64,000 nucleotides of DNA, from sequence record OR896157.1; one strand, given 5' to 3'. The translations under genes and the position numbers were made by a program. Shown piece after piece: positions 1 to 64,000 of this stretch. The notes under the pieces were generated by a model that saw nothing but the letters and a program-made list of their open reading frames with translations, did no database searches and was not told where the DNA came from. How positions within the stretch are numbered: position 1 is the first letter of the stretch; the number at the start of each line of letters is the position of its first letter. Origin of the DNA: a phage.

Positions 1-16
1 GGAATTACAAATTGAA

Positions 17-784
17 TCATTTCCATTTGCCTTTGTAGTCAGATTTCTTAACATCAATCCGGCCGGTTTGACGATAATGGTCAACCAGATAGAAATGACG
101 TTCATACACATGCAGAGACCCAGCGTTCCAAATAATGTCGCCTGGAACATATTTTTCACCAGAGCCTGCATTAACTGTTTCTACTAATGATTCTAACACA
201 TATTTCTGCCAAGCATAATCATTGCGGAAACCAAATACAACATCATTGCTTCGCATATTAACGACAGCGTTTACACGACCATCACGAATAAGATATTGAA
301 CTGTGTTAGTGCACATGAAATCACTCATACCATCACGTTCAAAATCAACTTGCATACTTGGACGAGTGTAAATCATAATTGCGCGGCGAGAGTCTGGTTT
401 TTCAATCAGCTCAGTTGCACAGAATGAGAATTGATTATAGTTTTCAGCAGACCAGATTGCCCAGCCATAGTTTGAGTTAATTTCACCCTTTGAAGATGAA
501 ACTTGTTCCCAAATTGCCGGAGTACCACCCGGAATATCTTTCACGAACAGAGACTTGGATTTGTACCACGCAAGTTCACGTTCAACATATTCTTGGTTAA
601 CTGTTCCGAAAATTGAATCTTCGGTTACTACAAAAGATGGACCAATTAACTCAATGGTCTTTGCGCCAGTTTTGTCAATTACAAACATCTCGTTGAACAG
701 AGCATGGCACAGTTCATCACGAATATCTTCGTTAGTCAGTGGAGTTACAATCATTTTGCCTCTTCGTAGTTTTTCTTCATACAA
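17..784 (-). CDS. 42: dCMP hydroxymethylase (T4 gp42)
   Basis: 255-aa ORF closely matching remembered T4 gp42 over full length (e.g. SDFMCTNTVQYLIRD, NMRSNDVVFGFRNDYAWQKYV). Confidence 0.93.
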   Translation of the reverse strand: MYEEKLRRGKMIVTPLTNEDIRDELCHALFNEMFVIDKTGAKTIELIGPSFVVTEDSIFGTVNQEYVERELAWYKSKSLFVKDIPGGTPAIWEQVSSSKGEINSNYGWAIWSAENYNQFSFCATELIEKPDSRRAIMIYTRPSMQVDFERDGMSDFMCTNTVQYLIRDGRVNAVVNMRSNDVVFGFRNDYAWQKYVLESLVETVNAGSGEKYVPGDIIWNAGSLHVYERHFYLVDHYRQTGRIDVKKSDYKGKWK

Positions 785-1191
785 CGTTTAAATGCTTCAT
801 ATTGGCCAGAAGACCTGAAGTTTTCAAATGCGTTGATATTTTTGCGGGTAGGATTATTATACATTGTTTGATATAAAGCAGCACCATGGAATTCAACGAT
901 AGCTTGGCACTTACGAGCAGCTACTCGCTTTTCATAAGTAGCGTCAAGTTCTCGCTGCTTTTTCATAACGCGTGCTTGGTCACGAGCGATAGGGTCATTA
1001 GCCTGCTGCTGAGCAAGATATTCTTCGCCTTCACGAATAGAAGACTGCTTGACCTGCGGAGTTGAACGAGCATACACCAGACCAGTGCCGCCTACATACT
1101 TAACTTGCCCTACAGTACTAGCATGAACAGTGTCTCCTTGATAAGCACAACCTGCCAGTAACATAGCAGCAGCTACTGCTAAAAATTTCAT
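751..1191 (-). CDS. predicted lipoprotein (signal peptide + lipobox LLAGC) at the imm locus position
   Basis: 146-aa ORF between 43 and 42; N-terminal hydrophobic signal with LAGC lipobox; not similar to T4 Imm by eye. Confidence 0.55.
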   Translation of the reverse strand: MKFLAVAAAMLLAGCAYQGDTVHASTVGQVKYVGGTGLVYARSTPQVKQSSIREGEEYLAQQQANDPIARDQARVMKKQRELDATYEKRVAARKCQAIVEFHGAALYQTMYNNPTRKNINAFENFRSSGQYEAFKRCMKKNYEEAK

Positions 1192-1201
1192 TTCAATATC
1201 C

Positions 1202-1426
1202 TCATCTGTGAGTTACAAGTTTATAAGTCCAATCACTTTCATCTTCACGATAGATGTTAACGATAGAAGTCTCTTTGAGTTTAGCTCGTAGATTCTTTTC
1301 AGTGATTTCAATACCATCATCAAAGAAAATCTTATCAGCACCGCCAGCACTCAGGAAGTAAAAAGTGCTTTTGAGATTGAACTTCAGTACTGGAATGTAG
1401 CTATCGTCGGTGATTGAGTAAATCAT
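1202..1426 (-). CDS. hypothetical protein
   Basis: 74-aa ORF, co-oriented, preceded by sigma70-like promoter at 1453-1481. Confidence 0.45.
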   Translation of the reverse strand: MIYSITDDSYIPVLKFNLKSTFYFLSAGGADKIFFDDGIEITEKNLRAKLKETSIVNIYREDESDWTYKLVTHR

Positions 1427-1452
1427 TTTATTCTCCTTTTGTGTATAGAAGA

Positions 1453-1481
1453 ATTATACCACATCCGTGTGGTAATGTACA
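1453..1481 (-). promoter_or_regulatory. candidate sigma70-type early promoter (-10 TATAAT, -35 TGTACA)
   Basis: minus-strand TATAAT at 1453-1458 with 17-nt spacer to TGTACA; upstream of ORF 1202-1426. Confidence 0.4.
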
Positions 1482-1486
1482 ATGCT

Positions 1487-4195
1487 TTAGAAATCAAACA
1501 TATTGTCTAAAGACGCTTTTTCTTCATAGTCTAATCCAGAAGCTTCTGACATACCAGCAAGTGGCTTAACGAAAGACTTTTGGAACAGAGTCGTATAGTC
1601 CAACCAAGCCAGAACATCTTGACGAATTTCCTGCGGAAGTTCAGTACCTGATGGCCAGGCGATACACTTGTCACCGAATGGGTTACCCTGACGAAGTGGA
1701 AGAACCATCACCTTGTTACCCTCGAGAATCGGAGTGACAGAGAATCCTGCCGTTGCACGATTATAAGTCAGTGCACCACGAACGTGATATGGACATTTCA
1801 GACCAGGGAAACCATTATCGTCATATTTACCAATGTCATTACAAGTTTTAACTTCTGCAATAACTTTGTAGTCCAGCTGACGATATTCCTTCTCAAACTG
1901 TTTGTAGTATTCTTGCAGTGATTCTTCGCCTTCTTGAACCATACGACGAATACTTTCTTCCAGTGCTTTCTGAACTGCTTTTGGCGTAGAAGACTGCTGA
2001 GTTTCCATGCCCATAATCTTCAAGTGTGGTTCAGCATAACGCTTATCTTCCATGTCGTAAACGTTCAGTGCATAACGTTTCTTAGCTTTCCAGAATCCAC
2101 CACAACCTTTTGAACCAAGCGGCGGACATGAAATAGCTTCTCGGTCCATGTGCATAAGATGTTCACGGTTATTGAAATATTCGCACAGTTCACGATAAGC
2201 AGTATCAATCATCGGTTCCATTTTCTTCTTACCGAATTGGTTCATAAATTCAACCACTTCGTCAGTCGTTTTGAAACGTTCAAGACCTACTTTTTCAATA
2301 ACTTTGTCAACAGAAACGTAGATTGAGTCAGTATCACCTGCTGCGATGAAATCAAATCCTTCAGTTCCACACACTTTATTCAGATACTCGTTAACTTTAC
2401 GAGCAATCCAACGAATACCTACTTGACCAAACAGTGTAATAGCAGATGCGTTACGAAGGTCATAATAACGGAAGTAGATGTTACCCAAAGCACCATAAAG
2501 ACTGTTGATAAGAATCTTACGGTTCAACTGGTTTGTGTTTGCTAGAATAGCAGCAGCTTCACATCGAGCCAGCATAGTTTCCAACACCAACTTCGTGTAC
2601 TTATTCAGTGATGCTTTCTGTTCGTCAGTGTACTGAGTGTAACGAGTTTCATCTGGAGTATCAATGTCACCGAATACGCCAGCTGCCAGAACTTTCTTAA
2701 TTTCTTCTGCGTTACGTTCTTCTGCGAACATCTTTTTCTTCCAATCTTTACGCTGGAAGAATACCTTAGCGATTTCTACTGGGATGACACCTTCAATATC
2801 TTTACGATACATCCAACCGTTCGGTGAGCAAGAATACTCGTCACTTGGACGTGGTGCAGTCTTATTGATATAAGCTTCAATATCATAAAGTTTGAATTGA
2901 CCAACAATAGTTTCCGGAGAAATATTCACCTGACGAATGATACTCGGATACAGAGATGTTAAGTCAAAACTCATGATGTACTTACGAGCGCATGCTAATG
3001 GTTCAAATACATATGCACCTGGATAACTTTGCTTGATATGACGCTTACCTTGAGGAACAACTTTGTTCTGTTCTTTCAGGGAGTTAAAGATAATTGCGTC
3101 CCAAGTTTTAATCGGAGACATTACACCACCAAACGGCATCTTGGCATAATAAGACATACTAAGTGCCAGGTCAATGAATCCACGAACTCGGTCAATACCA
3201 CCTACGGACTCAACGTCCATAATGTTATAGCTAATGTATCGTTGGTGATTTGTTTCACGAAGTTTGTTAATTGGACCATCGTATGGCAACTTACCACGTT
3301 TAGTCTCGTATAGAGCGATGTAGTCCAAGTTATAAGTTGGTTGGTTCGTGAATGAATACTTCTTGTACAAATCCATGTAATCCAGAATTGTTACACCATC
3401 AATACTGAATACTTCTTTTTCACCGTACATGTTCTGAATGAGTTTTGAATTCACTCGATTGATTGGAGAGAATCGTTTCATTGAACGTTCACCCAATACA
3501 TGCTTAACACGGTTCATGATGTATGGAATATCGAAGCCTTCAATGTTCCAACCCGTGAAGATTGCTGGACGCTTTTGTTCCCAGAGATTGATATATTCCA
3601 GAAGAAGTTCTTTCTCTGAATGGAAAGGCATGTACACTACACGGTCGAGAATATGTTGTGGAACTTCGTCTCCACCTTCTTTATCACTTCGTGCAGCTAA
3701 CTTCGCGTCCCATTCTGAAACTGAGCCATACAGAGAATCTAACAAATCGAAAACGTAGAACTTATCATCGATTGAATCATAATGAGTGATTGCATCGATT
3801 TCGTACATAGCTTTCATTGGGTCTGGGAATTTATCACCTGTAACTTCGATGTCACAGTTCGCAACACGAATGAATTTCTTGTCATAAACAATTTCAGAAC
3901 CATAAGTGTCGGAGATATAAGCGAGTTTGAAGTCATCCATACCCATGGCTTCAAGACCGATATCTTCCATACGACGAATCCAATCACGAGCATCTTTCAT
4001 GGTTGGGAATGTGTTTTTGATACATGGTTTCCCATAGATATCAAAGAACTTTGTCTTCACACCTTGTTGAGCATGAGAAAACATAGTTGGAGAATATTCA
4101 ACTCGTCGTTGACGTTCTACACCATTGGAGTCAATATAACGTTCAATGATGTCATTACCTGCGGTTTCAATAGAGATATAAAATTCTTGTGCCAT
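1487..4195 (-). CDS. 43: DNA polymerase (T4 gp43, family B)
   Basis: 902-aa ORF collinear with remembered T4 gp43; exonuclease and polymerase motifs (DIE, YGDTDS, KILINSLYGALG). Confidence 0.97.
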   Translation of the reverse strand: MAQEFYISIETAGNDIIERYIDSNGVERQRRVEYSPTMFSHAQQGVKTKFFDIYGKPCIKNTFPTMKDARDWIRRMEDIGLEAMGMDDFKLAYISDTYGSEIVYDKKFIRVANCDIEVTGDKFPDPMKAMYEIDAITHYDSIDDKFYVFDLLDSLYGSVSEWDAKLAARSDKEGGDEVPQHILDRVVYMPFHSEKELLLEYINLWEQKRPAIFTGWNIEGFDIPYIMNRVKHVLGERSMKRFSPINRVNSKLIQNMYGEKEVFSIDGVTILDYMDLYKKYSFTNQPTYNLDYIALYETKRGKLPYDGPINKLRETNHQRYISYNIMDVESVGGIDRVRGFIDLALSMSYYAKMPFGGVMSPIKTWDAIIFNSLKEQNKVVPQGKRHIKQSYPGAYVFEPLACARKYIMSFDLTSLYPSIIRQVNISPETIVGQFKLYDIEAYINKTAPRPSDEYSCSPNGWMYRKDIEGVIPVEIAKVFFQRKDWKKKMFAEERNAEEIKKVLAAGVFGDIDTPDETRYTQYTDEQKASLNKYTKLVLETMLARCEAAAILANTNQLNRKILINSLYGALGNIYFRYYDLRNASAITLFGQVGIRWIARKVNEYLNKVCGTEGFDFIAAGDTDSIYVSVDKVIEKVGLERFKTTDEVVEFMNQFGKKKMEPMIDTAYRELCEYFNNREHLMHMDREAISCPPLGSKGCGGFWKAKKRYALNVYDMEDKRYAEPHLKIMGMETQQSSTPKAVQKALEESIRRMVQEGEESLQEYYKQFEKEYRQLDYKVIAEVKTCNDIGKYDDNGFPGLKCPYHVRGALTYNRATAGFSVTPILEGNKVMVLPLRQGNPFGDKCIAWPSGTELPQEIRQDVLAWLDYTTLFQKSFVKPLAGMSEASGLDYEEKASLDNMFDF

Positions 4196-4217
4196 GAGTT
4201 TCCTTAGTTTTTCCTAT

Positions 4218-4235
4218 AGACCGAGTGATTGGTCT
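4218..4235 (-). promoter_or_regulatory. gp43 translational operator-like hairpin (5-bp stem, 8-nt loop) just upstream of the gene 43 Shine-Dalgarno
   Basis: minus-strand AGACC-AAUCACUC-GGUCU followed by AUAGGAAAAACUAAGGAAACUC-AUG; same architecture as the T4 gene 43 operator. Confidence 0.5.
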
Positions 4236-4246
4236 TTGGTATGTCT

Positions 4247-4271
4247 ATTATACTCCGCTCTGCTGATAGCA
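4247..4271 (-). promoter_or_regulatory. candidate MotA-type middle promoter for gene 43
   Basis: minus-strand TGCTA (MotA-box-like) then 14 nt then TATAAT. Confidence 0.35.
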
Positions 4272-4272
4272 G

Positions 4273-4292
4273 AAAGGGCCCGAAGGCCCTTT
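4273..4292 (-). terminator. GC hairpin AAAGGGCC-UUCG-GGCCCUUU (UUCG tetraloop); copy 1 of 4
   Basis: perfect palindrome GGGCCCGAAGGCCC flanked by A3/T3; lies between regA-distal small ORF and gene 43 leader. Confidence 0.5.
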
Positions 4293-4294
4293 AA

Positions 4295-4456
4295 TTAAAG
4301 CGTAATTTCTTCATACTGAATTACATCATTTTCGTCTTTGTATGGCAGAGTAATCACTGTTCCTTCTGGATAAAGAGGAGTGCCATCTGACGAGAACTGA
4401 CTTTTAAGTGAAGCAATTTGACGAGCTAGTTGTTCTTGTGGAGTACCTTCAAACAT
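4295..4456 (-). CDS. hypothetical small protein (53 aa), start overlaps regA stop (TAATG)
   Basis: ORF in track trimmed to ATG sharing A with regA TAA stop; no T4 counterpart recalled. Confidence 0.35.
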   Translation of the reverse strand: MFEGTPQEQLARQIASLKSQFSSDGTPLYPEGTVITLPYKDENDVIQYEEITL

Positions 4457-4821
4457 TATGCACCTATCGTGTATTTTGATTTGAGAGTCCATTCAGATTT
4501 CTGCTGGAATGTGATAACACGGAAGTTATTCTGCATTTCAGCAAGATGAACATCCGGAGTCACGATATCAAGTAAGCCCCATCCTTGTAACAGTTGGGCA
4601 ATTGAATCTCGACGGATGTAGTCTTCAGAATCAATAGTAACAGGACGACCATCAAGCTTCAACATTTCTTTGAAGTGAACGATGTAGTACTTGCCCTGTT
4701 TCTGAAGAATGTGGCAACTTTGATATAGTACCTTATCTTTGTTATTAGCAATACCCATACGAGTTAGGGTTTCTTTCACTTTCAGAAAATCTTCAGGTTG
4801 TTTCAGAGTAATTTCAATCAT
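4456..4821 (-). CDS. regA: translational repressor RegA
   Basis: 121-aa ORF nearly identical at N-terminus to remembered T4 RegA (MIEITLKxPEDFLKVKETLTRMGIANNKDKVLYQSCHILQK). Confidence 0.92.
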   Translation of the reverse strand: MIEITLKQPEDFLKVKETLTRMGIANNKDKVLYQSCHILQKQGKYYIVHFKEMLKLDGRPVTIDSEDYIRRDSIAQLLQGWGLLDIVTPDVHLAEMQNNFRVITFQQKSEWTLKSKYTIGA

Positions 4822-4822
4822 T

Positions 4823-5386
4823 TTACCATTCCAATGCTAATTTTTTAAGTTGCTTTTGTTCTTTCACGTTTTTAGTAATGCTTTTGACCAGCTCATCAGT
4901 CACTGTACCTTTAAGACGTTTTAATGTCTCAGACAGTTTATTTTTGTTGGCTAGAGTCACTCTATAACGCTCAGCGTCATTGATATTGATTGTATAATGA
5001 TTCATCAATACTTTCAGAATGAGTGTCTCCTGGGCGCTCTCGTTTAACTTAGCCCACTTACCAAAACGGCGTCCTCGAGGAACAGCCGCTTTCAGATAAT
5101 TGAAATGAGCTTCATCTGACAATCCAGAACCAACTAAATTCATCACATAAACTGATGGCATGCATTCTGGAAATTGAGATAGAGCATTTTCTACCATGAA
5201 CTTCGAATAATCACGAGTTCCGATTGATATATCTTTCTTCTCGTTAATTGCACCGATTATTGCGAAGAATTCATTTTCTGCTGTTTCTTTGAAAGTATCA
5301 GAGAGACGTTTAATCTCCGCCTCATCTTTACTATACCAAGCAATCTGGTGTTCGTTCAGCTGAACGTCATCTTCGAATAAACTCAT
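4823..5386 (-). CDS. 62: clamp loader small subunit (gp62)
   Basis: 187-aa ORF matching remembered T4 gp62 (same length, C-terminal [16 protein letters not shown]). Confidence 0.9.
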
Positions 5387-6342
5387 TTGAATTGCATCTC
5401 TACAACAAGTTGCATGAACATATAAGTTATGTGCAGTTCTGTCGAAGCTGCTACACCATGATATTGATTGTTCTCACCGACAATCTCATACATCCTGATG
5501 ATACTTGCTTTATCAACTTTCGTGTAAAGCTCGTTAGCAAGTTTCTCGATAAACCAAGAATAATTAGTCGCATACTTAGGAGCTAATGCACGAAGTTGTT
5601 TAACATCTTTTGATTTCAGTGCATCAATAACATCACTGATATCACCAGAAGTTTTCGTCACCAAATCCAAAATTCCAGAGTCAATAACGCCTTTGGAAGA
5701 ATAATGGTCCAAATCACCAATCGTCTTACGAAAATCTGGGAAGTTCTTGTTAACCAAAGCCGCGATGACTTTAAGGTCTTCAATTTTGATATTCTCGTTT
5801 TTACAGATTTCTACGCAACGGCGAATCATTTCTTTCATCATGCTGCGTTTATCGTCATCAGTCGCTTGACCGAATTTGATAACACGACAACGAGATTGAA
5901 GTGGTTCAATGATACCGTCAATGTTGTTAGCAGTGATGATGATTGTACAGTTGCTTGAATAAGCTTCCATGAAAGAACGTAAGTGACGTTGAGATTCAGC
6001 AAGACCTGAACGGTCAAATTCGTCAATCACAATAACTTTCTGCTTACCGGATAATGAGGCAGCTGTTGCAAAGTTTGTCAGTGGCCCACGTACGAAATCA
6101 ATCTTACAATCTGAACCGTTAACGAACATCATTTCAACACCGACGTCGTTACAAAGTGCTTTTGCTAAAGTAGTTTTGCCTGTACCCGGAGATGCAGATA
6201 CCAGAATCATATGAGGGATGGTGCCTTTCTTGATGATAGCATCGAATACTTGGCGGTCAAATTCCGGAAGAATACATTCCGAAATTGATTGTGGACGATA
6301 TTTCTGTTCGAAGATGTGTTCTTTTTCGTTAATGCTTAACAT
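5383..6342 (-). CDS. 44: clamp loader large subunit (gp44, AAA+ ATPase)
   Basis: 319-aa ORF, Walker A SPGTGKTT, Walker B VIVIDEFD; position between 62 and 45. Confidence 0.93.
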
Positions 6343-6401
6343 AATTTCCTCATATTGAATTAATCAAATCAGTGGATGGTCCGAAGACCATCCTATCACA
6401 A

Positions 6402-7088
6402 TTAGAAATCGTGAGTACTATCTGCTTCCATTGCTACTACATAACTTGCATGTTCACCTTCGAACTTAGCAGCAGTTTTCTTACCTTGTGCCCAGAGCAG
6501 CAGTTTATAATCGGCAGGCTGCATCTTCATGTTACCCATGTTGATAACGAAGTTGAAGTTATTCGTGCCATCATAATCACCGAGAGTCAGAGAATATTTG
6601 GTACGAACAAGTGCAGAATCTTCTACCTTATTGAAGCCGTTCAGAACAATCTTACCATCTTTATTAGTGATGGTGATTGTGTCAATCTGCAGACCGCGAG
6701 ATACTCGCATCAGCTGTTGCAAGTCTTCAGATTTGAAGTCAACGATAACAGAAGCAACCGGGAATGGAATTGGCTTGCTTGGGAATACGATAGTGCTTGG
6801 GTCAGCTGCTGGCCAGAAAATGGTTGAACGAGCATCAGCAATTTTGATGTTACCGTCATCAGCCAGAGAAATTTCTGCATCTTCATTGACCAGAGACAGA
6901 ATACCAAGGAAGCCGTTCAGTTCATAAATCGCAACTTCAAAATCAATTTCATCTGCAATTTTAGCTTCAGCATAAGTTGTACCATTAACTGCTCGAGTCA
7001 TGATGAACTTACCAGGTTTCAGCATAATACCAGAGTTGATGGTAGAGAAGTTTTTCAGAATATTCAGAGTTTCTTTAGACAGTTTCAT
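6402..7088 (-). CDS. 45: sliding clamp (gp45)
   Basis: 228-aa ORF, same length and position as T4 gp45. Confidence 0.88.
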   Translation of the reverse strand: MKLSKETLNILKNFSTINSGIMLKPGKFIMTRAVNGTTYAEAKIADEIDFEVAIYELNGFLGILSLVNEDAEISLADDGNIKIADARSTIFWPAADPSTIVFPSKPIPFPVASVIVDFKSEDLQQLMRVSRGLQIDTITITNKDGKIVLNGFNKVEDSALVRTKYSLTLGDYDGTNNFNFVINMGNMKMQPADYKLLLWAQGKKTAAKFEGEHASYVVAMEADSTHDF

Positions 7089-7096
7089 GTTTTTCC

Positions 7097-7522
7097 TTAG
7101 TTCAATTCAATTTCAGTTTCAGATGATTCAGATTTTACAACAAATGGAGCGAAGCTATCATAAACTTCTTGAGCAACGATTTCAGCAGCTACCAACAGCT
7201 GTTCATCAGCGTTAGTACAGAATTCGTCTTCCAGACGTTCACCACCGACCTTATCGAGAATAACTTTAGCGCCGGCTTTAATTGAACGGTCATAGTGCTT
7301 ACGCATTACTTCAATCCACTTTTCAGAGACTGAATTATCAACAGAAGAGTAATAAGCGAAACGAACTTCTGCATCAGGCAGTTTACGTTTGATAGCTTCT
7401 TTAATTTCTTCAGGCAGCATCAGAACCCATGCTCGACGGATTTTATTCTGATTGTTAGGGTTGGAGTCAGTACGTACGTTTTTAGGTTGGATTTCTTTAA
7501 CATCAGTAACGATATTCAGCAT
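7097..7522 (-). CDS. rpbA: RNA polymerase-binding protein RpbA-like
   Basis: 141-aa ORF in the 45/46 interval where T4 has rpbA; assignment by synteny. Confidence 0.5.
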   Translation of the reverse strand: MLNIVTDVKEIQPKNVRTDSNPNNQNKIRRAWVLMLPEEIKEAIKRKLPDAEVRFAYYSSVDNSVSEKWIEVMRKHYDRSIKAGAKVILDKVGGERLEDEFCTNADEQLLVAAEIVAQEVYDSFAPFVVKSESSETEIELN

Positions 7523-7531
7523 ATTATTTTC

Positions 7532-7723
7532 TCATTCAAAAAATTCAGAAACTGTCCAAGCAGGATGCCTGTTGGAAGATATTTTATCATAGTCTTTACC
7601 GAAAGCATCTTTTAAATGCTGGTCGGTAACTACGTGTTCTTCACCAGAAAAATTATTGATGAGAACGTACTTCTTTATTTCAGGGAACGTTAGTAACTCG
7701 TTCCCGGTTGCGTATTGTTTCAT
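7532..7723 (-). CDS. hypothetical protein (45.2 position)
   Basis: 63-aa ORF between rpbA-like and 46. Confidence 0.45.
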   Translation of the reverse strand: MKQYATGNELLTFPEIKKYVLINNFSGEEHVVTDQHLKDAFGKDYDKISSNRHPAWTVSEFFE

Positions 7724-9408
7724 TCCAGTACCGTAAAGCGTCCAACTTTCTTCATTTGAAGATGTTGTCCGTATGCTTGAGGGTCATGGTCTCGGTGAGA
7801 AATTATAAAAATATTTGAATTTGGCATTTTACTAAGAATGTTATTAATTGCTTTAACACCCTCAGCATCGGTGGCGGAGTCAAAAATTTCATCTAAGAAC
7901 AGACAACTTATTTTAACACCAGATACCAATTCAGCAATATCACGCCAAGTAAATAACAGCGCAATATCAATACGAGCTTTCTCGCCTTGACTGAAAGAGT
8001 TATAACTAAACTCTTCGCGTCCTCGGGATTTAATCGTTTCGTTGAACTCTTCATTCAACGTAAAGACGTAATCCGCATCCATTATCTTCAAGTATGTATT
8101 AATCTGCTTATTGAACAGAGGAATGTACTTCTTAATGATTGCGCCTTTAATACCAGAATCCTTGAACATTTCTGTAAGAATACCACGTTGATATTTTTCC
8201 ATAACAATGTTGGATTTGGTATCAACTATTTTATTCAATTCTTCTGTAAGCGTTTTGATTTCATCTGAATAATCAATGAACTCTTCAGCTGCTTTATCAA
8301 TAGCTGCTTTAATCTTACGAATACGCTCTATAGCTGCTTTTAACTCTTCGGTTTTGGCTGCGACTTGTCCTCGGATGTCTCTGGCTCGGCGTTTAACCGC
8401 TTCATATTCAATTTGGGAAGCCTGAAGATTCTCTAGATGCGTTTTTAACTCAGCATGTTTGATATTACATTCATCAACTTTCGAGTTAATCTGGCCGATT
8501 AGAGCATCACTAGAGTGCAAATCCTGCAAACATGTTGGACAATGACCGCCTTTATCATACAACGACAGAACTTTTGTGTATGACTCGATGCGGTTCAGAA
8601 TAGTCATCCCAGCCATCTGAGTTTTCTGAATTCCTTCAGACACATCATCTTCTTCGCCAATTACGATGTTAGCCAAGTTCTTGTTCAGCTCGTCGATAGT
8701 TGAACGAATGTTACGAGCATCAGCCATAGACTCTTCGTACATACTCTGCCAACGAGCAACGTTTTCGCCAGAAAGTTTCTTTTGCTTCTCTATGTTTTCT
8801 TCATAGATTTTGATTTGTTGCTGAATTCCGTCTTTCTTTGCATCAAGAACTTGAACTTGAGAATTCAGTTCTCGAACCAAAGACTTATTCAGTTTATCCA
8901 TTTCAGCAATGATTGAAACTTCAAGCAGGTCTTCTACTAACTTTCTCCGAGCGGGTGTACTAAGACCCATAAACGGAGTGTAGCCTGCTGTTCCGAGTAC
9001 CACGACCTGCTTGAAACTCGTGTATGACATTCCAATGAGTTCTTCGAAATAACTTTGGAAGTCTTTAACTGAAGCTGCTTCATCAAGTTTAGCACCGTCG
9101 CGTTCAATTTCAAAGACATTTGGTTTCTGTCCACGTTTGATGTAATACGAATGACCGTCATATTCCATCCACAATTCGCAGAGCAATCCTTTCTTATTGG
9201 TGGAATTAATTAATTGGCCTTTCTTGAAATCACGGAATGGCTTACCAAACAATGCGAACGTAATCGCTTCAAGCATTGTACTTTTACCGGCACCATTCTT
9301 ACCAGTGATTAATGTTTTGTGAACCTTATCAAGTTGAATATCAATGGGCTGTCCGCCCACTGACATAATATTTTGATACTTGACTCGGTTCAATTTGAAA
9401 ATCTTCAT
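7720..9408 (-). CDS. 46: recombination endonuclease subunit gp46 (SbcC/Rad50-like ATPase)
   Basis: 562-aa ORF; Walker A GKNGAGKST, coiled-coil middle, signature and D-loop at C-terminus; synteny with 47. Confidence 0.9.
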   Translation of the reverse strand: MKIFKLNRVKYQNIMSVGGQPIDIQLDKVHKTLITGKNGAGKSTMLEAITFALFGKPFRDFKKGQLINSTNKKGLLCELWMEYDGHSYYIKRGQKPNVFEIERDGAKLDEAASVKDFQSYFEELIGMSYTSFKQVVVLGTAGYTPFMGLSTPARRKLVEDLLEVSIIAEMDKLNKSLVRELNSQVQVLDAKKDGIQQQIKIYEENIEKQKKLSGENVARWQSMYEESMADARNIRSTIDELNKNLANIVIGEEDDVSEGIQKTQMAGMTILNRIESYTKVLSLYDKGGHCPTCLQDLHSSDALIGQINSKVDECNIKHAELKTHLENLQASQIEYEAVKRRARDIRGQVAAKTEELKAAIERIRKIKAAIDKAAEEFIDYSDEIKTLTEELNKIVDTKSNIVMEKYQRGILTEMFKDSGIKGAIIKKYIPLFNKQINTYLKIMDADYVFTLNEEFNETIKSRGREEFSYNSFSQGEKARIDIALLFTWRDIAELVSGVKISCLFLDEIFDSATDAEGVKAINNILSKMPNSNIFIISHRDHDPQAYGQHLQMKKVGRFTVLE

Positions 9409-10427
9409 TGATTCTGAGCCTCAACATAAAGAGCTTGTGCAAATTTTTTCAATGCAGCATTATCAGTTGGAGATAAGTCTTCCAATGCATCAATATATTC
9501 TGACATCAAATCTAATAAGCTTTTAACTTCGATATCTTCTTCGTCATCAGATTCAACTGAGTTGTCAATCTTAGAAACCATACGAAGCTCGTGAACTACT
9601 TTTTCGAGTTCAGTTTCAAACTTCGTGATGTCTTTATCAACATCAGTGACAATTACTCGGACTGAAAGATTTTTGTAGTCGTTGTAATCAATCTTACCTG
9701 TAAATGGATATTGAAGTCTTACATGCCAAGTGGTTTCGTTTGGCACAAAATCCATACTTTCCGTTGCGGTATCGAAAATCCAGAATCCGCGAGGGTCGTT
9801 CTCGTCACCTGCTGTAAGGGTCCAGGGAGTGCCGATATACTTAACATTGGCAGCAGAGGATATAGTATGGAAATGCCCTGACCACACTTGCTTATATGAC
9901 TTAAGGAAATCTGGCTCGAGACCATGAGATTTTAAACCCTTGTAGTAATAGAAGCCATTAAGCTCCCAGTGTCCAATACAATACTCTGCAGATGATTCTT
10001 TAACATGCTTCATAATAGAAGCTACGTTTTCATCACAAAGCCATGGAATTAGGTCGATTAAGCATCCATCAAAATCAACAGTAGTAGGCACATCATAAAT
10101 TTTGATGTGGTCATGTTTGCCCAATACTTCTGTGATAGCGTTAGGATGAATTTTATTCTTATAATGCATATCGTGGTTTCCGATGATTGTATGCATCGTA
10201 ATCCCAGCTTCTGCTAGCATATCAACTATTTCACGAGCGAATTCCATCGTCTTGTGAGTAATAGCTTTACGTACGTCAAAAATATCTCCATACTGAATCC
10301 ACACGGTAATTCCATGCTTCTTCGAGTACTCAATTTTTTGACGAATACCATCACGTTGAATTTCTTGAAGCCAAGGGTCATCACCCTTTACGCCCAGATG
10401 CCAGTCACCTGTGTGAAGAATTTTCAT
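9405..10427 (-). CDS. 47: recombination endonuclease subunit gp47 (SbcD/Mre11-like phosphoesterase)
   Basis: 340-aa ORF; calcineurin-like motifs (GDWH, GDIFD, GNHD). Confidence 0.9.
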   Translation of the reverse strand: MKILHTGDWHLGVKGDDPWLQEIQRDGIRQKIEYSKKHGITVWIQYGDIFDVRKAITHKTMEFAREIVDMLAEAGITMHTIIGNHDMHYKNKIHPNAITEVLGKHDHIKIYDVPTTVDFDGCLIDLIPWLCDENVASIMKHVKESSAEYCIGHWELNGFYYYKGLKSHGLEPDFLKSYKQVWSGHFHTISSAANVKYIGTPWTLTAGDENDPRGFWIFDTATESMDFVPNETTWHVRLQYPFTGKIDYNDYKNLSVRVIVTDVDKDITKFETELEKVVHELRMVSKIDNSVESDDEEDIEVKSLLDLMSEYIDALEDLSPTDNAALKKFAQALYVEAQNQ

Positions 10428-10542
10428 TTCTTTTTCCTCAATTTAAGACGGCGATGTGGAAGTTTTATTTTAATCGCAGATGTATGTTCTCTTTTACCTG
10501 ATATTTGAATCCAGTTAATTTTCATATTTCACCTCAAAGAGA

Positions 10543-10566
10543 TTATATTCTATACTCCAGAAAGCA
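10543..10566 (-). promoter_or_regulatory. candidate MotA-type middle promoter upstream of 47/46
   Basis: minus-strand TGCTTT box, 12-nt spacer, TATAAT. Confidence 0.4.
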
Positions 10567-10567
10567 G

Positions 10568-10587
10568 AAAGGGCCCGAAGGCCCTTT
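10568..10587 (-). terminator. GC hairpin AAAGGGCC-UUCG-GGCCCUUU; copy 2 of 4
   Basis: identical palindrome GGGCCCGAAGGCCC; downstream of ORF 10586-10774. Confidence 0.5.
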
Positions 10588-10774
10588 AAATTTTACTGTA
10601 TGTGATAGTTACTTCGGCTTTTGCTTTATCATATGACATCTTGAACCGCCTCATCATTTCAGTCTTGCCGTTATGAATCTTTGCATAATCAATAGCTCTT
10701 TCTAAAGCTTCAGCCGAATAAACAGTTCCGTTGCGGGATACTACAGCAGCTTTTAATATTACAGCTTCCACCAT
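10586..10774 (-). CDS. hypothetical protein
   Basis: 62-aa ORF in 47-55 interval. Confidence 0.4.
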   Translation of the reverse strand: MVEAVILKAAVVSRNGTVYSAEALERAIDYAKIHNGKTEMMRRFKMSYDKAKAEVTITYSKI

Positions 10775-10968
10775 GGCTTCACCATAATTGTATCAGCCCA
10801 GACTAATTCCTTTTTAGTAGCTTTAACTACTGGATTGATAGGACCGGTTTCACCCAAGACTTTGTAATGGGTTTCAGATACTTTAATAGCCATTACACCA
10901 TCAGCAACAGACAAAGTGAAACCTGCGTTTACTTTCAGACGTTTGAATTTAACCTGCTTTATAGCCAT
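10759..10968 (-). CDS. hypothetical protein
   Basis: 69-aa ORF in 47-55 interval. Confidence 0.4.
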   Translation of the reverse strand: MAIKQVKFKRLKVNAGFTLSVADGVMAIKVSETHYKVLGETGPINPVVKATKKELVWADTIMVKPWWKL

Positions 10969-11317
10969 TTAAAATTTCCCAGATCTGACGACGAGTGGTT
11001 TCCCATTGGACTTTGATAAGCTCGTCATTGAATGGTTGACGTAAGATTTTACGAGATTTTTCAATCGCATACTTATACGCCGCGAAGTTGTTATCGAGAA
11101 CTGATTGCTGAGCATGTTTGTTCAAACGTTCAAGTTCGCGACTATTTTTCTTGATAATTTTATCAGCTTTAGATTTAGCATTTGCTGCAATTCGAGCTTG
11201 TGCTTCTTCAATAGCTGCAAGACGATCTTCTTCCATTAATTTCTGATGGTCTGGATCTTCAATCAACTGGTCTTGATATTCAAGTTCTGCTTTGAATGCT
11301 TCGCCTGGTTGTAGCAT
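10949..11317 (-). CDS. hypothetical coiled-coil protein
   Basis: 122-aa ORF, charged helical sequence. Confidence 0.45.
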   Translation of the reverse strand: MLQPGEAFKAELEYQDQLIEDPDHQKLMEEDRLAAIEEAQARIAANAKSKADKIIKKNSRELERLNKHAQQSVLDNNFAAYKYAIEKSRKILRQPFNDELIKVQWETTRRQIWEILNGYKAG

Positions 11318-11323
11318 AATTCC

Positions 11324-11578
11324 TCATTCTGGAAAGTATTCTAATGTGATATAAAAATCATCATCAGATATATGGTAATTGTAGTTCAAGTCTTTGCCAT
11401 CGCACTTGAACTCTGTATCATGTGGGTTCTTGGGGTCGATGTGAATGTCCAAATCCAATACCTCCCTCATATACATTTTAAGCAAATAAGGGATAGCATC
11501 GTAATCGGGCACTTCTTCTAAAAATCCTGCGAGGTTAATCGTCAGCCTCATATAAAAAATCCAAACTTGGACCTTCAT
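11324..11578 (-). CDS. hypothetical protein
   Basis: 84-aa ORF downstream of gene 55; listed start overlaps 55, true start probably internal. Confidence 0.4.
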
Positions 11579-12068
11579 CTACAACATCGCTCTTTTTGTC
11601 AGACCCTGGCTGTTTGTAGGTGGAGGTTTCGTAATGCGTCATTTTATCATAGATGTCTTGAATAAAAGTTTCATCTACTAACGCAACCATATCATCGTCA
11701 CGAGCATCATAGACGTTGTGAACGAAATAGCTATACTTCTTAGCAACTTCCTTACGCTCTTTCTTGATACGTTGGACGAATGCGTTAAAGCAAGCACGGG
11801 TTATATACGCATGCGGGTTGTCATACTTTGTTTCATCGAAGTTGTGTAGACCTTTAATCGAAGCTTCTACACCGTCTGAAATCATTTCATCTTTCCAAGA
11901 GCGGGTGTACCCTGAAAAGTTAAAACGCTTACTCAGACCCTCAGATATCAACATAATTGCTCTGCCGATAGTATCATTCTGACGAACGGGTTTACCAGCT
12001 TCGCGGCATTGCTGTTTCCACTCAGTGATGGCTTTCAGCAACTCCTTATTATTTACATAGTTAGCCAT
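11535..12068 (-). CDS. 55: late-transcription sigma factor gp55
   Basis: 177-aa ORF nearly identical in core to remembered T4 gp55 ([28 protein letters not shown], [12 protein letters not shown]). Confidence 0.93.
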
Positions 12069-12134
12069 ATTACCTCTTCCGCTTCATTTAATAAGAATAT
12101 TATAACACGTTTGGAGGAAGAGTATTTTAAGCAT

Positions 12135-12431
12135 CTATTTAAGGAGTTCGTAAAGCGAAAAGCACTTAATCATGAGTTTGCGGAAAGTAACAAAATCGAG
12201 TTCAGGCTCAAAAGCATTTTCATTACAGAATCTGAGCCATGATTTCCATAATTCGATGTAGCCATTTTCATTCAGCTTAGATACATGGCCTCGCCAGACA
12301 TATTCAAGACTAGGACCAGGTTCATTTGAGTCTGAGAATGTAATTCCCATCCACTTATCAACGAAAAATTCACCCAGCCCAGTAACACGGAATGAGGCGA
12401 TTTCAATATTATCTAAAGTAATTCGGCTCAT
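12135..12431 (-). CDS. hypothetical protein
   Basis: 98-aa ORF. Confidence 0.45.
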   Translation of the reverse strand: MSRITLDNIEIASFRVTGLGEFFVDKWMGITFSDSNEPGPSLEYVWRGHVSKLNENGYIELWKSWLRFCNENAFEPELDFVTFRKLMIKCFSLYELLK

Positions 12432-12679
12432 AAGTCAAATACCTTAAAAGTATCTTCGATTAAAGTCTTAAACGTATTGTAGTGCATAGGTTCAAGGTCT
12501 TCGCAAGTTTCTTCACAGAATTCGCGATAAAGAATATCTGGAGTGTAATCGCGGAAAATAGCAATATCAGATTCCCAGTAAGCACCAGTCTCTTCATCAG
12601 AGAAATAAACGGTACCATCACGACGAATAACCCAATCGCCATAATTCAATACGGTGATAGTGAATTGATTGTATTTCAT
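12428..12679 (-). CDS. hypothetical protein
   Basis: 83-aa ORF, 4-nt overlap coupling. Confidence 0.45.
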   Translation of the reverse strand: MKYNQFTITVLNYGDWVIRRDGTVYFSDEETGAYWESDIAIFRDYTPDILYREFCEETCEDLEPMHYNTFKTLIEDTFKVFDL

Positions 12680-12903
12680 AGAATAAGCTCCTTAGCGCAT
12701 TCAATAGCTTCATCCATACTTCCGAATGCATCTACTGAGTGATAATCTTTCCCAGTGTATTCATAAACCCACCAGGCGTCAAAATCTTCTTCAATAACAA
12801 AATCAACATCGTTCTTTGAAGTACCTTCAATCATCAAGCGACCGTCTTCAGTTCGCTTTGTTTGAAATCCGGCTAGATGCAGATCATTTTCAATTTCATT
12901 CAT
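12676..12903 (-). CDS. hypothetical acidic protein
   Basis: 75-aa ORF. Confidence 0.45.
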   Translation of the reverse strand: MNEIENDLHLAGFQTKRTEDGRLMIEGTSKNDVDFVIEEDFDAWWVYEYTGKDYHSVDAFGSMDEAIECAKELIL

Positions 12904-13238
12904 TTGGCAGCCTTAACAATTTTGAGGTCGACGAAGCCTTTCTTGCGCTGGTTCTTCATCTTACGGATAGTGCTGTCAGAGATTTCTTTGCGCTTGGTAG
13001 TTGGAATACCGAAAGCATCAAGGCTAAATTCGGACAGAATGTAAGCAACGACCAGTTCACGGATACGAGCTTTACCAATTTTCTGGTCGTTCTCTTTCAT
13101 CGTACCATGCAACTCAACTTCCCACTTATCCAGCAACTTAGGAGTCACGATAACGTCTTTGAACTCACCATCAACTTTCATTGCTTCTACCTTCGGGAAT
13201 ACGAAAGCGTTCAGTACGTTTTTGATAGCCTGTGACAT
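12900..13238 (-). CDS. hypothetical protein
   Basis: 112-aa ORF. Confidence 0.45.
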   Translation of the reverse strand: MSQAIKNVLNAFVFPKVEAMKVDGEFKDVIVTPKLLDKWEVELHGTMKENDQKIGKARIRELVVAYILSEFSLDAFGIPTTKRKEISDSTIRKMKNQRKKGFVDLKIVKAAK

Positions 13239-13303
13239 ATTGATTTCCTCATTTTAACTAAGTTTGACATAAGAGATTCTATTCTGAATCCCTTATAGCA
13301 AAA

Positions 13304-13570
13304 TTAGCAGTTTTTAATATGCTCGTAGATAGCACGAGTCAGTTCAGATGCTTCTTCTTTGTTGATGTCTGAAATCAAAGCGTAGATAGCATTAGTGATT
13401 GAACTTGGGCGATGGCGCGCAGTGCTGATTGCAACTTCTGTCATACAAGAACGTCCGCGGAAGATGATTTCAACATTGTTGATTTCAATATTCATGCGTT
13501 CTTGGTCACGGGATTCAGAACGTACCAGAACTTCCAGTTCAACAGAAACTTTCTTTTTCAGTAAAATCAT
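13304..13570 (-). CDS. hypothetical protein (88 aa)
   Basis: track ORF trimmed to ATG at 13570 preceded by AAGGAG; the longer listed start would run through the terminator and promoter. Confidence 0.5.
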   Translation of the reverse strand: MILLKKKVSVELEVLVRSESRDQERMNIEINNVEIIFRGRSCMTEVAISTARHRPSSITNAIYALISDINKEEASELTRAIYEHIKNC

Positions 13571-13597
13571 GTTACTCTCCTTGGTTGATATAAGAGT

Positions 13598-13627
13598 ATA
13601 GTAACACCTTCTGCAACAGATGTAAAC
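13598..13627 (-). promoter_or_regulatory. T4-type early promoter (GTTTAC-N18-TACTAT)
   Basis: minus-strand -35 GTTTAC and -10 TACTAT with 18-nt spacer. Confidence 0.6.
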
Positions 13628-13630
13628 GGT

Positions 13631-13664
13631 CATAGAAATAAAAATGGGGACCACCAGGGTCCCC
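13631..13664 (-). terminator. intrinsic terminator (7-bp GC stem + U-run)
   Basis: minus-strand GGGGACC-CUGGU-GGUCCCC followed by AUUUUUAUUU. Confidence 0.6.
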
Positions 13665-13715
13665 GAAGATGTGAGCCATATGTTTATATGGACTTCAAAA
13701 GAAAGTGTCTTAGAG

Positions 13716-14025
13716 TTAATCCAGTGAATCGAGGTCGTAACCTAGTTCACCAAGTCTCTCTTTTATTGTTCTTAGATTTGGGTAATATACACCACCGAGG
13801 ATGACGACCGGGTAATTGACTCGCTTGCTTGGGAAAACTCCTGAGGCTTTAGCGGCTTCTTCAATCGCTTTGTAGTTGTATTGGACCGGCCATGTAGATA
13901 ACGTCGATGAACTCATACGGAATTTTGAATTCGTCAAAAATTTCTTTGACCGTTGCGCAACCAGCGCAGCGGTAGACGTCTTCCGGAATTCCATAAATTT
14001 TAGCTCTTAGTTGTGAGTTTTCCAT
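13716..14025 (-). pseudogene. nrdH: NrdH/NrdC-like glutaredoxin split across two reading frames (frameshift)
   Basis: frame A: KIYGIPEDVYRCAGCATVKEIFDEFKIPYEFIDV (CxxC half); frame B: AIEEAAKASGVFPSKRVNYPVVILGGVYYPNL (cis-Pro/GG half); at nrdH position. Confidence 0.5.
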
Positions 14026-14275
14026 TGACTGTAACCTCAAGCTTATCATCTAAACCAATATCCTTAAGCGCATCAGTCATTCGACGAATACGAGCAGTAA
14101 CTTCTTCGGGAGAAAGTTTAGGTTTATCATCGGTCTTAGGAGCGATAATCACTGCCAGTCCGAATACCAAAAGTGCAGGTACAGCAACAATGATTCCGTA
14201 AGCAATAACAAGATAAGCCAGAAGCTTAGATAAAGCAGTACGAGTCCCGTTGAAGAAAGATTTGATGTATTTCAT
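14000..14275 (-). CDS. hypothetical membrane protein
   Basis: 91-aa ORF with one strong hydrophobic helix. Confidence 0.45.
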   Translation of the reverse strand: MKYIKSFFNGTRTALSKLLAYLVIAYGIIVAVPALLVFGLAVIIAPKTDDKPKLSPEEVTARIRRMTDALKDIGLDDKLEVTVNGKLTTKS

Positions 14276-14374
14276 GTTTTTCCTTAGGAGAAAGTTACGA
14301 TACCAGCGAAAACGTACAGAGCAGGGAATTCTTCGCCCCAGCTTTGAATGATGAAGTTTGCGTTTAGTGCGAGT

Positions 14375-14860
14375 TTATTCAGGATGTTCATTGTGTTCCT
14401 CATTCCAAGTTCCGCTGTTAATCCACAGCCTTTGATTGTCACTGCCTCTCCAAAGCTTTTTAGTTGGTAGAGACTGTTCATATTTACCATCGATAATAAC
14501 ATCAACATAATTTAGCAGTTCCAAGTCCTTGATATCTTCGAACTTGTAGCCCGTCCACATCCAAACATCTTTATGAGGATGACTAGTGTGTAAGCACTTA
14601 AGTAGTGCTTCTATAGTTTCTCTGTTGTCTGGATAAAGAGGGTCTCCACCTGTAAGAGTGATTCCTTGAATGTAATCTTTGCTTAAAAGCTCTCTGATTT
14701 CTCCAATGGTTTCACCGGTGAATTCTGTTCCATTACGCGGATTCCATGTAGATTTATTGTAACATCCTTCACATTTATGCAAACACCCGGTGACAAAAAG
14801 AACGACCCTGCAACCAGGGCCATTCACAAAATCACAAGGATAGATTCTGTCATACTTCAC
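14375..14860 (-). CDS. nrdG: anaerobic ribonucleotide reductase activating protein NrdG (radical SAM)
   Basis: 161-aa ORF; cysteine cluster CLHKCEGC; directly downstream of nrdD. Confidence 0.9.
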   Translation of the reverse strand: MKYDRIYPCDFVNGPGCRVVLFVTGCLHKCEGCYNKSTWNPRNGTEFTGETIGEIRELLSKDYIQGITLTGGDPLYPDNRETIEALLKCLHTSHPHKDVWMWTGYKFEDIKDLELLNYVDVIIDGKYEQSLPTKKLWRGSDNQRLWINSGTWNEEHNEHPE

Positions 14861-16679
14861 AGTGCTTTGTCCTATGCATTATTTCTTTGTTTTTACCAAG
14901 ATTAAATCCACGTTCAGATGGATTGCCAAGATATCCACAAGTGCGTCGTATTGTGTTCATCTTTTTAGGGTCTGATTCACCACATTCATGACAGACAAAT
15001 CCATCTTCCGTTGGAGTCATTTCATGAGTTGAACCGCATGTAAAGCACTTATCAACTGGCATGTTTACACCGAAGTAATCAAGATGCTCAACAGCATAAT
15101 CCCACACTGCTTCAAGACCTTTAAGGTTGTTCTTCATATCAGGAAGTTCTACATAACTGATATGACCACCCTTAGCGATGAAGTGGAAAATAGCTTCACG
15201 GTCAATTTTACCAAATGGAGAAATCTTTTCTTCTACTGAAACATGGAAACTGTTGGTGTACCACCCTTTATCGGTGACGCCTTTGATATCACCATGGACT
15301 TCAGCGTCAATCTTACAGAAGCGATAGCACAAATTCTCTGCTGGAGTTGAATAAAGACTAAAAGCAAAGCCAGTCTCTTTAGTCCATTCAGCAAGATAAT
15401 CATTCAGGCATTTCAGAAGAAGCTTACCGATATCAGCACCCAATAGAGTTTGAACTTCATGGATTCCGATGTACCCTAACGAAATTGAAGAACGACCATT
15501 TCGGAAGATGTCGAGAATCTCATCGTTTGGCTTAAGACGAACACCAAAAGCACCTTCTTGATAAAGAATAGGAGCTACAGAAGCTGTTACACCACGAAGT
15601 GATTCAATACGAGCTAAAAGAGCTTCTTTACAAATCTTCAAACGGTCATCAAGAATGTGGAAGAACTTGGTCAAGTCTGGACGGCCATCAACCATACAAT
15701 CGAGTGCTACTCGTGGTAGGTTAATTGTCACTACACCAAGATTATTACGACCATCGAGAATTTCTTCGCCGTCTTTGTTCTTCCATACGCCCAGGAATGA
15801 GCGACATCCCATTGGAGAAACTGGAACAGAAGAGCCAGTGATTAGACGGTTATTCTTTGAACTAATGATGTCAGGATACATTCGCTTACTTGCACATTCC
15901 AATGCAAGTTGTTTGATGTCATAGTTCACATCAGTAGGATGAAGGTTAATTCCTTCTTCAACAAACATAACGAGCTTAGGAAAAATCGGAGTGATTCCGT
16001 CTCGTCCAAGACCTTTGATTCTATTTTTGAGAATAGCTTTTTGAATCATTCGTTCATAATCGCTTGTACCAGTACCAAAGGTAATTGTCACGAATGGAGT
16101 TTGTCCATTTGAACTGAACAAAGTATTGACTTCATATTCATAAGCTTGGAATGCGTCGTATACGTCTTTTTCTGTTTTCTCAATCGCGTATACATAGTCA
16201 TTGACATGCTCAATGCCGTATCTTTCTGCATCGTGTAAATGCTTAAAGAAAGTCTTCTCTACAAAAGGAGCAAGTACAACATCAACATTAGCAAATGTCG
16301 TTCCACCATATTGATGTGAAGCTACTTGAGCAGTGATTTGAGCCATAATAGCAGTTGCTACACCAATTGACTTTGGAGTCTCAATTTGAGCATTACCAAG
16401 TTTAAATCCATTGCTGAGCATACCCTTCAAATCGACTAAGCAACAGTTAGTGAATGGAAGAGCTGGAGAATAGTCTAAGTCATGAAAATGAATAAGACCT
16501 TTATCATGAGCATTTAGAACAGTAGGAGAGATAACCTGACGAGCAATGTGTTTTGAAACAATTCCTGCCATCAGGTCTCGTTGAGTTGGAAAAACACGAG
16601 AATCTTTATTAGCATTCTCGTTTAGTAAGTCTTTGTTGGTGCGGTTGATTAAACCCTGGATTTCTGATTCAATTGTCAT
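14850..16679 (-). CDS. nrdD: anaerobic ribonucleoside-triphosphate reductase NrdD (uninterrupted, no intron)
   Basis: 609-aa ORF; C-terminal zinc ribbon CxxC...CxxC and glycyl-radical motif RTCGYLG. Confidence 0.95.
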   Translation of the reverse strand: MTIESEIQGLINRTNKDLLNENANKDSRVFPTQRDLMAGIVSKHIARQVISPTVLNAHDKGLIHFHDLDYSPALPFTNCCLVDLKGMLSNGFKLGNAQIETPKSIGVATAIMAQITAQVASHQYGGTTFANVDVVLAPFVEKTFFKHLHDAERYGIEHVNDYVYAIEKTEKDVYDAFQAYEYEVNTLFSSNGQTPFVTITFGTGTSDYERMIQKAILKNRIKGLGRDGITPIFPKLVMFVEEGINLHPTDVNYDIKQLALECASKRMYPDIISSKNNRLITGSSVPVSPMGCRSFLGVWKNKDGEEILDGRNNLGVVTINLPRVALDCMVDGRPDLTKFFHILDDRLKICKEALLARIESLRGVTASVAPILYQEGAFGVRLKPNDEILDIFRNGRSSISLGYIGIHEVQTLLGADIGKLLLKCLNDYLAEWTKETGFAFSLYSTPAENLCYRFCKIDAEVHGDIKGVTDKGWYTNSFHVSVEEKISPFGKIDREAIFHFIAKGGHISYVELPDMKNNLKGLEAVWDYAVEHLDYFGVNMPVDKCFTCGSTHEMTPTEDGFVCHECGESDPKKMNTIRRTCGYLGNPSERGFNLGKNKEIMHRTKHCEV

Positions 16680-17149
16680 TTTAAACTCTTACGAAGTTGC
16701 TTTTTGAATGAAGCAACAAGCTTTGGTTTGGAATCATCTTCAGAATAGGTAAACCCGTAAGCATTCATTTCAGCTATCATCTCGGGTTTACCAAGTCGAC
16801 TGAATTCTTTTGACTTATCGCCAATGAAATTAGGATGAATGTTGTTTTTAGTATAGTCATTCTTCAGATAGGTCAGCAAACTCTCAAGCCACTCGAGGTA
16901 GTCGACTTCACGACCTTTCAAACCAGAGCGGTTGAACTTATGCTTCATTTGACCTTCTGCTGCGTTACACAAATTACACAGTAAACCACGAACTTTACCG
17001 GCTTTTGGTCCGTTCAATTCATGGTCGTGGTCAAGGTGGTTACTTTGAACATCGCTGTCTAATTCACGTTTACAAATCGGACAGATACCATGCTGTGCAT
17101 CAAATAGTCTTTGTTTTTCTTCTTTGTAGAGTTTGCTGGTCAATAACAT
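16676..17149 (-). CDS. 49: endonuclease VII (gp49, Holliday junction resolvase)
   Basis: 157-aa ORF nearly identical to remembered T4 gp49 (HLDHDHELNGPKAGKVRGLLCNLCNAAEGQMKHKFNRSGLKG). Confidence 0.95.
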   Translation of the reverse strand: MLLTSKLYKEEKQRLFDAQHGICPICKRELDSDVQSNHLDHDHELNGPKAGKVRGLLCNLCNAAEGQMKHKFNRSGLKGREVDYLEWLESLLTYLKNDYTKNNIHPNFIGDKSKEFSRLGKPEMIAEMNAYGFTYSEDDSKPKLVASFKKQLRKSLK

Positions 17150-17183
17150 AGTTCACCTCAATATTAGATGAACTATTTATAGT

Positions 17184-17648
17184 TTAGAACTTCCTGGAGT
17201 TAAACTCCAATTGAGATTCAAGCCAACGAATATAATCTGCAGCAGCTTGCATCAAATCGTATTCTTCGGAATCACAATTTTCTTGACCAGCCATTTTATA
17301 GAGCTGCGCAGTAATATCTTTTCCGTTAAAAAGATTACGAGGGATATCTTCAGAAGAGCCGTATTGGTCAGAAGAAAGTTCTTCAAGTTCTTCTAAATGA
17401 TCAATCTCATCAGAGTAGAAGCACCAGAACCATGAATCTTGACCACTAATTTCTGGATGAGTAGCAGTTTTAACATGAACATAAGGGCCGTTCTTAAATT
17501 GAACAGAAGTCATGCCAGTTGATTCGCCTACTTTACTGATGCTCAGAACTTTAAATTCTGCACCCTTTACAAATTCAGGGAATTGAGAAAGCAGCTCTTC
17601 ATCTTCTTCAATAACACGAAAAACTTTATTCAGGAAACTCATATCCAA
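17184..17648 (-). CDS. pin: Pin-like protein (protease inhibitor locus)
   Basis: 154-aa ORF immediately downstream of 49, as pin is in T4; similarity not verified. Confidence 0.45.
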   Translation of the reverse strand: MDMSFLNKVFRVIEEDEELLSQFPEFVKGAEFKVLSISKVGESTGMTSVQFKNGPYVHVKTATHPEISGQDSWFWCFYSDEIDHLEELEELSSDQYGSSEDIPRNLFNGKDITAQLYKMAGQENCDSEEYDLMQAAADYIRWLESQLEFNSRKF

Positions 17649-17756
17649 ACTCCATATCGATTAATTCATTGTTGGTAGGTTCATTATAATCATCTTCAGG
17701 AAAGCGTTCTTCTTCCTCTGGCTCGAGAGTTTCCCATCGAGCCGCATACCAAGGTT

Positions 17757-18068
17757 TTAGAGCGTAACCCATTCTGTGATAGTCTTAGTTACTTTACGCT
17801 CGCGTTTCTCAACTAACGAGACATCAGGCTCCATATAGTACCAATCAGTATGATACGAACCAGAACGAGTTTCATTTACAGCGACGTGAACGTCATGTTT
17901 CTTGCTGTAGTAAACTACTTGACGATATTGATACTTGTGGTTCTGAGTCCATTCATCATGGTCTACTTCTTCAAGATAATCAGAGTCTTCAAAGTCGTAA
18001 TACTCTGAATGTCCATCATGGTCTTCCATGATTTCTTTCAGAATTTTTTCTTTCATTTCAGAAATCAT
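17757..18068 (-). CDS. hypothetical acidic protein
   Basis: 103-aa ORF. Confidence 0.45.
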   Translation of the reverse strand: MISEMKEKILKEIMEDHDGHSEYYDFEDSDYLEEVDHDEWTQNHKYQYRQVVYYSKKHDVHVAVNETRSGSYHTDWYYMEPDVSLVEKRERKVTKTITEWVTL

Positions 18069-18069
18069 T

Positions 18070-18243
18070 ATTCACCTCGTAAAGTTTCAAGAACTTCATC
18101 ATCAACCCAAGATTCTAAACCACTTGGAAGAGAACGTTCGACTTCCCAAAGTAAAGCTTCGCATTCGCGAAGACGAGCAAGCTCAGCAGAGCAAATTACT
18201 TCTTCTGTCTTTGGGTCAATCAATACAGAGTTCAGACTCATTT
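18070..18243 (-). CDS. hypothetical small protein (57 aa, not in track)
   Basis: manual translation: MSLNSVLIDPKTEEVICSAELARLRECEALLWEVERSLPSGLESWVDDEVLETLRGE; fills an otherwise empty 170-nt gap. Confidence 0.3.
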
Positions 18244-18534
18244 CAAATATTCCTTCAATTCAGTAAATCCACCGATAGGCGAACCTTTTTCATCAAAAAT
18301 CTGGGGCATTGTCAAACCAACACGAGATGGTCTATTCAGACGCGTCAGAAGCTCAGAGATAACTTCTTCATTAAAGATTGGTGTACCATCTTCATTATTA
18401 CCTGAAGTCACAGAGATGAACTCGTAATCTTTACGTTTAGCATCTAACAGACGCTTAGAGTTAATGCATGGAACACATTTAAAATGCTTGCTGTCGTAAC
18501 CGAAAACCTTGAATGTCACTAGAGATGTCCTCAA
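18238..18534 (-). CDS. nrdC: thioredoxin/glutaredoxin NrdC
   Basis: 98-aa ORF resembling remembered T4 NrdC (FKVFGYDS..KCVPC, GLTMPQIF, GGFTELKEY). Confidence 0.85.
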   Translation of the reverse strand: MRTSLVTFKVFGYDSKHFKCVPCINSKRLLDAKRKDYEFISVTSGNNEDGTPIFNEEVISELLTRLNRPSRVGLTMPQIFDEKGSPIGGFTELKEYLK

Positions 18535-18772
18535 TAACTGATGAGACTACTTTATCGTAGTCGGGATGATTTTGCGTGCGATGGTCCCATTTAACACCAA
18601 GACGTTTTGCAACTTCACGGTTAATTGAGCCAAACGCAAATGAATGAGCACGGGTTAAAGCACTCTTCAAAACTGAATAAGAATCCGGCATTTTACCGTG
18701 GTCTTTATGATAAGCTACCATCATTCGGAGGAGGCTGTCTTCAGCCTCAATCATATATTCTTTACGGCTCAT
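18479..18772 (-). CDS. hypothetical protein
   Basis: 97-aa ORF; 3' end overlaps nrdC start. Confidence 0.4.
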   Translation of the reverse strand: MSRKEYMIEAEDSLLRMMVAYHKDHGKMPDSYSVLKSALTRAHSFAFGSINREVAKRLGVKWDHRTQNHPDYDKVVSSVIEDISSDIQGFRLRQQAF

Positions 18773-19062
18773 AATTCTGTAACTCGTTTATAAGCTTCAT
18801 GAGCTGCGATTGCAATCTTCTCATTAATATCAAGAGAAGTTTCAGGTTGATTATTTAACTGATGGCAAGCGTATGTTTTAAACATTATAACATCGAAATC
18901 AACCATTGCACTAATGCTTCGGTGAACGTGGTCCATATTCAGTTCTACACCTTTTTCTTCAGCGTACTGAAGACAGATTCTAGCGTTAATTTCACGAAGC
19001 TCCTTGAATAAGGATTTCAATTCAGGAGAATCAGCAATTGCTTCACCTTTAAATGGATTCAT
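18769..19062 (-). CDS. hypothetical protein
   Basis: 97-aa ORF. Confidence 0.45.
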   Translation of the reverse strand: MNPFKGEAIADSPELKSLFKELREINARICLQYAEEKGVELNMDHVHRSISAMVDFDVIMFKTYACHQLNNQPETSLDINEKIAIAAHEAYKRVTEL

Positions 19063-19394
19063 TTGACCGCCTTAACGCCAGAAATGTTACGGATAGCTTC
19101 GTGTACTTCATCGAAGTCTTCTTTATTGACTGTAACTACCAGAGTTCGAGTAGTTTGTTTCTTTTTCCAGCGTTTGAAGAAAGTTTCTAAACGAAGGTCA
19201 TGAGCAGCAAAACTATCTTCGTCATTTTTGTAAACATAACCAGATTCGATTTCAACTACTGTGTATGGAGATGGGTTTTCATATTCTTCTACTTCTACAC
19301 CATCAAATAAGATTAGTGTATCATCGTGGTAATAACCTTCCCAGAAGGCTTCATCGTTATAGAATTCTTTCCAAAGTGCACCAGTAGTTTTCAT
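19059..19394 (-). CDS. hypothetical protein
   Basis: 111-aa ORF. Confidence 0.45.
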   Translation of the reverse strand: MKTTGALWKEFYNDEAFWEGYYHDDTLILFDGVEVEEYENPSPYTVVEIESGYVYKNDEDSFAAHDLRLETFFKRWKKKQTTRTLVVTVNKEDFDEVHEAIRNISGVKAVK

Positions 19395-19906
19395 TTCTTC
19401 ACCTCAGGAAATGCAGCTTCAATACGTTTAGCAATTGCTTTATCAAGACATTCACCGAAATTAGCATTTAAACGAGCAACTACTAGTTCTTCCCAGCGGT
19501 GTTCAGTCATTCGCATAGTGTCTTCAATGCGGTTTTCTAACTTTTTGACTGCTTCATCAATAATTTTAACAATTCGGTCTTGAATTGCATTAGCAGCTAC
19601 TCGTTCAGCTTCTTTATGCATGCGAGAATCAAGTTCCATCGTTGATTCAACATCGTTCCAACCTTTCTTTGTAAAGAAATCCTGGAGTTGATTCTTAATA
19701 GCCGCGTTTACATTAGGAATTCGAGCTCCAAGTAATTCAATTTCCTGCGAAACTGCTTTACGAATTTTGTTATCAGAGTCTTTAAGCACCATCTCTTTGA
19801 CGATGTTCTGAATAACTGACTGTTGCAAGGCGGCACGAATTTCAGTGCCTTCTGGGAACAGTTGACGAATTGTGTTGGTATCTAATTTTAAATCAATGAG
19901 TGACAT
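19391..19906 (-). CDS. hypothetical protein
   Basis: 171-aa ORF. Confidence 0.45.
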   Translation of the reverse strand: MSLIDLKLDTNTIRQLFPEGTEIRAALQQSVIQNIVKEMVLKDSDNKIRKAVSQEIELLGARIPNVNAAIKNQLQDFFTKKGWNDVESTMELDSRMHKEAERVAANAIQDRIVKIIDEAVKKLENRIEDTMRMTEHRWEELVVARLNANFGECLDKAIAKRIEAAFPEVKK

Positions 19907-19918
19907 AACAATTTCCTC

Positions 19919-20344
19919 TTAAATATCTGAATTCATCCAATCAATTGCTGATTGAGGTAAACATACTATCACAGAAAAGAATAAAGCAAGTACATAAGTG
20001 ATAACATAAAGGAATGCTGAACCAAATGACCAAGCAGCATTCCAGCCTTGACGATACTCTGAATAGATTAACTCAGGTCGTATTTCCAAATCGTACATTG
20101 AACCAACTTGTGCCATGCTATAAAATGCAGGTGAAATTTCTCTGTCAAATCTTCGACCATTTTGGTCTTCATAAACAGCAATGAATTCCAGATGAGAATA
20201 TTTTCCAGTTGAAGTTCCGGAATAAAGTTGAACTAATTCTGCTTTAACGAGCTGTTCCTTTGAAAAGTCAGGACGCACATCAGTAAAAATAGAGAAACAC
20301 CAAAAGCAAATTGCCGCTACAAGAAATTTCATGCGAGTTGTCAT
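19919..20344 (-). CDS. hypothetical membrane protein
   Basis: 141-aa ORF with N- and C-terminal hydrophobic helices. Confidence 0.45.
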   Translation of the reverse strand: MTTRMKFLVAAICFWCFSIFTDVRPDFSKEQLVKAELVQLYSGTSTGKYSHLEFIAVYEDQNGRRFDREISPAFYSMAQVGSMYDLEIRPELIYSEYRQGWNAAWSFGSAFLYVITYVLALFFSVIVCLPQSAIDWMNSDI

Positions 20345-20598
20345 TTTAATTCCTTCACAAATTTATGGAAACAGATTCGGCATTTCATCTGAAGTTGAGG
20401 AGTTTGCCAGTTAACTAATTGTACTTGAATACTATCACATTTTGGGCAAGGCGTAACTTGTTTAGCTGCTGCTTCACGTCGTTCAACCATTTCAATCATA
20501 GCATTCCAACGGGTAGCGGCCATAAGCCGCTCCATTCCTTCAGGGTCGTCTAAAATTTCTTGACTTAAGTCAATATCTTCTGCTAATTGCTTTTTCAT
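20341..20598 (-). CDS. hypothetical zinc-ribbon protein
   Basis: 85-aa ORF with CPKC...CRIC. Confidence 0.45.
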   Translation of the reverse strand: MKKQLAEDIDLSQEILDDPEGMERLMAATRWNAMIEMVERREAAAKQVTPCPKCDSIQVQLVNWQTPQLQMKCRICFHKFVKELK

Positions 20599-21593
20599 AC
20601 ACCAGCCTTAGGTTCAGAGATAACTTCTAACGAAATTCGCAATGTTTCCATCTGCCGTTTTAACTGAATGGTACGTGAACTGATTCGCGAAACTTCGTCG
20701 TTAAGATTACGCTTTTTCATTTCAAGTTCATTGAACTCTTCTTCAAGCTCGTTGATTTTTGCTTTAATAACTTTGCTTGCGTCTGCAGGAGTTTCAACAA
20801 TTTCTTTAACCGTGTTAGGAGTCATAATCGGCTCTTCTGGAGCAACGAAATCTTCCTTTTTCTTAATATTCAAGTTAACCATAATTTGATGCTGACGTGG
20901 CGTTTCAACAACAAGATTATAGAAACGGACAATATTCATTCGTTTAAGAGCTGAAATAATCTGCTTAGAGATTCGTTCCATATCACCATTTTCACGGCCA
21001 GCACGAATGGTGATAGTCATTACATCATCACTTTCTTCAATAAATGAAATTGTCGGAATGGTCCATTTACTAGTTGAAAGCATGAAGTTAGTTTTAGCTT
21101 TGTCGTTTTCAGTCAGAAAAGCTGCACCCAAACGTAACAGACGAGGAAACTCAAAAGAAAACTGATTAATGATGAAATTAACAGCGCTTTGATTATGCAT
21201 TTTATTTGTGTGCACATTAGTTTTATCACCATCAGCGTTATAATAAAGAGCATTGTATTCGTCAGGAGCTTGCATTAAGTAATGACGAAGACGGTTATTT
21301 GCTTTAACACGACGGAGAATTCCACTGGTGCGCAGTACATCAATCCAGGCGTCGGGTTTGTTCGCATCTCCAGCAGCTATTCGCGTAGAGTTGATGCGAG
21401 CGTCAATTCCCATTTTACCAAATTCAGTGTTTAAAATGGTTGAAATCCACTGACGAATACATCCAAGTTTTTCAATTCGGTCAGCTCGTAATCCTTCGCC
21501 TGGGACGAAGTTGAAAGATGCTTCAGCATTAGCAATAAGTTCTTTGATGTAAGTATTGAAATTGTTGTTGGTCAACACATTTACTAATTTCAT
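20595..21593 (-). CDS. hypothetical protein (332 aa, C-terminal coiled coil)
   Basis: long ORF, nrdC.x region. Confidence 0.55.
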   Translation of the reverse strand: MKLVNVLTNNNFNTYIKELIANAEASFNFVPGEGLRADRIEKLGCIRQWISTILNTEFGKMGIDARINSTRIAAGDANKPDAWIDVLRTSGILRRVKANNRLRHYLMQAPDEYNALYYNADGDKTNVHTNKMHNQSAVNFIINQFSFEFPRLLRLGAAFLTENDKAKTNFMLSTSKWTIPTISFIEESDDVMTITIRAGRENGDMERISKQIISALKRMNIVRFYNLVVETPRQHQIMVNLNIKKKEDFVAPEEPIMTPNTVKEIVETPADASKVIKAKINELEEEFNELEMKKRNLNDEVSRISSRTIQLKRQMETLRISLEVISEPKAGV

Positions 21594-21633
21594 TTCTATT
21601 CCTTCATTGTCAGGCGTAAATTTGATTGAGAAT

Positions 21634-21665
21634 CCGTGAAACCATTATACATCACGGATTCCTAA
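21634..21665 (-). promoter_or_regulatory. 10-bp perfect inverted repeat hairpin (GAATCCGTGA...TCACGGATTC)
   Basis: intergenic between ORFs 21673-22446 and 20595-21593; no clear U-run. Confidence 0.4.
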
Positions 21666-21672
21666 AGCATTT

Positions 21673-22446
21673 TTAAATTTTTACTTTTGTTGGACGCTTA
21701 AAGAACGAATGAGTGCTATCGTCTTTAGCATGCTCAAAAGTTGCAGAGAATTCAATAATTCCACGATAATCCATCGGAACTGCTTTTGGTAATGAGCCAT
21801 AAACAGTAGCACCGTTTTCAAGACGGACAGTCATTTTGACTTGCATTCCATAATAGTCTTCCCAGCACTTAACTGAAACGACTTTACCTTTCACTGTTTG
21901 CTTACCAGTGGGTGCTTCACCTTTATTCTTTTTGAATGATTCATATAGTTCATCAAAGAATTTCTTAGAAGCTTCTTGAATAGCCATAAGAATGTTCTTA
22001 TGAGCTCTGACTTCAACCATCATAACAGTGGTGAAATCTTCAAGTTCCCAGCGTTTGTAAGGCTCACGGACCTCGATAGGGCAACCGTAAAGCTTAAGTT
22101 CAACATACATTGCTGCAGTTAAACGAAGTTTCCACCATCCATGGTCTCTTGTGTACTCTGGTTTGTCAAAGTAATCAAGTTCCGTAACGTATGGAAGATA
22201 ACTACCAGCGTGATATGCTTCCACTTCGCCATGTTCATTTTCCCAGAGATAACCATCGAACGGAGCATGTGGACGATCATCAATTCCCCAGGTTGGAGCA
22301 ACCACCTTATCAAATCCTTCACGACCGTAGTGGGTCTTCGCCCATCCAGCATTCAATTCCAAAGCGCGTTCTTCAACTTTCGCCCGGCGTGCAGCATGTG
22401 CTTTACGATTTTCATCTAAGATTGAGTCGATGATTTCAGTTAGCAT
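21673..22446 (-). CDS. hypothetical protein (257 aa)
   Basis: track ORF trimmed to ATG at 22446 with GGAGA SD, 23 nt downstream of predicted TSS. Confidence 0.55.
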   Translation of the reverse strand: MLTEIIDSILDENRKAHAARRAKVEERALELNAGWAKTHYGREGFDKVVAPTWGIDDRPHAPFDGYLWENEHGEVEAYHAGSYLPYVTELDYFDKPEYTRDHGWWKLRLTAAMYVELKLYGCPIEVREPYKRWELEDFTTVMMVEVRAHKNILMAIQEASKKFFDELYESFKKNKGEAPTGKQTVKGKVVSVKCWEDYYGMQVKMTVRLENGATVYGSLPKAVPMDYRGIIEFSATFEHAKDDSTHSFFKRPTKVKI

Positions 22447-22476
22447 TTTGTTTCTCCGTTGGTTGATTACGAGACT

Positions 22477-22506
22477 ATCATATACTAACTTTTTGTTGTT
22501 GTAAAC
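22477..22506 (-). promoter_or_regulatory. T4-type early promoter (GTTTAC-N18-TATGAT)
   Basis: minus-strand -35/-10 with 18-nt spacer; drives ORF 21673-22446. Confidence 0.6.
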
Positions 22507-22516
22507 GGTTGAATGC

Positions 22517-22548
22517 GGATTCACCAGAACGGTTGAGAGGAACTTTCT
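22517..22548. repeat. 32-bp element GGATTCACCAGAACGGTTGAGAGGAACTTTCT, copy A (identical copy at 45549-45580)
   Basis: exact 32/32 repeat 23 kb apart, both immediately upstream of the -35 of an early promoter and downstream of a terminator. Confidence 0.7.
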
Positions 22549-22580
22549 TAGGAAGGATGATAAATCATATTACGAGGATA

Positions 22581-22605
22581 CAAAAATGCCCCAGCGAAGC
22601 CGGGG
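22581..22605 (-). terminator. intrinsic terminator
   Basis: minus-strand CCCCGGC-UUC-GCUGGGG followed by AUUUUUGUAU. Confidence 0.55.
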
Positions 22606-22611
22606 CGAACT

Positions 22612-23040
22612 TTAGTGATAAGCTGGAGTATTAGGGTCGCCAGAGAACCACACAGACTTTTCTATAACAGCTGTTTGCATTTGATTGTTATAAAGAGTCT
22701 CATTGATAATTTTTTCCATCTCAAATAAATGCGCAGCTTGCAGTTGCTCACGGTCCATTGCGATTAAAGCTTTACATTTTTCTTTCATATAAGTTCGTTT
22801 GCCAATCTGTCTTCCTACCAATGGCACTTCACTTCCCAATTTAAGCCAGTTATTAAAAGCAGCATCCGTAGAGTTTTTGTATTCTGCTATAGAATCAGTC
22901 ATACGATTATAAAAGTCTAATTTTGCTTCTTTGTTGTTCTTTCGAAGCATTTCTAAGGCTGTAGATTTCAAACTCACCGCTTCCACTCCTCTGTTCGACC
23001 TATTCGGTCCGGGTGACAATTCCAGAAATAGTCCTTGCAC
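22612..23040 (-). CDS. hypothetical protein
   Basis: 142-aa ORF; start uncertain (overlaps upstream ORF). Confidence 0.4.
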   Translation of the reverse strand: MQGLFLELSPGPNRSNRGVEAVSLKSTALEMLRKNNKEAKLDFYNRMTDSIAEYKNSTDAAFNNWLKLGSEVPLVGRQIGKRTYMKEKCKALIAMDREQLQAAHLFEMEKIINETLYNNQMQTAVIEKSVWFSGDPNTPAYH

Positions 23041-23408
23041 TTATTTCCATTAGTGCGACAAAACTTTTGCTGGTATGATTTCTTTTTAAATGGCTCACCG
23101 CAACTTGGACATACTAATGTAGTGCCAACTTTCATTAATGCATTATTTCGGTAGATGGGTTCCATGATATCATACCTGGTTGTTGTGGCCTTCTTTTGAG
23201 GACTTTGACTATTATGCTCTTTGACTTCTGTAAGCTTTCTTTCTCGAGTTGTGCTAGTCCTTTGACTACTGTTGAGAAGTCTGAGGACTTCAATTCGGTC
23301 ACCATGCAAGTTGATGGGCCGAGGCTCGTGACCATATTCTTCATTTTCATAGTCTTCGTCTTCATAATCATCATACCAATCGTTTAGTTCATCTAATCCG
23401 TAGCCCAT
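22974..23408 (-). CDS. hypothetical zinc-finger protein
   Basis: 144-aa ORF; acidic N-terminus, CPSCGEP...CRTNGNKCKDYFWNCH. Confidence 0.5.
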   Translation of the reverse strand: MGYGLDELNDWYDDYEDEDYENEEYGHEPRPINLHGDRIEVLRLLNSSQRTSTTRERKLTEVKEHNSQSPQKKATTTRYDIMEPIYRNNALMKVGTTLVCPSCGEPFKKKSYQQKFCRTNGNKCKDYFWNCHPDRIGRTEEWKR

Positions 23409-23624
23409 TCATTTACCTACAATTAAAACACCAACCATGAAAATAATCCAGAATGGATAGAATAAAATCATAGACCATTCTGCTAACCATTTAACTACTT
23501 TTTGTTTAGTAGTGTGACAGCTTGATGCCGGCATTCCAAGACACCAAGCGAAAGTTTTAAGAAAAGCAACTCCACCTAGTAAATAAACCACTATTGCTAA
23601 AGCAATAAGAACTGGAATTACCAC
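23409..23624 (-). CDS. hypothetical small membrane protein
   Basis: 71-aa ORF, two hydrophobic helices. Confidence 0.45.
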   Translation of the reverse strand: MVIPVLIALAIVVYLLGGVAFLKTFAWCLGMPASSCHTTKQKVVKWLAEWSMILFYPFWIIFMVGVLIVGK

Positions 23625-23800
23625 GGGCTTGAATCCTTAGGAATATCAGAAGCCCACACCGCTGCCGTGGCTATTTCTTCACCTTCTAATGTTAACGTTA
23701 CGCGCATAGTTGAGTCTTTGTAAGATGGAGCATAGACATCAAATTGCGCATTCTCTTTTAAATAAGTTTTGATGAACTCTTTGAGTTGTTCACTTGTCAT
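23618..23800 (-). CDS. hypothetical protein
   Basis: 60-aa ORF. Confidence 0.35.
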   Translation of the reverse strand: MTSEQLKEFIKTYLKENAQFDVYAPSYKDSTMRVTLTLEGEEIATAAVWASDIPKDSSPW

Positions 23801-24257
23801 GAGTTTTCACCATTTCGTCATACACTTCAATGCATTTAATCCACAATTGAGGAGTTACTGTATCATACATTGCTGAATTGATTTCTTTTGCTTTAAGCTT
23901 CCATTCGTTGTAATAAGCATTTACTGCTTGATGTCCTTTATAAACTTCATCCATTTTACGGACAGCTTCTTTGGCCCAGTACAAGAACTCGCCAATTACC
24001 TTAGCCCAATAAGAATCTAGAACAAAGATATTTTCTGAATCACTTTCGGCCATTTTCATTGTAACTTCGAGTTCTCGCCAGGATGCTCTAAGTTCACCTA
24101 AGACATTTGGCTGGTTACCATGATTAAACCTATATAACTCTTCACAAAGTTTAATAGCGAGCTTCTCTTGTTTACCTTGAACCATTCCTTGGTAAATATG
24201 CGCCGGAGGGTAAACAGAAGTTTGTGCAACCCAGTCTTTTACTTTTTGAATGCTCAC
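23790..24257 (-). CDS. hypothetical protein
   Basis: 155-aa ORF. Confidence 0.5.
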   Translation of the reverse strand: MSIQKVKDWVAQTSVYPPAHIYQGMVQGKQEKLAIKLCEELYRFNHGNQPNVLGELRASWRELEVTMKMAESDSENIFVLDSYWAKVIGEFLYWAKEAVRKMDEVYKGHQAVNAYYNEWKLKAKEINSAMYDTVTPQLWIKCIEVYDEMVKTHDK

Positions 24258-24757
24258 AGTTTCACCTCAACTCGTTCTTTACTTTTAACGCCCTTCCCAT
24301 TATCAGAATATTTGCGTTCCATAACAAAATCATATGGGTCATCAATATCCATACACATCCAGAAAACACCGAGCTGAATATTTTTAGGGTTACAATTTTC
24401 TGAACCTGTGCAACGCCCTTGGTCACGACGAGTATAACGATGACAACCATTTTCGTCCATAATAGTTTCGTAACCTGTACGACGGTCTGGGCCAAGGTCT
24501 TTGAATTTCGTCATCAAGACTTTATCACCAGATAGAGTTTCGTAAGTCCAACCTTCTTCGAAATAAGATGGATTTCCGTCTTTTGATTGAACCATAACAA
24601 TAACGTCTTCAATGTTCTGGTCATCATTATAAGTGCCAAGATGCCATACAGCTTGATATTGATTCTCGGCTTTTACAGTTGCTACACGGAACTTTTCGTC
24701 CCAAATACCGTTGACAAAACGCTTAAATTTAATTTCATAAGTGATTAATTTACTCAT
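24254..24757 (-). CDS. hypothetical protein
   Basis: 167-aa ORF. Confidence 0.5.
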   Translation of the reverse strand: MSKLITYEIKFKRFVNGIWDEKFRVATVKAENQYQAVWHLGTYNDDQNIEDVIVMVQSKDGNPSYFEEGWTYETLSGDKVLMTKFKDLGPDRRTGYETIMDENGCHRYTRRDQGRCTGSENCNPKNIQLGVFWMCMDIDDPYDFVMERKYSDNGKGVKSKERVEVKL

Positions 24758-24767
24758 TATAATTTCC

Positions 24768-25118
24768 TCAGATTAAGCCTAATGCACGTTTTTCTTCAGG
24801 GTTCAATTTAGATAAAGCATATTGTTTTACTTTTTCTAAACGAGCAACTCGTTCTGCTTCTGTTTCAGTGCGAATTTCAAAACCATCTTTCTTTAAGAAA
24901 GAAAGTTTGCTTCCGTCTTCAAAGGTAAGTGTCAAAGCTTTGACAGGATGCCGGTCAACTGTACCGTTTGAACCATACCAGGATTTACCAGCGACACTCT
25001 CTTCAGCTTTAAAATAAGAGTCATAGTAACCATAAACTTCTGAGCGGCGGTCGTCTGGTGAAACTCTGGCGACATAGACGTCTGATTCTTTTACACTGAT
25101 TACTTTCATTGTACCCAT
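24768..25118 (-). CDS. hypothetical protein
   Basis: 116-aa ORF. Confidence 0.5.
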   Translation of the reverse strand: MGTMKVISVKESDVYVARVSPDDRRSEVYGYYDSYFKAEESVAGKSWYGSNGTVDRHPVKALTLTFEDGSKLSFLKKDGFEIRTETEAERVARLEKVKQYALSKLNPEEKRALGLI

Positions 25119-25252
25119 TCTCCATTTTCGTCGATATAATTAATCCAGTTTGAAATAGTCCAAGAAGAAGTATTTCCTTTAGGAACATCAACAATATACA
25201 TTCCGCTTTTAAATAAAATTCGCTTTACATCATTGGAAATTAAAGAAGCCAT
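25116..25252 (-). CDS. hypothetical small protein (45 aa, not in track)
   Basis: manual translation MASLISNDVKRILFKSGMYIVDVPKGNTSSWTISNWINYIDENGEWVQ; ATGA overlap with next gene. Confidence 0.3.
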
Positions 25253-25268
25253 AATATTTTCCTCAATT

Positions 25269-25282
25269 GGGGCTTTCGCCCC
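25269..25282 (-). promoter_or_regulatory. GC hairpin GGGGC-GAAA-GCCCC between ATPase gene and small ORF
   Basis: perfect 5-bp stem with GAAA/UUUC loop; no U-run. Confidence 0.4.
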
Positions 25283-25290
25283 GTGGTTGA

Positions 25291-26268
25291 TTATTTCAGC
25301 ATAGTTACTTCAGCAATTTCAGTCCAGTTTTTCTCGTCAGTAGCGACGAAATCTGCCAGGTAAAGAGCTGTGCGGAGAGATACATTACGAAGACGATTAA
25401 CGTTGTTTTGCATAAATGCCAGAACGTCAAGTACTTGGTAGTGTTTTAATCCGCGATTTTGCAACATGTCGGTTGTCATAATAACATCTTCAACGCGAGA
25501 CATGATTTCTTCGTTTGTGTGAACTCCGAGGTCCAAATAAACAGAACGAGATACTAAAGCAGAAAGATGTGGAGCTAATTTGCTGCCGCGTTCTAATTCT
25601 TTATCAATATCAACGTTAGTGATGAATACGACAGTACCTTCAAATTCAAATTCGTTTGGAATATCTTTTTCTTCCAGGAAAGCAGAAGCAGTTGACCAGC
25701 AAACTTTACGTTTTTCGCCAGAATCAAGAGCAGCTTTCAGAAGGTTCAGAATGTCCATATCAGAAAATACATCCACATCGTCAATAAGCAGAACAGAATT
25801 TGAATGACGAGATTCCCAGAGACGGCAGTAAAGACCGATACCAGAAATTTTACCGTTAACCATTTTGTATTCAATATCACCGCGAGCATCTGCTTTAGTT
25901 AATGCTTTATCTAAGGAGAAAGTTTTACCGATACCAGCAGCACCTGAGATAATCAGTGAACGAATGTTCCCGTTAACCAGACCAGCAGTCATTAACCCCA
26001 TAACGTTGAAGCGTTTAGCGATACGTGCTTTCATTTCTTCAACAGATTCGGTCAAAACTTCTTTGACTTCTTGACCTTCAATTTTGTAATCACCGTGGAA
26101 AACCCATACTCCGCGTTTCTTACCATCGATGTTTACGAATACTTTACCATCACCCTGAGCAGCATCAGATTCTGATAAATCTTTTGGGAACCACTCGCCC
26201 AGAAGTTCGAAGGTACCAGAGATTTCTTTACCGAAGTTAGTACCTTTAGCGATAGTGATGGTTTTCAT
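25291..26268 (-). CDS. P-loop NTPase (AAA-like)
   Basis: 325-aa ORF; Walker A GAAGIGKT, Walker B-like LLIDDVD. Confidence 0.6.
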   Translation of the reverse strand: MKTITIAKGTNFGKEISGTFELLGEWFPKDLSESDAAQGDGKVFVNIDGKKRGVWVFHGDYKIEGQEVKEVLTESVEEMKARIAKRFNVMGLMTAGLVNGNIRSLIISGAAGIGKTFSLDKALTKADARGDIEYKMVNGKISGIGLYCRLWESRHSNSVLLIDDVDVFSDMDILNLLKAALDSGEKRKVCWSTASAFLEEKDIPNEFEFEGTVVFITNVDIDKELERGSKLAPHLSALVSRSVYLDLGVHTNEEIMSRVEDVIMTTDMLQNRGLKHYQVLDVLAFMQNNVNRLRNVSLRTALYLADFVATDEKNWTEIAEVTMLK

Positions 26269-26305
26269 TTTATTCTCCGAGTTTCTATTTGTTTGGTATG
26301 AGGTA

Positions 26306-26335
26306 ATAGTATCATCATCTCATACCGTTGTAAAC
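26306..26335 (-). promoter_or_regulatory. T4-type early promoter (GTTTAC-N18-TACTAT) embedded in 8-bp dyad
   Basis: minus-strand motifs; GGTATGAG...CTCATACC flank the -10. Confidence 0.6.
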
Positions 26336-26342
26336 AATATTT

Positions 26343-26560
26343 TTAAACTAATTCTAAAATTTCGTTGATGTAGTAAGGACGAACTTTAGAGTCCAAGAAG
26401 AACTCATCAACGAAGTCAATCAGTTCGTCAGTAGTACCAAAGATGTTTGCTAATTTAGAAAAAACTTCCCCGACCATCAAAGCTTCAAATTTAACATTGT
26501 ACTGACGAGCTACTTCTTCGGCTTTTGCAACGTTGTTTACTACGATTTGTAAAGTTTTCA
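26343..26560 (-). CDS. hypothetical protein (72 aa)
   Basis: track ORF trimmed to ATG at 26560 with GGAGA SD. Confidence 0.5.
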
Positions 26561-26589
26561 TTTTGTTCTCCTTTGGTTTTGATAGTGCT

Positions 26590-26619
26590 ATAATACCATA
26601 TGCTATAGCACTTGTAAAC
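26590..26619 (-). promoter_or_regulatory. T4-type early promoter (GTTTAC-N18-TATTAT)
   Basis: minus-strand motifs; AGTGCTATA...TATAGCACT dyad around -10. Confidence 0.6.
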
Positions 26620-26626
26620 AATATTT

Positions 26627-26911
26627 TTAAGCAATGTATGGAGTTGCTGAACCGTCTGAATAACGCGCCCATACTTCGTTGCCGACGTTGAAAAGTTTTG
26701 CTTTACGACCGTTAGGCATCTGAACCATTTTGCTTTTAACCGGAGTTACAGCTTCAATCAAAGTTCCAGCAGCTTTTGCATTTTCTTTAGTTTTAAGAAT
26801 TTTTTCCATGTATTCAACGTATTCGATGATAGCAGGTGCCATATGCTGTTTGTGGCCCATACCGCCAAAATCGAATTCAGTTACTGCGTAGAAAGTTTTT
26901 GAAGTAGCCAT
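26627..26911 (-). CDS. hypothetical protein
   Basis: 94-aa ORF. Confidence 0.5.
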   Translation of the reverse strand: MATSKTFYAVTEFDFGGMGHKQHMAPAIIEYVEYMEKILKTKENAKAAGTLIEAVTPVKSKMVQMPNGRKAKLFNVGNEVWARYSDGSATPYIA

Positions 26912-26952
26912 TTTATTATCCTTGATTTTTGTTACCGTTTAGTTGATAGAGA

Positions 26953-26982
26953 TATAGTATCAAAACTTAAAGCATCTGTAAA
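26953..26982 (-). promoter_or_regulatory. T4-type early promoter (GTTTAC-N18-TACTAT)
   Basis: minus-strand motifs. Confidence 0.6.
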
Positions 26983-27030
26983 CACTTTTTGAAAACTTTC
27001 TTCAAAAACAACAAAACCTCCCGAAGGAGG

Positions 27031-27291
27031 TTATTTTGAGTGTTTTTCTAGCTGACGTTCAGCAAACAGCTTTGGCTGCATTAACAACCAACTTAAGATA
27101 CGCCAGATGACTTGTATGACACCGACAGGTAGCCATAATATAATACTAAACAAGTAATTAAAAGGTGTCTCTATGAACCCTCGTTTAACGAGAGCGTTTG
27201 TGATGAGCCACCCGACGGCTAGATAAACCAATACAATAAAGACGGGCATAATCCACCATAGTTGAGCCAAAAGTAAAGTAACCATAATCAC
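27031..27291 (-). CDS. hypothetical membrane protein
   Basis: 86-aa ORF, two hydrophobic helices. Confidence 0.5.
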   Translation of the reverse strand: MIMVTLLLAQLWWIMPVFIVLVYLAVGWLITNALVKRGFIETPFNYLFSIILWLPVGVIQVIWRILSWLLMQPKLFAERQLEKHSK

Positions 27292-28298
27292 CTGTAGTAA
27301 GAGTTGTGGTTCGCCAGATAAACTTCTTCAAGGAACTTGTCCCAGAATGTCATGTCAACTTTATCAGGCATACCGTTTTTAGAAGCGATGATGCTTTGAC
27401 GTTCAACTTCATCTACACAGTTTTCTAACCACTCTTGAACTTCTTTGAATGGAATAGTGCCGGCTTTAACTTTCTTGATGAACTCAGCATCTTTAAGCGG
27501 ATAAACCAAATCACCGGTTGTGTAGATTTCCTGGAGCTGAAGACCACCACGAAGAGCATGAGACAGAGCTTTCCAGTCTACACCTTCGTTAGCTTCTGCT
27601 TTACGAGCACGTTCACCGTATTCGTTCCAGAGCTTAGTAAGACTGTATTTCATTTCGGCAACAGTGATTGTTGTCTGGAATTTACGACCAAGCACGTTGT
27701 AGAACTTCTGAACGCCAGATTTGTGGTCAACAAAATCAGTCCACTCAAGGAACTCTGAAGTTGGAAGCAGATGAGCAATATCAGCAACTTTCCAACGAAC
27801 ATTGTGAGCTTTATCTTTTGGACGGTCTTCGTATTTCCATTCTGGATAAGGCTCTAATACTTCAAGAACTTTACGAAGTTCAGCTAAACGAGAACCTTTG
27901 ACACCATACTTAGCTGCTTGCTTACGAACATAACCAAGATAAGCTTTCATATCGGTGGTGTAGAAACGCCAGCGGTTGTCTTGGATAAATTTCCAGACAT
28001 CAGGCAGGTCAGATTTAACAATCAGATTAGCAGGAGTATGAAGCATATCAAGAGCAACAGTTTCTCCTGACTGAGCGAGTTCCAACCAATACTTGAGAGA
28101 ATAGAGTTCATGGTCAACGTCATCGTGAGAATTCTTTGTTGAAGTGTTGTTAGTATTCATATTAGTATGGTTCATTGCACGACCCATAAGAATATCTTTT
28201 GGGTGTGGAACGAAGATTTCTTTGAAGTCCGTGTCACTTTCTGGTGTTGACGTACCGTAAAGATGGCTACCGAAGTAGCCTTTCATAACTGTTTTCAT
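27288..28298 (-). CDS. nucleotidyltransferase-fold protein (Pol-beta superfamily motif GS-x9-DxD)
   Basis: 336-aa ORF; N-terminal FGSHLYGTSTPESDTDF; helical C-terminal domain. Confidence 0.5.
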   Translation of the reverse strand: MKTVMKGYFGSHLYGTSTPESDTDFKEIFVPHPKDILMGRAMNHTNMNTNNTSTKNSHDDVDHELYSLKYWLELAQSGETVALDMLHTPANLIVKSDLPDVWKFIQDNRWRFYTTDMKAYLGYVRKQAAKYGVKGSRLAELRKVLEVLEPYPEWKYEDRPKDKAHNVRWKVADIAHLLPTSEFLEWTDFVDHKSGVQKFYNVLGRKFQTTITVAEMKYSLTKLWNEYGERARKAEANEGVDWKALSHALRGGLQLQEIYTTGDLVYPLKDAEFIKKVKAGTIPFKEVQEWLENCVDEVERQSIIASKNGMPDKVDMTFWDKFLEEVYLANHNSYYR

Positions 28299-28849
28299 TT
28301 AGTCGGTTGACCCCATGTGAATTGACCACCGAAAGCCGCAATCAATGAAGTGTCATTCAGATTAACTGGCAGACCGTCGCCGCTTTCGGATTCGAGGAAC
28401 ATTGTACCACCATTTTTAGTGATAGCAATTACAGTGAATTCTTTAGAACCCTTTTGGAAGACATCACCAACAACTACCGGAATATTTTTAAAACCAGAAG
28501 CTTCCGCTTCATATGTTTCTGTATATCGGCCGTCTTTTGGTCTGAAATTAGTGAAATCAACCAGGTACTTATTACGAATTGAAGTTACATACACATTAGT
28601 AACACCATATGATGTAATTTTATCTTCATCATAAATGAAGAGTTCAATCATTACACGAGTTGAATATACTTTTAAAACAGCTCGTTGATTTTTATTGATT
28701 TTAAGGAAAATATGAGTTGCTCCTTGGCAACGGCTAATAAAATCAATTTCACCATCAAATTCTGTTGTTCCGGATTGAACAGTAATTGAGCGTCCAACTT
28801 CAAGTTCTTTCTTTACAATGCCTTTAGCTTTCACTTGACGAATAAACAT
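28295..28849 (-). CDS. hypothetical protein
   Basis: 184-aa ORF translationally coupled upstream of the NTase gene. Confidence 0.5.
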   Translation of the reverse strand: MFIRQVKAKGIVKKELEVGRSITVQSGTTEFDGEIDFISRCQGATHIFLKINKNQRAVLKVYSTRVMIELFIYDEDKITSYGVTNVYVTSIRNKYLVDFTNFRPKDGRYTETYEAEASGFKNIPVVVGDVFQKGSKEFTVIAITKNGGTMFLESESGDGLPVNLNDTSLIAAFGGQFTWGQPTK

Positions 28850-28858
28850 AATATTTTC

Positions 28859-29080
28859 CTATAAGAAGCGCCATGAGCCATTACGATATGCAACTGAACG
28901 GTCCATCATTTCGGAAGAGGTAGAACTTCCGCTGAGTTTGTCATGAACTACTGTAATTTTGCGTCCGTCAGCAAAAATAAATTCGGCTACTGGACGCAGG
29001 CCAGTAAAGCCTTTGTCCACAGTTGCATTAAATTTAGCAGATTCACCGTTGATAATATAGTTCTGGTCTTGTTTAAGCAT
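28859..29080 (-). CDS. hypothetical protein
   Basis: 73-aa ORF. Confidence 0.4.
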   Translation of the reverse strand: MLKQDQNYIINGESAKFNATVDKGFTGLRPVAEFIFADGRKITVVHDKLSGSSTSSEMMDRSVAYRNGSWRFL

Positions 29081-29532
29081 TATTTAAATTCCAAAGTTGG
29101 GCAGAACTTCTCTTTGCGAGCTTTAATGAAAGCAATAATGATATTAGGTTGTGGTTCAACGTAAGTACCATTTCTGATAGCTTCCCATTTTTTATCTTCT
29201 TTCTTTTCTTTTCGTCTTTGAACGACTCGATAAATTCCGTAACCAATACAGAAAATTGTACCAAAAATAGCCGCCAACAAAATCCAACCAATAATCATTC
29301 CAGGGACAAATGCTACAGCAGACGAAAGAATCACACCACATTGAGCGAATAACCAAGTAGCTAAATCTACACCACTAGCCCATCCAACAAAAACTACAGC
29401 ACAAACAGCGAATAGCAGGAGGAAAGCATGCCAAACACCTTTCCAAAAATATGGACACAGAGAACGTGGAGCGCTTTCAGCGCCATTCATAGTAACGAGT
29501 TTGTAGTGCCAAGAGTTAGTATTGATTTGCAT
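29080..29532 (-). CDS. hypothetical membrane protein
   Basis: 150-aa ORF with 3-4 predicted TM helices. Confidence 0.5.
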   Translation of the reverse strand: MQINTNSWHYKLVTMNGAESAPRSLCPYFWKGVWHAFLLLFAVCAVVFVGWASGVDLATWLFAQCGVILSSAVAFVPGMIIGWILLAAIFGTIFCIGYGIYRVVQRRKEKKEDKKWEAIRNGTYVEPQPNIIIAFIKARKEKFCPTLEFK

Positions 29533-29553
29533 TATAATTTCCTTTCAATTCAG

Positions 29554-29799
29554 TTATTTAAAGTTTTTAGAAGTGGTCATATGAGGTATTGTAACCTGCA
29601 ACCATGAAAGCAATTTCTCAGCTTCTTCTTTAAGAAGCTCAACTTCTTCGCCTTGGGAAATAATTGTGAGAATATCTTTATCGGCATTAACGAAGAGCAT
29701 TGTTTTAATATCAGCATGACCACCATAAACTGATTCAGCTTTATAGTTGATAGTAGCATCTAACCCTGGGACGTTCCAATCTAAAGTGCACTTAGTCAT
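29554..29799 (-). CDS. hypothetical protein
   Basis: 81-aa ORF. Confidence 0.45.
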   Translation of the reverse strand: MTKCTLDWNVPGLDATINYKAESVYGGHADIKTMLFVNADKDILTIISQGEEVELLKEEAEKLLSWLQVTIPHMTTSKNFK

Positions 29800-30085
29800 T
29801 TACTTGTTCCTTACGAGCTCGTTCTTTAAGTTGCTCTTGAATTTTGAGCATTGTTTCTGTATATTCTTCTGAATTAGCTCTTACTATACTAGAAGAATAT
29901 GGAAGCGATTCATGATATTTCAAAAATCTCTCAAGATGCGGTTTGTATTGAGTAGAGAAATTGTACATCAAAAATCCCGTAGCACTTACGTGAGTACAAA
30001 TTTCATACTGAAATGTTCCGTCATATTGACGAGTAACAATAATATCTTTTAACTCAAGACTTAGGCTCATTGACTTCTCCTGCAT
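29792..30085 (-). CDS. hypothetical protein
   Basis: 97-aa ORF. Confidence 0.45.
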   Translation of the reverse strand: MQEKSMSLSLELKDIIVTRQYDGTFQYEICTHVSATGFLMYNFSTQYKPHLERFLKYHESLPYSSSIVRANSEEYTETMLKIQEQLKERARKEQVND

Positions 30086-30260
30086 AAAGTTTAAGAATGA
30101 AAAACGCTACCTTTAAAGCCTCTTCTTTACTTAAATGAAGAGGAGAGCCGGCATAACATGCTCCTTCAGGGACAGCATGCTCCAAAACAATTTCATCTTC
30201 TTTAGTGCGAATGTCTAAACTTCCTAGATGAAATTGTTCATATCCCCAAGGGTCTTTCAT
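30054..30260 (-). CDS. hypothetical protein
   Basis: 68-aa ORF. Confidence 0.4.
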   Translation of the reverse strand: MKDPWGYEQFHLGSLDIRTKEDEIVLEHAVPEGACYAGSPLHLSKEEALKVAFFILKLYAGEVNEPKS

Positions 30261-30550
30261 TGCATCTCCTGAATAGCTTTTAAGAAGTTATCAAGATTCT
30301 CTTTACTGCAAAAAGATACGCATCCGTAGCTTCCATCTTTTGCTTCAAAAGTAAATGAATCATCACCATAATCAGTGTAATCAATATTAGGGCATTGATT
30401 GCATTCAATCAGATGTGCTTTGTCCAGACGAAAATGGATTTTGAACAAATCTTCATCGCCTTCATGACCAAGTTTGCAAAAGTTTCCACGTACTTCAAGA
30501 ACCAGAGGACCATGTACTGAACCGCTTTCAAATGTATATTTCATAATCAC
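30257..30550 (-). CDS. hypothetical protein
   Basis: 97-aa ORF. Confidence 0.45.
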   Translation of the reverse strand: MIMKYTFESGSVHGPLVLEVRGNFCKLGHEGDEDLFKIHFRLDKAHLIECNQCPNIDYTDYGDDSFTFEAKDGSYGCVSFCSKENLDNFLKAIQEMQ

Positions 30551-30816
30551 CTCAATTGCGAATCTTTTGAACCGCGTCTGTTATAAGACGCTTTAATGAT
30601 AGTATCATGTGAGCTTTGGCAAGCTACACAACGAGTGCATCCTTTTTGAGCTTTGCGTCTAGCTTCCGGAATTTCTCCGTCACAATCTTCACAGTATTTT
30701 TCACTCTCACGATTTTGAGATTTGATGAGCTCTAAACGAGCCCATTCAATTCCATCACTTACTGTAGCCTCAATAGCTGCAAATCCGTCGTCACTTGGAC
30801 CCCATCCACTTGCCAT
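30547..30816 (-). CDS. hypothetical zinc-ribbon protein
   Basis: 89-aa ORF with CEDCDG...CTRCVAC. Confidence 0.5.
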   Translation of the reverse strand: MASGWGPSDDGFAAIEATVSDGIEWARLELIKSQNRESEKYCEDCDGEIPEARRKAQKGCTRCVACQSSHDTIIKASYNRRGSKDSQLR

Positions 30817-30840
30817 TACAAACTCCTTTGAACGAGGTCT

Positions 30841-30870
30841 ATTATACCATTAACTAAGTTGTATGTAAAC
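30841..30870 (-). promoter_or_regulatory. T4-type early promoter (GTTTAC-N18-TATAAT)
   Basis: minus-strand motifs. Confidence 0.6.
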
Positions 30871-30922
30871 AACGGATTGTGGTATTGAACAAACAGATAA
30901 AGCAGTACAAATACTGTTCTCA

Positions 30923-31459
30923 TTACCAGCCTGCCGTGTCAAATTCACCATCATCGTAGATGTCCCAAGCCATTCTTTCTTCAAGAACTCGGACTGGTGT
31001 CCAATAGTCCGCATATTCCTGGTCTTCTGGAGAAGAGAATTTATTTGCTTTAAGTTCAGCCATAAATTCCAAAGCGGATTCAACATCACCGAACAGACGG
31101 TTCAAGTTGTGAGGTTTACGTTCAGGGTCTTCAAATACTGCGTTATCACCAGGGCAAATTTGAGTACGATAAGAACGCTTTGTTTCGCCGTTGATGTCAG
31201 TATACTCGCAGATGATATCAACCATCAAGATATCTGATGTTGGGCTACGATATGGTTTACTGAGGATAATGTACTTGCTAACTTCATCCAGCGACACAGT
31301 AGTTTCAGTACGAGATACACCGTACACATGATACATGATGCGGCCTGGAACGAAATCAGATAATTTAGTAATGCGATTCATGATGTTCTCCTCTTGTTTG
31401 TGTAAGGTCATAGTATCACCTTTTGAAGAGGATGTAAACGGTTCCTTTAAAAACAACAA
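30923..31459 (-). CDS. hypothetical protein
   Basis: 178-aa ORF. Confidence 0.5.
   Translation of the reverse strand: MLFLKEPFTSSSKGDTMTLHKQEENIMNRITKLSDFVPGRIMYHVYGVSRTETTVSLDEVSKYIILSKPYRSPTSDILMVDIICEYTDINGETKRSYRTQICPGDNAVFEDPERKPHNLNRLFGDVESALEFMAELKANKFSSPEDQEYADYWTPVRVLEERMAWDIYDDGEFDTAGW
31409..31438 (-). promoter_or_regulatory. T4-type early promoter (GTTTAC-N18-TACTAT)
   Basis: minus-strand motifs. Confidence 0.55.
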
Positions 31460-31484
31460 AAGCCCTGACCAAAAAAGTCAGGGC
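31450..31484 (-). terminator. intrinsic terminator (8-bp stem + U-run)
   Basis: minus-strand GCCCUGAC-UUUUUUG-GUCAGGGC followed by UUUUGUUGUUUU. Confidence 0.65.
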
Positions 31485-31489
31485 TCAAA

Positions 31490-31882
31490 TTATTCCAAAG
31501 ACAGCAAGTATTTGGTTTGAAACACTATACCATTGATTTCGTCAATTGTGTTTCTGATTGCTCCAGGCATCTTGTCGTAGATGCTTTCAGCTTTTGCTGT
31601 GATGCTATCGAGCATCTCAATCGTGTCAGTAGGCAAATCCTGTTGCGATGGTATAGATGGGGTGTACTTTTTACCGGACCATCCAAGCCATTGCTCTCCG
31701 AACTTGTCGGTTAACTCAGGGATTGCATCAAAGAAGAAATTGTATGCTTTGTGACGAGCATAGCTTTTAGTTTCAAAATGAGCTGAGTGGAAGTATGATG
31801 CAGAAGCCATCAAAAGACCAATGAACTCATCCTCTGGAAGTTTCTTTCCGGTTGTTATGAAATCTTCAAATTTCGTTTTCAA
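31490..31882 (-). CDS. hypothetical protein
   Basis: 130-aa ORF. Confidence 0.5.
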   Translation of the reverse strand: MKTKFEDFITTGKKLPEDEFIGLLMASASYFHSAHFETKSYARHKAYNFFFDAIPELTDKFGEQWLGWSGKKYTPSIPSQQDLPTDTIEMLDSITAKAESIYDKMPGAIRNTIDEINGIVFQTKYLLSLE

Positions 31883-32141
31883 GTTTAACCTTCGTTAGAG
31901 AAACATATTGCTTACCAGCATGAACTCCTTCTTCAGTGCACTGGGTAGTACAACTTGAAGCTGCCCATTTCTGCTTAATGAAAGAAAAGAAACGTTCAGA
32001 TTCTTCTTTAGAAGGTTCTTTGAACTTGCTATATACTACCATAGCGCCATCAGCGTATTGTTCAAAGTTTGCTTCTTCTGCCGATACGGGCGAGATTAAA
32101 GTGGCTGCAAATAAAATCGCAGCCAATGCACGTAGAGTCAT
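31866..32141 (-). CDS. rI: lysis-inhibition regulator RI-like periplasmic protein
   Basis: trimmed to MTLRALAAILFAATLISPVSA signal/SAR-like N-terminus; C-terminal FFSFIKQKWAASSCTTQCTEEG resembles remembered T4 RI; lies before tk as in T4. Confidence 0.55.
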   Translation of the reverse strand: MTLRALAAILFAATLISPVSAEEANFEQYADGAMVVYSKFKEPSKEESERFFSFIKQKWAASSCTTQCTEEGVHAGKQYVSLTKVKLENEI

Positions 32142-32148
32142 AAAAGCC

Positions 32149-32361
32149 TCAGCGTTGTCCTGTATTAAGTTTGTGCTGAAGAACAGCCTTAACTTTATCG
32201 AGGTATTTTTGCAGCTGGCGTTTACGCAAATAGTCTGGGCGTGCACCATGCTGGCGAAACTCTTCGTTTAGACTTGAGATAGCGTGGCCAATCTCGCACT
32301 TAATTTCTTCCAGTTGAGATACACCAAGATTACGAAGTTGCTTATCGTTCAAATGCTTCAT
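32149..32361 (-). CDS. hypothetical protein
   Basis: 70-aa ORF preceded by late-promoter motif. Confidence 0.5.
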   Translation of the reverse strand: MKHLNDKQLRNLGVSQLEEIKCEIGHAISSLNEEFRQHGARPDYLRKRQLQKYLDKVKAVLQHKLNTGQR

Positions 32362-32385
32362 ACATACCTCATTAGTTAGTAATAG

Positions 32386-32393
32386 TATTTATA
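32386..32393 (-). promoter_or_regulatory. T4 late promoter motif TATAAATA
   Basis: minus-strand TATAAATA about 25 nt upstream of ORF 32149-32361, immediately after palindrome GGGGAGCATGCTCCCC (32396-32411). Confidence 0.5.
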
Positions 32394-32420
32394 AAGGGGA
32401 GCATGCTCCCCAATTTAACT

Positions 32421-32792
32421 TTAGTCCCACAAAATTTGGCACAGACCTTTCTCATACTTACGAGCAGCCTTTTCGTCCCAATTATAGTCCGTATCGTTTC
32501 TCAACGAGCGTTTGATTTCCATCTTGTGAAATACACGAGGAATCGGTGAAGCATAGCGCATCCAGCGCAGAGTCTTCCAGAATGAATCACGATGGCGCTT
32601 TTTCATCATAGAAGCAAGCTCTAACGGTCTTTCCATGTTTTCTTTAATTTGCTTATCGATATATTCATTACGCCAAAGAGAAGTTCTCTCGTAGTCATAA
32701 TCTTTGATATAAGCAAATGGGTTGTTCTTCTGGTCGTGCCATTTAGAAGAAGTGGTTACGTGCCAGCCTTTACGACGAATAGTTCTTGACAT
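32421..32792 (-). CDS. hypothetical basic protein
   Basis: 123-aa ORF. Confidence 0.5.
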   Translation of the reverse strand: MSRTIRRKGWHVTTSSKWHDQKNNPFAYIKDYDYERTSLWRNEYIDKQIKENMERPLELASMMKKRHRDSFWKTLRWMRYASPIPRVFHKMEIKRSLRNDTDYNWDEKAARKYEKGLCQILWD

Positions 32793-32955
32793 ATCTACCT
32801 CTTGAGTTAAAGTACCTCAATGGTAGTAAAATCCTGCTTTAAAATATTTCATGGTGATACTTTCCCTTCAATTAAAATCTTTAAGAATCCAAGTAAAGCT
32901 GCTATGATAAACCCAGCAGCTGGAAAAGCGAATAACCAAAATAATACATCAATAA

Positions 32956-33087
32956 TCATCCTAATGTTACCTTGCATTTGCATTTTGGACATTCAACTTC
33001 TTTTACGCGAAGACGCTTTGTCTTCGAGCGCGGCGCTGTATCATGGTCATAAACATGAAGACATCGATAGCAAATGACTAATTTCAT
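32956..33087 (-). CDS. hypothetical small zinc-ribbon protein (43 aa, not in track)
   Basis: manual translation MKLVICYRCLHVYDHDTAPRSKTKRLRVKEVECPKCKCKVTLG. Confidence 0.3.
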   Translation of the reverse strand: MKLVICYRCLHVYDHDTAPRSKTKRLRVKEVECPKCKCKVTLG

Positions 33088-33114
33088 CAGTAGATAGCCT
33101 CGAAGATTTTTACA

Positions 33115-33714
33115 CTATTCATAAATACCAGTCATTTCACACCAATGTTTTCGACAGAGTGAGACGTATTTGTCTTCACCACCTAATTCAATAGTATCAC
33201 CTTCTACGATAGCATTTCCTTCTTGGTCAACACGAGCAACCATTGTTGCTTTACGACCACAATGGCAAACACCCTTCAGTTCGCAGAGTTTATCTGCAGT
33301 TGCCAGAAGAGCGGCAGAGCCCTTAAATAGGTTACCACGGAAATCTGTACGAAGTCCATAGGCCATCACTGGAGTATTATAGAGGTCAACAATTTGACAT
33401 AATTGAAGAACGTGAGACTGGGTCAAGAATTGAGCTTCGTCAACAAACACACAGTGAATATCTTTTTGAGTCTGCGCCCATTTGAAAAACTCAAGAATGT
33501 CCATGTCTTCAGTGATGGTATTTGCTTCAGCATGTAGACCAACACGAGATACAACTTCATTTGCTGAATCTCGCGTGTCAATAGCTGGCTTAAGAATGAG
33601 CGTTCCCATTCCACGCTCTTTATAGTTATGAGCTGCTGTAAGCAGAGATGCTGATTTACCAGCATTCATTGAAGCATAGTTAAAATAAAGCTGAGCCATT
33701 ATTCGCCGTCCCAA
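33115..33714 (-). CDS. tk: thymidine kinase
   Basis: 199-aa ORF; AAMNAGKSASLL P-loop, zinc ribbon CHCG...C; strong match to remembered T4 Tk. Confidence 0.93.
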   Translation of the reverse strand: MGRRIMAQLYFNYASMNAGKSASLLTAAHNYKERGMGTLILKPAIDTRDSANEVVSRVGLHAEANTITEDMDILEFFKWAQTQKDIHCVFVDEAQFLTQSHVLQLCQIVDLYNTPVMAYGLRTDFRGNLFKGSAALLATADKLCELKGVCHCGRKATMVARVDQEGNAIVEGDTIELGGEDKYVSLCRKHWCEMTGIYE

Positions 33715-34154
33715 TCAACTACAATAATATCAACATTTGGAGTGAACATATTAATTAATGCTTCAATCTTTTCCCAATCGCCACCAGCAATGCCGGCGCC
33801 AATGCGAGGAATATAAACATCCATTTTGAACAAAGAACCAGATAAGAATTTGTCCATTTTCTGAAAAGCATTAATTAATGCGCCATAATCAAGATTAGGA
33901 CCTGGTTCGTATTGAGTGTAAAGATTAAAGCAAGCACCACCATTTAATGCTAACGCTAAGCTAAAAGTTCCAAGCTTTTTATGGTCAGCATAATCTGTAG
34001 CTGCTTTGTCAGTTGACAAAATAACCGGAAATTTTGAAGCAAGTTGTCCTGCTACGCCAGCACCCATAGTATGGAAACAGTTACAACCATGAGCAATAAC
34101 TTTGCCTTCAGAATATAGCTTAACAATATCGCCTTTAATGTAATTTACAATCAT
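33699..34154 (-). CDS. macro-domain protein (ADP-ribose binding/processing)
   Basis: 151-aa ORF; macro signatures HGCNCFHTMGAGVAGQL and IGAGIAGGDWEKIEALI. Confidence 0.6.
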   Translation of the reverse strand: MIVNYIKGDIVKLYSEGKVIAHGCNCFHTMGAGVAGQLASKFPVILSTDKAATDYADHKKLGTFSLALALNGGACFNLYTQYEPGPNLDYGALINAFQKMDKFLSGSLFKMDVYIPRIGAGIAGGDWEKIEALINMFTPNVDIIVVDWDGE

Positions 34155-34570
34155 CTTTTCCTCAACTCAGGTATGCTTTTAAATTGATAAGTAGCGTAGT
34201 TTTCAAATTCATCGTAAACTCGTGCATAAATTTCTTCGCCACATGTTAACTTTTTGAAAGACTTCAAATCTCTTTCAGAAAAATCTATCGATACTCCGTT
34301 GATGATTCCGGAGGATTTGGCTCCGCAACCTCGAAAATGAATTGAACCACCCGGAATAATAGCTTGGTCTTCTTTGTTAGAGTAATTGTAAAATGATACA
34401 CCAAAAGCTTTCTTTTTAGGATAGTAAGAAACTTCAATATTCTTTTTAAACGAACCAGTTGTTTCAACTAGCTTACCATCAATAGCGTAGATATTATCAG
34501 GATAGCCTGGGAGTTTTTCCCAGGCATTTACCGATAATGGTAGAGCTAGCAGAAATGCTGCTATTTTCAC
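34151..34570 (-). CDS. hypothetical secreted protein (signal peptide)
   Basis: 139-aa ORF, N-terminal MKIAAFLLALPLSVNA. Confidence 0.5.
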   Translation of the reverse strand: MKIAAFLLALPLSVNAWEKLPGYPDNIYAIDGKLVETTGSFKKNIEVSYYPKKKAFGVSFYNYSNKEDQAIIPGGSIHFRGCGAKSSGIINGVSIDFSERDLKSFKKLTCGEEIYARVYDEFENYATYQFKSIPELRKR

Positions 34571-34893
34571 TTAGATAATCCCGCTATATACACCCTCAAT
34601 AACGTATCACGATATTCTTCGCATACGTTTACATCAGGTGCATTATCACACAACGACTCAAGGTCTTTAGCCTTACGAGCCACCAAGGTAGACCATTTAA
34701 AGCGGCTACCAGAATCAGTTTGTCCTTCAGCATAAGTTTTGTCAAAGTCAAATGACAAAATGTTCAAACACTCTGTATTAGTCTTAGTGCAGAATTGCTT
34801 TGCTAATACTAAAGAATCATCTTGTTCAGTAGCAAAATCAACTTTACACCCAGATAGAGCAAAAACTATTAGAAGTACAAACAACTTTTTCAT
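34567..34893 (-). CDS. hypothetical lipoprotein (lipobox LSGC)
   Basis: 108-aa ORF, signal peptide + Cys; several further Cys. Confidence 0.5.
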   Translation of the reverse strand: MKKLFVLLIVFALSGCKVDFATEQDDSLVLAKQFCTKTNTECLNILSFDFDKTYAEGQTDSGSRFKWSTLVARKAKDLESLCDNAPDVNVCEEYRDTLLRVYIAGLSK

Positions 34894-35441
34894 TATTCCA
34901 CCGTATAATGAAGTATTTTACGAGATTTCAAGTAATTCGCCTTTGCTAATACTTCAGAGGCGTACTTGTTGCCGGCTTTCCACTTGTTTCCTGCGTTGTA
35001 TGATGCTATGGCTTTTCTCATATCACCGTTATGACGGTCTAACCAATAACTTAACTCAATATACGCCCAAGCGGCGGAGTGCTTCCGGCTCTTTGCCATG
35101 CGGATGATTTCAGCGTCTGTCATTGACCATCCGGCTTGTTTAACTCTTTCCCTAAGTGTAGGAAGATAATTTTGAAATATCCCGTAAGCTTGATGCCCAT
35201 GTTTACCAGTTGTACGTAAGCCTGCAGAACTTTCCTGCCAGACTAGTGCAGCCATAATGTAACCAAGTCCATCATTGTCATAGCGCTTACTATGGTCTTT
35301 ATACTTCCCATTCTTCTGAAATTGTTCACCAAACGAATATGCGTATTGCAAATTGTCGAGTTGGACATTACTGAAGGTGTGTTCGGACGCGAATCCTAGA
35401 GACGAAACTAGGAGTAACGCCGCGCATAGAGCTTTTTTCAT
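34893..35441 (-). CDS. secreted lytic transglycosylase-like protein (SLT domain)
   Basis: 182-aa ORF; signal peptide; SLT-type motif LVWQESS...AYGIFQ. Confidence 0.55.
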   Translation of the reverse strand: MKKALCAALLLVSSLGFASEHTFSNVQLDNLQYAYSFGEQFQKNGKYKDHSKRYDNDGLGYIMAALVWQESSAGLRTTGKHGHQAYGIFQNYLPTLRERVKQAGWSMTDAEIIRMAKSRKHSAAWAYIELSYWLDRHNGDMRKAIASYNAGNKWKAGNKYASEVLAKANYLKSRKILHYTVE

Positions 35442-35459
35442 GTTTACCTCAAATTAAAG

Positions 35460-35930
35460 CTATAACTTGATAATCTTTGTGCTGATTTTACCTTTCAAGC
35501 GTTTATCATTTACGAATGCCATGCGACATTGCATGGAGTGACCGCGGAACGGATGTTCTGGGTTTGGTAGAGAGACAGTCATTCCAAGCCATAGAGTACC
35601 ATCTGTGATTTCCAGACGTTGAGGTCTGTACTCTACTTCTGGGTCAATTTCCGATGGGTCAATTGGAAGCATCGGCATTTCTAAGAACTCGTGAATTTCT
35701 GTTACATGGTTGTGTACTTTGTGGAACAGAGCGAACACATACTCTTCATCAATTTCTCGCTGGATAGCACGGTCCAGGAGGTGATTAGAATATTTAATAA
35801 AGAAAGCTGGAATACCAGCAGATGCGCAAGCACTACGTATAGAATCGTTTACACTCTTGAATTCAGTCTCAAAGCGGCGACGTAGCTTGTTTCGGCGGAT
35901 GAATACTTCTGGGTTAGTTGTCATTTTCAA
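35460..35930 (-). CDS. regB: endoribonuclease RegB
   Basis: 156-aa ORF closely matching remembered T4 RegB (EVFIRRNKLRRxFExEF, HLLDRAIQREIDE, QCRMA). Confidence 0.92.
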   Translation of the reverse strand: MKMTTNPEVFIRRNKLRRRFETEFKSVNDSIRSACASAGIPAFFIKYSNHLLDRAIQREIDEEYVFALFHKVHNHVTEIHEFLEMPMLPIDPSEIDPEVEYRPQRLEITDGTLWLGMTVSLPNPEHPFRGHSMQCRMAFVNDKRLKGKISTKIIKL

Positions 35931-35950
35931 TCTCCTTTGTTGATAGGGCT

Positions 35951-35980
35951 ATAGTATCATAGCCCTTGGAGAAAGTAAAT
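35951..35980 (-). promoter_or_regulatory. T4-type early promoter (ATTTAC-N18-TACTAT) within palindrome GGGCTATAGTATCATAGCCC
   Basis: minus-strand motifs upstream of regB; 27-nt block identical to 53138-53164. Confidence 0.55.
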
Positions 35981-35982
35981 AG

Positions 35983-36255
35983 TCAGTAGTTATGGTCATC
36001 GTAGAACACTTGAAGCAGAACATTGCTACGCAGCTTCTTGGTGTCCGCGATGCGTTGACGGAGCTTTGAGATTTTGTCCTGAACAGCATTGAAAGCATCA
36101 GAAGTCTTAGGGTCATGAAGACCCATAGACTCATCCACAAGCTGCTCCATCTTTTCTTCCATAGCATTGATAGCTTCGGAGAAAGACTCGGAGACTTTGT
36201 TGCGGATAGACATTAATACTTTTCTTCTGGTTGAAATACTGAACGGCATGCCCAC
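35983..36255 (-). CDS. hypothetical protein
   Basis: 90-aa ORF. Confidence 0.45.
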   Translation of the reverse strand: MGMPFSISTRRKVLMSIRNKVSESFSEAINAMEEKMEQLVDESMGLHDPKTSDAFNAVQDKISKLRQRIADTKKLRSNVLLQVFYDDHNY

Positions 36256-36494
36256 ATAGAAGCTTCTTTCAAACGATCAATTGCATTACGAATCTGAGTG
36301 ATTCTAGAATGAGCTAGATCGAATTCTTCGTCGCTTATAGTGTCAACATCCAAGTCCATGTAAACTTTGACATGCTCTTCTTCTAAGGCTTTGAAAATCA
36401 AGCCAAGACGTAATTCAGCATCTTTGATAGCGTTCACTTTACCAATTTTGTCATCAGTGTGTGGTTTATAGCCTTTGATATCTTCAATTGACAT
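36213..36494 (-). CDS. hypothetical protein
   Basis: 93-aa ORF. Confidence 0.45.
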   Translation of the reverse strand: MSIEDIKGYKPHTDDKIGKVNAIKDAELRLGLIFKALEEEHVKVYMDLDVDTISDEEFDLAHSRITQIRNAIDRLKEASMWACRSVFQPEEKY

Positions 36495-36856
36495 TACATT
36501 TCCTTAGTGAAAGTGCGTGAAATAACGTCGCGCTGTTGCTCTGGAGTTAGAGCATTAAAACGAACGGCATAGCCAGAAACACGAATAGTCAGCTGAGGAT
36601 ATTTTTCTGGATGTTGAACTGCATCTTCTAAAGTTTCTTTAGACAGCACGTTCACGTTCAAATGCTGTCCACCTTCAACTTTAACTGTAGGCTTGGTTTC
36701 AATTCCAATTTCACGAGATTCAAAACCAAAGAAAGTTTCTACATCAACTATAGAATCTTCTGGCAAAGTTTTAGATACAATCACACGGGCTTTATCACCA
36801 TCTTCAAGATAAATTGTGCCTTTATGAGTGCCGTTCAAAATTTGATATGCGTTCAT
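36494..36856 (-). CDS. grcA: autonomous glycyl radical cofactor GrcA (YfiD-like)
   Basis: 120-aa ORF; C-terminal ~80 aa near-identical to remembered E. coli GrcA ([41 protein letters not shown]). Confidence 0.85.
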
Positions 36857-36865
36857 AGTAGTTCC

Positions 36866-37102
36866 TTATGGGTATTGAATTTCTTCGTCAGTCTCTTTAT
36901 CATACTCACGAATTTTGATTGGTTCATTAATTCCGTAGCCACTTACAGTAAGACCAGTTTTAGCGTCTTCCCACTGTTTGGTTTCTTCATTCCACACACC
37001 GTTAGCATGCGCTTCCATTAAATCCTGTTCGCCTTGGTTTGAAAACCAGCCGCAGAAAGATTCAACCAGGTGGTCGGGGATGTCGATAATAATTTGCGCC
37101 AT
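36866..37102 (-). CDS. hypothetical acidic protein
   Basis: 78-aa ORF. Confidence 0.45.
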   Translation of the reverse strand: MAQIIIDIPDHLVESFCGWFSNQGEQDLMEAHANGVWNEETKQWEDAKTGLTVSGYGINEPIKIREYDKETDEEIQYP

Positions 37103-37437
37103 GTTGGCTCCAAAGAAATGACCTTGCGGTCGTAAGTAATTAAGCTTGAAGTTTTAATGCCTTTGCATGGGCCAGAGATAAACTCTACTTCAAACCATGG
37201 ATGCTCATTCATCAGACCCACATCTGGCGAAGTGCAGAGGAACAACGAGCCTTTAAAAGGCCCATCTAAAAATCGATACAGCTTTGGCTCAAGAACTGCC
37301 CCATCTGAAAATTTGATATGCAGAATATTAATCAAAGATTCTACATTACATTTTCCAGTAGAACGCAAAAAGCGGATATATTCACCTGTAGTCATTCTAA
37401 GGGCCCGAAGGCCCTTATTAAAATTTTCTTTCATCAT
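37018..37437 (-). CDS. hypothetical protein (start ambiguous)
   Basis: 139-aa ORF; ATGATGA coupling start at 37437 has SD, but a GGGCCCGAAGGCCC hairpin lies in codons 8-12; alternative ATG at 37395. Confidence 0.4.
   Translation of the reverse strand: MMKENFNKGLRALRMTTGEYIRFLRSTGKCNVESLINILHIKFSDGAVLEPKLYRFLDGPFKGSLFLCTSPDVGLMNEHPWFEVEFISGPCKGIKTSSLITYDRKVISLEPTWRKLLSTSPTTWLNLSAAGFQTKANRI
37398..37417 (-). terminator. GC hairpin GGGCC-UUCG-GGCCC; copy 3 of 4
   Basis: identical palindrome; inside or just upstream of ORF 37018-37437 start. Confidence 0.45.
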
Positions 37438-37988
37438 TGCATTCCTATCACAAAGAATAATGGAATCATCTCTTCACCAGTAACGTGTGATTGATGAACA
37501 CATGCATAAAATGGACCTTTGAAATGGGCTTCATAGAACTTTTCCATTTCAGGGAGTTTCATTGGTTCTTCTATAATATACAAGATTCTGTTAAGCTTTC
37601 GACCGCGGGCCTTTGAACCACCATCGCTCAGAAAACTTCGCACAGTGTCCATGATAATCATGCGTTTGGCTTCATCTGGATTTGCTTGATGAATGAGTTC
37701 TTTCTCATAACAAGCTCTTATTAGTTTTGCGGTTTCTTCTGAATTTCGTTGATGAGTGCTAATAATCCATACAGTTCCGCCATCATGTAACCAATCTGCT
37801 GCAAATTCGGCAACAGCTTTAGTCTTGCCTGATTGACGTCCGCCATCGATTTTTAGCGTAGCATATTCGCGTAGAATATCTATAGGAGTGTAATGACTTT
37901 CTTTGAGGATTTCTATACAATCATCAGCACGGATTTTGAAGGCGTGCATCAGGGATAGATATGGGGCAAATAGAGATTTTATTTTCAT
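37434..37988 (-). CDS. P-loop NTPase-like protein
   Basis: track ORF (TTG at 38024) trimmed to ATG 37988; Walker A-like GGRQSGKT, Walker B-like LYIIEEP. Confidence 0.45.
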   Translation of the reverse strand: MKIKSLFAPYLSLMHAFKIRADDCIEILKESHYTPIDILREYATLKIDGGRQSGKTKAVAEFAADWLHDGGTVWIISTHQRNSEETAKLIRACYEKELIHQANPDEAKRMIIMDTVRSFLSDGGSKARGRKLNRILYIIEEPMKLPEMEKFYEAHFKGPFYACVHQSHVTGEEMIPLFFVIGMQ

Positions 37989-38029
37989 TTTGTTTACCGT
38001 TAGTGAGGGCCTTCCATGGCTCAAGAATT

Positions 38030-38170
38030 TCCATCAGCTAGCGGGATTGCTAGGACCCTGATTGTAACTGGCTTTACCGCACTTGGGCTCGACCTTTTCA
38101 CAGGTACCAGAAGCTACTTCACTCAGAGGACACGACGTTCATGAGGAGAGGTCCAGGTTGGCTTTTTGAT
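38030..38170 (-). ncRNA. GC-rich non-coding island (candidate structured RNA)
   Basis: ~140 nt markedly more GC-rich than flanks, no credible ORF on either strand. Confidence 0.25.
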
Positions 38171-38176
38171 TGAAGA

Positions 38177-38473
38177 TTAACTAAACGGGTCGTGAAGCTT
38201 ATTACCAATACGACGGAACACTTTAGCTGCAAATTTATTGGAAGGGTTATCAACCATAATTTTGCGCATGTGACCGGTCGCGACTGTTCGAGCAGCCTTA
38301 TAACCAGCAATGTTATCTTTCAAAGTAATTCGACCTTTTCCTTTAGGGTCGTCAATGGTCACTTTGTAAGTTCCCATATCTTCGCCAGGCTTAATTTCTT
38401 CAATCCAGATATAACCACCTGGAACTCGCTTTTGTTCAGCTGCTTCATTTAAAAATTCATTATAGGTTTTCAT
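38177..38473 (-). CDS. internal head protein (capsid-targeting sequence [11 protein letters not shown])
   Basis: 98-aa ORF from internal ATG; N-terminus matches T4 IP capsid-targeting consensus MKTYxEFIxE; adjacent to e as ipII/ipIII in T4. Confidence 0.6.
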
Positions 38474-38954
38474 ATGCTTTCCATGTTCCAACTCGGAATG
38501 TTTCAATTACTCGTTTAGCACGATTTGGTGTCTGACGATACCACTTGGAATTAGCAAGCTCTTTTGCAGCCGCTTCCCATTGTTTTGATTTAAGCAGACG
38601 CATTGATGCTGGGAAACCAGCTACACCTGTTACGCCCATCTGAAACACCATATTAATAAGTGCAGCACGACGAACTCCATCAAGTACATCATATACTGGT
38701 TTTAATACAGCATTTCCGAGAATCCCTCGAGTTGCTTTATCGACGTCTTTCGCAAAAATAGCTTCTGCTTCAGCTTTTGTGATTTGACCATTACATGGAC
38801 GCCCCACAAGCTTATCAAGTTCTCGTTTAGCAGCATCAAGAGAAGGGTCACGTGTCAAAAGGTGACCGATACCGATTGTCCAAAAACCTTCAGTATCTTT
38901 ATAGATTTTAGAATCGTATCCTTCATCGATACGAAGCATGCCAAAAATGTCCAT
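38460..38954 (-). CDS. e: lysozyme (T4 e, endolysin)
   Basis: 164-aa ORF, near-identical core to remembered T4 lysozyme ([32 protein letters not shown]). Confidence 0.96.
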
Positions 38955-38987
38955 GAGGACCTCCTATCAGTTGATAGGAGTATTTAT

Positions 38988-39467
38988 TTAGCATTCCCAA
39001 AGAGCGTCTTGAATGACCTTTGGATAAAGTTTCTGCATAACAGAGAAAAGACTTGGGCCCATTACTACATTCCACATACGCGGCTGAATCAAAGCAAACG
39101 CATCGATTTCCGGAAATTCGTTTCCATCTTCGTCCGTATGATATGCCGTGCAAATACAATCTCTGAATTGAGAGTGTTCCACTGGGAACGGATATTCAAA
39201 GATATGTATATCTTTATTGCTAGCATAATCATGTCGGCCTAGGTCCACTAGATGTCCTGGATTATAATCAACGAATCCACTTTCTTCTCTGCATTCACGA
39301 ACTGCAGCTTCAAGAGGAGATTCACCTGGCTCGATATGACCCTTTGGAATGTCCCAGCGAGATGGTCCACCACCTAGTCCAGAATTAGTTACTCGACCCA
39401 TGAACAGTTCTTTGTCTTTTGTAAAGAACAGAATACCAGCAGAGACTTCTTTAATTTTCTTACTCAA
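38988..39467 (-). CDS. nudE: Nudix hydrolase NudE
   Basis: 159-aa ORF; Nudix box GHIEPGESPLEAAVRECREESG; adjacent to e. Confidence 0.85.
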   Translation of the reverse strand: MSKKIKEVSAGILFFTKDKELFMGRVTNSGLGGGPSRWDIPKGHIEPGESPLEAAVRECREESGFVDYNPGHLVDLGRHDYASNKDIHIFEYPFPVEHSQFRDCICTAYHTDEDGNEFPEIDAFALIQPRMWNVVMGPSLFSVMQKLYPKVIQDALWEC

Positions 39468-39694
39468 ATTTCACCCCAACTAATTTCACGAAGTCTTTGC
39501 ATGATTGACTCAACTTCTTCAATCATATCTTCATCGCAGTCAAATGAACCTTCTACCATCCAATCACTAATTGGAGTGAACATTTCAAGGTCCGTAGATA
39601 GACGATTACGAATATCATCTACTGATTCATTGTCGTTGAAGGAGTACAGGTAAGAATCAGCCGATTCAGATTTAACAAATACCGCAATACTCAT
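39464..39694 (-). CDS. hypothetical acidic protein
   Basis: 76-aa ORF. Confidence 0.45.
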   Translation of the reverse strand: MSIAVFVKSESADSYLYSFNDNESVDDIRNRLSTDLEMFTPISDWMVEGSFDCDEDMIEEVESIMQRLREISWGEI

Positions 39695-40002
39695 ACCTTT
39701 TCCTCTAAGAAGTCAGACAGTTTAAAATCTTTACGGTCCATCAGACCATAGTGAATGTTCTTCAGCGTATCGTACATGTCCCAGTACTTTTCTTTTAGCA
39801 TATTACCAAATGGTGGAATATAAAGCTTATCCCATTTAGCAGCTAACTCACCATTGCGCAGTTCTCCTGGAACATTTTCAACGATACGTAAAACTTTAGT
39901 TGCAACCTCATAATCGGATGGCGGAATCCATCCCCAATTATGATGTACTGAACCGTTAATTTCGCCATTCAGCGAAGTAAAAATCGTAGCTGGACAACTC
40001 AT
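39691..40002 (-). CDS. hypothetical protein
   Basis: 103-aa ORF. Confidence 0.5.
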   Translation of the reverse strand: MSCPATIFTSLNGEINGSVHHNWGWIPPSDYEVATKVLRIVENVPGELRNGELAAKWDKLYIPPFGNMLKEKYWDMYDTLKNIHYGLMDRKDFKLSDFLEEKV

Positions 40003-40361
40003 CGTGTACCTCTAATACCTTGAATAAAGTTTAAAGCATCTTCACCTGGTGGAACTTCTTTAGACTTAGATTTTCGTTTAAAGAGTTTCCACTCTTTCTT
40101 TTGGTCGAAGGTTCCACGTTGAACCTGCCCAAGATAAAATAACCACTTTCCAATCCAGTAGAATGGAGTTAAAATGCCAGCCATCCAGCCAACAAAAAGT
40201 AATTGTTCACCATACAAAGGACTAAAGAAGTACAATCCCCAATATGTTCCAAACCCATAAAGCATTGTGAACATAAAGCAAATAATTATTGTACAAACAG
40301 CCCATCCAAAATTATCATATGAACCAGCATCTTTGAATCCGCGAAATAATGTTTTAATCAT
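39999..40361 (-). CDS. small 2-TM membrane protein, paralog 1 (C-terminal NFIQGIRG)
   Basis: 120-aa ORF; two hydrophobic helices; C-terminal motif shared with next four genes. Confidence 0.5.
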   Translation of the reverse strand: MIKTLFRGFKDAGSYDNFGWAVCTIIICFMFTMLYGFGTYWGLYFFSPLYGEQLLFVGWMAGILTPFYWIGKWLFYLGQVQRGTFDQKKEWKLFKRKSKSKEVPPGEDALNFIQGIRGTR

Positions 40362-40717
40362 CGTTTAATCCTGCATCTGGAGATAAAGTTCTCTAAATTT
40401 TGTTTGTCGTCGTAAATGGCCTTGGCTTTAGTAAACAATTTAACATGAATTTTACAATAACACCACTTAATAAAAGAAGCAACAACAATGACAACGAATA
40501 GTGAACATAATGCGCTTAGTGGTACAGAGATAATCATTTCAGCTACAAATCCATTGAACCACCAAACTACGAAATTTGATATGAAGACAGTAAGTATAAT
40601 AATTGCCCAACAAACGTCGTCTTCGTATTTCGACTTGAATCTATCTTCAATTTCTCGTTCAAAATGTCTGATATTCATTTTAGGATTGTATTTCATTTTT
40701 ACCTCGACATTCCGCAA
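40358..40717 (-). CDS. small 2-TM membrane protein, paralog 2 (C-terminal NFISRCR)
   Basis: 119-aa ORF; two TM helices; FIxxCR tail. Confidence 0.5.
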   Translation of the reverse strand: MRNVEVKMKYNPKMNIRHFEREIEDRFKSKYEDDVCWAIIILTVFISNFVVWWFNGFVAEMIISVPLSALCSLFVVIVVASFIKWCYCKIHVKLFTKAKAIYDDKQNLENFISRCRIKR

Positions 40718-41036
40718 TGAATTCTTCTGATTCTCGGATTATTCTATTACGAAGAACTTTAGCATTCTGTTCAGCTAAACGTTTATTTTCTGGTCGCATT
40801 ACCCACCAGATTGCAATATCATGAGTTTTAGGATGAGCCCAAATCATAAATGGAAGCGAAAGAAAAGTTGTAGTTGCAAACCAAATTGGAGCATATGGGT
40901 CTTCTAACAACAGTGACGGAATAAAAACGAAAAGTGACACAAATGTGCATAAAATTAAAACTGCCATTAAGTGCCAAAAGTCTACTTTAGCTTCAAATTC
41001 TCTTAATTTTAATTCAATCTTTGGCTGATATCCCAC
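40680..41036 (-). CDS. small 2-TM membrane protein, paralog 3 (C-terminal EFIAECRGK)
   Basis: 118-aa ORF; two TM helices; FIxxCR tail. Confidence 0.5.
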   Translation of the reverse strand: MGYQPKIELKLREFEAKVDFWHLMAVLILCTFVSLFVFIPSLLLEDPYAPIWFATTTFLSLPFMIWAHPKTHDIAIWWVMRPENKRLAEQNAKVLRNRIIRESEEFIAECRGKNEIQS

Positions 41037-41038
41037 GG

Positions 41039-41413
41039 TTATTTCCTCGCTTTCCGGCAGTTGTCAATGAAACCTTCAAATCGTTCAGCTTTACCAAGCT
41101 TTGACACTATACTGTTTCTTCGTAAGCCAATTAAAGTTTGGGCAATCACATTGACAAACTCACCTATCAACATAATGATTATTGGTAACATTCCCCAACC
41201 AAAGCATATGAATACAGCAATCGCTCCAGCAGAATTAGCTCTTTCTTCTTTTGGAAGCTCTGTAATACCATACCAACCCCAACACGCAATAATTGCATAC
41301 AGTGACAATCCTATGACCCAACAAAACTTTTCATTCCTGGTCAAAATGTATCTGACCTTGGTTGAGAATGAATCTGTTTTAGCAATTTTAGCTTTAAGTT
41401 CATTTGAATTCAT
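41039..41413 (-). CDS. small 2-TM membrane protein, paralog 4 (C-terminal GFIDNCRK)
   Basis: 124-aa ORF; two TM helices; FIxxCR tail. Confidence 0.5.
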   Translation of the reverse strand: MNSNELKAKIAKTDSFSTKVRYILTRNEKFCWVIGLSLYAIIACWGWYGITELPKEERANSAGAIAVFICFGWGMLPIIIMLIGEFVNVIAQTLIGLRRNSIVSKLGKAERFEGFIDNCRKARK

Positions 41414-41425
41414 TTTATTTTCCTC

Positions 41426-41445
41426 ATAGGGCCCGAAGGCCCTTT
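41426..41445 (-). terminator. GC hairpin GGGCC-UUCG-GGCCC; copy 4 of 4
   Basis: identical palindrome directly upstream of the SD of ORF 41039-41413. Confidence 0.5.
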
Positions 41446-41446
41446 A

Positions 41447-42364
41447 TCATTTGAACGGACGAATCATATCAAAGTTTTCTTTAAAGCGTTTGACATAATC
41501 AGTCTTTCCAAGTTTCTTATGCATTGCAACTATCTTGTGGTAGTTTTCCCATGCATATTCGCGGAACCAACCAGATGTAATAGAAGTACAAACTTTTTCC
41601 AAAGCGTACATAAATGAACCAGTAGGGTCCGGGTTAAAGTTATTTGGAATTTGATGACGTTCCAAAGCAAGTACGCAAGTTTCTTCATATACACCCGCAA
41701 GTTTAATTTCTTCAGGCAGAGAATCAAATTTCTCTTTTGAAGTCATTACTTCAGAACCGTCTTTCATATAGAAAGTGTAAGCAGGACGGCCTGCTAAGGC
41801 TACTGCTTCATGAATTGAGTCATGGTCGTAGATGTAAAAATCATCTTTGAAGAAAGAATCTTTATCTACATCCAGATTAGGATGAGAATATGCTAATGTC
41901 TCTTTCTGACGCAGTTCGGAAATCTTTTTAAGACTTTCGTCCAAAACAATTCCTTTATTACGCAAGAAACGAATATGATGCATAGTCTTTTGGAAGAAAC
42001 GAGTGTTCTTCTTGAAGCGATGAGACAGTTTAATTGCTAAACACATCTCAGGAGTTGCCCAGTACATCTGAGACAGCGCATCGTAGCAGTCACGGAACAG
42101 CGCATAATTTGCAAGCATTTCAGATGAAGTGTTTTCATCATATTCAAAAATGTATGCTTCAAAATAAGTCTCACGACCGTTGTGCATGCATTTGAAAGCT
42201 TGTACATTAGGAGATTGAACTTCAACCTCTGTGCCGTTCATACGGTTTTTGAAATGAAGCCATTCGCCTGGAGACGCAATGAAGTCCCAATCAGAGTTCT
42301 TAACATCACTATAATCAATGAGACCATGGTGATGTAGTGCTCGAGAACCAATAACCAGCAACAT
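41447..42364 (-). CDS. hypothetical protein (305 aa)
   Basis: long ORF preceded by early promoter at 42393-42422. Confidence 0.55.
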   Translation of the reverse strand: MLLVIGSRALHHHGLIDYSDVKNSDWDFIASPGEWLHFKNRMNGTEVEVQSPNVQAFKCMHNGRETYFEAYIFEYDENTSSEMLANYALFRDCYDALSQMYWATPEMCLAIKLSHRFKKNTRFFQKTMHHIRFLRNKGIVLDESLKKISELRQKETLAYSHPNLDVDKDSFFKDDFYIYDHDSIHEAVALAGRPAYTFYMKDGSEVMTSKEKFDSLPEEIKLAGVYEETCVLALERHQIPNNFNPDPTGSFMYALEKVCTSITSGWFREYAWENYHKIVAMHKKLGKTDYVKRFKENFDMIRPFK

Positions 42365-42392
42365 AATATTTTCCTCTTTAGACTGTAGAACT

Positions 42393-42422
42393 ACTATAAC
42401 ACACTTGACTTCTGTTGTAAAC
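42393..42422 (-). promoter_or_regulatory. T4-type early promoter (GTTTAC-N18-TATAGT)
   Basis: minus-strand motifs. Confidence 0.55.
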
Positions 42423-42801
42423 GGTTCTTTCTCTGGTTCTTTCTACAAATTCTTATGAAATTTTCAATAGGTTCTTCTGGGGTCTTAATTGGATAACATT
42501 CTTTCCAATTCCAACCACCTAGCAAGTCAAAGATTTGGTCAGGAAGAGAATCCCATGGATGTTCTCTTTCACTGAGTTGAATTATGATGTCGCCAGCAGC
42601 TTCTCTGATTCCGGTATTAAGTTTTCCGTTACAAATCACAACATTCATGAGTGCAGAAAGACAACAACTATCATGGCTTCCATATTTGTTCGGATAGTAA
42701 AAATAATGGTCAATGATATAGCAGTAATTAGGATTTAAGCCTTTCATAGTGTTCCTCCAGTGATTCTGGGGAAACTTTTCAGTCTCCCCATATATTACCA
42801 T
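42394..42801 (-). CDS. hypothetical soluble protein with the same C-terminal motif (ENFIRICRK)
   Basis: 135-aa ORF, no TM helix, shares FIxxCR tail with the four membrane paralogs; 3' end overlaps the promoter (see 42393-42422). Confidence 0.45.
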   Translation of the reverse strand: MVIYGETEKFPQNHWRNTMKGLNPNYCYIIDHYFYYPNKYGSHDSCCLSALMNVVICNGKLNTGIREAAGDIIIQLSEREHPWDSLPDQIFDLLGGWNWKECYPIKTPEEPIENFIRICRKNQRKNRLQQKSSVL

Positions 42802-43034
42802 TAACAGCTGCTAGTATACCACACAGAGCCGTCCTCGTTAACCCCAAAGGTCTCAGAGTTACCTTCGCCATAGCAATCAGAAGACTGCCAATCGTTAAAG
42901 GTCAGATATCCGCCAGAAACTTCCATGCCAAAAGAAGCTTCATTCGCCATAGTTTCAAGTTTACCAAGAAGTTTAGCTACTTCAACTGCAACTTCTTCGA
43001 TTTCTTTACGTTTTTCTTCACGAGTTTTAGTCAT
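42801..43034 (-). CDS. hypothetical protein
   Basis: 77-aa ORF. Confidence 0.45.
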   Translation of the reverse strand: MTKTREEKRKEIEEVAVEVAKLLGKLETMANEASFGMEVSGGYLTFNDWQSSDCYGEGNSETFGVNEDGSVWYTSSC

Positions 43035-43042
43035 AATTTACC

Positions 43043-43354
43043 TTAGCACATATCAGAGGAAGAAAGCCAAACGCCTTCTACAAGTTTTTCATTTTCATCA
43101 ACTTCTACACCATGATGACCTACAAGCCAATGAGCGTCATAGCCTACTGGATAATAAGTACGGCCGTTTCCATAATCACCTACATCAAAAGTCAAACAAT
43201 GCTCATCAGCGATAACTTCAGCAGCTTGTTCAATTTCTTCTGACTGCTCCAGAAGTTTTGCAATAGCTGCTGCAGCAGATTTACGGTCGTTATATTCAGG
43301 AATTTCAATCTGAATTACTTTGTTCATTTCTTGTTCTCTTTGCAATCTGCCCAC
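43043..43354 (-). CDS. hypothetical acidic protein
   Basis: 103-aa ORF. Confidence 0.45.
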   Translation of the reverse strand: MGRLQREQEMNKVIQIEIPEYNDRKSAAAAIAKLLEQSEEIEQAAEVIADEHCLTFDVGDYGNGRTYYPVGYDAHWLVGHHGVEVDENEKLVEGVWLSSSDMC

Positions 43355-43970
43355 GGCAGTAGTTAATGAAATCGGAAACGTCCGCTCCGATATGGCTTCC
43401 AGGAACCTGTAGTTTTTCTACAAGATTATTCATTTCAGCTGAAAAATGCTTAACAAGATATTCTCGTGATGGGCCACGGAATGATTGAGCTTCTTCAAGA
43501 TTATTATCAGCAATAAATGAGAAAATAAACTTTCCACCACGAGTATTATAGTGAACTTCAATAGCTCCACAGAACCAATGACCCATTGAATAACGGTGTC
43601 CTTCGCCTTCTTTTCTAACTTCAGAAGTCAAATTATTCAATGAAATTGATGAATAATGATATGAATGCGCACCCTTATAAGCAATACTGCATCCGTCAGC
43701 AATTAAAGCAGAAAGCATACGACGAGCATCTTTCAAGCTGTTGATGTAAACGTGGCCTGGAACTTTTCGTTCTTTAAGCTGATGATCGTCCATACGCAAA
43801 GAACAATCATCGTATGCCGGAGCCAAAGGTTCAATGATATTGATTAAACGTTTTGGCATACCAGAATATTCTAATTGGCTACGAACATATTTCCCAAACT
43901 TATTTCCAGTACCCTTTGTGATAACTTTAGACTCTTTCTTAGGTTCATTAAAATCATCATAAAAAGCCAT
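43305..43970 (-). CDS. hypothetical protein
   Basis: 221-aa ORF. Confidence 0.5.
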   Translation of the reverse strand: MAFYDDFNEPKKESKVITKGTGNKFGKYVRSQLEYSGMPKRLINIIEPLAPAYDDCSLRMDDHQLKERKVPGHVYINSLKDARRMLSALIADGCSIAYKGAHSYHYSSISLNNLTSEVRKEGEGHRYSMGHWFCGAIEVHYNTRGGKFIFSFIADNNLEEAQSFRGPSREYLVKHFSAEMNNLVEKLQVPGSHIGADVSDFINYCRGQIAKRTRNEQSNSD

Positions 43971-43988
43971 AATCTTCTCCTCTATTAT

Positions 43989-44014
43989 CCCGAAAACCGG
44001 GGATTTCTCCCCGG
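43989..44014 (-). terminator. intrinsic terminator
   Basis: minus-strand CCGGGGA-GAAA-UCCCCGG followed by UUUUCGGG. Confidence 0.6.
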
Positions 44015-44022
44015 TGTATTTC

Positions 44023-44625
44023 TTAGCCTTTCAGACTTTCCAGATATTCCTGGAGATCAGCGGTGGTGGTTTCAATACCAGCAGGAGTGGTGTTGAAGGT
44101 ATCAATACGAGACAGAGTAGTCTGTACATCAACTTTCATCAGAGATGCAGATTCGATGATATCTGCTACATTGTCCAGACCCATGGAGTTAGCAGCACGA
44201 GTTTCACGGATGTACTCGAGTTTCACTTTAAGGTCTTCGCGCTGATCGTCCAGAGCTACAACAGTATTTTCAATTTCAGTGAGCATCTGTGTCAGTTCAG
44301 TTGCTTTGTTACGCAGAGCTTCTGCGGTACGACGATACAGAAGACCGAGTTTAGCATGGGTCTGTACGTCAGCGTTAGGATTTTCAGCCAGAATTCGGCG
44401 AATTTCTTTTTCTTTACTTTCAGCTTGTGCATCTTTTTCTGCAGCAGCTTTAAGTTTATCGTTAATTTCACGTGTTGCCGTCACATGACGAGTTTTCAGT
44501 TTATGAACTTCAGAGATAATATGCTCAGCAGCATGTGTCATCTGGTCTTCTACCGAAGTGTTCTTGGTCATGAAGGTGCCCAGTTTAATGCGGATGAATT
44601 CAACAATTTTCTTCAGAATAGCCAT
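44023..44625 (-). CDS. coiled-coil protein, possibly PspA/IM30-like
   Basis: 200-aa ORF, all-helical charged heptad sequence with amphipathic N-terminus; weak by-eye resemblance to E. coli PspA. Confidence 0.4.
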   Translation of the reverse strand: MAILKKIVEFIRIKLGTFMTKNTSVEDQMTHAAEHIISEVHKLKTRHVTATREINDKLKAAAEKDAQAESKEKEIRRILAENPNADVQTHAKLGLLYRRTAEALRNKATELTQMLTEIENTVVALDDQREDLKVKLEYIRETRAANSMGLDNVADIIESASLMKVDVQTTLSRIDTFNTTPAGIETTTADLQEYLESLKG

Positions 44626-44679
44626 GTTTATTTCCTTTCAGTTTAAAGTAGAGTTATTTTAAATCAAATTTTTAAAGCA

Positions 44680-44916
44680 TTACTCATATGAATTGATGAG
44701 TTCTTCCATTTTATCTAGCACATCGCAATCAATGATGCGCATTACTGCTGGGTCACTGCCGTACTTTTGCATACCATCTGCAATGATACGAGTTATTGTA
44801 TCAAGAGCAGCTTGCCGTTCTTCACCTGACGGGAAGTTTGGAGTTTTACCAAACAGACGATAAAACGAACTAAAATACGTCTGGGCAGCAGCTCTTGCTT
44901 TATCAGGATAATGCAT
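44680..44916 (-). CDS. hypothetical protein
   Basis: 78-aa ORF with GAGGA SD. Confidence 0.5.
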   Translation of the reverse strand: MHYPDKARAAAQTYFSSFYRLFGKTPNFPSGEERQAALDTITRIIADGMQKYGSDPAVMRIIDCDVLDKMEELINSYE

Positions 44917-44919
44917 ATT

Positions 44920-45118
44920 GTGTTCCTCACATACGATGACCGATTACCAGCTTAGCAGTAGGCCAGTTAGTAACAGAATACTCGATTACGTCTTTGACAT
45001 CTTTAGCTTCAACAATGTCAGTCACATGATATTCATGGGTCACCTGTATTCAGGATTGCACGATAATGAGTAACTTCACCGAAATTGTTAGTAATTTCGT
45101 GGATTGTAGAAGTGTTAA
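44920..45118 (-). pseudogene. small gene split across two frames (30 codons then 38 codons)
   Basis: ATG at 45118 with GGAGA SD and own promoter; frame 0 stops after MKFNTSTIHEITNNFGEVTHYRAILNTGDP, frame +1 continues QVTHEYHVTDIV...GHRM to a stop abutting the next SD. Confidence 0.35.
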
Positions 45119-45160
45119 ATTTCATTTTATTCTCCGATTCAATTTTGTTTTGATGAGGTA

Positions 45161-45190
45161 ATAATACCACACTACCTCATCATTGTAAAC
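45161..45190 (-). promoter_or_regulatory. T4-type early promoter (GTTTAC-N18-TATTAT)
   Basis: minus-strand motifs, 9-bp dyad GATGAGGTA...TACCTCATC around -10. Confidence 0.6.
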
Positions 45191-45194
45191 AATT

Positions 45195-45455
45195 TTATTT
45201 CATTCTGTTGAAATATTTTTCAGCTGCTTCGTCATCTTTATGGTAGGTCTTAGTCAAAGCTACCGGGCGAACGTTGAAAGTGTTAAGAGAATCGCGAGCA
45301 ATCACGATAGTAAACCAACGGCCATCATCATTACCTAAAGCAGCATAACGATAAGTATCCCATACGAATTGCTTAATGCTTTTGATATCGTTCAAAGAAT
45401 TTGCTAAATCTGAATGACCGTTCTTAGCGAGTTTTTCTGTGATGATGTTGAACAT
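45195..45455 (-). CDS. hypothetical protein
   Basis: 86-aa ORF. Confidence 0.5.
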   Translation of the reverse strand: MFNIITEKLAKNGHSDLANSLNDIKSIKQFVWDTYRYAALGNDDGRWFTIVIARDSLNTFNVRPVALTKTYHKDDEAAEKYFNRMK

Positions 45456-45487
45456 TTTCTTTTACTCCGTTTGTTTTTGATGGAGCT

Positions 45488-45516
45488 ATAATAACACATC
45501 TAGAACCAATGTAAAC
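45488..45516 (-). promoter_or_regulatory. T4-type early promoter (GTTTAC-N17-TATTAT)
   Basis: minus-strand motifs. Confidence 0.55.
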
Positions 45517-45548
45517 GGCTGAAGTGAAAGATTTTAAAGAAGAGATTT

Positions 45549-45580
45549 GGATTCACCAGAACGGTTGAGAGGAACTTTCT
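45549..45580. repeat. 32-bp element GGATTCACCAGAACGGTTGAGAGGAACTTTCT, copy B
   Basis: identical to 22517-22548; same position relative to promoter and terminator. Confidence 0.7.
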
Positions 45581-45610
45581 AGAAGGGAATGATTAAACCA
45601 TTGGCTATAC

Positions 45611-45649
45611 ATACAAAAATGCCCTGAGTGTCATAGAGATACCCAGGGC
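45611..45649 (-). terminator. intrinsic terminator
   Basis: minus-strand GC stem (GCCCUG...CAGGGC) followed by AUUUUUGUAUG. Confidence 0.5.
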
Positions 45650-45656
45650 ATTAAAA

Positions 45657-46310
45657 TTACTTAGTTTCTACCTTTTTGAGTGCTTTGGCACGAACGTCCA
45701 CACGGTGCGCCGACTCTATATATTTGCGAACTTCTTTAGCTATGCCAGTAGTGTAAGCTACAGTTTCGACTGTCGTATACAAGTCCATCAGCTCAGGAGT
45801 GTCGATGTTGCTGATGTTACGACCTCTGCGGATTTTAGCAAACTGAGTTTTAAGTGCAGCACCATCTTTAGAAATTTCGTTGAGAAGAGCGAGAATCTTC
45901 TCATACTTGTTTACGATGCCTTTAACGTCAAACTTGTAAAGGTCTGCGCTAACTTTAGGAGCCGGCGTCGCTTTAGGTGTCTGAACTGGAGCTGCAGGTT
46001 TAACTGCTGGTGCCGCTTTAGGAGCAGGAGCTTTCACTGCAGCAGCTTTAGGTTCTTTTGGTGCTTTTGCCGGAGATTTAATGCCTCTCAGAGTTTTAAA
46101 AGCATTTTGTACTTTGTAATAATCTTGTGGATTAGAAGTTCCAATACCATAAAGTTTTTGGACTGATGCAGCAAATTTCATGAAGTCGTTACGTTCGCCA
46201 GGAGGAACTAAATCCATAGCACTCTGCCACTTCATTTTAGTCATGCGTTCGCCAGCTTCAGTAATCATGTTGAAGCTAGATTCTGTAATAAATTCTTTAA
46301 AGTTAAGCAT
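45657..46310 (-). CDS. internal head protein-like (capsid-targeting sequence MLNFKEFITE) with Ala/Pro/Lys-rich linker
   Basis: track ORF trimmed to internal ATG 46310; N-terminus resembles T4 IP targeting peptide; low-complexity KAPKEPKAAAVKAPAPKAAPAVKPAAP segment. Confidence 0.5.
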   Translation of the reverse strand: MLNFKEFITESSFNMITEAGERMTKMKWQSAMDLVPPGERNDFMKFAASVQKLYGIGTSNPQDYYKVQNAFKTLRGIKSPAKAPKEPKAAAVKAPAPKAAPAVKPAAPVQTPKATPAPKVSADLYKFDVKGIVNKYEKILALLNEISKDGAALKTQFAKIRRGRNISNIDTPELMDLYTTVETVAYTTGIAKEVRKYIESAHRVDVRAKALKKVETK

Positions 46311-46329
46311 AATAGGGTTCCGTGTTAGT

Positions 46330-46585
46330 TTATTGTTGTATTTATATGCAACAACACCCCGTCCGAAGACAGGGCGTAAGAATCGACAGCACCACCTACT
46401 GGCAGATGGCCTGCAGAAGTTCATTCCCAGCGACTCGGAGGCATCAGTCTCGCCCCTGGGAATATAGCGTCGTGGAGGTGTCACTTTGCAGGTGATTAAC
46501 AACCGGTGGCTCCGTAGAACCGTTGCGGCAAGGGCTAACCTTCTCTTCTAACACGACGTCTTCATACGAGAGCTGCAACTCTCTG
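46330..46585 (-). ncRNA. GC-rich structured non-coding island (candidate ncRNA)
   Basis: ~250 nt far more GC-rich than flanks; minus-strand CCCUGUC-UUCG-GACGGGG hairpin at 46353-46370; reading frames through it give R/P/C/G-rich junk. Confidence 0.3.
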
Positions 46586-46587
46586 TA

Positions 46588-46788
46588 TTAGCTTAGATGC
46601 TTAACCGCATCGCAATCGTAAACAAAATAACTCGTTCCATATGGGTCAGAGATATTATTGAAATAATCATAAACTTTCTGTTCAGCTTCTCCATCAGAGT
46701 CAGCATCTACTGTGAACAGTTCTTCTTTAATTCTTCCGCCGTCTTCCATGTATTCTGCGATTTTATAACGTACTTGAACTAAACGCAT
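46588..46788 (-). CDS. hypothetical acidic protein
   Basis: 66-aa ORF. Confidence 0.4.
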   Translation of the reverse strand: MRLVQVRYKIAEYMEDGGRIKEELFTVDADSDGEAEQKVYDYFNNISDPYGTSYFVYDCDAVKHLS

Positions 46789-46803
46789 TGTGTTTTCCTC
46801 ATT

Positions 46804-46879
46804 TGGTGCCGGTTAACGGATTCGAACCGCTGACCCTCTCATTACAAATGAGCTGCTCTACCAACTGAGCTAAACCGGC
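46804..46879 (-). tRNA. tRNA-Thr (anticodon UGU)
   Basis: manual fold: acceptor GCCGGUU/AACCGGC, D GCUC..GAGC, anticodon loop UUUGUAA, T-loop GGUUCGAAUCC, CCA encoded. Confidence 0.8.
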
Positions 46880-46880
46880 T

Positions 46881-46965
46881 TGGTGCATCAAGAGGGATTC
46901 GAACCCTCAATCCTTTCGGCGGGGCATTTTAAGTGCCCTGTGTATACCAGTTCCACCATTGATGC
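46881..46965 (-). tRNA. tRNA-Leu (anticodon UAA), class II
   Basis: acceptor GCAUCAA/UUGAUGC, anticodon loop CUUAAAA, 13-nt variable arm, T-arm GAGGG-UUCGAAU-CCCUC. Confidence 0.8.
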
Positions 46966-46971
46966 GAAATT

Positions 46972-47056
46972 TGGAGCTAGGAGTGAGATTCGAACTCACG
47001 AAGGGATACCCGGCGGATTTGCAATCCGCTGCCTTTGGCCACTCAGCAACCCTAGC
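46972..47056 (-). tRNA. tRNA with class-II architecture and anticodon GCA (Cys-type)
   Basis: acceptor GCUAGGG/UCCUAGC, anticodon stem-loop GCGGA-UUGCAAA-UCCGC, 13-nt variable arm CGGGUAUCCCUUC; assignment tentative. Confidence 0.5.
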
Positions 47057-47060
47057 AAAT

Positions 47061-47138
47061 TGGTCGAGGTAGAGGGATTCGAACCCGTCGACCTGTGGAT
47101 TAGAAGTCCACTGCTCTATCCAGCTGAGCTATACCCCG
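47061..47138 (-). tRNA. tRNA-Arg (anticodon UCU)
   Basis: acceptor CGGGGUA/UACCUCG, D GCUC..GAGC, anticodon loop CUUCUAA; T-stem has only 3 clean pairs. Confidence 0.7.
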
Positions 47139-47142
47139 AGTG

Positions 47143-47268
47143 TGTTCAGACAGGACTCGAACCTGTAAGCATGTTCTTGCGGCGTTTTACCACCGTCGTC
47201 AGCATATGATTCAATATGCGAACTCAAAAGGTGTTGGACCCCTTGTCTACCAATTCCAGCACTGAACA
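47143..47268 (-). ncRNA. 126-nt tRNA-like stable RNA candidate (possibly rnaC/rnaD-type)
   Basis: 7-bp acceptor-like helix UGUUCAG/CUGAACA and canonical T-arm ACAGG-UUCGAGU-CCUGU enclose ~93 nt with D-loop-like AAUUGGUAGA but no canonical anticodon arm. Confidence 0.4.
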
Positions 47269-47278
47269 ACTTTATTTA

Positions 47279-47503
47279 TTACATATCAACTTGAGTAAAC
47301 CAGTTGATTTTGAAATACTCATCAAAATGAAGAGCAGGTTCAACTTGAGTATCTTCCTCAAGAAGAATTAAATTCTTTCTTACAATCGGGTCAAGATGAG
47401 TTGTGTTTAAGCAGCTATCATGCCAATATGTAAGAACTCGATTTGATTCAGTATCAACGAGATAACGAACATTCATATCAGGATGTCGGTACAGATTAAT
47501 CAT
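47279..47503 (-). CDS. hypothetical protein
   Basis: 74-aa ORF. Confidence 0.45.
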   Translation of the reverse strand: MINLYRHPDMNVRYLVDTESNRVLTYWHDSCLNTTHLDPIVRKNLILLEEDTQVEPALHFDEYFKINWFTQVDM

Positions 47504-47506
47504 AAT

Positions 47507-47956
47507 CTATTTCTCTTGAAGCATTTTGCGTAAACGATAGAGCTGATTACAAAATTCCTTTTCAGTCAAAACTGTTTCAGAGATTTTGTTCTTGCCCATA
47601 CTGTGGGTTAATGTTGCGTTACGAGTAGCAATCAATGCTTTTTGGAATCCAGTGTTTTGAGCAAGTGCGTCATAAGCTCCAGTTAAAAGATTCTGGTATG
47701 CTTCAGATGCTCGATGAATAGGAACACCCTTCCAATAAAGTGTTTGAGTAGGCCACCAACGCTTCTTCTTACCTTTGAACTTTGCTGCCTTTCCAACCAA
47801 TGTGCAAACATGAGCTTGCATTTCAGGGTTAGAAAATTTGAGGGATTGTAAAAATCCCTCCATTGAAGCACATTCTACACCATCATAAACGAAAGCATGT
47901 GGTGCAAAGTTACTTAAAGCACAAGAAGGATATGAACTTCCAGAGCCAATGTCCAT
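47507..47956 (-). CDS. NADAR/YbiA-like protein (DUF1768), candidate ADP-ribose glycohydrolase
   Basis: 149-aa ORF; SNFAPHAFVYDGVECASMEGFLQSLKF resembles remembered E. coli YbiA core (SNFA..DG..SEHYFQAQKF); downstream W...ALxAT pattern also shared. Confidence 0.5.
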   Translation of the reverse strand: MDIGSGSSYPSCALSNFAPHAFVYDGVECASMEGFLQSLKFSNPEMQAHVCTLVGKAAKFKGKKKRWWPTQTLYWKGVPIHRASEAYQNLLTGAYDALAQNTGFQKALIATRNATLTHSMGKNKISETVLTEKEFCNQLYRLRKMLQEK

Positions 47957-48187
47957 TTAATTACCGTGAGATATTCTAGAAGGTTTCTTACCAAAATAAT
48001 ATTCATATGAGCCATCTAAACGACCTGCTTTAGTGCGGCAATATGAATCCCATTTCTTATAATGCCGCCATTCATCATTGTATCTTGGATGACGGTCAGC
48101 GATTAAAATCTCTAATGGCCAACCAGGCGCAAAGGAACGGAGCCGTTCGACCTTTCTAATGTATCTTTTCTTTAAGATTTTCTTCAT
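47957..48187 (-). CDS. hypothetical basic protein
   Basis: 76-aa ORF. Confidence 0.45.
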   Translation of the reverse strand: MKKILKKRYIRKVERLRSFAPGWPLEILIADRHPRYNDEWRHYKKWDSYCRTKAGRLDGSYEYYFGKKPSRISHGN

Positions 48188-48405
48188 ATAGATTCCGACA
48201 TTACGTGAGTAGTTCTCTTTCTGATTGTAAATTGAGTTAATTCATCAACTTCACCACAACGCCAAGCGTCATCTTCAGTTTCAAAACCAAGAGCCTCGAA
48301 TAAGTTGCCTAAACGCCAACCTTCGTCAAACTCGGGGTCTCCTGAAAAATAGTAATAGTAATCGCCAGTTACTAAATCTTGAATTACAAAATCAAACTTT
48401 TCCAT
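48184..48405 (-). CDS. hypothetical acidic protein
   Basis: 73-aa ORF. Confidence 0.45.
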   Translation of the reverse strand: MEKFDFVIQDLVTGDYYYYFSGDPEFDEGWRLGNLFEALGFETEDDAWRCGEVDELTQFTIRKRTTHVMSESI

Positions 48406-48902
48406 CAGATACTTACCACAGTAATAGCTTCAGGAGCTTTAGGAATAACGATATCTTCTTCAATGTAGAAGAGCTTAAATGTTTCAGCTACACGCATAAA
48501 GTCAATATCATAACCGACTGGAGTTCCAATCAATTCTTGAATCTTATCCATCACTTTATACTGAACTTGATAGAAATCTTCAAGACGAGCATCGAATTCA
48601 TCTTCAGTATAATCACCTTCTGGGATTACAAAGCCAAGCACTTCTGAACAGAACTCTGGAGTGATTTCTTCATTTTCAACACAGTATTCAAAGAAAGCAT
48701 CACCGGAATAATCTTCATTACCCATTCCATTAGGGTCTGAATTATCAGATGCAAAACATTTAGCAACGGCACACCAACCTGAAACGTGTCTAGCATTTAC
48801 AGCATAAATCACATTCTCTTGATAATCATCGCCATCGTTTTCCCATGATACACATGATACTGCATAACCTTTAGGGATAGTTTGACCAAAGCGGAGTTCC
48901 AT
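48405..48902 (-). CDS. hypothetical acidic protein
   Basis: 165-aa ORF. Confidence 0.5.
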   Translation of the reverse strand: MELRFGQTIPKGYAVSCVSWENDGDDYQENVIYAVNARHVSGWCAVAKCFASDNSDPNGMGNEDYSGDAFFEYCVENEEITPEFCSEVLGFVIPEGDYTEDEFDARLEDFYQVQYKVMDKIQELIGTPVGYDIDFMRVAETFKLFYIEEDIVIPKAPEAITVVSI

Positions 48903-48912
48903 AATATTTCCT

Positions 48913-49287
48913 TCAATTAAATGGTGGAAGAGATTTCTTATATAAATCTATCATCATTCGCCATTTAGCAATTACTTTAGAATACGGAGATTTATGAGAG
49001 AATTGCGAAATGTCAGAATAATCAAGTTCAGGCAGTGGAGTTAAATGACCCATCAGCTCACGAGGAAATTGATGAAAACAATTCATCAAATCTTTGTAAA
49101 CATAATCAAGTAAGTCTTTAACATCAAAGAATTGGGTATTTAGTCCTTCTTTGGAATAACGATATTTCAAAAATTTCCAATGACCGGACTTAGAATCTTG
49201 AGTAAACGCGTAATCACTATGAAGCATGATATCGCGAACAAAATCTTCAGAAAAGAAGATGGAGTGAGTGCAACCATAATAAATCAT
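48913..49287 (-). CDS. hypothetical protein (124 aa)
   Basis: track ORF trimmed to ATG 49287 (GAGGA SD) so it no longer overlaps tRNA-Met. Confidence 0.5.
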   Translation of the reverse strand: MIYYGCTHSIFFSEDFVRDIMLHSDYAFTQDSKSGHWKFLKYRYSKEGLNTQFFDVKDLLDYVYKDLMNCFHQFPRELMGHLTPLPELDYSDISQFSHKSPYSKVIAKWRMMIDLYKKSLPPFN

Positions 49288-49305
49288 AATATTTTCCTCA
49301 GAATT

Positions 49306-49382
49306 TGGTGACCCCAGCAGGACTCGAACCTGCAACCTAGCGATTATGAGTCGCGTGCTCTAACCAATTGAGCTATAGGGCC
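49306..49382 (-). tRNA. tRNA-Met (anticodon CAU), elongator-type
   Basis: acceptor GGCCCUA/UGGGGUC, D GCUC..GAGC, anticodon loop CUCAUAA, T-arm GCAGG-UUCGAGU-CCUGC, CCA encoded. Confidence 0.8.
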
Positions 49383-49409
49383 AAAGTCCTCCTAAGAGGA
49401 CCGAGGGTA

Positions 49410-49634
49410 TTATTCAACCATGAAATCTGCTACTTCATCAAAGTCGTTATTGATGACAACAGTAAATGGCAGAGCTTCATCACTTGTTTTGATAGTCAGC
49501 TTAACAAAACCATCAACAGTTTCAACCAAACCAACGATTTTATCTGAACGCACTACAGCACGAGCTACGTCAACAATTTTACCAGTCATTGCAAATGTAG
49601 CGATTTGGTTAACTTCAACAACGATACGTTTCAT
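49410..49634 (-). CDS. hypothetical protein
   Basis: 74-aa ORF. Confidence 0.45.
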   Translation of the reverse strand: MKRIVVEVNQIATFAMTGKIVDVARAVVRSDKIVGLVETVDGFVKLTIKTSDEALPFTVVINNDFDEVADFMVE

Positions 49635-49695
49635 TCTTTTTCCTTAGTGGTTTTGATAAGGTAATTATATACTGAATTTTTAAAGCGTTTTCACT

Positions 49696-49729
49696 AAAAA
49701 GCCCCGTAACAGATTTCTCTGCTCGGGGC
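49696..49729 (-). terminator. intrinsic terminator at the distal end of the tRNA array
   Basis: minus-strand GCCCCG...CGGGGC stem followed by UUUUUAGUG. Confidence 0.55.
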
Positions 49730-49735
49730 GTCATT

Positions 49736-49810
49736 TGGTGGGAAGTGTTGGAATCGAACCAACCTCTCATGCTCTTCAGGCACGCGCTAATCCATCTCAG
49801 CTAACTTCCC
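49736..49810 (-). tRNA. tRNA-Phe (anticodon GAA)
   Basis: acceptor GGGAAGU/ACUUCCC, anticodon stem-loop CGUGC-CUGAAGA-GCAUG, T-arm GUUGG-UUCGAUU-CCAAC. Confidence 0.65.
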
Positions 49811-49813
49811 GAT

Positions 49814-49890
49814 TGGTCGGTGCGGCAGGATTTGAACCTGCGACCCCTTGGTCCCAAACCAAGTGCTCTACCAAACTGAGCTACACACCG
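49814..49890 (-). tRNA. tRNA-Pro (anticodon UGG)
   Basis: acceptor CGGUGUG/CGCACCG, D GCUC..GAGC, anticodon loop UUUGGGA, T-arm GCAGG-UUCAAAU-CCUGC. Confidence 0.85.
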
Positions 49891-49896
49891 TTAATT

Positions 49897-49971
49897 TGGA
49901 GCATCCAGAGAGAATCGAACTCTCATCTACTGGGTGGAAGCCAGTCATAATAGCCGCTATACGATGGATGC
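49897..49971 (-). tRNA. tRNA-Gly (anticodon UCC)
   Basis: acceptor GCAUCCA/UGGAUGC, anticodon stem-loop ACUGG-CUUCCAC-CCAGU, T-arm GAGAG-UUCGAUU-CUCUC. Confidence 0.8.
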
Positions 49972-49978
49972 AATTTGT

Positions 49979-50070
49979 ACGGAACGCCTGGATTCGAACC
50001 AGGTTAAATTGCGATTGACGTCACAATTTATCTTATGAAGGCCATGCCTCTACCATATCCGAACGTTCCG
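49979..50070 (-). tRNA. atypical tRNA-like gene / possible pseudo-tRNA with CAU-type anticodon loop (UUCAUAA) and a 9-bp hairpin insertion
   Basis: perfect 7-bp acceptor CGGAACG/CGUUCCG and T-arm CCUGG-UUCGAAU-CCAGG, but weak D and anticodon stems and a 26-nt perfect hairpin before the T-arm. Confidence 0.35.
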
Positions 50071-50121
50071 TCAAAAACGCTACTCGGCTTACGGCTTAGG
50101 CAATTCCTCGAACCGATAATT

Positions 50122-50195
50122 TGGCAGGCCCCGTAGGAATCGAACCCACGTCACTGAGGTTGGAGCTCAGGATAATACCACTATACGAGAGACCT
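50122..50195 (-). tRNA. tRNA-Trp (anticodon CCA)
   Basis: acceptor AGGUCUC/GGGGCCU (two G-U), anticodon stem-loop CUGAG-CUCCAAC-CUCAG, T-loop UUCGAUU. Confidence 0.7.
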
Positions 50196-50199
50196 AAAA

Positions 50200-50293
50200 T
50201 GGAGGAAGCGGTGGGATTCGAACCCACGGACCGTATCACTACGGCCTCCGCATTTCAAGTGCGGTGCAATTAACCAGACTCTGCCACGCTTCC
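50200..50293 (-). tRNA. tRNA-Ser (anticodon UGA), class II
   Basis: acceptor GGAAGCG/CGCUUCC, anticodon stem-loop CCGCA-CUUGAAA-UGCGG, long variable arm, T-arm GUGGG-UUCGAAU-CCCAC. Confidence 0.85.
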
Positions 50294-50297
50294 GAAT

Positions 50298-50373
50298 TGG
50301 GGTGACCGATGGGAGTTGAACCCATGACTACGAGAATCACAATCTCGAGTTCTACCAACTGAACTACGGCCAC
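50298..50373 (-). tRNA. tRNA-His (anticodon GUG)
   Basis: acceptor GUGGCCG/CGGUCAC, D GUUC..GAAC, anticodon stem-loop CGAGA-UUGUGAU-UCUCG. Confidence 0.85.
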
Positions 50374-50587
50374 ATCAATATTCACTCCAGCAATCATGAT
50401 GCCTTCACACGAAATTGAGAGAAGAGTGATCAGTTCAACCCTTGTAGACGCGTCAAGTAAATATTGATGTGACAGCTTATTTAAGAAGAGTGAGAGTCCC
50501 AGTCTTGTACGGAGTAACCATTTATGCATTGGCAGCTATCGCGCGGTTCGCACTTCCGATAAATGGACTTACCGTTACACTCTAATT

Positions 50588-50662
50588 TGGCTGGACTATC
50601 TGGATTCGAACCAGAGATACCGGAGTCAAAGGCCGGTGACTTAACCGCTTGTCTATAGTCCA
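50588..50662 (-). tRNA. tRNA-Gln (anticodon UUG)
   Basis: acceptor UGGACUA/UAGUCCA, anticodon loop CUUUGAC, T-arm UCUGG-UUCGAAU-CCAGA. Confidence 0.8.
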
Positions 50663-50668
50663 ATTGTT

Positions 50669-50745
50669 TGGAGGCGGGTGATGGACTCGAACCATCGCGT
50701 AACGGGATATGAACCCGTCATTCTACCAACTGAAGTTAACCCGCA
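50669..50745 (-). tRNA. tRNA-Met (anticodon CAU), initiator-like features
   Basis: anticodon stem ACGGG/CCCGU with three consecutive G-C pairs next to loop UUCAUAU; position 1:72 mismatched; T-arm GAUGG-UUCGAGU-CCAUC. Confidence 0.65.
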
Positions 50746-50898
50746 TCTATCCGGATTCTTGAAGTACTAACAAGTAGCTTGATGTAGAACACGCTAAAGA
50801 TATAATCTTACGAATATAGAGCTTATTCCGTGGGAACAAACAGCTTCGTCCTCGGCATTATCTTACAGGACTCTGACTTATCTTCAAGAACTGCCTCG

Positions 50899-51363
50899 TT
50901 ATTTTATGAACTTATTTATGAATCGTCTAGCTTGAGTATGACTGACTCCAAGTTCATTTGCAAATTTTACTAATGCACCACGTTTTGTGAAATCAATAGA
51001 ATTATATAAATCTATTCTTAAAGCAATTTCATCTGCAGTGAATTTATGAGCATGATTTTCTGATATTTTTATTTTTGTTTCATCAGAATGATTATGTCCA
51101 GTAAAACCAGTAGATACGATTCTTCCATTTGCGCCAGCGTCTTTAGCATTTTGCGCATTAGTTGCGCAATAAATGTTATCCAAAGAATATGGTCCAACAT
51201 CTCCTTTACGACACATACAATAATTATCTGAGGCTCTACCGCGCAAATGATATTTGCCAGTAGCTTTCCACCATGATAGCCATTCATCAAATGTCAGTTT
51301 AAATTCAATACCTCTTGATTTAGCATGCACTTTTTGCATGCGATACTTTTCATAATCTTTCAT
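50899..51363 (-). CDS. putative freestanding homing endonuclease-like protein (nuclease-like N-half, HTH-like C-half) inside the tRNA array
   Basis: 154-aa ORF; N-terminal GIEFKLTFDEW...NYCMCRKGDVGPYSLDNIYCATNAQNAKD, C-terminal helix-turn-helix-like; T4 carries segB at the analogous place. Confidence 0.4.
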   Translation of the reverse strand: MKDYEKYRMQKVHAKSRGIEFKLTFDEWLSWWKATGKYHLRGRASDNYCMCRKGDVGPYSLDNIYCATNAQNAKDAGANGRIVSTGFTGHNHSDETKIKISENHAHKFTADEIALRIDLYNSIDFTKRGALVKFANELGVSHTQARRFINKFIK

Positions 51364-51377
51364 ATTACTCTCATATT

Positions 51378-51454
51378 TGGCAGTGCTGACGGGTTTCGAA
51401 CCCGCGATCTCTCCCGTGACAGGGGAGTGTCTTGACCATCTCGACTACAGCACT
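51378..51454 (-). tRNA. tRNA-Asp (anticodon GUC)
   Basis: acceptor AGUGCUG/CAGCACU, anticodon stem-loop CUCCC-CUGUCAC-GGGAG, T-loop UUCGAAA. Confidence 0.85.
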
Positions 51455-51699
51455 ATAAATTTACTTTCGTGAGTATGGGATTACCCTCAAGCCTTCCGGA
51501 AAGCTGAATAGGCGTTATTGGCTCTCATATACCCGTGCACAGATATAATCTTCATTAACGCAATAACTTCATCAATATACTCCGAAAGTAAACTTTCGGC
51601 GCCGTATTTAATTTTGACTGTGTAGTTATCGTTGAGGGAACTCACAGACAGGGATTAAAGTGCCGACGACTTATCAGAACGTCTTCTGACTTCTACATT

Positions 51700-51785
51700 T
51701 GGCGGGCCGTGCAGGTATCGAACCTGCCTAGTCATTTCTGACACGGATTAACAGTCCGTCGCTTACCCTCTCAGCCAACGACCCA
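51700..51785 (-). tRNA. tRNA with anticodon GUU (Asn-type) and a 15-nt variable arm
   Basis: acceptor GGGUCGU/ACGGCCC, anticodon stem-loop ACGGA-CUGUUAA-UCCGU, extra hairpin GUCA-GAAA-UGAC, T-arm GCAGG-UUCGAUA-CCUGC. Confidence 0.55.
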
Positions 51786-51789
51786 AATT

Positions 51790-51864
51790 TGGTTCTCCGT
51801 AAGAGAATTGAACTCTTCTTTCCGACGTGAAAGGCCGGCGTCCTAACCGATAGACGAACGGAGA
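51790..51864 (-). tRNA. tRNA-Glu (anticodon UUC)
   Basis: acceptor UCUCCGU/ACGGAGA, anticodon stem-loop CCGGC-CUUUCAC-GUCGG, T-arm AAGAG-UUCAAUU-CUCUU. Confidence 0.85.
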
Positions 51865-51865
51865 T

Positions 51866-51943
51866 TGGTAGGACGTGAGGGAGTTGAACCCATCGACATT
51901 CCGATTAAAAGTCGGATGCTCTAACCAACTGAGCTAACGTCCT
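51866..51943 (-). tRNA. tRNA-Lys (anticodon UUU)
   Basis: acceptor AGGACGU/ACGUCCU, D GCUC..GAGC, anticodon stem-loop UCCGA-CUUUUAA-UCGGA; T-stem only 3 clean pairs. Confidence 0.75.
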
Positions 51944-51981
51944 GTAGATATTTATAATAACAAAAATATCTTTAAGCAAAT

Positions 51982-52057
51982 TGGTGGGAATAACTGGGCT
52001 CGAACCAGTGACCTAACGATTATCGGTCGTTTGCTCTACCAACTGAGCTATATTCCC
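51982..52057 (-). tRNA. tRNA-Ile (anticodon GAU)
   Basis: acceptor GGGAAUA/UAUUCCC, D GCUC..GAGC, anticodon stem-loop AACGA-CCGAUAA-UCGUU (C at position 33). Confidence 0.7.
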
Positions 52058-52063
52058 TGAATT

Positions 52064-52151
52064 TGGTGGGGAGTGATGGAGTCGAACCACCCGAGTCGCA
52101 ATGACAACAGATTTACAGTCTGCACCGCTACCTCTACGGAATTAACTCCCC
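52064..52151 (-). tRNA. tRNA-Tyr (anticodon GUA), class II
   Basis: acceptor GGGGAGU/ACUCCCC, anticodon stem-loop GCAGA-CUGUAAA-UCUGU, long variable arm; 5 nt between acceptor and D-stem. Confidence 0.75.
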
Positions 52152-52156
52152 GAAAT

Positions 52157-52516
52157 TTATTTAAGAACTGTTGAGTTCATCGATTTAACCAAGAAAACTT
52201 GGTGCGGTGAACGAAGTGAACCTTCAATAGTGCGATGTTCTGGAAAATTGGTTGAAGTCTGAAAACCAGCTACACGGTAACCTTGCTCAGTCCATCCTAA
52301 AAGGATACCAACCATACAGCCAGAATATTTTCCGCTTTTATCCAAAGCTACAATATCACCAGGAGCAATTTCATTACCCATTGAATCAGGCTTAATCCAT
52401 TGTGGAGTAACCAGTTCTATAGGTATATTTATACCGCTTGAAAAGCTGTAATATTCGTCTGAACGTAAGCCCTGAATGCTTTTAAAGACTTTATGCCAAG
52501 TTTTGCTGATGCTCAT
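52157..52516 (-). CDS. hypothetical protein
   Basis: 119-aa ORF directly upstream of the tRNA array. Confidence 0.5.
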   Translation of the reverse strand: MSISKTWHKVFKSIQGLRSDEYYSFSSGINIPIELVTPQWIKPDSMGNEIAPGDIVALDKSGKYSGCMVGILLGWTEQGYRVAGFQTSTNFPEHRTIEGSLRSPHQVFLVKSMNSTVLK

Positions 52517-52742
52517 AATGTTCTCTCGCAGTGTTTTGGTGAATCAACGATAATTCATCGAAGATTGACTTCATTGCATTTTTCACAAAAATTTTTTCAG
52601 AAGGCTCCATCGACGTATTGTTGATGATTCTCGCCATTCGTTCTTTAAGCTTCTTTTTCCGATTCCGGACCGTCTCCTTGGAAGCGGTCCTCATGTGAGC
52701 AAGATTAGTCATCATGTTCCGTCGATAGATTAATAATATCAA
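52491..52742 (-). CDS. hypothetical basic protein
   Basis: 83-aa ORF. Confidence 0.45.
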   Translation of the reverse strand: MILLIYRRNMMTNLAHMRTASKETVRNRKKKLKERMARIINNTSMEPSEKIFVKNAMKSIFDELSLIHQNTAREHYEHQQNLA

Positions 52743-52758
52743 GTAACTCTTTAAGCAT

Positions 52759-52995
52759 TTAACCGCGTTTATACGCGTGATGAATCAAAATACCAAGTAC
52801 ACCACAAGAAACTATAACGCTTTTAATAACAGTTAAAACAACGCCAGTAGCAACGCCGATAAGAATCCAGTCAAACTTATTCATCGGAGAATCGACATCA
52901 TAAGTTTTCTTAACCCATGCTTTAGCTTTGGTGTACAGTTCTTTAATTTGGTTCATTTGCAATTTTATCCATAACGAATGAAATGATACCAGCAA
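52759..52995 (-). CDS. hypothetical membrane protein
   Basis: 78-aa ORF with C-terminal TM helix. Confidence 0.45.
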   Translation of the reverse strand: MLVSFHSLWIKLQMNQIKELYTKAKAWVKKTYDVDSPMNKFDWILIGVATGVVLTVIKSVIVSCGVLGILIHHAYKRG

Positions 52996-53149
52996 CGAGT
53001 GTAAGTACTACGCTACTGATGAGTTCAGAATTTGAAAGGAACGGCCATCCGAAGATTGAAGTTCCAAGTGCTCCCAGGGTTACTACAGTAAAGATGTTTC
53101 CGATGATTTCGCAACGTTTCATTTTTAATCTCCTTGTGTTGATAGGGCT

Positions 53150-53179
53150 ATAGTATCATAGCCCTCAAGGAAAGTAAAC
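53150..53179 (-). promoter_or_regulatory. T4-type early promoter (GTTTAC-N18-TACTAT) within palindrome GGGCTATAGTATCATAGCCC
   Basis: minus-strand motifs; 27-nt block identical to 35939-35965; positioned to transcribe the small ORFs and tRNA array. Confidence 0.55.
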
Positions 53180-53187
53180 GGCTAAAA

Positions 53188-54198
<1,011 letters not shown>

Positions 54199-54202
<4 letters not shown>

Positions 54203-54927
54203 TTAATTACCTTTTCAATTTTAGAATAGAGGTCCTCTAAAGAACCATCGTTTGTTATTACAATATCACCGTCTCTGATTGGTAAACCAGCTTCAGTGAT
54301 GTGAGTATCTTGTGAACTTTCACTATCTGGACGAACTACATGAATTACTGTAGCACCCATCGCCCGAGCAGCATCGAGTTCATGGTCCTGACGAGTATCT
54401 GGAACAATGTAAAAATCCAGGTCGTCGTGGAAGCTATCGACATAATCAATAGCGAATAACTTCAACCAATACATGCGGTCAACCATGTTGCAGAAAATAT
54501 CAGTCCCAAGGGTCTGCATGAGACGACGTACTGTCCATGGTTTGGTATTTTTATTTATTAGGGCTTCAATCTTGGTATTTCCACTGAATGAAAAATCACC
54601 ATTGTCATGAATGAAGAACCCGTTTTCTCTTTTTCCAGCTTTTAATTTTCTGTCCAAAAGACGATAAACACACCGTTTCATGTAATCGATGACGTCTTTG
54701 TTATTCAGCAACAGAATCTGTTCGCGGTCATAACCTTTACCTTCAAAATCAAGGCGGTTCAAAGATACACCAGTTTTTTGGGTCAAATCTGGATTCCAGC
54801 AATCAGCTAATGTATCTTTAATTGGACCAGCAAGCTGGAACTTTTTAGTTTTGTAGTTATTCGCAAGATAGTCAGCGGTGGTATCTTTACCTGACCGTTT
54901 CTTACCTATGATGAAAATAAGTTTCAT
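54199..54927 (-). CDS. 1: deoxynucleoside monophosphate kinase (gp1)
   Basis: 242-aa ORF; P-loop GKKRSGKDT; C-terminal block near-identical to remembered T4 gp1 (YIVPDTRQDHELDAARAMGATVIHVVRP, HITEAGLPIRDGD). Confidence 0.93.
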
Positions 54928-54928
54928 A

Positions 54929-55519
54929 TTACCTCATAGAAGGATGCATTCCAACAGATGAACGAGACTGAGCAGCCTGTTCGATATTTTGTTTACCTAC
55001 TATGATTTTACCATCTTTTTCTATTTGCAAATACTTGAATGGGAACATTGCAGTGCAAATAACAGCTGGGTCAGTATCTTCAGTATAGCTGAATTCTACT
55101 TCGCCTAAATCAGAACACCAAGCTCCATAATAATGAAAACTCATTACAATTTTCTTCTTGGAGTTATCAAGCATATGCACAGAAACATGAGGTGGAACGA
55201 ATCCGGGTTTCCACGCTTGAGAGTTAAAATCTACGTAGTTGTTAATCGAAAGCATCCATTGATACATCTGAAGCCAAGAGTTTAGGTCTTCATCGACTAA
55301 AAAGCGTATGACCAGTGGGTCATGCTCAAAAGTTGAGCCTGGCAGTTGAGAACGTGCTAGACCACCTTGTCCAGATGGAGTTTCAGTGATAGGGATGCGT
55401 ATACCTGGTATATTAGCTGATTGCACGTTAAGCGTAAAAGCTTTTGTCAATCCAGCATCAGGAATATCTACTATAAAGTTAGTAATATTCGTTTGGTTAA
55501 AAAGTTGATTGGCGTCCAA
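54929..55519 (-). CDS. 3: tail completion / sheath stabiliser protein gp3 (TTG start)
   Basis: 196-aa ORF between genes 1 and 2; first in-frame start is TTG with AGGAAA SD; no in-frame ATG near 5' end. Confidence 0.65.
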   Translation of the reverse strand: MDANQLFNQTNITNFIVDIPDAGLTKAFTLNVQSANIPGIRIPITETPSGQGGLARSQLPGSTFEHDPLVIRFLVDEDLNSWLQMYQWMLSINNYVDFNSQAWKPGFVPPHVSVHMLDNSKKKIVMSFHYYGAWCSDLGEVEFSYTEDTDPAVICTAMFPFKYLQIEKDGKIIVGKQNIEQAAQSRSSVGMHPSMR

Positions 55520-55544
55520 TTCGCTTTCCTTCTGAAGTAGTTAT

Positions 55545-55582
55545 AATGGTTTTGAGTTCTTCCGGAGCAATCAATATCAATC
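55545..55582 (-). promoter_or_regulatory. 10-bp inverted repeat hairpin between genes 2 and 3
   Basis: CTTCCGGAGCAATCAATATCAATCAATCCGGAAG; followed on the minus strand by late-promoter-like TATAACTA. Confidence 0.35.
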
Positions 55583-55600
55583 AATCCGGAAGAAGATGGA

Positions 55601-56443
55601 TTAAGATTTCCAAACAGCAGTAGCAGAATAACGTTTGCCTTTTGACATGAACTGTTGAGTTGGTAACATAACAACGTTAGCCCAGTCTGCTGGCTTAATT
55701 TCTACTAAACTTCCTTTGATATGACCAGGAAGATAAGCTTTAATCATCTTATCCGCGCCAGCGAAACCCTTAACTTGACTCCAATTAATCTTCAACTTAG
55801 TTTTGTTAGTAATAGTCGGAGTGTTAGCATATTGCTTTAGCAACTCTTCGAGAAACTGTTGTCGTGCTTTTGGTGGAATATAGTGCAAGTTCAAGCCATA
55901 CATCAACGTAGTTGAGCCTTGTTTACCCAATCCCAAATAAATAATCAATGGAAATCTATCCCAGAATGGAAGTGTGTCTTTATGTTTAGCATCATACATA
56001 TAAGCATAAAGTTTTCCTGGAGTAGGTTTTGATACCTGATGACCACGAATATTTTTCTTCATTGTCTCGTTGAACCAACGAGCTGACTTATTGTTAACAG
56101 CTGCGCCTTCGTTAGCAATCTTTTGACGAATGCTCTGACGGAAACTGTTAATCATCACAAGTTGTCTTTCTTGACGAGTAAGTTTCTTTGGATTCTTTCC
56201 TTCGAGTTTAGCAACTTGAACAGCTGTCTTAATTCTCGAAGAATATCTGCTCATAGCTTTTGTGAATGTAGCATATTTTATGCCTTTTTCTTCGGCAAAA
56301 GATTTGGCGGTGGCACCTTTCTTTTTCGCTTCAGCATATTCTACACCTATCTCTACCCATTTTCTTTCGTCTTTAGGGACTGTTCGAGCTATCGGTTGAG
56401 CACCTTCATTAAGCAATTCAAATATAGCCATTAGCCTTTCCAC
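55601..56443 (-). CDS. 2: DNA end-protector / head completion protein gp2
   Basis: 280-aa ORF in gp2 position and size. Confidence 0.7.
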
Positions 56444-56880
56444 CCTAATCTCTTCAGACCATCTTCTGTAAGCAATCTGAATTTGATGTTATTCTTTTCA
56501 GCAACCTTTTGAGCAGCTGTCCATTTATCCTGATTCACGCTCCACGTGTATATCTCATCGATATATCTTTTCTTTGCTGCTGTTGTAAGTTTAGCAGGCT
56601 TTGGAGGCGGTTGAGTCTCTTTCTTTGGTTTAACTTCAACAAAGAATTCTTGGCCATTTACATCTCTGAACCAAAAATCCATAAAGTATCTACGTTTTTT
56701 ACCATCCGCATTACAGAAATAAGGAATAACAACTTCTTCACTATTCCATTTAACTATTTCTGGATTTGCATCGAGCCATTTCATGAACCACGACTCCCAG
56801 GATGAGCGATATGTAATTTTACGAATATCACCCCTGTACTTTTCATGGTTCTTAGGCATGAATTTGCCGGAGTACGCCAT
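56431..56880 (-). CDS. 4: head completion protein gp4
   Basis: 149-aa ORF in gp4 position and size. Confidence 0.75.
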
Positions 56881-56902
56881 TTCATTTTCCTCTAATAAAT
56901 AA

Positions 56903-56910
56903 TATTACTA
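56903..56910 (-). promoter_or_regulatory. T4 late promoter TATAAATA for gene 4
   Basis: minus-strand TATAAATA ~25 nt upstream of gene 4 start, in the divergent 4/53 intergenic region. Confidence 0.6.
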
Positions 56911-56929
56911 TTTATAAAGTGGAGGCTTT

Positions 56930-57505
56930 ATGTTATTCAGCTTTTTTGACCCTATTACATACACCGCTAAAACGGTTGATGAAAACGCTAAGCCTATTTC
57001 CATGACAGACATTTTCAGAAACTATAAAGCATACTTCAAAAGAGTTGCTGCTAACTATCGTCTGCGCACATATTATATCCAAGGTTCTCCACGACCTGAA
57101 GAGTTGTCTAACATCATTTATGGCAACCCTCAATTGTATTGGGTACTTCTGATGTGTAATGATAACTATGACCCTTACTACGGTTGGATTACAAGCCAAG
57201 AAGCGGCTTATAGAGCTTCTGAACAGAGATATGAAAATGCTGGTGGAAATCAGGTGTTGTACCATGTTGATGCTAAAGGAGAAAGATACTATAACTTAGT
57301 AGAATCTGAAACTAATCCAGGCACATGGTATGACAAAGGAGATACTCTTCAAGAACATCCTCAATATCAAGGTGCTTTAGCAGCTGTAGATGTTTATGAA
57401 GCAGCTATTCTTGAAAATGAAAAGAAACGTCAAATCAAAATTATTTCTCCTGCTGATATTGACACTTTTATTGCAGACTTAATCCGTGAGATGGAGATTG
57501 CATAA
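56930..57505 (+). CDS. 53: baseplate wedge protein gp53
   Basis: 191-aa ORF, first gene of the plus-strand late block, T4 order 53-5-6-7. Confidence 0.8.
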   Translation: MLFSFFDPITYTAKTVDENAKPISMTDIFRNYKAYFKRVAANYRLRTYYIQGSPRPEELSNIIYGNPQLYWVLLMCNDNYDPYYGWITSQEAAYRASEQRYENAGGNQVLYHVDAKGERYYNLVESETNPGTWYDKGDTLQEHPQYQGALAAVDVYEAAILENEKKRQIKIISPADIDTFIADLIREMEIA

Positions 57506-59241
57506 TGGAAATGATTAGTAACTCTCTTCAATGGTTCACAGGGGTTGTTGAAGATAGAATGGACCCGCTTAAGCGTGGTCGCGTACGCGTAAGAGTGCAT
57601 GGGCTTCATCCATTCCAGAAGACTCAAGGCCCTGTGATGGGTGTTCCAACTGAAGACCTTCCATGGATGAGTCCAATATTTCCAGTGACATCTGCAGCTA
57701 TTTCTGGCGTTGGCGGTTCAGTTACTGGCCCTGTTGAAGGAACTCACGTGTATGGTCATTTTTTAGACAAATACAGACAAAACGGAATTATTCTTGGAAC
57801 GTATGCAGCAAACGCAACTGCTCGTCCAAATAGAACTGAAGGATTCTCTGACCCGACTGGACAGTATCCTCGATATCTTGGTAATGACACTAACGCATTG
57901 AACCAAGGCGGAACCGAAGGCGACGATTATACAGCAAACATAGTTCAAGATAACAATCTTGACACCGGTATTAATCCAGATGATACCGACCTTGCTAATA
58001 TCCCAGAAGATAATAATCCTAACTATACGATTGAAGACATGATTCGCCGTGATGAAGGTCTTCGTTTGAAAGTTTACCGTGATTTAAACGGGCGCGGGTG
58101 GACAGTAGGGTTCGGTCACTATATTAGTGATAACCCAAATTTAACTAACGACCAAATAAATTCCGAATTATCTAAACAGGTTGGGAGAGAAGTAACTGGA
58201 AATCCAGGCTCTATTTCAATGGATGAAGCTTCAAAACTGTTTAAAGAAGATTTAGAAAAAGTTCAAAGAGACATGAGAAATAATGCAGCTGTTTCTCCAG
58301 TCTATATGAAAGTGAACAGATCTCGTCAAATGGCTCTTGAAAATATGAGTTTCCAGATGGGCATAGGCGGATTAGCCAAATTCACAAAAATGCTAGACGC
58401 CATGTTAATAGGCGATTGGAAAACTGCCTATAATGAAGCAAGAAATTCTCGTTGGTTCCAACAGACCAAAGGACGAGCATCTCGTGTTTCAATGATTATA
58501 TTGACCGGTAACTTGGAGTCATATGGTATTCCAGTATCTCCTCCAAGCCCAAAAAGTTTATCAGCGGCTGCTGTAGCTATGGCAACTGGGTCATCTGACC
58601 CGTGGGGACCACCAGTTCCTCAAACCGGAAGAATACTTTTTAAAGAACCGCCATCGTCATATAACGGTCAATATCCATATGTCCATACAATGGAAACTGA
58701 GTCTGGACATATTCAAGAATTTGATGATACTCCAGGATATGAACGTTATCGTATTGTTCATCCAACCGGAACATACGAAGAAGTTGCTCCTGACGGACGA
58801 AGAACAAGAAAAACTGTAGGCGACCTTTATGATATGACCGGTGGTGACGGAAATATTTTAATTTCAGGCGATAAGAAAGTCAACGTCGGTGGTGATGAAA
58901 CTTATTACAATATGGCTAATAAGATTAATCAAATCGATGGAAACAATACTCTCTTTATTCGTGGTGATGAAACTAAAACTATTGAAGGCGACGGAACCCT
59001 TTATGTGAAGGGTAATATCAAAATTGTTGTTGATGGAAATGCTGATATTCTTGTGAAGGGCGATGCAAAAACACAAGTTGAAGGCAACCACGACTACACT
59101 GTCAATGGTAATGTCACTTGGTCTGTTAAAGGTAACGTGTCAATGAATGTCACCGGAAACTGGGCTGAAACTATGCAGACAATGAGTTCTAAAGCATCTG
59201 GTCAGTACACTGTCGACGGTTCACGTATCGATATCGGTTGA
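57505..59241 (+). CDS. 5: baseplate hub / cell-puncturing protein gp5 with lysozyme domain
   Basis: 578-aa ORF; internal lysozyme domain (YTIEDMIRRDEGLRLKVYRD, GWTVGFGHYIS); C-terminal beta-helix repeats (VxGxxxxx). Confidence 0.93.
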   Translation: MEMISNSLQWFTGVVEDRMDPLKRGRVRVRVHGLHPFQKTQGPVMGVPTEDLPWMSPIFPVTSAAISGVGGSVTGPVEGTHVYGHFLDKYRQNGIILGTYAANATARPNRTEGFSDPTGQYPRYLGNDTNALNQGGTEGDDYTANIVQDNNLDTGINPDDTDLANIPEDNNPNYTIEDMIRRDEGLRLKVYRDLNGRGWTVGFGHYISDNPNLTNDQINSELSKQVGREVTGNPGSISMDEASKLFKEDLEKVQRDMRNNAAVSPVYMKVNRSRQMALENMSFQMGIGGLAKFTKMLDAMLIGDWKTAYNEARNSRWFQQTKGRASRVSMIILTGNLESYGIPVSPPSPKSLSAAAVAMATGSSDPWGPPVPQTGRILFKEPPSSYNGQYPYVHTMETESGHIQEFDDTPGYERYRIVHPTGTYEEVAPDGRRTRKTVGDLYDMTGGDGNILISGDKKVNVGGDETYYNMANKINQIDGNNTLFIRGDETKTIEGDGTLYVKGNIKIVVDGNADILVKGDAKTQVEGNHDYTVNGNVTWSVKGNVSMNVTGNWAETMQTMSSKASGQYTVDGSRIDIG

Positions 59242-59248
59242 GGTAATA

Positions 59249-59752
59249 ATGGTTGACATACTTCCAGTAAACACTGAGCTGCCTGATATTCAAGAAGGCG
59301 GTTCAGTTAATCAAACATTCACGGCTCAATTAGAAGCAACAGACACATTAGAGTCTATAAATATAATTGATTTTCAACCTACTCCTGGGATTACGGTTTC
59401 AGGAGCCAATTACAGCGGCGTATATGAAAGCGTCTTTTCCTTTGGAGGAGATGCTCTTAAATATCGAGAAGGTGATGAATTTAAAGTAGCCCAATCGTGG
59501 GAATCTTTACCACCTTCTGGTACAGCCGATTTATACCTCTGGAAAGCCCCCTCTAAACTTGAGAGGACCTTTACATACACAGTTAAGGTTATATATTGGA
59601 GACAAGGTGAAGACACTACAGGACCATCTGGTGAACCTGTCACACCTCCTCCAGTTAAAATGGAAATGACCAAAACTTATTCTCAGTTAGTGTATGGTAA
59701 TTGGAGCAAATGGGCTGAACAACTTCGTTCATACGTATATGCGAGACCATAA
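59249..59752 (+). CDS. gp5.1-like hypothetical protein
   Basis: 167-aa ORF between 5 and 5.4. Confidence 0.55.
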
Positions 59753-60048
59753 TGGCCGGATTAAGTTATGACAAAGCTTTAACTGCAGGCCACTCTGCTT
59801 ATCCTCCAACGCAAGTAAATGCGACACAGGGAAAAGTATTTGTTGGTGGAATTGCAGTTCTAGTAGATGGAGACCAAATAACTCCTCATACTAAAACAGT
59901 TAAACCCTACGACACTCACGGGGGTTCTGTTCAACCTCGTACAAGTAAAGTGTTCGTTACAGGAAAGAAAGCCGTTCAAATGGCTGACCCTATTTCTTGC
60001 GGTGACACTGTAGCCGAATCGAGTAACAAAGTATTCATTCACGGATAA
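59752..60048 (+). CDS. 5.4: PAAR-repeat spike tip protein gp5.4
   Basis: 98-aa ORF between 5 and 6; size and position of T4 gp5.4. Confidence 0.75.
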
Positions 60049-60052
60049 AACA

Positions 60053-61999
60053 ATGGCAACTACTGAACCCTTTAACTATCAATTAAAAAGAACCGCGAAT
60101 GCGATTCCTGAAGTTTTCATCGGCGGCACGTTCCAAGAAATTAAAAAGAACTTCGTTGACTGGCTGCGCGGCCAAAATGAGTTTTTAGATTATGATTTCG
60201 AAGGTTCACGCATGAACGTACTGCTGGACCTCTTAGCATACAACACTCTTTACATTCAGCAATTCGGTAATAGCGCAGTGTATGAATCATTCATGCGTAC
60301 TGCCAACCTCAGAAGCTCAGTTGTTCAAGCAGCTCAAGATAATGGATATCTTCCATCTTCTCGTTCGGCAGCTAAAACACAAATCATGCTGGAATGTACT
60401 CATGCATTGAATGAAAACAGTTTAAGAATTCCTCGCGGAACAAGATTCCTTGCATACGCTCGAGACACAAGCGCTGACCCGTATCCATTCGTAACTACTG
60501 AAGACGTAATTGCGTTAAAAGACCAAAACAACCTGTATTTCCCTCGTGTTAAATTAGCACAAGGTCGTATTGTTCGCACTGAATTAAAATACAATAAGTT
60601 GAAACCAATTATCATCAGGGACGAAAATATCGACCGGTCAGAGGTTCGTTTGTTCGTTGATGGTGCAGAATGGACTAACTGGACTTACAAGTCAATGGTA
60701 CATGCTGGTTCTACATCAACAATTTATTACATGCGCGAAACTGTAGATGGTCACACCGAATTCTTCTTTGGAGAAGGTGAGCAATCTGTTTCCGTCGCTG
60801 GCGCAGCTTTAGAAGCTAACTACATCGGCGGGTTAAAACCTATTCAAGACCAAACTATCGTTATTGAATATATTCGTACTGATGGTGAACGAGCAAACGG
60901 TGCTACTGAATTTTCTTATGCTGATACACTCCCGTATATAAGTGTACAGAAAATCTACGAAAACCCAGATGATTCTCCAGATTACGTTGGTGCTGATGGT
61001 GGTGGTGACCCTGAAGATATTGAACGTATTCGCGAACTCGGAACTATTAAAAGAGAAGCTCAAGCTCGTTGCGTAACCGCAACTGACTATGATACTTTCG
61101 TTTCAGAGCGTTTCGGTTCAATAGTTCAAGCTGTACAGACATTTACTGACCAATATAAACCTGGCTATGCATTTATTGCAATTAAACCAAAATCTGGACT
61201 GTACTTAACTTCTGTTCAAAGAGAAGACATTCAGAACTATCTGAAGCCATTTAACTTGGCTACGATTACTCCATCTGTTATTTCTCCGAACTATTTGTTC
61301 TTGAAGCATAAAATTAAAGTTACTTATGCTTTAAACAAACTTCAAGAATCAGAGCAGTGGTTACATGGACAAATCATCGATAAAATTGATGAGTATTACA
61401 CCAATGAAGTTGAAATTTTCAATGCTCAATTTGCTAAGTCAAGAATGTTGACTTATGTTGACAGAGCAGACCATTCAATTATCGGTTCATCTGCCGAAAT
61501 TGAAATGATTCGTGAAGTTCAAAACTTCTTTGAAACTCCATCTTCAGGTATTAAATACTATAACCAGATTACTCCACGCAGTTTAAAATCAAGCGAATTC
61601 AAATTCATTAAAGGCTCTTCATCTTACATGGTACGTTTAGCTGGTACTGTCGGTGATGGCAAAAAAGGTAAAATTGTTCTTGGGCCATTTAAAGCCGGGG
61701 ATTTAGCAGCTACTCCAGCCGCTCCAATTTATACCGGTAGTGATTTTGAAAAGCTTCCAGTAACTGATGGAAGAAATACATATTTCGTTGTTGGTGAAGT
61801 AGATTATCCATCTGATTATATCTATTGGAATATCGCAGCTCTTAATATTAACTCAAGTTTATTTGACGTTCAATCAATTGAGCTTTATTCTTCACCAAAA
61901 GAAAACAACATTTTCACTAAAGATGGTTCATTGATTGTATTTGAGAATGATCTTCGTCCTCAATACACGACCATCACATTGGAGCCTATTGCACAATGA
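60053..61999 (+). CDS. 6: baseplate wedge protein gp6
   Basis: 648-aa ORF in gp6 position and size. Confidence 0.88.
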   Translation: MATTEPFNYQLKRTANAIPEVFIGGTFQEIKKNFVDWLRGQNEFLDYDFEGSRMNVLLDLLAYNTLYIQQFGNSAVYESFMRTANLRSSVVQAAQDNGYLPSSRSAAKTQIMLECTHALNENSLRIPRGTRFLAYARDTSADPYPFVTTEDVIALKDQNNLYFPRVKLAQGRIVRTELKYNKLKPIIIRDENIDRSEVRLFVDGAEWTNWTYKSMVHAGSTSTIYYMRETVDGHTEFFFGEGEQSVSVAGAALEANYIGGLKPIQDQTIVIEYIRTDGERANGATEFSYADTLPYISVQKIYENPDDSPDYVGADGGGDPEDIERIRELGTIKREAQARCVTATDYDTFVSERFGSIVQAVQTFTDQYKPGYAFIAIKPKSGLYLTSVQREDIQNYLKPFNLATITPSVISPNYLFLKHKIKVTYALNKLQESEQWLHGQIIDKIDEYYTNEVEIFNAQFAKSRMLTYVDRADHSIIGSSAEIEMIREVQNFFETPSSGIKYYNQITPRSLKSSEFKFIKGSSSYMVRLAGTVGDGKKGKIVLGPFKAGDLAATPAAPIYTGSDFEKLPVTDGRNTYFVVGEVDYPSDYIYWNIAALNINSSLFDVQSIELYSSPKENNIFTKDGSLIVFENDLRPQYTTITLEPIAQ

Positions 62000-64000
62000 C
62001 TGTAAAAGCACCTTCTGTTACAAGTCTCAGAATAACAAAACTATCTGCAAACCAAGTTCAAATTAAGTGGGATGACGTTGGTGCTAACTTCTTCTATTTT
62101 GTTGAACTTGCAGAGACTCGTAACCAAAACGGGGAGATTATACTCCCCGAAAATTATCAATGGAGAAATTTAGGCTATACTGCCGAAAATGAATTTTTCG
62201 AAGACAACTACATTCGTCCATTAAGTTATTATGTTATGCGTGTAGCTGTGGCTGCTGAAGGGTTTGAGCAATCAAATTGGAAAATGACTGAAGAATTTCA
62301 GACGTTTGAAACGAACGTTTATACGTTTGAAATGATGCGTCAGATGACTTTATCTAAGCAGTTCATTGAAGAAAAATTCACTAAAGATAACCAAGATTTT
62401 GTGAATTTTAACCGTGATACTATCATGGCATCTTTGATGGATGAAACATTCCAATTTTCTCCTGAATATCGCACGGCTTCTTCTGTTAACAATTTTATTC
62501 TTAAAGAAGATGAATACCATGAAATTCAAGGCGACATAGCTAAAATCTGTAAAGATAAAGAGCGTGTAATGCTTATGGAATCTGAGGGAGTTCTTTATCT
62601 CTTTGAAAGATTCCAGAATATCGTTAAAGTATCAAACGATAAAGGACAGACTTGGAAGGCCGTACGATTACTCAATGATCGCGTAGGGAACCCAGTATCA
62701 AAAAATGTATATTACCAAACGCGGAACACTACGTATCTCCTGGGATACGACAGGGTCTTCTACGGACGTAAGAGTAATGACATTCGTTGGTCGGCAGATG
62801 ACGTAAAATTTAGTTCACAGGATGTTACGTTTGCTAAAATTGGTGACCAACTTAAACTCGGATTTGATGTAGAAATTTTTGGTACTTATGCTCGGCTTCC
62901 ATTAGCAGTTCAGAAATATGCTGAAGCTATCACAGCAACAGATAGTATGATTTATGTTGCTGGTCGTGATGTTGTTTACAGAGCTAAGACTAGAAATGCT
63001 CCTATCGACCAAGACCCATTATCACCTACGTTTGGTGAAAAACTGTTCGATAATTGGACTTCAAGAATCACTGGTAATTCAAAAGCAGTTTGTCATAACT
63101 TAGTTTCCGTAGATGGTGTAACTTTAGCATTAATCACTGGTGAAGTTAGAAACGAATTAGACGATCGTACTATTCCAGATAATGTTATCGATTCAGAATC
63201 TAAAGGTGTTTATCTTTTAGAAGGGGATAACTGGGTAAGAGTCTTTGGAAACACTGCAGAAGAACGTAGACGTATAGAACATGGTTATACTTCAATGTCT
63301 ACTAATGGAACTGATATTTTCTTCAGTTCAAGTAACTTTAAGTTTCTGGACTCTAATGTGGTACCAGACCCAGAAACAACTGCAAAATATGGTCTTTTAG
63401 GCGCTGTTAAGTATGAATTCACAAGAGAATGGTTGTCTGACAAACATTATCATATGATGAGTTTCAGAACCAATTCTAAGAGCGGATTTAAAACTTTTGT
63501 TCCAGGCGCGATGAATTACTACGCTGAACCATTCTTTAACTGGTCTCGTAAATCAAAAACTCGTTGCTGGATTGACACATCATACAGAATTGCGGTTGTT
63601 TATTCTGATATCACTCACTCTAAAGTCATTGATATTAATGGCTCGGGTTCTCCTGACCGAGTGTTGCATGAATACTGGGATAAAGGCACTTGTACAGTAA
63701 CAAGTCCTAACATTCAGTTTGACAATTTCACAAAATATGCTTCTGGTATTTTATTCCACAAAATGTCAGGTGAAATCATTTCATACTTCGAATTTGATTA
63801 TCGAGTTCGTGATGAAGTGTCTATCATATGGAAACCATCTGAAATTTTCTTAAAAGCATATCTTCAGAACCAAGAAAGAGTTGTTCCTTGGACTCCAGAC
63901 AATCGTGACGGACTTAAAGACCCTGATTTGCGTCCATTACTGAATACAATGATGCCAGATAGCTATTTGTTAGAAGAAAGCAACTTTGAGGCTTTCTGCG
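61996..64000 (+). CDS. 7: baseplate wedge protein gp7 (5' partial, continues beyond window)
   Basis: ATG overlapping gp6 stop (ATGA); open frame to the window end, not in the ORF track because it lacks a stop. Confidence 0.85.
   Translation, partial: MTVKAPSVTSLRITKLSANQVQIKWDDVGANFFYFVELAETRNQNGEIILPENYQWRNLGYTAENEFFEDNYIRPLSYYVMRVAVAAEGFEQSNWKMTEEFQTFETNVYTFEMMRQMTLSKQFIEEKFTKDNQDFVNFNRDTIMASLMDETFQFSPEYRTASSVNNFILKEDEYHEIQGDIAKICKDKERVMLMESEGVLYLFERFQNIVKVSNDKGQTWKAVRLLNDRVGNPVSKNVYYQTRNTTYLLGYDRVFYGRKSNDIRWSADDVKFSSQDVTFAKIGDQLKLGFDVEIFGTYARLPLAVQKYAEAITATDSMIYVAGRDVVYRAKTRNAPIDQDPLSPTFGEKLFDNWTSRITGNSKAVCHNLVSVDGVTLALITGEVRNELDDRTIPDNVIDSESKGVYLLEGDNWVRVFGNTAEERRRIEHGYTSMSTNGTDIFFSSSNFKFLDSNVVPDPETTAKYGLLGAVKYEFTREWLSDKHYHMMSFRTNSKSGFKTFVPGAMNYYAEPFFNWSRKSKTRCWIDTSYRIAVVYSDITHSKVIDINGSGSPDRVLHEYWDKGTCTVTSPNIQFDNFTKYASGILFHKMSGEIISYFEFDYRVRDEVSIIWKPSEIFLKAYLQNQERVVPWTPDNRDGLKDPDLRPLLNTMMPDSYLLEESNFEAFC

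Follow-up and report, generated by a model that had tools for sequence, protein, structure and literature searches.

Long variable arms in bacteria are, according to textbooks and identity reviews, limited to the tRNAs for leucine, serine, tyrosine and selenocysteine. A long-armed cysteine tRNA has been described in the selC* tRNA-Cys and the allo-tRNAs, which carry U73 and a GCA (or UCA) anticodon, and for the selC* type experiments have demonstrated charging by CysRS (Mukai et al., 2017, PMC5389517). The selC* type of anaerobic bacteria resembles tRNA-Sec, with an 8/4 (or 9/3) acceptor/T branch and longer anticodon and D stems, and often combines a UCA anticodon with a dedicated CysRS* (PMC5389517). 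The boundary between class I and class II is also crossed, with amino-acid identity kept, by the type I tRNA-Leu of Streptomyces coelicolor, although there it is a class II isotype that lost its arm, and both the amino acid and the synthetase differ from those considered here (PMC6614811).

The gene described here belongs to a Karamvirus-type T4-like Enterobacter phage (Straboviridae, Tevenvirinae) and lies in the window, by which we mean the whole stretch of 64,000 nt of sequence record OR896157.1 that was analysed. Like the selC* type, it combines a long variable arm with U73 and GCA; unlike it, the fold is a plain 7/5 cloverleaf in which the anticodon stem has 5 bp and the D stem 3 bp, the D arm is Tyr-like and the variable hairpin is short. 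The gene itself is already known (GenBank tRNA-Cys), and the Karamvirus papers list it with nothing more on the tRNA-Cys. No description of a 7/5 long-armed tRNA-Cys was found in the open-access literature and preprints (bioRxiv); the 7/5 class-II-shaped tRNA-Cys is apparently undescribed, and the phage gene appears to be part of a wider, overlooked architectural class.

Structure, conservation and genomic context of the phage tRNA-Cys

On the minus strand, ARAGORN returns an 85-nt tRNA-Cys(gca) with exact coordinates 46972-47056, and Rfam matches it over the full RF00005 model (1-71) with 48 bits (E=3.7e-7; gathering threshold 29). The gene reads GCUAGGG UU GCU GAGUGGCCAAA GGC A GCGGA UUGCAAA UCCGC CGGGUAUCCCUUC GUGAG UUCGAAU CUCAC UCCUAGC U CCA (Table 1), where U8 and U9 join the acceptor stem to the D stem and A26 sits between the D stem and the anticodon stem. 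Its D arm is of the type found in class II tRNAs and in many tRNA-Cys genes. The variable arm consists of a 3-bp stem and a UAU triloop, which is class II by the criterion of a variable region of more than 10 nt with a stem-loop. Single-sequence folding energy is modestly better than that of shuffles (z = -1.8). The initial annotation had folded the acceptor, the T-arm and a 5-bp anticodon stem with loop UUGCAAA by hand, and this fold is correct in every element, the anticodon GCA being the same in the ARAGORN call. Its suspicion that the fold might be wrong is refuted by ARAGORN, Rfam, covariation and RNAalifold, and the 13-nt variable arm it pointed out is a real hairpin (RNAalifold, covariation in the phage EcS1) that breaks the Leu/Ser/Tyr rule.

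Table 1. Coordinates of the tRNA-Cys gene, its parts and associated tRNA features in the window.
Feature	Position	Strand	Support or remark
Four-gene block: Arg(UCU) 47061-47138, Cys 46972-47056, Leu(UAA) 46881-46965, Thr(UGU) 46804-46879	46804..47138	-	
Complete tRNA-Cys(GCA) gene, 85 nt, class-II-shaped, CCA encoded	46972..47056	-	ARAGORN; Rfam RF00005; annotation in PG7 and >20 related GenBank records
Acceptor stem, 5' strand GCUAGGG (G1-C72, C2-G71, ... G7.U66), 7 bp	47050..47056	-	
D arm: 3-bp stem GCU/GGC, 11-nt loop GAGUGGCCAAA (G13.A22, G15, G18G19)	47031..47047	-	
Anticodon arm GCGGA-UUGCAAA-UCCGC, 5-bp stem	47013..47029	-	16/17 identical to E. coli tRNA-Cys arm
Anticodon GCA, predicted to read UGC and UGU	47020..47022	-	ARAGORN: anticodon at position 35; invariant in all lineage variants
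Variable region C-GGG-UAU-CCC-UUC, 13 nt; stem 47009-47011 with 47003-47005; last base C48	47000..47012	-	
T arm GUGAG-UUCGAAU-CUCAC, 5-bp stem	46983..46999	-	Invariant in lineage
Acceptor stem, 3' strand UCCUAGC	46976..46982	-	
Discriminator U73, major cysteine identity determinant (PMC9976931)	46975	-	Invariant in lineage
Genome-encoded 3' CCA	46972..46974	-	
tRNA-Asn(GUU), 85 nt, G73, 15-nt variable region, hairpin GUCA-GAAA-UGAC	51700..51784	-	ARAGORN; Rfam 49 bits; MFE fold shows variable-arm helix

Compared with the class I tRNA-Cys of E. coli (74 nt; reference sequence verified in 5425 genomes), the phage tRNA has the same GCA anticodon, U73 and G1-C72, an anticodon arm identical at 16 of 17 positions and a D stem of 3 bp in which 13:22 is mismatched. 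It differs in its 13-nt variable region with a hairpin, where the E. coli tRNA has a loop of 4-5 nt, in G15:C48 instead of G15:G48, in G13.A22 instead of A13.A22, and in its 11-nt D loop. With the class II tRNA-Tyr of E. coli (85 nt), it shares the length overall and per element, a variable region of 13 nt containing a 3-bp stem, a nearly identical D loop and G1-C72, whereas C35 and U73 replace the U35 and A73 of tRNA-Tyr.

About 30 Karamvirus-type isolates from several continents carry the 85-nt sequence either unchanged or with at least 97.6% identity. Phages carrying the gene come from at least seven countries, the substitutions among them are all structure-preserving, and wherever the tRNAs of relatives are annotated the ortholog is labelled tRNA-Cys. 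The ortholog in Escherichia phage EcS1 (Kagamiyamavirus) is 85% identical. In an alignment of nine distinct lineage variants, the pair G7.U66 is replaced by A7-U66 or G7-C66 (GU in 5, AU in 3, GC in 1) and is always intact, while EcS1 has C12-G23 for U12.G23 and is doubly compensated at two pairs of the anticodon stem and at two of the variable stem (GGG/CCC to AGC/GCU), the latter closing a 5-nt loop. Elsewhere in the variable arm, EnC15 has one G-C pair changed to G.U and RZH has two additional loop nucleotides. An explicit class II cloverleaf accounts for 99.5% canonical pair cells in the nine variants, compared with 40-55% in slid controls. Four pairs, two of them in the variable stem, are doubly compensated, a count reached by 1/500 shuffles and owed mainly to the divergent EcS1, since most other copies are near-identical. 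RNAalifold independently predicts the variable helix from the nine variants, and the anticodon, the entire anticodon loop, U73 and CCA show zero variation in the lineage. The gene, a real tRNA according to ARAGORN and Rfam, is by this pattern of sequence change conserved under structural selection. Its extra arm, too, is a product of selection for structure rather than a chance feature confined to a single genome.

The tRNA region has 92-98% coverage and 94-97% identity with Enterobacter phage PG7 and other Karamvirus phages. The gene belongs to the Arg-Cys-Leu-Thr block (Table 1) within a cluster of about 19-20 tRNA genes spanning ~5 kb, and is the sole GCA tRNA that ARAGORN finds there. The spacers in the block are only 1-6 nt, which implies co-transcription and processing; a promoter and terminator scan around the block gave nothing above shuffles and no consensus inside it. 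The block would be transcribed as one unit, and host RNase P and 3' nucleases would trim the product. The tRNA-Cys already carries CCA and folds as a normal 7/5 cloverleaf, with a small hairpin of 3 bp grown out of its variable loop.

Other elements of the cluster are less regular. A tRNA-Tyr(GUA) at 52067-52151 (minus strand) has A73, a long arm and an aberrant D arm; it scores 39 bits in Rfam and is missed by ARAGORN, and its counterpart in Cronobacter phage Pet-CM3-4 is annotated as 'tRNA-Pseudo-GTA'. At 49977-50071 (minus strand), ARAGORN calls a 95-nt 'tRNA-Met(CAU)' with an 8-bp acceptor stem, mismatches in the D and anticodon stems and an extra arm of 7 bp, which is a tRNA-Met in the PG7 annotation. 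It has no Rfam tRNA match even in a permissive scan at E<=1, and is probably a degenerate or non-canonical tRNA-like element. Just upstream of tRNA-Arg, a T-arm-like motif, CAGGUUCGAGUCCUG, occurs at 47140-47200 (minus strand); a permissive Rfam scan (E<=1) recognised no tRNA around it, and the motif may be a tRNA remnant.

Long-armed tRNAs in other viruses and in Phycisphaerae

A scan of IMG/VR for a Cys anticodon arm separated from the T loop by a long spacer, with confirmation by ARAGORN, yielded at least 45 distinct viral GCA tRNAs whose variable regions are 10-20 nt long. U73 is present in every one of them, as are an acceptor stem of 7 bp and a T stem of 5 bp, and CCA is encoded in most. 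Among IMG/VR phage tRNA-Cys matches sampled irrespective of arm length, the long arm is present in 6/120 (5%). The same type of pattern applied to one genome per prokaryotic species gave at least 94 distinct genomic long-armed tRNA-Cys genes, mainly from the Planctomycetota class Phycisphaerae and including complete chromosomes; all have U73 and nearly all G1-C72, with G15 in 88/94 and C48 in 92/94 among the matches listed. In Phycisphaerae they are stand-alone genes flanked by SecA, glutamine synthetase or PNPase. Over the whole collection of at least 144 distinct GCA sequences (139 long-armed, 5 short), U73 is universal, and G1-C72 occurs in 134/139 of the long-armed ones. The long variable regions exceed their shuffles in self-complementarity in 1000/1000 trials, and in groups with fixed columns the core positions of the variable stem are 96-100% paired (GC, CG, AU, UA), compared with 0-60% in slid controls; the loops of this wider class are mostly GNRA. 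The 7/5 long-armed tRNA-Cys is therefore a chromosomal form in Phycisphaerae that recurs in phages.

The Karamvirus-type gene resembles the long-armed tRNA-Cys genes of Phycisphaerae and uncultivated phages in its 7/5 fold, the D arm NGCCNGAGUGGNCNAANGG, GGAUUGCAAAUCC, U73, G15:C48 and a variable region within their range of 10-20 nt with a 2-5 bp stem. It differs in having a UAU triloop where theirs are mostly GNRA tetraloops and, from the Phycisphaerae genes, in having an encoded CCA and C2-G71, whereas those genes lack encoded CCA and have G2-C71. Common descent and convergence both stand as readings of this likeness. Two other viral long-armed Cys families had no match among cultured phages (BLAST), so that Karamvirus and EcS1 are the tractable examples: a cysteine tRNA with a long arm is available in cultured, easily handled phages of Enterobacter and E. 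coli, respectively. These provide a natural setting for testing how far an extra arm is tolerated by CysRS, EF-Tu, RNase P and modification enzymes, and the long-armed tRNA-Cys is a possible scaffold for engineered or orthogonal tRNAs. The class also calls for caution in annotation pipelines and isotype models that use arm length as a diagnostic.

Several individual loci are of interest in their own right. Some Phycisphaerae loci on MAG contigs (L246 and L222) carry a class I tRNA-Cys with a 5-nt variable region and the same body, in L246 beside a long-armed copy; short- and long-armed forms thus coexist in the clade. Locus L144 has two long-armed copies 200 nt apart. Four loci on non-Planctomycete MAG contigs, L142 (a Synechococcus MAG), L177 (a Marivivens MAG), L194 and L224, have long-armed tRNA-Cys genes with encoded CCA that resemble the viral families, and may represent phage or prophage DNA binned with the host.

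Arm expansion also affects other isotypes. On viral contigs with a long-armed tRNA-Cys, 15/317 other class I tRNAs (Asn, Lys, Thr, Trp, Gly) have a variable region of at least 10 nt, compared with 0/600 on contigs with a short-armed tRNA-Cys (Fisher p about 1e-7, indicative as the contigs are not phylogenetically independent). Counted by locus, long-armed other isotypes occur in 11/48 and 0/105, respectively, a comparison that is likewise indicative only, the contigs being non-independent. The window is one such genome, with co-expanded arms in Cys and Asn(GUU) (Table 1), while the Asn tRNA of EcS1 is ordinary (77 nt). For the long-armed Asn tRNA, with G73 as well as a long arm, mischarging by SerRS is more conceivable than for the Cys tRNA. 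That arms of further class I isotypes are expanded as well suggests a cause at the level of the phage lineage, and provides a handle on the simultaneous expansion of variable arms of several tRNAs in some phage lineages.

A further long-armed isotype outside Leu/Ser/Tyr is tRNA-Ile(UAU) of IMG/VR phages (ARAGORN 'Ile tat', 90-95 nt; e.g., L045, L066, L080, L290, L305, and L346), with a variable region of 21-25 nt in 20/21 cases. Most share the hairpin GCGCCAGAUUAGCG(C), which is conserved among several D-arm families unrelated to one another, and they have A73 and encoded CCA.

Amino-acid identity of the phage tRNA

The major determinants for CysRS are U73 and the GCA anticodon, and U73 alone gives minihelices Cys identity (Giegé and Eriani, 2023, PMC9976931). 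The phage tRNA carries both (U73 and G34-C35-A36) as well as G1-C72, and with GCA and U73 it stands outside the usual isotypes of a class II arm (Leu, Ser, Tyr, or Sec). A73 is crucial for LeuRS (PMC9976931), and U73 takes its place here. For E. coli CysRS, the atypical G15:G48 Levitt pair, conserved in only a few bacteria, is also a strong determinant (PMC9976931). The phage tRNA lacks this pair and has G15:C48 and G13.A22, because of which charging by an enterobacterial CysRS could be inefficient. A BLAST search with class I phage tRNA-Cys, directed at the frequency of G15:C48 in enterobacterial phages, returned the 5' half of the Karamvirus tRNA-Cys as its sole match. From these sequence elements, we infer with good confidence that the molecule is a cysteine tRNA, presumably charged as such, and it most likely serves as a functional elongator tRNA-Cys of this Karamvirus-type phage with ordinary decoding. 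Host CysRS would charge it with cysteine through U73 and the GCA anticodon and, as a class I synthetase, should approach from the side opposite the variable arm; the charged tRNA would then decode UGC and UGU as cysteine. Cys codons in the window number 13 per 1000, with UGU and UGC both used, which is unremarkable. If decoding is ordinary, as expected, the biological impact on the phage is modest.

The initial annotation had considered an unusual identity or decoding, such as a Ser-chargeable tRNA reading UGC/UGU. Under such missense decoding, an anticodon-blind SerRS would read the long arm and UGC/UGU would partly be translated as serine. Recognition by SerRS depends chiefly on tertiary shape and the variable arm, the phage tRNA has both a long arm and G1-C72, and allo-tRNAs that combine a long variable arm with G73 or U73 are proposed Ser acceptors (PMC5389517), which makes low-level serylation conceivable. 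However, among the serine identity elements, G1-C72 and G2-C71 are conserved, the latter absolutely in bacterial tRNA-Ser, G73 contributes, and C2-G71 is an antideterminant against E. coli SerRS (PMC9976931); the phage tRNA has C2-G71 and U instead of G as the discriminator, and its variable stem is 3 bp, whereas the tRNA-Ser(UGA) of the same phage has one of 7 bp. In all of the at least 144 distinct sequences GCA goes strictly with U73, a pattern that fits CysRS and not an anticodon-blind enzyme; the long-armed form is the housekeeping chromosomal tRNA-Cys in Phycisphaerae, and Cys codon usage in the window is normal. We regard serine acceptance as very improbable, and the suggestion of unusual decoding finds no support. 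It is extremely improbable that the gene is a remoulded tRNA-Tyr (U35 to C, A73 to U) that keeps Tyr or dual charging, despite a resemblance in which all element lengths, including the 13-nt variable region, equal those of E. coli tRNA-Tyr, the identity is 61/86 to E. coli tRNA-Tyr versus 50/86 to E. coli tRNA-Cys (references verified), the D loop GAGUGGCCAAA is one position off the Tyr loop GAGCGGCCAAA, and the phage's own tRNA-Tyr is degenerate. Both determinants critical for TyrRS, A73 and U35 (PMC9976931), are replaced by U73 and C35, many phage tRNA-Cys genes of class I have this D arm too, and the tRNA is very unlike the phage's own tRNA-Tyr. Over the 37 positions outside the anticodon arm and variable region, a comparison free of anticodon-arm bias that gave no clear winner, it averages 25-27 to Cys and 21 to phage Tyr. 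Tyr remoulding also leaves the Asn, Lys, Thr, Trp and Gly arm expansions in the same genomes unexplained.

A role outside translation, either as a decaying pseudogene or as a tRNA-like decoy or sponge that would engage, for instance, a modification enzyme or a tRNA-targeting nuclease of the host, is in our view unlikely. Phage tRNA clusters do contain degenerate members, represented here by the 95-nt 'Met' and the weak Tyr, the G15:C48 core is suboptimal for E. coli CysRS, and the variable-arm expansion in several isotypes of one genome could have a selector other than the ribosome. Against this, pairing in the acceptor, T and anticodon stems is perfect, the lineage shows no variation in the anticodon loop, U73 or CCA, phages of different countries differ only by substitutions that preserve the structure, and the identical architecture serves as the cellular tRNA-Cys in Phycisphaerae.

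Origin and possible benefit of the arm

We lean towards expansion of a tRNA-Cys variable loop in situ as the simplest origin of the arm, in preference to a converted tRNA-Tyr, because several isotypes of one genome show arm growth. An origin by remoulding of tRNA-Tyr was at first attractive for the 61/86 identity and the identical element lengths, and lost ground once this D arm also turned up in class I tRNA-Cys genes of phages. As for what the arm does, a possible benefit is resistance to a tRNA-targeting defence nuclease or to a processing or modification enzyme, or a means for such an enzyme to tell phage from host tRNAs; the alternative to a selected arm is a neutral ornament only. The most comprehensive proposal, that the 7/5 class-II-shaped tRNA-Cys is an unrecognised natural architecture, housekeeping in Phycisphaerae and recurrent in phages, with the phage arm actively selected along with matching Asn, Lys, Thr, Trp and Gly expansions, is as a whole possible but doubtful.

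A search for the acceptor stem and T arm of the phage tRNA-Cys found no class I sibling with these modules. The large viral contig of locus L374 (IMGVR_UViG_3300013126_000010) encodes at 3937-4017 (minus strand) an 81-nt tRNA-Thr(UGU) with U73 and an 11-nt unstructured variable region, whose acceptor stem and T arm are exactly those of the phage tRNA-Cys (23-nt exact run) while its D stem and anticodon arm differ. This single case is suggestive of module exchange among phage tRNA genes.

What the first reader, a model, noticed from the sequence alone, without database searches (positions are those of the whole stretch)
47143..47268. 126-nt tRNA-like RNA next to tRNA-Arg
A 7-bp acceptor-like helix and a canonical T-arm (ACAGG-UUCGAGU-CCUGU) enclose about 93 nt that contain a D-loop-like AAUUGGUAGA but no recognisable anticodon arm. 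T4 encodes two small stable RNAs (rnaC/rnaD) beside its tRNA-Arg. This element is in the analogous neighbourhood and may be their counterpart or a tRNA with a large insertion.
Basis: partly seen in the sequence, partly recalled or inferred. Interest (0 to 1): 0.5.

Follow-up and report, generated by a model that had tools for sequence, protein, structure and literature searches.

The report
Anticodon-less tRNA-Leu-like phage RNA
This is a real, conserved gene in T4-like phages of Klebsiella, Enterobacter and relatives for a tRNA-shaped RNA that descends from a leucine tRNA but carries a roughly 50-base structured rod where the anticodon loop should be, so it cannot read codons; it is a new family, distinct from T4's rnaC and rnaD, and its function is unknown.

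Summary
On the minus strand, 47268..47142 has a 7-bp acceptor stem, U8, a tRNA-Leu-type D arm, a class-II variable arm and a canonical T arm. It lies 4 nt upstream of tRNA-Arg(UCU). A 5-bp stem sits where the anticodon stem belongs, but it encloses 52 nt, not 7: a second 4-bp helix, a GA-rich internal loop and an apical hairpin.

Homologues occur in more than 200 T4-like phage genomes (Karam-, Jiaoda-, Marfa-, Kanagawa-, Winkler- and Kagamiyamavirus, and Citrobacter phages). They fall into four sequence types with one shared architecture. On a curated alignment, 22 of 36 pairs change on both sides.

A covariance model built from 16 members found a held-out type at 62.9 bits. Its next-best hits were genuine tRNA-Leu(UAA) genes (35.9-39.4 bits). 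T4 rnaC scored 16.9 bits and rnaD did not score.

The window's true rnaC orthologue is at 50116..49978, so the element is not the counterpart of rnaC or rnaD. The "tRNA with a large insertion" reading is right.

No anticodon, discriminator base or CCA is conserved, which argues against decoding. The best reading is a non-decoding tRNA mimic processed with the tRNA cluster, whose extended arm is the working part. Its function is inferred, not shown. No Rfam family or paper describing it was found.

The parts
47142..47268 (-). Whole tRNA-Leu-like RNA gene: 126 nt plus the discriminator C at 47142
   Evidence: Family model R1 scores it 104.6 bits, E = 1.8e-28. ARAGORN -i draws a cloverleaf over the same span. 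It is 100% identical in Enterobacter phage PG7.
47262..47268 (-). Acceptor stem, 5' strand (UGUUCAG)
   Evidence: It pairs 7 of 7 with 47143-47149. Four of the 7 pairs change on both sides across the family, for example AUUUGUG/GACAAAU in Kanagawavirus.
47243..47259 (-). D arm (CUG-GAAUUGGUAGA-CAA), preceded by U8 and G9 at 47261-47260
   Evidence: U8, A14, A15, G18, G19 and A21 are invariant in 16 sequences. The D loop is of tRNA-Leu type, and the model's best non-family hits are tRNA-Leu genes.
47238..47242 (-). Anticodon-stem equivalent, 5' strand (GGGGU)
   Evidence: It pairs with 47181-47185. Three of its 5 pairs change on both sides across types, such as ACCGG/CCGGU versus GUUGG/CCGAC. 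Within type A, the U-A pair becomes A-U on an untouched MAFFT alignment.
47186..47237 (-). 52-nt insert replacing the 7-nt anticodon loop. It comprises the bulge CCAA, helix 2 (CACC/GGUG), the internal loop UUUUGA/GAC, a 3-bp extension, the apical hairpin and the bulge GUAAA
   Evidence: tRNA-Leu genes align to the model with this block skipped (*[48]*). ARAGORN -i calls a 47-nt 'intron' here. Helix 2 is paired in 100% of cells, with 3 of 4 pairs changed on both sides.
47202..47219 (-). Apical hairpin GCAUAU-UGAAUC-AUAUGC
   Evidence: The stem covaries, for example A-U to G-C in L015 and CCUGG/CCAGG to CCCGA/UCGGG in type B. The loop sequence differs by type: UGAAUC, UGCAUC, UUGGUAC, UUUAAGCAC and UCGUAA.
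47181..47185 (-). Anticodon-stem equivalent, 3' strand (ACGCC)
47167..47180 (-). Class-II-type variable arm (GCA-AGAACA-UGC) followed by UU
   Evidence: It is a 3-bp stem with 2 of 3 pairs changed on both sides. The last U, the U48 equivalent, is invariant.
47150..47166 (-). T arm ACAGG-UUCGAGU-CCUGU
   Evidence: It is paired in 100% of cells, with 3 of 5 pairs changed on both sides. U54, U55, C56 and A58 are invariant.
47143..47149 (-). Acceptor stem, 3' strand (CUGAACA)
   Evidence: No CCA follows it. The next bases are C-ACU and then tRNA-Arg.
47061..47138 (-). tRNA-Arg(tct), the gene immediately downstream on the same strand
   Evidence: ARAGORN and Rfam at 59.7 bits. The 4-nt spacing implies a shared precursor. 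That step is inferred.

Best explanation
**What it is.** The element is a gene for a roughly 127-nt tRNA-shaped RNA that does not decode. It descends from a class-II tRNA of the leucine type. It keeps the parts that build the tRNA 'L': the acceptor stem, U8, the D arm with G18 and G19, the variable arm and the T arm. The 7-nt anticodon loop has been replaced by a 52-nt irregular rod, made of a 4-bp helix, a GA-rich internal loop and an apical hairpin. This anatomy and descent are shown by the tool results.

**How it most likely works (inferred).**
1. It is transcribed with the phage tRNA subcluster (element, Arg, tRNA(GCA), Leu, Thr).
2. The host tRNA-processing enzymes cut it out. RNase P makes its 5' end. 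RNase P cleavage 5' of tRNA-Arg leaves a 4-nt trailer, which is trimmed, possibly followed by CCA addition.
3. It folds into an L shape, which makes it stable and recognisable by tRNA-binding proteins.
4. It cannot pair with a codon, so its activity lies in the extended arm. That arm probably serves as a protein-binding handle.

On this reading the RNA acts as a tRNA mimic: a decoy, sponge or scaffold for a host or phage factor that binds tRNA. The partner and the biological effect are unknown.
For: **Anatomy and conservation**
- All cloverleaf parts are present. ARAGORN -i draws them independently.
- Homologues were found in 7 or more groups of T4-like phages.
- On the curated alignment A3, 90.8% of cells are paired, against 34-45% when partners are slid. 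22 of 36 pairs change on both sides, and 0 of 500 shuffles reach the observed score.
- On an untouched MAFFT alignment of type A alone, 95.9% of cells are paired and 4 pairs change on both sides.
- The unconstrained minimum-energy fold of the Metamorpho copy equals the model structure.
- The tertiary-contact nucleotides U8, A14, A15, G18, G19, A21, U48, U54, U55, C56 and A58 are invariant.

**Descent from tRNA-Leu**
- Model R1 finds the held-out Ursula type at 62.9 bits.
- Its next hits are tRNA-Leu(UAA) of this window (39.4 bits) and of T4 (35.9 bits), aligned with the insert skipped.

**Not decoding**
- The bases flanking the insert give no conserved 7-nt loop with U33.
- Database labels for homologues disagree: Phe, Ser, Thr, Ala, OTHER and pseudogene.
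- The discriminator varies: C here, A in myPSH1140, Jiaoda- and Marfavirus, and U in Winklervirus.
- No CCA is encoded, whereas all four neighbouring tRNAs encode CCA.

**Under constraint**
- Identity to Mineola is 80.5%. The flanking tRNAs are at 81-91% and the upstream ORF at 78%.
- No ORF is conserved across types.

**Co-processing**
- It lies on the same strand as tRNA-Arg, with a 4-nt spacer.
- No terminator or sigma-70-type promoter site falls between the upstream ORFs, the element and tRNA-Arg (47061-47600); the one promoter-like site found lies at 46693-46666.
- T4 tRNAs are known to mature from multi-tRNA precursors, and those lacking CCA have it added by the host. This is background knowledge, not tested here.
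Against: - There is no expression, end-mapping or binding data of any kind.
- The role of the arm is pure inference. The internal-loop sequence is not the same in all types: UUUGAAAC/UGAGUAAG in types B and C, UUUUGA/GAC in type A (this window), and different again in Ursula.
- In this window's copy the anticodon-stem equivalent has a G.G mismatch. The model structure lies 8.6 kcal/mol above the computed minimum-energy fold.
- Type A can also form an alternative pairing of helix-2 3' strand with the anticodon-stem 3' strand. That pairing is 100% compatible within type A.
- The Moonvirus CF1 copy is decayed (30.7 bits, with a broken acceptor stem and T arm), so the gene is dispensable in at least one lineage.
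- T4 itself lacks the element.
Confidence: 0.6

Rival explanations
1. It is the orthologue or direct counterpart of the T4 small stable RNAs rnaC (species 1) or rnaD (species 2).
For: - It is a small tRNA-like gene inside the tRNA cluster, next to tRNA-Arg, as rnaD is in T4.
- rnaC also has an acceptor-like stem and a GGUUCGAAUCC T arm.
- The motif UGAGUAAG in types B and C resembles CUGAGUAAGG in rnaD.
Against: - The true rnaC orthologue is at 50116..49978 in this window (79% over 139 nt).
- R1 scores rnaC at 16.9 bits, below ordinary tRNAs, and does not hit rnaD.
- Kanagawaviruses carry both an rnaC-like gene and this element.
- In rnaD the GAGUAAG is one strand of a covarying helix: GUAAG/CUUAC in T4 and AUAAG/CUUAU in JS98. 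It is not an internal loop, so the motif match looks coincidental.
- The gene order relative to tRNA-Arg is the opposite.
Confidence: 0.03
2. It is a functional tRNA gene interrupted by a short intron. The roughly 47-nt insert is removed, for example by an endonuclease plus phage Pnk and RNA ligase, to give a decoding tRNA.
For: - ARAGORN -i reads this copy as tRNA-Phe(AAA) with a 47-nt intron at position 32/33, leaving the loop C-UAAAAC.
- T4-like phages encode RNA repair enzymes. This is background knowledge.
- An unrelated viral contig (L115) has an expanded tRNA-Leu-like gene with an intact AUUAAAA loop next to a 49-nt insertion.
Against: - The ARAGORN register works only for the Karamvirus copy. 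Types B, C and D give no 7-nt loop with U33 (reasoning from the sequences).
- The implied anticodons differ between relatives.
- The insert is too short for a group I intron, there is no Rfam intron or ribozyme hit, and there is no bulge-helix-bulge motif.
- An A34-A-A anticodon is not used in bacteria. This is background knowledge.
- The insert's own helices covary, which points to selection on the unspliced form.
- The discriminator is not conserved.
Confidence: 0.07
3. It is an inactivated tRNA-Leu gene with no trans-acting role. It is either a slowly decaying pseudogene or is kept only as a cis-acting structured spacer that helps process or protect the polycistronic tRNA precursor.
For: - It is often the first structured unit after an ORF and just before tRNAs.
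- The CF1 copy is decayed.
- T4 does without it.
- tRNA finders label it a pseudogene.
Against: - Compensatory changes occur in every helix, including the insert, across 7 or more groups of phages. This argues for selection on the whole fold, not only on RNase P recognition.
- Total length is held at 123-129 nt in all four types despite unrelated insert sequences.
- Its position in the cluster is not fixed. It is last in Kanagawavirus and internal in Ursula.
Confidence: 0.15
4. It is a chargeable tRNA-Leu body, used either as a leucyl donor outside the ribosome or to titrate LeuRS. The idea rests on bacterial LeuRS ignoring the anticodon and the variable arm.
For: - The Leu-type D arm, the A15 and U48 equivalents and the G18-G19 spacing are invariant.
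- A73 is present in the Jiaoda-, Marfa- and myPSH1140 copies.
- Most unrelated expanded tRNA-Leu-like genes in viral contigs have A73, and several are followed by CCA.
- That LeuRS identity does not depend on the anticodon is background knowledge.
Against: - The discriminator is C in this window and in Kanagawavirus, and U in types C and D. A73 is the main LeuRS identity element in E. coli (background knowledge).
- No CCA is encoded.
- No co-occurring transferase gene was identified.
Confidence: 0.06

Closest known systems
Class-II tRNA-Leu: phage tRNA-Leu(UAA) at 46881-46965 in this window, T4 tRNA-Leu and host tRNA-Leu
   Same: - Both have a 7-bp acceptor stem, U8 and a 3-bp D stem with a GAAUYGGUAGA loop.
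- Both have a stem-loop variable arm, U48 and a GGUUCRAGUCC T arm.
- tRNA-Leu genes are the best non-family hits of the family model, at 39.4 and 35.9 bits.
   Different: - The 7-nt anticodon loop is replaced by 52 nt, so there is no anticodon.
- No CCA is encoded and the discriminator is not A in this copy.
- The Rfam tRNA model and default ARAGORN do not detect it.
T4 rnaC (species 1 RNA), whose orthologue in this window is at 49978-50116
   Same: - Both are small, tRNA-shaped RNAs with an acceptor-like stem and a T arm.
- Both are encoded inside the tRNA cluster of a T4-like phage.
- Both are about 125-140 nt with an expanded middle.
- The function of both is unknown (PMC3014915, PMC9697503).
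   Different: - No detectable homology exists beyond generic tRNA features (16.9 bits).
- rnaC lacks the Leu-type D arm and has tandem U.U mismatches in its acceptor stem.
- Both genes coexist in this window and in Kanagawavirus.
T4 rnaD (species 2 RNA)
   Same: Both are adjacent to tRNA-Arg. rnaD shares a short GAGUAAG string with types B and C.
   Different: - rnaD has no T arm and no D arm.
- It gives no model hit and no BLAST hit in the window.
- It lies downstream of tRNA-Arg, not upstream.
- The shared string is helical in rnaD.
Non-translating pseudo-tRNAs, such as Bacillus cereus tRNA-Other (PMC3399842)
   Same: Both have a tRNA-like fold, are flagged 'tRNA-Other' by gene finders and do not function in decoding. 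The proposal is that both act through tRNA mimicry.
   Different: tRNA-Other has normal tRNA size and a normal anticodon arm, and it is chromosomal. No sequence relation was tested.
tmRNA tRNA-like domain, and YrlA/Y-RNA tRNA-like modules
   Same: A tRNA acceptor and T-arm 'top half' is joined to a long non-tRNA helix where the anticodon arm would be.
   Different: - The element has no G3.U70, no tag reading frame and no pseudoknots. ARAGORN tmRNA mode finds nothing.
- The YrlA model scores 23.5 bits against a gathering score of 69. That match spans the T arm plus the D arm of the next tRNA.
- The topology is not permuted as it is in YrlA.
tRNA-scaffolded RNAs: engineered tRNA scaffolds and herpesvirus MHV68 tRNA-like/miRNA transcripts (from background knowledge)
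   Same: A tRNA body gives processing and stability to a foreign stem-loop. In engineered scaffolds the cargo replaces the anticodon loop, exactly as here.
   Different: Those are artificial or eukaryotic-viral systems. Nothing here shows that the insert acts as independent cargo.

Membership tests
Canonical tRNA (tRNA-Leu, class II) | 7-bp acceptor stem | tested here: met
   UGUUCAG/CUGAACA pairs 7 of 7. Across the family 96.4% of cells are paired and 4 pairs change on both sides.
Canonical tRNA (tRNA-Leu, class II) | D arm and T arm with the universal tertiary nucleotides (U8, A14, G18, G19, A21, U54, U55, C56, A58, G53-C61) | tested here: met
   All are present and invariant in 16 sequences. 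The T stem is 100% paired.
Canonical tRNA (tRNA-Leu, class II) | 5-bp anticodon stem closing a 7-nt loop with U33, an anticodon and a purine at position 37 | tested here: not met
   The stem is present but encloses 52 nt. No 7-nt loop with U33 can be rebuilt in types B, C or D.
Canonical tRNA (tRNA-Leu, class II) | Long stem-loop variable arm | tested here: met
   GCA-AGAACA-UGC. Two of 3 pairs change on both sides.
Canonical tRNA (tRNA-Leu, class II) | Recognition by tRNA gene models | tested here: not met
   ARAGORN in default mode finds nothing. The Rfam tRNA model gives no hit at E up to 10 for this copy, nor at E up to 5 for other types. It is found only with the intron option, as 'tRNA-Phe(aaa)'.
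Canonical tRNA (tRNA-Leu, class II) | A73 discriminator and 3' CCA (Leu identity and chargeability) | tested here: not met
   The discriminator is C here and varies A/C/U in the family. No CCA is encoded, whereas the four adjacent tRNAs encode CCA. Post-transcriptional CCA addition and charging cannot be tested with these tools.
T4 rnaC (species 1 RNA) | Sequence and structure homology to T4 rnaC | tested here: not met
   The rnaC orthologue lies at 50116..49978. R1 scores T4 rnaC at 16.9 bits. A MAFFT alignment shows identity only in the T arm.
T4 rnaD (species 2 RNA) | Sequence homology to T4 rnaD and a position just 3' of tRNA-Arg | tested here: not met
   There is no BLAST match in the window and no model hit. 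The element is 5' of tRNA-Arg.
Intron-containing tRNA (group I or bulge-helix-bulge) | A group I catalytic core or a bulge-helix-bulge motif, with exons that restore a 7-nt anticodon loop | tested here: not met
   The insert is 52 nt. No intron or ribozyme family scores at E up to 10. The flanks do not restore a conserved loop. Actual splicing cannot be tested here.
tmRNA | tRNA-like domain with G3.U70, a tag reading frame and pseudoknots | tested here: not met
   ARAGORN tmRNA mode finds nothing. Pair 3-70 is U-A. The total length is 127 nt.
YrlA / Y RNA-like | Match to the Rfam model RF02553 | tested here: not met
   The score is 23.5 bits against a gathering score of 69, and the match spans two genes.

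The most novel reading that the evidence does not exclude
The element is one family within a widespread, unrecognised class of phage-encoded tRNA-Leu scaffolds that carry cargo. The idea is that tRNA-Leu is recognised by its processing enzymes and by LeuRS without reference to the anticodon or variable arm. Phages of many lineages have therefore repeatedly inserted 30-55-nt structured modules into the anticodon loop or variable arm of a Leu-type tRNA body. The result would be stable tRNA-mimic effector RNAs, for example sponges for tRNA-targeting defence nucleases or for translation factors.

The lead is a pattern scan followed by an acceptor-pairing test. It found 24 distinct genes of this kind in unrelated viral contigs and 2 bacterial MAGs.
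Probability: 0.15. Interest if true: 0.8.

Novelty: new variant of a known kind. Interest (0 to 1): 0.55.

Why it matters
T4's tRNA-cluster small RNAs rnaC and rnaD have had no known function for decades (PMC3014915, PMC9697503, PMC12685909). This element is a third, independent family of tRNA-shaped RNA in the same genomic niche.

It has a clear evolutionary origin in tRNA-Leu. It also comes in four natural variants that share one architecture but differ in sequence. That gives a ready-made mutational series for experiments.

It is present in many Klebsiella and Enterobacter phages that are being developed for therapy. In their records it is currently unannotated or given contradictory labels: tRNA-Phe, Ser, Thr, Ala, OTHER, pseudogene or "hypothetical protein".

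If it acts as a tRNA mimic against host factors, it would add an RNA-based layer to the recently recognised contest between phage tRNAs and host nucleases that target tRNAs.

Tried and rejected
- **Rfam.** A gathering-threshold scan of the whole window and permissive scans of this locus and of three other types matched no family. The weak YrlA and plastid-UTR hits come from adjacent T and D arms.
- **Direct alignment to T4 rnaC and rnaD** and BLAST. Only T-arm identity was found. The similarity to rnaD's GAGUAAG was dropped once the JS98 rnaD showed that string to be helical.
- **RNAalifold on the naive MAFFT alignment A2**. It recovered only the acceptor stem, the T arm and part of the hairpin, because a 1-nt register shift separates the types. 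I therefore built an N-padded curated alignment (A3). I checked for bias with an untouched within-type alignment (A6) and with unconstrained folds.
- **Alternative fold for type A**, two local hairpins. Hairpin 'a' breaks in Jiaodavirus (74% of cells paired). Hairpin 'c' cannot be excluded.
- **Protein-coding reading.** The 46-aa ORF at 47129..47269, which some records annotate as a hypothetical protein, is not conserved across types.
- **Promoter and terminator scan**. It found nothing flanking the element. My by-eye T4-early-promoter reading upstream (GTTTAC...) did not hold up on spacing, so I do not claim it.
- **E. coli chromosomes** gave no BLAST match.
- **The metagenome scan** returned only the known types plus one short variant, L273.
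- **Literature searches** found no description of the element. Miller et al. 2003 could not be retrieved under the PMC id I tried.
- **Neighbour-gene Pfam survey** of the unrelated expanded tRNA-Leu-like genes showed no common partner gene.
Full report
**1. Where we are**

The window is a T4-like phage of the genus Karamvirus. The 201 bases around the finding are 100% identical to Klebsiella phage vB_KpnM_VPA32, and 99.0% identical to Enterobacter phage PG7 (whose copy of the 126-nt element is 100% identical). All tRNA genes and flanking ORFs in this part of the window are on the minus strand. The element must be read on that strand too.

**2. The observation**

Read 5' to 3' from 47268 to 47142, the RNA is:

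UGUUCAG-UG-CUG-GAAUUGGUAGA-CAA-GGGGU-[52 nt]-ACGCC-GCAAGAACAUGC-UU-ACAGG-UUCGAGU-CCUGU-CUGAACA-C

The element ends 4 nt before tRNA-Arg(tct) at 47138-47061.

In fact a 5-bp stem stands exactly where the anticodon stem belongs: GGGGU with ACGCC, with one G.G mismatch in this copy. It closes 52 nt where a tRNA has 7.

ARAGORN in default mode and Rfam miss the gene. ARAGORN with introns allowed draws the same cloverleaf and reports a 47-nt "intron" in the anticodon loop. That call explains the "tRNA-Phe" label in the VPA32 GenBank record.

**3. It is a conserved family**

BLAST finds the full element in 144 phage records. A divergent form occurs in 57 more.

I collected four sequence types:

| Type | Phage groups and examples |
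|---|---|
| A | Karamvirus (this window); Jiaodavirus PKO111, Mineola, Metamorpho |
| B | Marfavirus Marfa, Potts1; some Jiaodavirus; Kanagawavirus PEi26, ZX14 |
| C | Winklervirus CBH8, Kc304; Kagamiyamavirus EcS1 |
| D | Citrobacter phage Ursula, Salmonella phage KM16 |

A decayed copy is present in Moonvirus CF1.

The acceptor, D and T regions are near-identical between types. The middle is almost unalignable in sequence. Total length nevertheless stays at 123-129 nt.

**4. The structure**

All types fit one architecture:

- a cloverleaf with a class-II variable arm;
- an anticodon-stem equivalent (for example ACCGG/CCGGU, GUUGG/CCGAC, GGUGA/UCGCU, UCUUG/CAGGA);
- a 3-4 by 4-5 nt internal loop;
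- a second 4-bp helix (GCUU/AGGC, CUCU/AGAG, CACC/GGUG, GGUA/UGCC);
- a purine-rich internal loop;
- an apical hairpin of 5-6 bp, whose loop sequence is specific to each type.

MAFFT mis-registers the types by one base, so I fixed the columns by hand and passed the alignment through with N padding (A3). On A3:

- 90.8% of cells are standard pairs, against 34-45% when partners are slid by 1-3 columns;
- 22 of 36 pairs change on both sides;
- none of 500 shuffles reaches the observed covariation score.

A hand-fitted alignment leans towards its own structure, so I added three controls.

- An untouched MAFFT alignment of type A alone gives 95.9% of cells paired and compensatory changes in four pairs. 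These lie in the anticodon-stem equivalent, the hairpin extension, the hairpin and the T stem.
- The unconstrained minimum-energy fold of the Metamorpho copy is exactly the model structure. The Potts1 and Ursula folds contain the anticodon-stem equivalent, helix 2 and the hairpin.
- ARAGORN -i finds the scaffold on its own.

Two caveats apply to this window's copy. Its model fold lies 8.6 kcal/mol above the computed minimum. Type A can also pair the 3' strand of helix 2 with the 3' strand of the anticodon stem. That alternative is compatible with all type A sequences but has no compensatory change and does not exist in types B to D.

The nucleotides that build the tRNA elbow and core are invariant: U8, A14, A15, G18, G19, A21, U48, U54, U55, C56 and A58.

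**5. What it descends from**

A covariance model built from 16 members, with type D held out (R1), gave these scores:

| Target | Score |
|---|---|
| Held-out Ursula copy | 62.9 bits (E = 2e-16) |
| This window's tRNA-Leu(UAA), 46884-46965 | 39.4 bits |
| T4 tRNA-Leu | 35.9 bits |
| T4 rnaC | 16.9 bits |
| T4 rnaD | no hit |

The two tRNA-Leu genes align end to end with the 48-position insert skipped. The element is therefore a tRNA-Leu-type body whose anticodon loop has been replaced.

**6. It is not rnaC or rnaD**

- In T4, rnaD and rnaC lie just downstream of tRNA-Arg.
- T4 rnaC has an obvious orthologue elsewhere in this window, at 50116..49978 (79% identity over 139 nt, E = 4e-29). ARAGORN had mis-called a 95-nt "tRNA-Met" there.
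- R1 gives T4 rnaC 16.9 bits, less than ordinary tRNAs, and does not hit rnaD.
- rnaD has no match in the window. BLAST finds it only in phages of Escherichia, Shigella, Yersinia and relatives, including T4 (Tequatrovirus) and JS98 (Dhakavirus).
- Kanagawaviruses carry an rnaC-like gene immediately upstream of this element.
- The string UGAGUAAG, shared by types B and C with rnaD, is part of a covarying helix in rnaD (T4 GUAAG/CUUAC, JS98 AUAAG/CUUAU). In this family it lies in an internal loop.
- Adjacency to tRNA-Arg is not conserved either. In myPSH1140 a tRNA(GCA) gene sits between the two. In EcS1, CF1 and Ursula the neighbours are tRNA-Cys, tRNA-Gly and tRNA-Gln.

**7. It does not look like a decoder**

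- The bases flanking the insert do not restore a 7-nt loop with U33 in types B, C or D.
- Only the Karamvirus copy can be read that way, as loop C-UAAAAC with anticodon AAA, and only in a stem register that fails in Jiaodavirus.
- Database labels for homologues are Phe, Ser, Thr, Ala, OTHER, "abnormal" and pseudogene.
- The discriminator is C here, A in myPSH1140, Jiaoda- and Marfavirus, and U in types C and D.
- No CCA is encoded, whereas the four tRNAs that follow all encode CCA.
- The insert is far too short for a group I intron, and no intron or ribozyme family matches it.
- No reading frame is conserved.

**8. Most likely mechanism**

*Shown:* a conserved RNA that covaries along its whole length, with a complete tRNA top half and core, and a roughly 60-nt rod in place of the anticodon arm.

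*Inferred from T4 tRNA biology (background knowledge: multi-tRNA precursors, RNase P, 3' trimming, host CCA addition to T4 tRNAs that lack CCA):*

- It is co-transcribed with tRNA-Arg, tRNA(GCA), tRNA-Leu and tRNA-Thr.
- RNase P cuts it out at its 5' end and at the 5' end of tRNA-Arg.
- It is trimmed at the 3' end and accumulates as a stable L-shaped RNA.

*Inferred from the anatomy:* since it cannot pair with a codon, the constrained length and conserved architecture of the arm suggest a handle for a protein. The GA-rich internal loops add to this. Types B and C have AGUA opposite GAA, which resembles a loop-E or bulged-G motif. Type A has tandem G.A potential. I propose a tRNA mimic that sequesters or recruits a tRNA-binding factor.

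I rate the identity and anatomy at about 0.9 and this functional reading at about 0.3.

The main rivals are a cis-acting processing spacer or slowly decaying pseudogene, a spliced tRNA, and a chargeable Leu body.

Its constraint is comparable with its neighbours. Identity to Mineola is 80.5%, against 81-91% for the three tRNAs and 78% for the upstream ORF.

**9. Comparison with what is known**

- No Rfam family matches any type.
- None of the papers found in the searchable library describes the element. rnaC and rnaD are still described as having unknown function (PMC3014915, PMC9697503, PMC12685909).
- In kind it is closest to T4 rnaC, a tRNA-shaped small RNA in the tRNA cluster.
- By descent it is closest to tRNA-Leu.
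- In design it is closest to tRNA scaffolds in which a foreign stem-loop replaces the anticodon loop.
- It fails the defining tests for tRNA (anticodon loop), rnaC and rnaD (homology), tmRNA, YrlA and intron-bearing tRNAs.

I file it as a new variant of a known kind.

**10. A wider lead, only partly followed**

I scanned for a Leu-type D loop and a T arm separated by 68-92 nt. I then tested the hits for a perfect 7-bp acceptor stem. This gave 24 distinct genes in unrelated viral contigs and two bacterial MAGs.

- The family model scores them only at tRNA-Leu level, 31-48 bits, so their inserts are unrelated to this family.
- Rfam's tRNA model accepts some of them with 36-56-nt insertions in the anticodon loop or the variable arm. 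ARAGORN misses them.
- Some keep an intact anticodon loop (L115: AUUAAAA). Others do not.
- Most have A73.
- Their neighbouring genes show no common theme.

Expansion of a tRNA-Leu body may therefore be a recurrent theme in phages. I have not established that.

**11. Verdict**

The feature is real, conserved and structured. It is a new tRNA-Leu-derived family of tRNA mimics and is not the counterpart of rnaC or rnaD. Its function is unknown. Interest: moderate, 0.55.

Noticed in passing
window 49978-50116 (minus strand): This is the true orthologue of T4 rnaC (species 1 RNA): 79% identity over 139 nt, E = 4e-29. It lies between tRNA-Trp and tRNA-Gly. ARAGORN mis-calls part of it as a 95-nt 'tRNA-Met' (49977-50071), and Rfam has no family for it.
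   Followed up: partly
window 46330-46600 (minus strand): A GC-rich non-coding stretch of about 270 nt lies after the small ORF at 46588-46788. It ends in a strong hairpin followed by a U-rich tail (GCCCUGUCUUCGGACGGGGUGUUGUU). Its 3' half is conserved just downstream of tRNA-Thr in Jiaodavirus, and most of its length (query 19-223) in EcS1. BLAST finds 191 phage records. There is no Rfam hit and no similarity to rnaC or rnaD. It is a candidate for a second unannotated structured RNA.
   Followed up: partly
window 52067-52151 (minus strand): Rfam finds a tRNA here at 39.1 bits that ARAGORN misses. The sequence reads as a class-II tRNA-Tyr (anticodon loop CUGUAAA, ending ACCA).
   Followed up: partly
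window 46972-47056 and 51700-51784 (minus strand): Two tRNAs have class-II-style long variable arms but unexpected identities. One is an 85-nt tRNA with anticodon GCA (Cys), a Tyr/Ser-like D arm and U73. The other is an 85-nt tRNA-Asn(GUU).
   Followed up: no
L115 1327-1459, L097 6199-6326, L091 258-374, L235 7267-7382, L051 370-491 and about 20 more loci: These are unrelated viral contigs and 2 bacterial MAGs. They carry tRNA-Leu-like genes with a perfect acceptor stem, a Leu-type D arm and a T arm, plus 30-55 extra nt in the anticodon loop or variable arm. ARAGORN misses them. Some pass Rfam's tRNA model with giant insertions.
   Followed up: partly
L018 1005-1520 and L026 1340-1815 (Kanagawavirus PEi26, ZX14): An ORF-free block of about 500 nt holds an rnaC-like gene, then this element, then a conserved stretch of about 170 nt that ends in a terminator-like hairpin. 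That makes three putative small RNAs in a row.
   Followed up: no
L024 1501-1624 (Citrobacter phage CF1, Moonvirus): This copy of the element is decayed. G18 has become A in the D loop, the T stem is broken and the 3' acceptor strand is not complementary (30.7 bits). The gene has apparently been lost in this lineage.
   Followed up: partly
L273 765-868 (metagenome contig JGI24890J29729_1007360): This is a short relative of 104 nt (60.5 bits). It has the acceptor GGUUCAG/CUGAACC and only about 21 nt enclosed by the anticodon-stem equivalent. It may be a minimal or intermediate form of the family.
   Followed up: no
window 47181-47242 (type A copies): GGGG(U)/CACC and GGUG/(A)CGCC allow an alternative two-hairpin fold that competes with the extended rod. 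The 3' hairpin is compatible with all type A sequences. A conformational switch is possible, but nothing here shows one.
   Followed up: partly

Follow-up and report, generated by a model that had tools for sequence, protein, structure and literature searches.

A gp30.3/AdfN-family phage NADAR protein, a predicted ADP-ribosylglycohydrolase, encoded among the tRNA genes of a T4-like phage

The gene and its surroundings in the tRNA cluster

The DNA analysed here, which we call the window, is a stretch of 64,000 nucleotides from a phage (sequence record OR896157.1). In the ORF listing, a 149-aa ORF with an ATG start lies on its minus strand, and we refer to it as adfN after its homologue, gene 30.3 of phage T4 (Table 1). 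The protein, MDIGSGSSYPSCALSNFAPHAFVYDGVECASMEGFLQSLKFSN..., contains the motifs (...ALSNFAPHAFVYDGVECASMEGFLQSLKF...) on which the original prediction, made from the letters of the window alone, had based a NADAR/YbiA-like protein between two tRNA blocks. ARAGORN and Rfam place the gene as that prediction had it: four tRNA genes lie downstream, a 74-aa ORF separating adfN from the tRNA-Arg(UCU) among them, a lone tRNA-Met(CAU) and the main tRNA block lie upstream, and adfN and the tRNAs are all on the same strand. Within this interval, adfN belongs to a tightly packed run of minus-strand ORFs. Its ATG follows immediately after the TAA of an upstream 76-aa ORF and residue I3 is kept in at least 90% of 131 homologues, supporting the start as listed. 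The region shares 98.6-98.7% nucleotide identity with Enterobacter phages PG7, SonariX, and others. PG7 is classified in Karamvirus, Tevenvirinae, Straboviridae, and the window is that of a T4-like phage. The phage hosts are given as Enterobacter, Klebsiella, and Erwinia.

Table 1. Coordinates of the features of the window discussed in the text.
Feature	Coordinates	Strand	Basis or remark
adfN / gene 30.3 homologue, 149-aa phage NADAR ADP-ribosylglycohydrolase CDS (predicted)	47507..47956	-	ORF listing; stop codon 47507..47509
Active-site helix motif E33-G-F-L-Q-S-L-K40	47837..47860	-	Alignments to T4 gp30.3 and YbiA
E33 codon, predicted catalytic Glu (T4 AdfN E36)	47858..47860	-	Pairwise alignment
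K40 codon, predicted catalytic Lys (T4 AdfN K43)	47837..47839	-	Pairwise alignment
H118 codon, phage-NADAR histidine (T4 H123)	47603..47605	-	Pairwise alignment; invariant
C-terminal alpha-helix, residues 132-148	47513..47563	-	High-confidence model; aligned to T4 C-terminus
tRNA-Thr(UGU), Leu(UAA), Cys(GCA), Arg(UCU), downstream co-oriented block	46804..47138	-	ARAGORN, Rfam
Run of packed ORFs containing adfN	47279..49335	-	ORF cassette
140-aa ORF	48913..49335	-	Listed from TTG
Lone tRNA-Met(CAU), upstream, co-oriented	49306..49382	-	ARAGORN, Rfam; divides the ORF cassette from the main block
Main tRNA block	49736..52151	-	ARAGORN, Rfam
95-nt tRNA-Met(CAU) call	49977..50071	-	ARAGORN
tRNA-Met	50669..50745		
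154-aa ORF	50899..51363	-	phrog_16521
tRNA-Asp	51378..51454		
tRNA (tRNA-Tyr in COW86c)	52067..52151	-	Rfam
MotA-like boxes nearest to adfN	51001-51025, 51954-51978, 52733-52757		Window-wide scan
tk	33115..33714		
Macro-domain gene, 151 aa	33699..34154	-	phmmer vs PDB macrodomains
Acb1 anti-CBASS nuclease	53493..53951	-	PF23474, E=1.2e-58

Promoter and terminator scans of positions 46700..50000 returned fewer matches than shuffled controls, all of them inside coding sequence. A window-wide scan for MotA-box-like patterns counted 19 where 5 were expected; the stretch immediately upstream of adfN has none of them, and the nearest plausible boxes are upstream of or within the tRNA cluster. The genome region that holds adfN in T4-like phages is generally early or middle in character.

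Several annotations around the gene can be refined. The 140-aa ORF, as listed, overlaps the lone tRNA-Met(CAU) by 30 nt; its PHROG match begins at residue 15, and translation more likely begins at an internal ATG (M17, MIYYGC...). Pfam matches the Cmr2 helical domain to it weakly (E=0.007, below the cut-off), which is probably noise. In the main tRNA block, the 95-nt tRNA-Met(CAU) called by ARAGORN is unusually long and has neither Rfam support nor tRNAscan support in Erwinia phage COW86c, which is 97.8% identical to the window across the adfN region; at the corresponding position of a related locus (L007, see below), ARAGORN gives a 96-nt tRNA-Phe. The tRNA at the far end of the block was found by Rfam and missed by ARAGORN. 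The 154-aa ORF lies between tRNA-Met and tRNA-Asp, which in COW86c are only about 160 nt apart with no ORF there. It has no Pfam match, matches phrog_16521 (E=8e-58), and shows a weak N-terminal match to an HNH endonuclease phrog; the ORF has probably been inserted into the tRNA cluster as a mobile, homing-endonuclease-like element.

Family, predicted fold and catalytic residues

The sole Pfam match of the 149-aa protein is PF08010 ('Phage_30_3, bacteriophage protein GP30.3'; E=1.4e-59, 200.3 bits, cut-off 36), spanning profile positions 2-137 of 138. In PHROGs, the protein matches phrog_652 (function unknown; E=8.9e-55), and the strength of these two matches shows that the ORF is not a chance one. 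Pairwise alignment with T4 gp30.3 gives 43% identity end to end over 149 residues (E=2e-35). Metagenomic relatives are mostly 50-70% identical to the window protein and about 40% to T4 gp30.3, placing the window protein closer than T4's to the family consensus. The identical protein is already present in GenBank phage genomes under the label 'hypothetical protein', and PF08010 appears in precomputed tables. Some members of the gp30.3 family are ~290 aa long with the NADAR core as their C-terminal half; in the phrog_652 profile, which has 296 positions, the window protein aligns with positions 129-275, and a 292-aa protein of Tenacibaculum phage pT24 (BFVD A0A1B4XWL9) is covered by half at 59% identity, with a TM score of 0.93 on the query.

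According to De Souza and Aravind, as cited in two later papers, gp30.3 proteins form the phage branch of the NADAR superfamily, and the branches are split by a residue of the last strand, which is Glu in YbiA, Asp in the DarT-associated BC4488 proteins, and His in phage gp30.3 (PMC11543638, PMC11125620). We examined this membership at the level of the single sequence and of the family. With the single sequence, PF08719 (NADAR/DUF1768) gave no match at E<=1 in the Pfam scan, phmmer against the PDB gave nothing at E<=10, and among NCBIfam models TIGR02464 ('riboflavin biosynthesis intermediates N-glycosidase') left a sub-threshold trace (E=0.062, 13.6 bits against a cut-off of 73.7) limited to the common SNF...E motif. 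A naive check of the NADAR reading by such scans would therefore wrongly refute it. For the family, we gathered homologues by two database searches, with the window protein and T4 gp30.3 as queries, and aligned 131 of them (alignment A2). PF08719 is matched at E<=0.01 by 44 of these 131 homologues (best 4.8e-7), E. coli YbiA comes out on top when the family profile is searched against 177,635 PDB sequences (E=0.015), and hhalign of the alignment with E. coli YbiA reports 94% probability (E=1.5e-7), pairing SNFAPHAFVYDGVECASMEGFLQSLKF with SNFAAWPIKVDGKTWPTSEHYFQAQKF. Thus, of the two sequence-based tests suggested with the original prediction, the profile match failed for the protein alone and held for its family, and the alignment to YbiA succeeded as a family profile.

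The predicted structure agrees with this assignment. AlphaFold without an alignment gave an unusable model (pLDDT 39); with the 131-sequence alignment, it gave a model with a pLDDT of 95.7 and a pTM of 0.90, containing two beta-hairpins and six helices. In a Foldseek search of this model against the PDB, YbiA ranked first (E=5.7e-5), and in BFVD the matches were headed by gp30.3-like phage proteins, with annotated viral NADAR proteins next. The residues expected at a NADAR active site are conserved. S15, N16, E33, G34, Q37, and H118 are, among others, invariant in the 131 homologues, and K40 is kept in at least 90%. The E33-K40 motif aligns with S-E-H-Y-F-Q-A-Q-K-F of YbiA. The last ungapped hhalign block stops one residue short of H118, and once it is extended by that one residue, H118 stands opposite E125 of YbiA. 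By the model and the T4 alignment, the C-terminal helix is intact and the protein consists of the core only, without a DarG1-type N-terminal extension. In summary, the 149-aa protein belongs to the phage (His) type of NADAR-fold enzymes: the superfamily named in the original prediction is right, and the YbiA subfamily is not.

Two other branches were considered and rejected. The YbiA (Glu) subfamily is ruled out by H118 at the position of Glu125 and by the TIGR02464 score far below its cut-off. E. coli YbiA (PDB 2B3W, PF08719) shares the SNF...DG...sEhyfQaqKF motif with the window protein and is otherwise only ~19% identical to it; it is a chromosomal, LexA-operon N-glycosidase of riboflavin intermediates and gives no protection against DarT1 in vivo (PMC11125620). 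The DarG1 type (BC4488 family; Geobacter lovleyi NADAR 8BAT, E. coli C7 NADAR) has the catalytic Glu and Lys in common with the window protein, of which the same chemistry, hydrolysis of guanine-N2-ADP-ribose, is expected. It is ruled out by the His in place of the catalytic Asp, by the length of the core-only window protein (149 aa vs about 219), and by the lack of an adjacent toxin gene; DarG1 proteins are accompanied by DarT, whereas the window protein is phage-borne with no DarT gene alongside.

Predicted function and alternative substrates

The function of the family is known largely from T4. Schuller et al. reported in 2023 that NADARs hydrolyse guanine-ADP-ribose and that a NADAR is the antitoxin of DarT1 (PMC11543638), and a 2024 study in Toxins found that T4 gp30.3 strips guanine-linked ADP-ribose (G-ADPr) from DNA in vitro (PMC11125620). 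Johannesman et al. renamed gene 30.3 adfN (anti-DarT factor NADAR) in 2025 and showed that it is necessary and sufficient for the resistance of T2 and T4 to DarTG1, that T4 AdfN de-ADP-ribosylates DNA in vitro, and that DarTG2 is not countered (PMC11825919). In the same study, E36A, K43A, or a C-terminal truncation impaired T4 AdfN, and the RB69 allele, in which a natural frameshift removes the C-terminal helix, left the phage sensitive to DarTG1; the helix is reported to be needed for full activity in T4 (PMC11825919). The window protein has the counterparts of both residues and the intact helix.

We consider it probable (roughly 0.75) that the window gene encodes an AdfN-type guanine-ADP-ribose glycohydrolase that would clear DarT1-type adducts from phage DNA so that replication continues. 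The chemistry, the guanine specificity, and the anti-DarTG1 role are taken from T4 AdfN by homology at 43% identity. This agrees with the original prediction, which proposed an enzyme removing ADP-ribose from nucleic-acid bases as a candidate anti-defence function and is in line with the T4 gp30.3/AdfN experiments (PMC11825919, PMC11125620). In this reading, the gene, which is the sole-copy Karamvirus homologue of T4 gp30.3/AdfN, encodes a minimal, core-only NADAR-fold N-glycosidase. Judging from the co-oriented early-region genes and tRNAs, the protein would be made during infection and would hydrolyse the bond between ADP-ribose and the guanine N2 in nucleic acid, taking adducts laid down by a host DarT1-type toxin (DarTG1 abortive infection) off the phage DNA and letting replication proceed. 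Catalysis would use E33 and K40 of the first core helix and H118 of the last strand; E33 and K40 would hold the distal ribose in the manner of E43 and K50 of PnNADAR (PMC11543638), with H118 as the third catalytic residue. The protein would then act as an 'orphan antitoxin' mimicking DarG1.

Membership in Tevenvirinae, indicated by the 98.6% identity to PG7, counts in favor of this AdfN reading, as AdfN is reported to be conserved in that subfamily. Counting against it are the 57% divergence from T4 AdfN and the negative direct Pfam NADAR scan. T4 AdfN is fully effective only during T-even infection (PMC11825919), and T4 gp30.3 gives no rescue from DarT1 toxicity in uninfected cells (PMC11825919, PMC11125620), implying that activity in vivo may depend on a phage factor or on modified DNA. 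Other phage orphan NADARs, AdfN-Bas32 and AdfN-Bas60, likewise counteract DarT1 and act specifically on guanine adducts; unlike the window protein, they belong to other NADAR clades, not of the PF08010 type, were independently acquired, and need no phage-specific factors (PMC11825919).

The surroundings of the gene are consistent with a stand-alone 'orphan antitoxin'. The neighbouring ORFs have no match to ART, DarT, or ADP-ribosyltransferase families in Pfam or PHROGs, and a conserved partner gene, sought as a candidate for the T4 'potentiating factor', did not emerge: 0 of 9 neighbouring ORFs are co-conserved beyond close relatives. By tblastn, the protein is found in 1,510 phage records at 1,513 places, essentially once per genome. 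In T4, the gene order is ...30.4, 30.3, 30.2, 30.1, ligase, then alt. The upstream 76-aa ORF of the window shows no homology to T4 30.4. The ligase-proximal region of COW86c contains a 30.2 homologue (49% identity), and no second copy of adfN (30.3) was found in the 24-kb ligase region of that phage, implying that in this lineage the copy in the tRNA cluster is the sole one. The window protein is thus like T4 AdfN in family, length (~150 aa, core only), Glu/Lys/His residues, and C-terminal helix, and in being encoded by a stand-alone Tevenvirinae gene without a toxin partner; it differs in lying in a tRNA cluster, whereas the T4 gene is part of the 30.x cluster by 30.2, DNA ligase, and alt.

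To see how general this location is, we compared 80 IMG/VR loci (L007-L086) encoding relatives 60-100% identical to the window protein. A tRNA gene lies within 4 kb of the adfN homologue in 36 loci and within 1.5 kb in 29; in 22 loci tRNAs flank it on both sides, and they are always co-oriented with it. The next downstream feature is tRNA-Arg(UCU) in 13 of the 80, and the nearest upstream tRNA is tRNA-Met(CAU) in many related loci, including most of those 13. At two loci (L043 and L075), no ORF besides adfN lies between tRNA-Met(CAU) and tRNA-Arg(UCU), and the gaps are about 100 and 30 nt. The remaining 44 loci lack a tRNA within 4 kb. The tRNA-linked loci come largely from related T4-like genomes, and may therefore go back to a single inherited arrangement of a known variable region.

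This arrangement bears on the choice of substrate. If the main substrate were RNA, the enzyme would undo the guanosine ADP-ribosylation that RNA-targeting ADP-ribosyltransferases of the host leave on tRNA, mRNA, or rRNA, and the conserved place of the gene in tRNA arrays would be explained by joint expression with the tRNAs of the phage itself or by a role in protecting them. The frequent proximity of co-oriented tRNAs speaks for this, as does the in vitro activity of all tested NADAR families, the T4 phage NADAR included, in reversing ADP-ribosylation of guanosine in RNA (PMC11833690; PMC12945103), so that DNA need not be the only or even the main substrate (PMC11833690). T4 NADAR was later placed among the guanosine-specific types, which are not cytidine-active (PMC12945103). 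However, it acts on RNA G-ADPr weakly, less than E. coli C7 NADAR (PMC11833690), the T4 gene is far from tRNAs, the DNA-directed anti-DarT1 role in T4 was demonstrated genetically (PMC11825919), more than half of the related loci are without a nearby tRNA, and at the others the linkage may be a matter of shared descent. We regard RNA as an unlikely main substrate. There is a similarly small chance that the tRNA-array branch of the gp30.3 family has a role tied to RNA, such as clearing guanosine ADP-ribosylation from tRNAs of the phage or host, or countering a defence by an RNA-targeting ADP-ribosyltransferase, or that it does without a T-even helper, and in either case would not be a mere duplicate of the DNA-directed anti-DarT1 role of T4 AdfN.

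It is quite improbable that the enzyme processes soluble ADP-ribose derivatives and so blunts NAD+-derived signals or toxins (cADPR variants, ADPr-1''P). Before 2023, processing of soluble ADPr-derived signals was proposed from context as the role of most phage NADARs (PMC9503650), and the window also carries a macro-domain gene and Acb1, with a NudE-like hydrolase annotated in a relative. However, the proposal is older than the DNA and DarTG1 experiments with T4 gp30.3 (PMC11825919, PMC11125620), the gp30.3 family is not known to act on any soluble substrate, and the Macro and Nudix genes lie about 8-14 kb from the NADAR gene rather than next to it. Metabolic housekeeping as a YbiA-type N-glycosidase of reactive intermediates in the riboflavin pathway, to which the weak TIGR02464 match could point, is hardly credible, since that match covers the shared motif only, the Glu that defines YbiA is replaced by His, which contradicts such a role, and another function has been demonstrated for the phage-specific family to which the gene belongs.

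With the AdfN reading preferred, the family, the fold, the catalytic residues, and the anti-defence role are all already published, and nothing here is conceptually new beyond the NADAR/AdfN work of 2023-2025. The idea of the original prediction is correct and anticipates that literature, and the finding is an ordinary one. The fresh point, itself mildly new, is the position only: in many T4-like phages, adfN lies recurrently in the tRNA cluster and not by the ligase gene.

Other counter-defence genes in the window

The analysis provides a testable function, guanine de-ADP-ribosylation against DarTG1-type abortive infection, for a gene labelled 'hypothetical protein' in every close GenBank relative examined. 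These Enterobacter and Klebsiella phages belong to a kind that is isolated against clinical strains, and knowledge of the counter-defence repertoire helps to predict host range. In the window, this repertoire comprises AdfN, a macro-domain protein, and Acb1, and a close relative has an Acb2-like gene annotated in the matching region; the early region of the window is rich in anti-defence functions.

A macro-domain gene elsewhere in the window had been mentioned alongside the NADAR protein, and such a gene indeed exists. It lies directly above tk in coordinates, that is, upstream in the direction of transcription. A regular-expression search of all ORFs for classical macro-domain motifs found nothing, missing this gene because the expression was too strict. 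The match of the protein to Pfam Macro is below the cut-off (E=0.0017); by phmmer, its PDB matches are the ADP-ribose-1''-phosphate phosphatase Poa1p (6lfu, 2.5e-9), BT1257 (2fg1, 8e-8), and OARD1/TARG1 (3e-3), and in PHROGs it matches phrog_335 'phosphatase' (E=7e-64). The gene occurs in 2,810 phage records, typically next to the vs gene in T4-likes. From these sequence matches, the protein could be a TARG1/DarG-like enzyme that reverses thymine-ADPr (DarT2) or serves another ADPr-reversing counter-defence. COW86c carries annotations of an Acb2-like anti-CBASS protein (record positions 61688..61966) and a NudE-like hydrolase in the part that corresponds to ~36-39 kb of the window.
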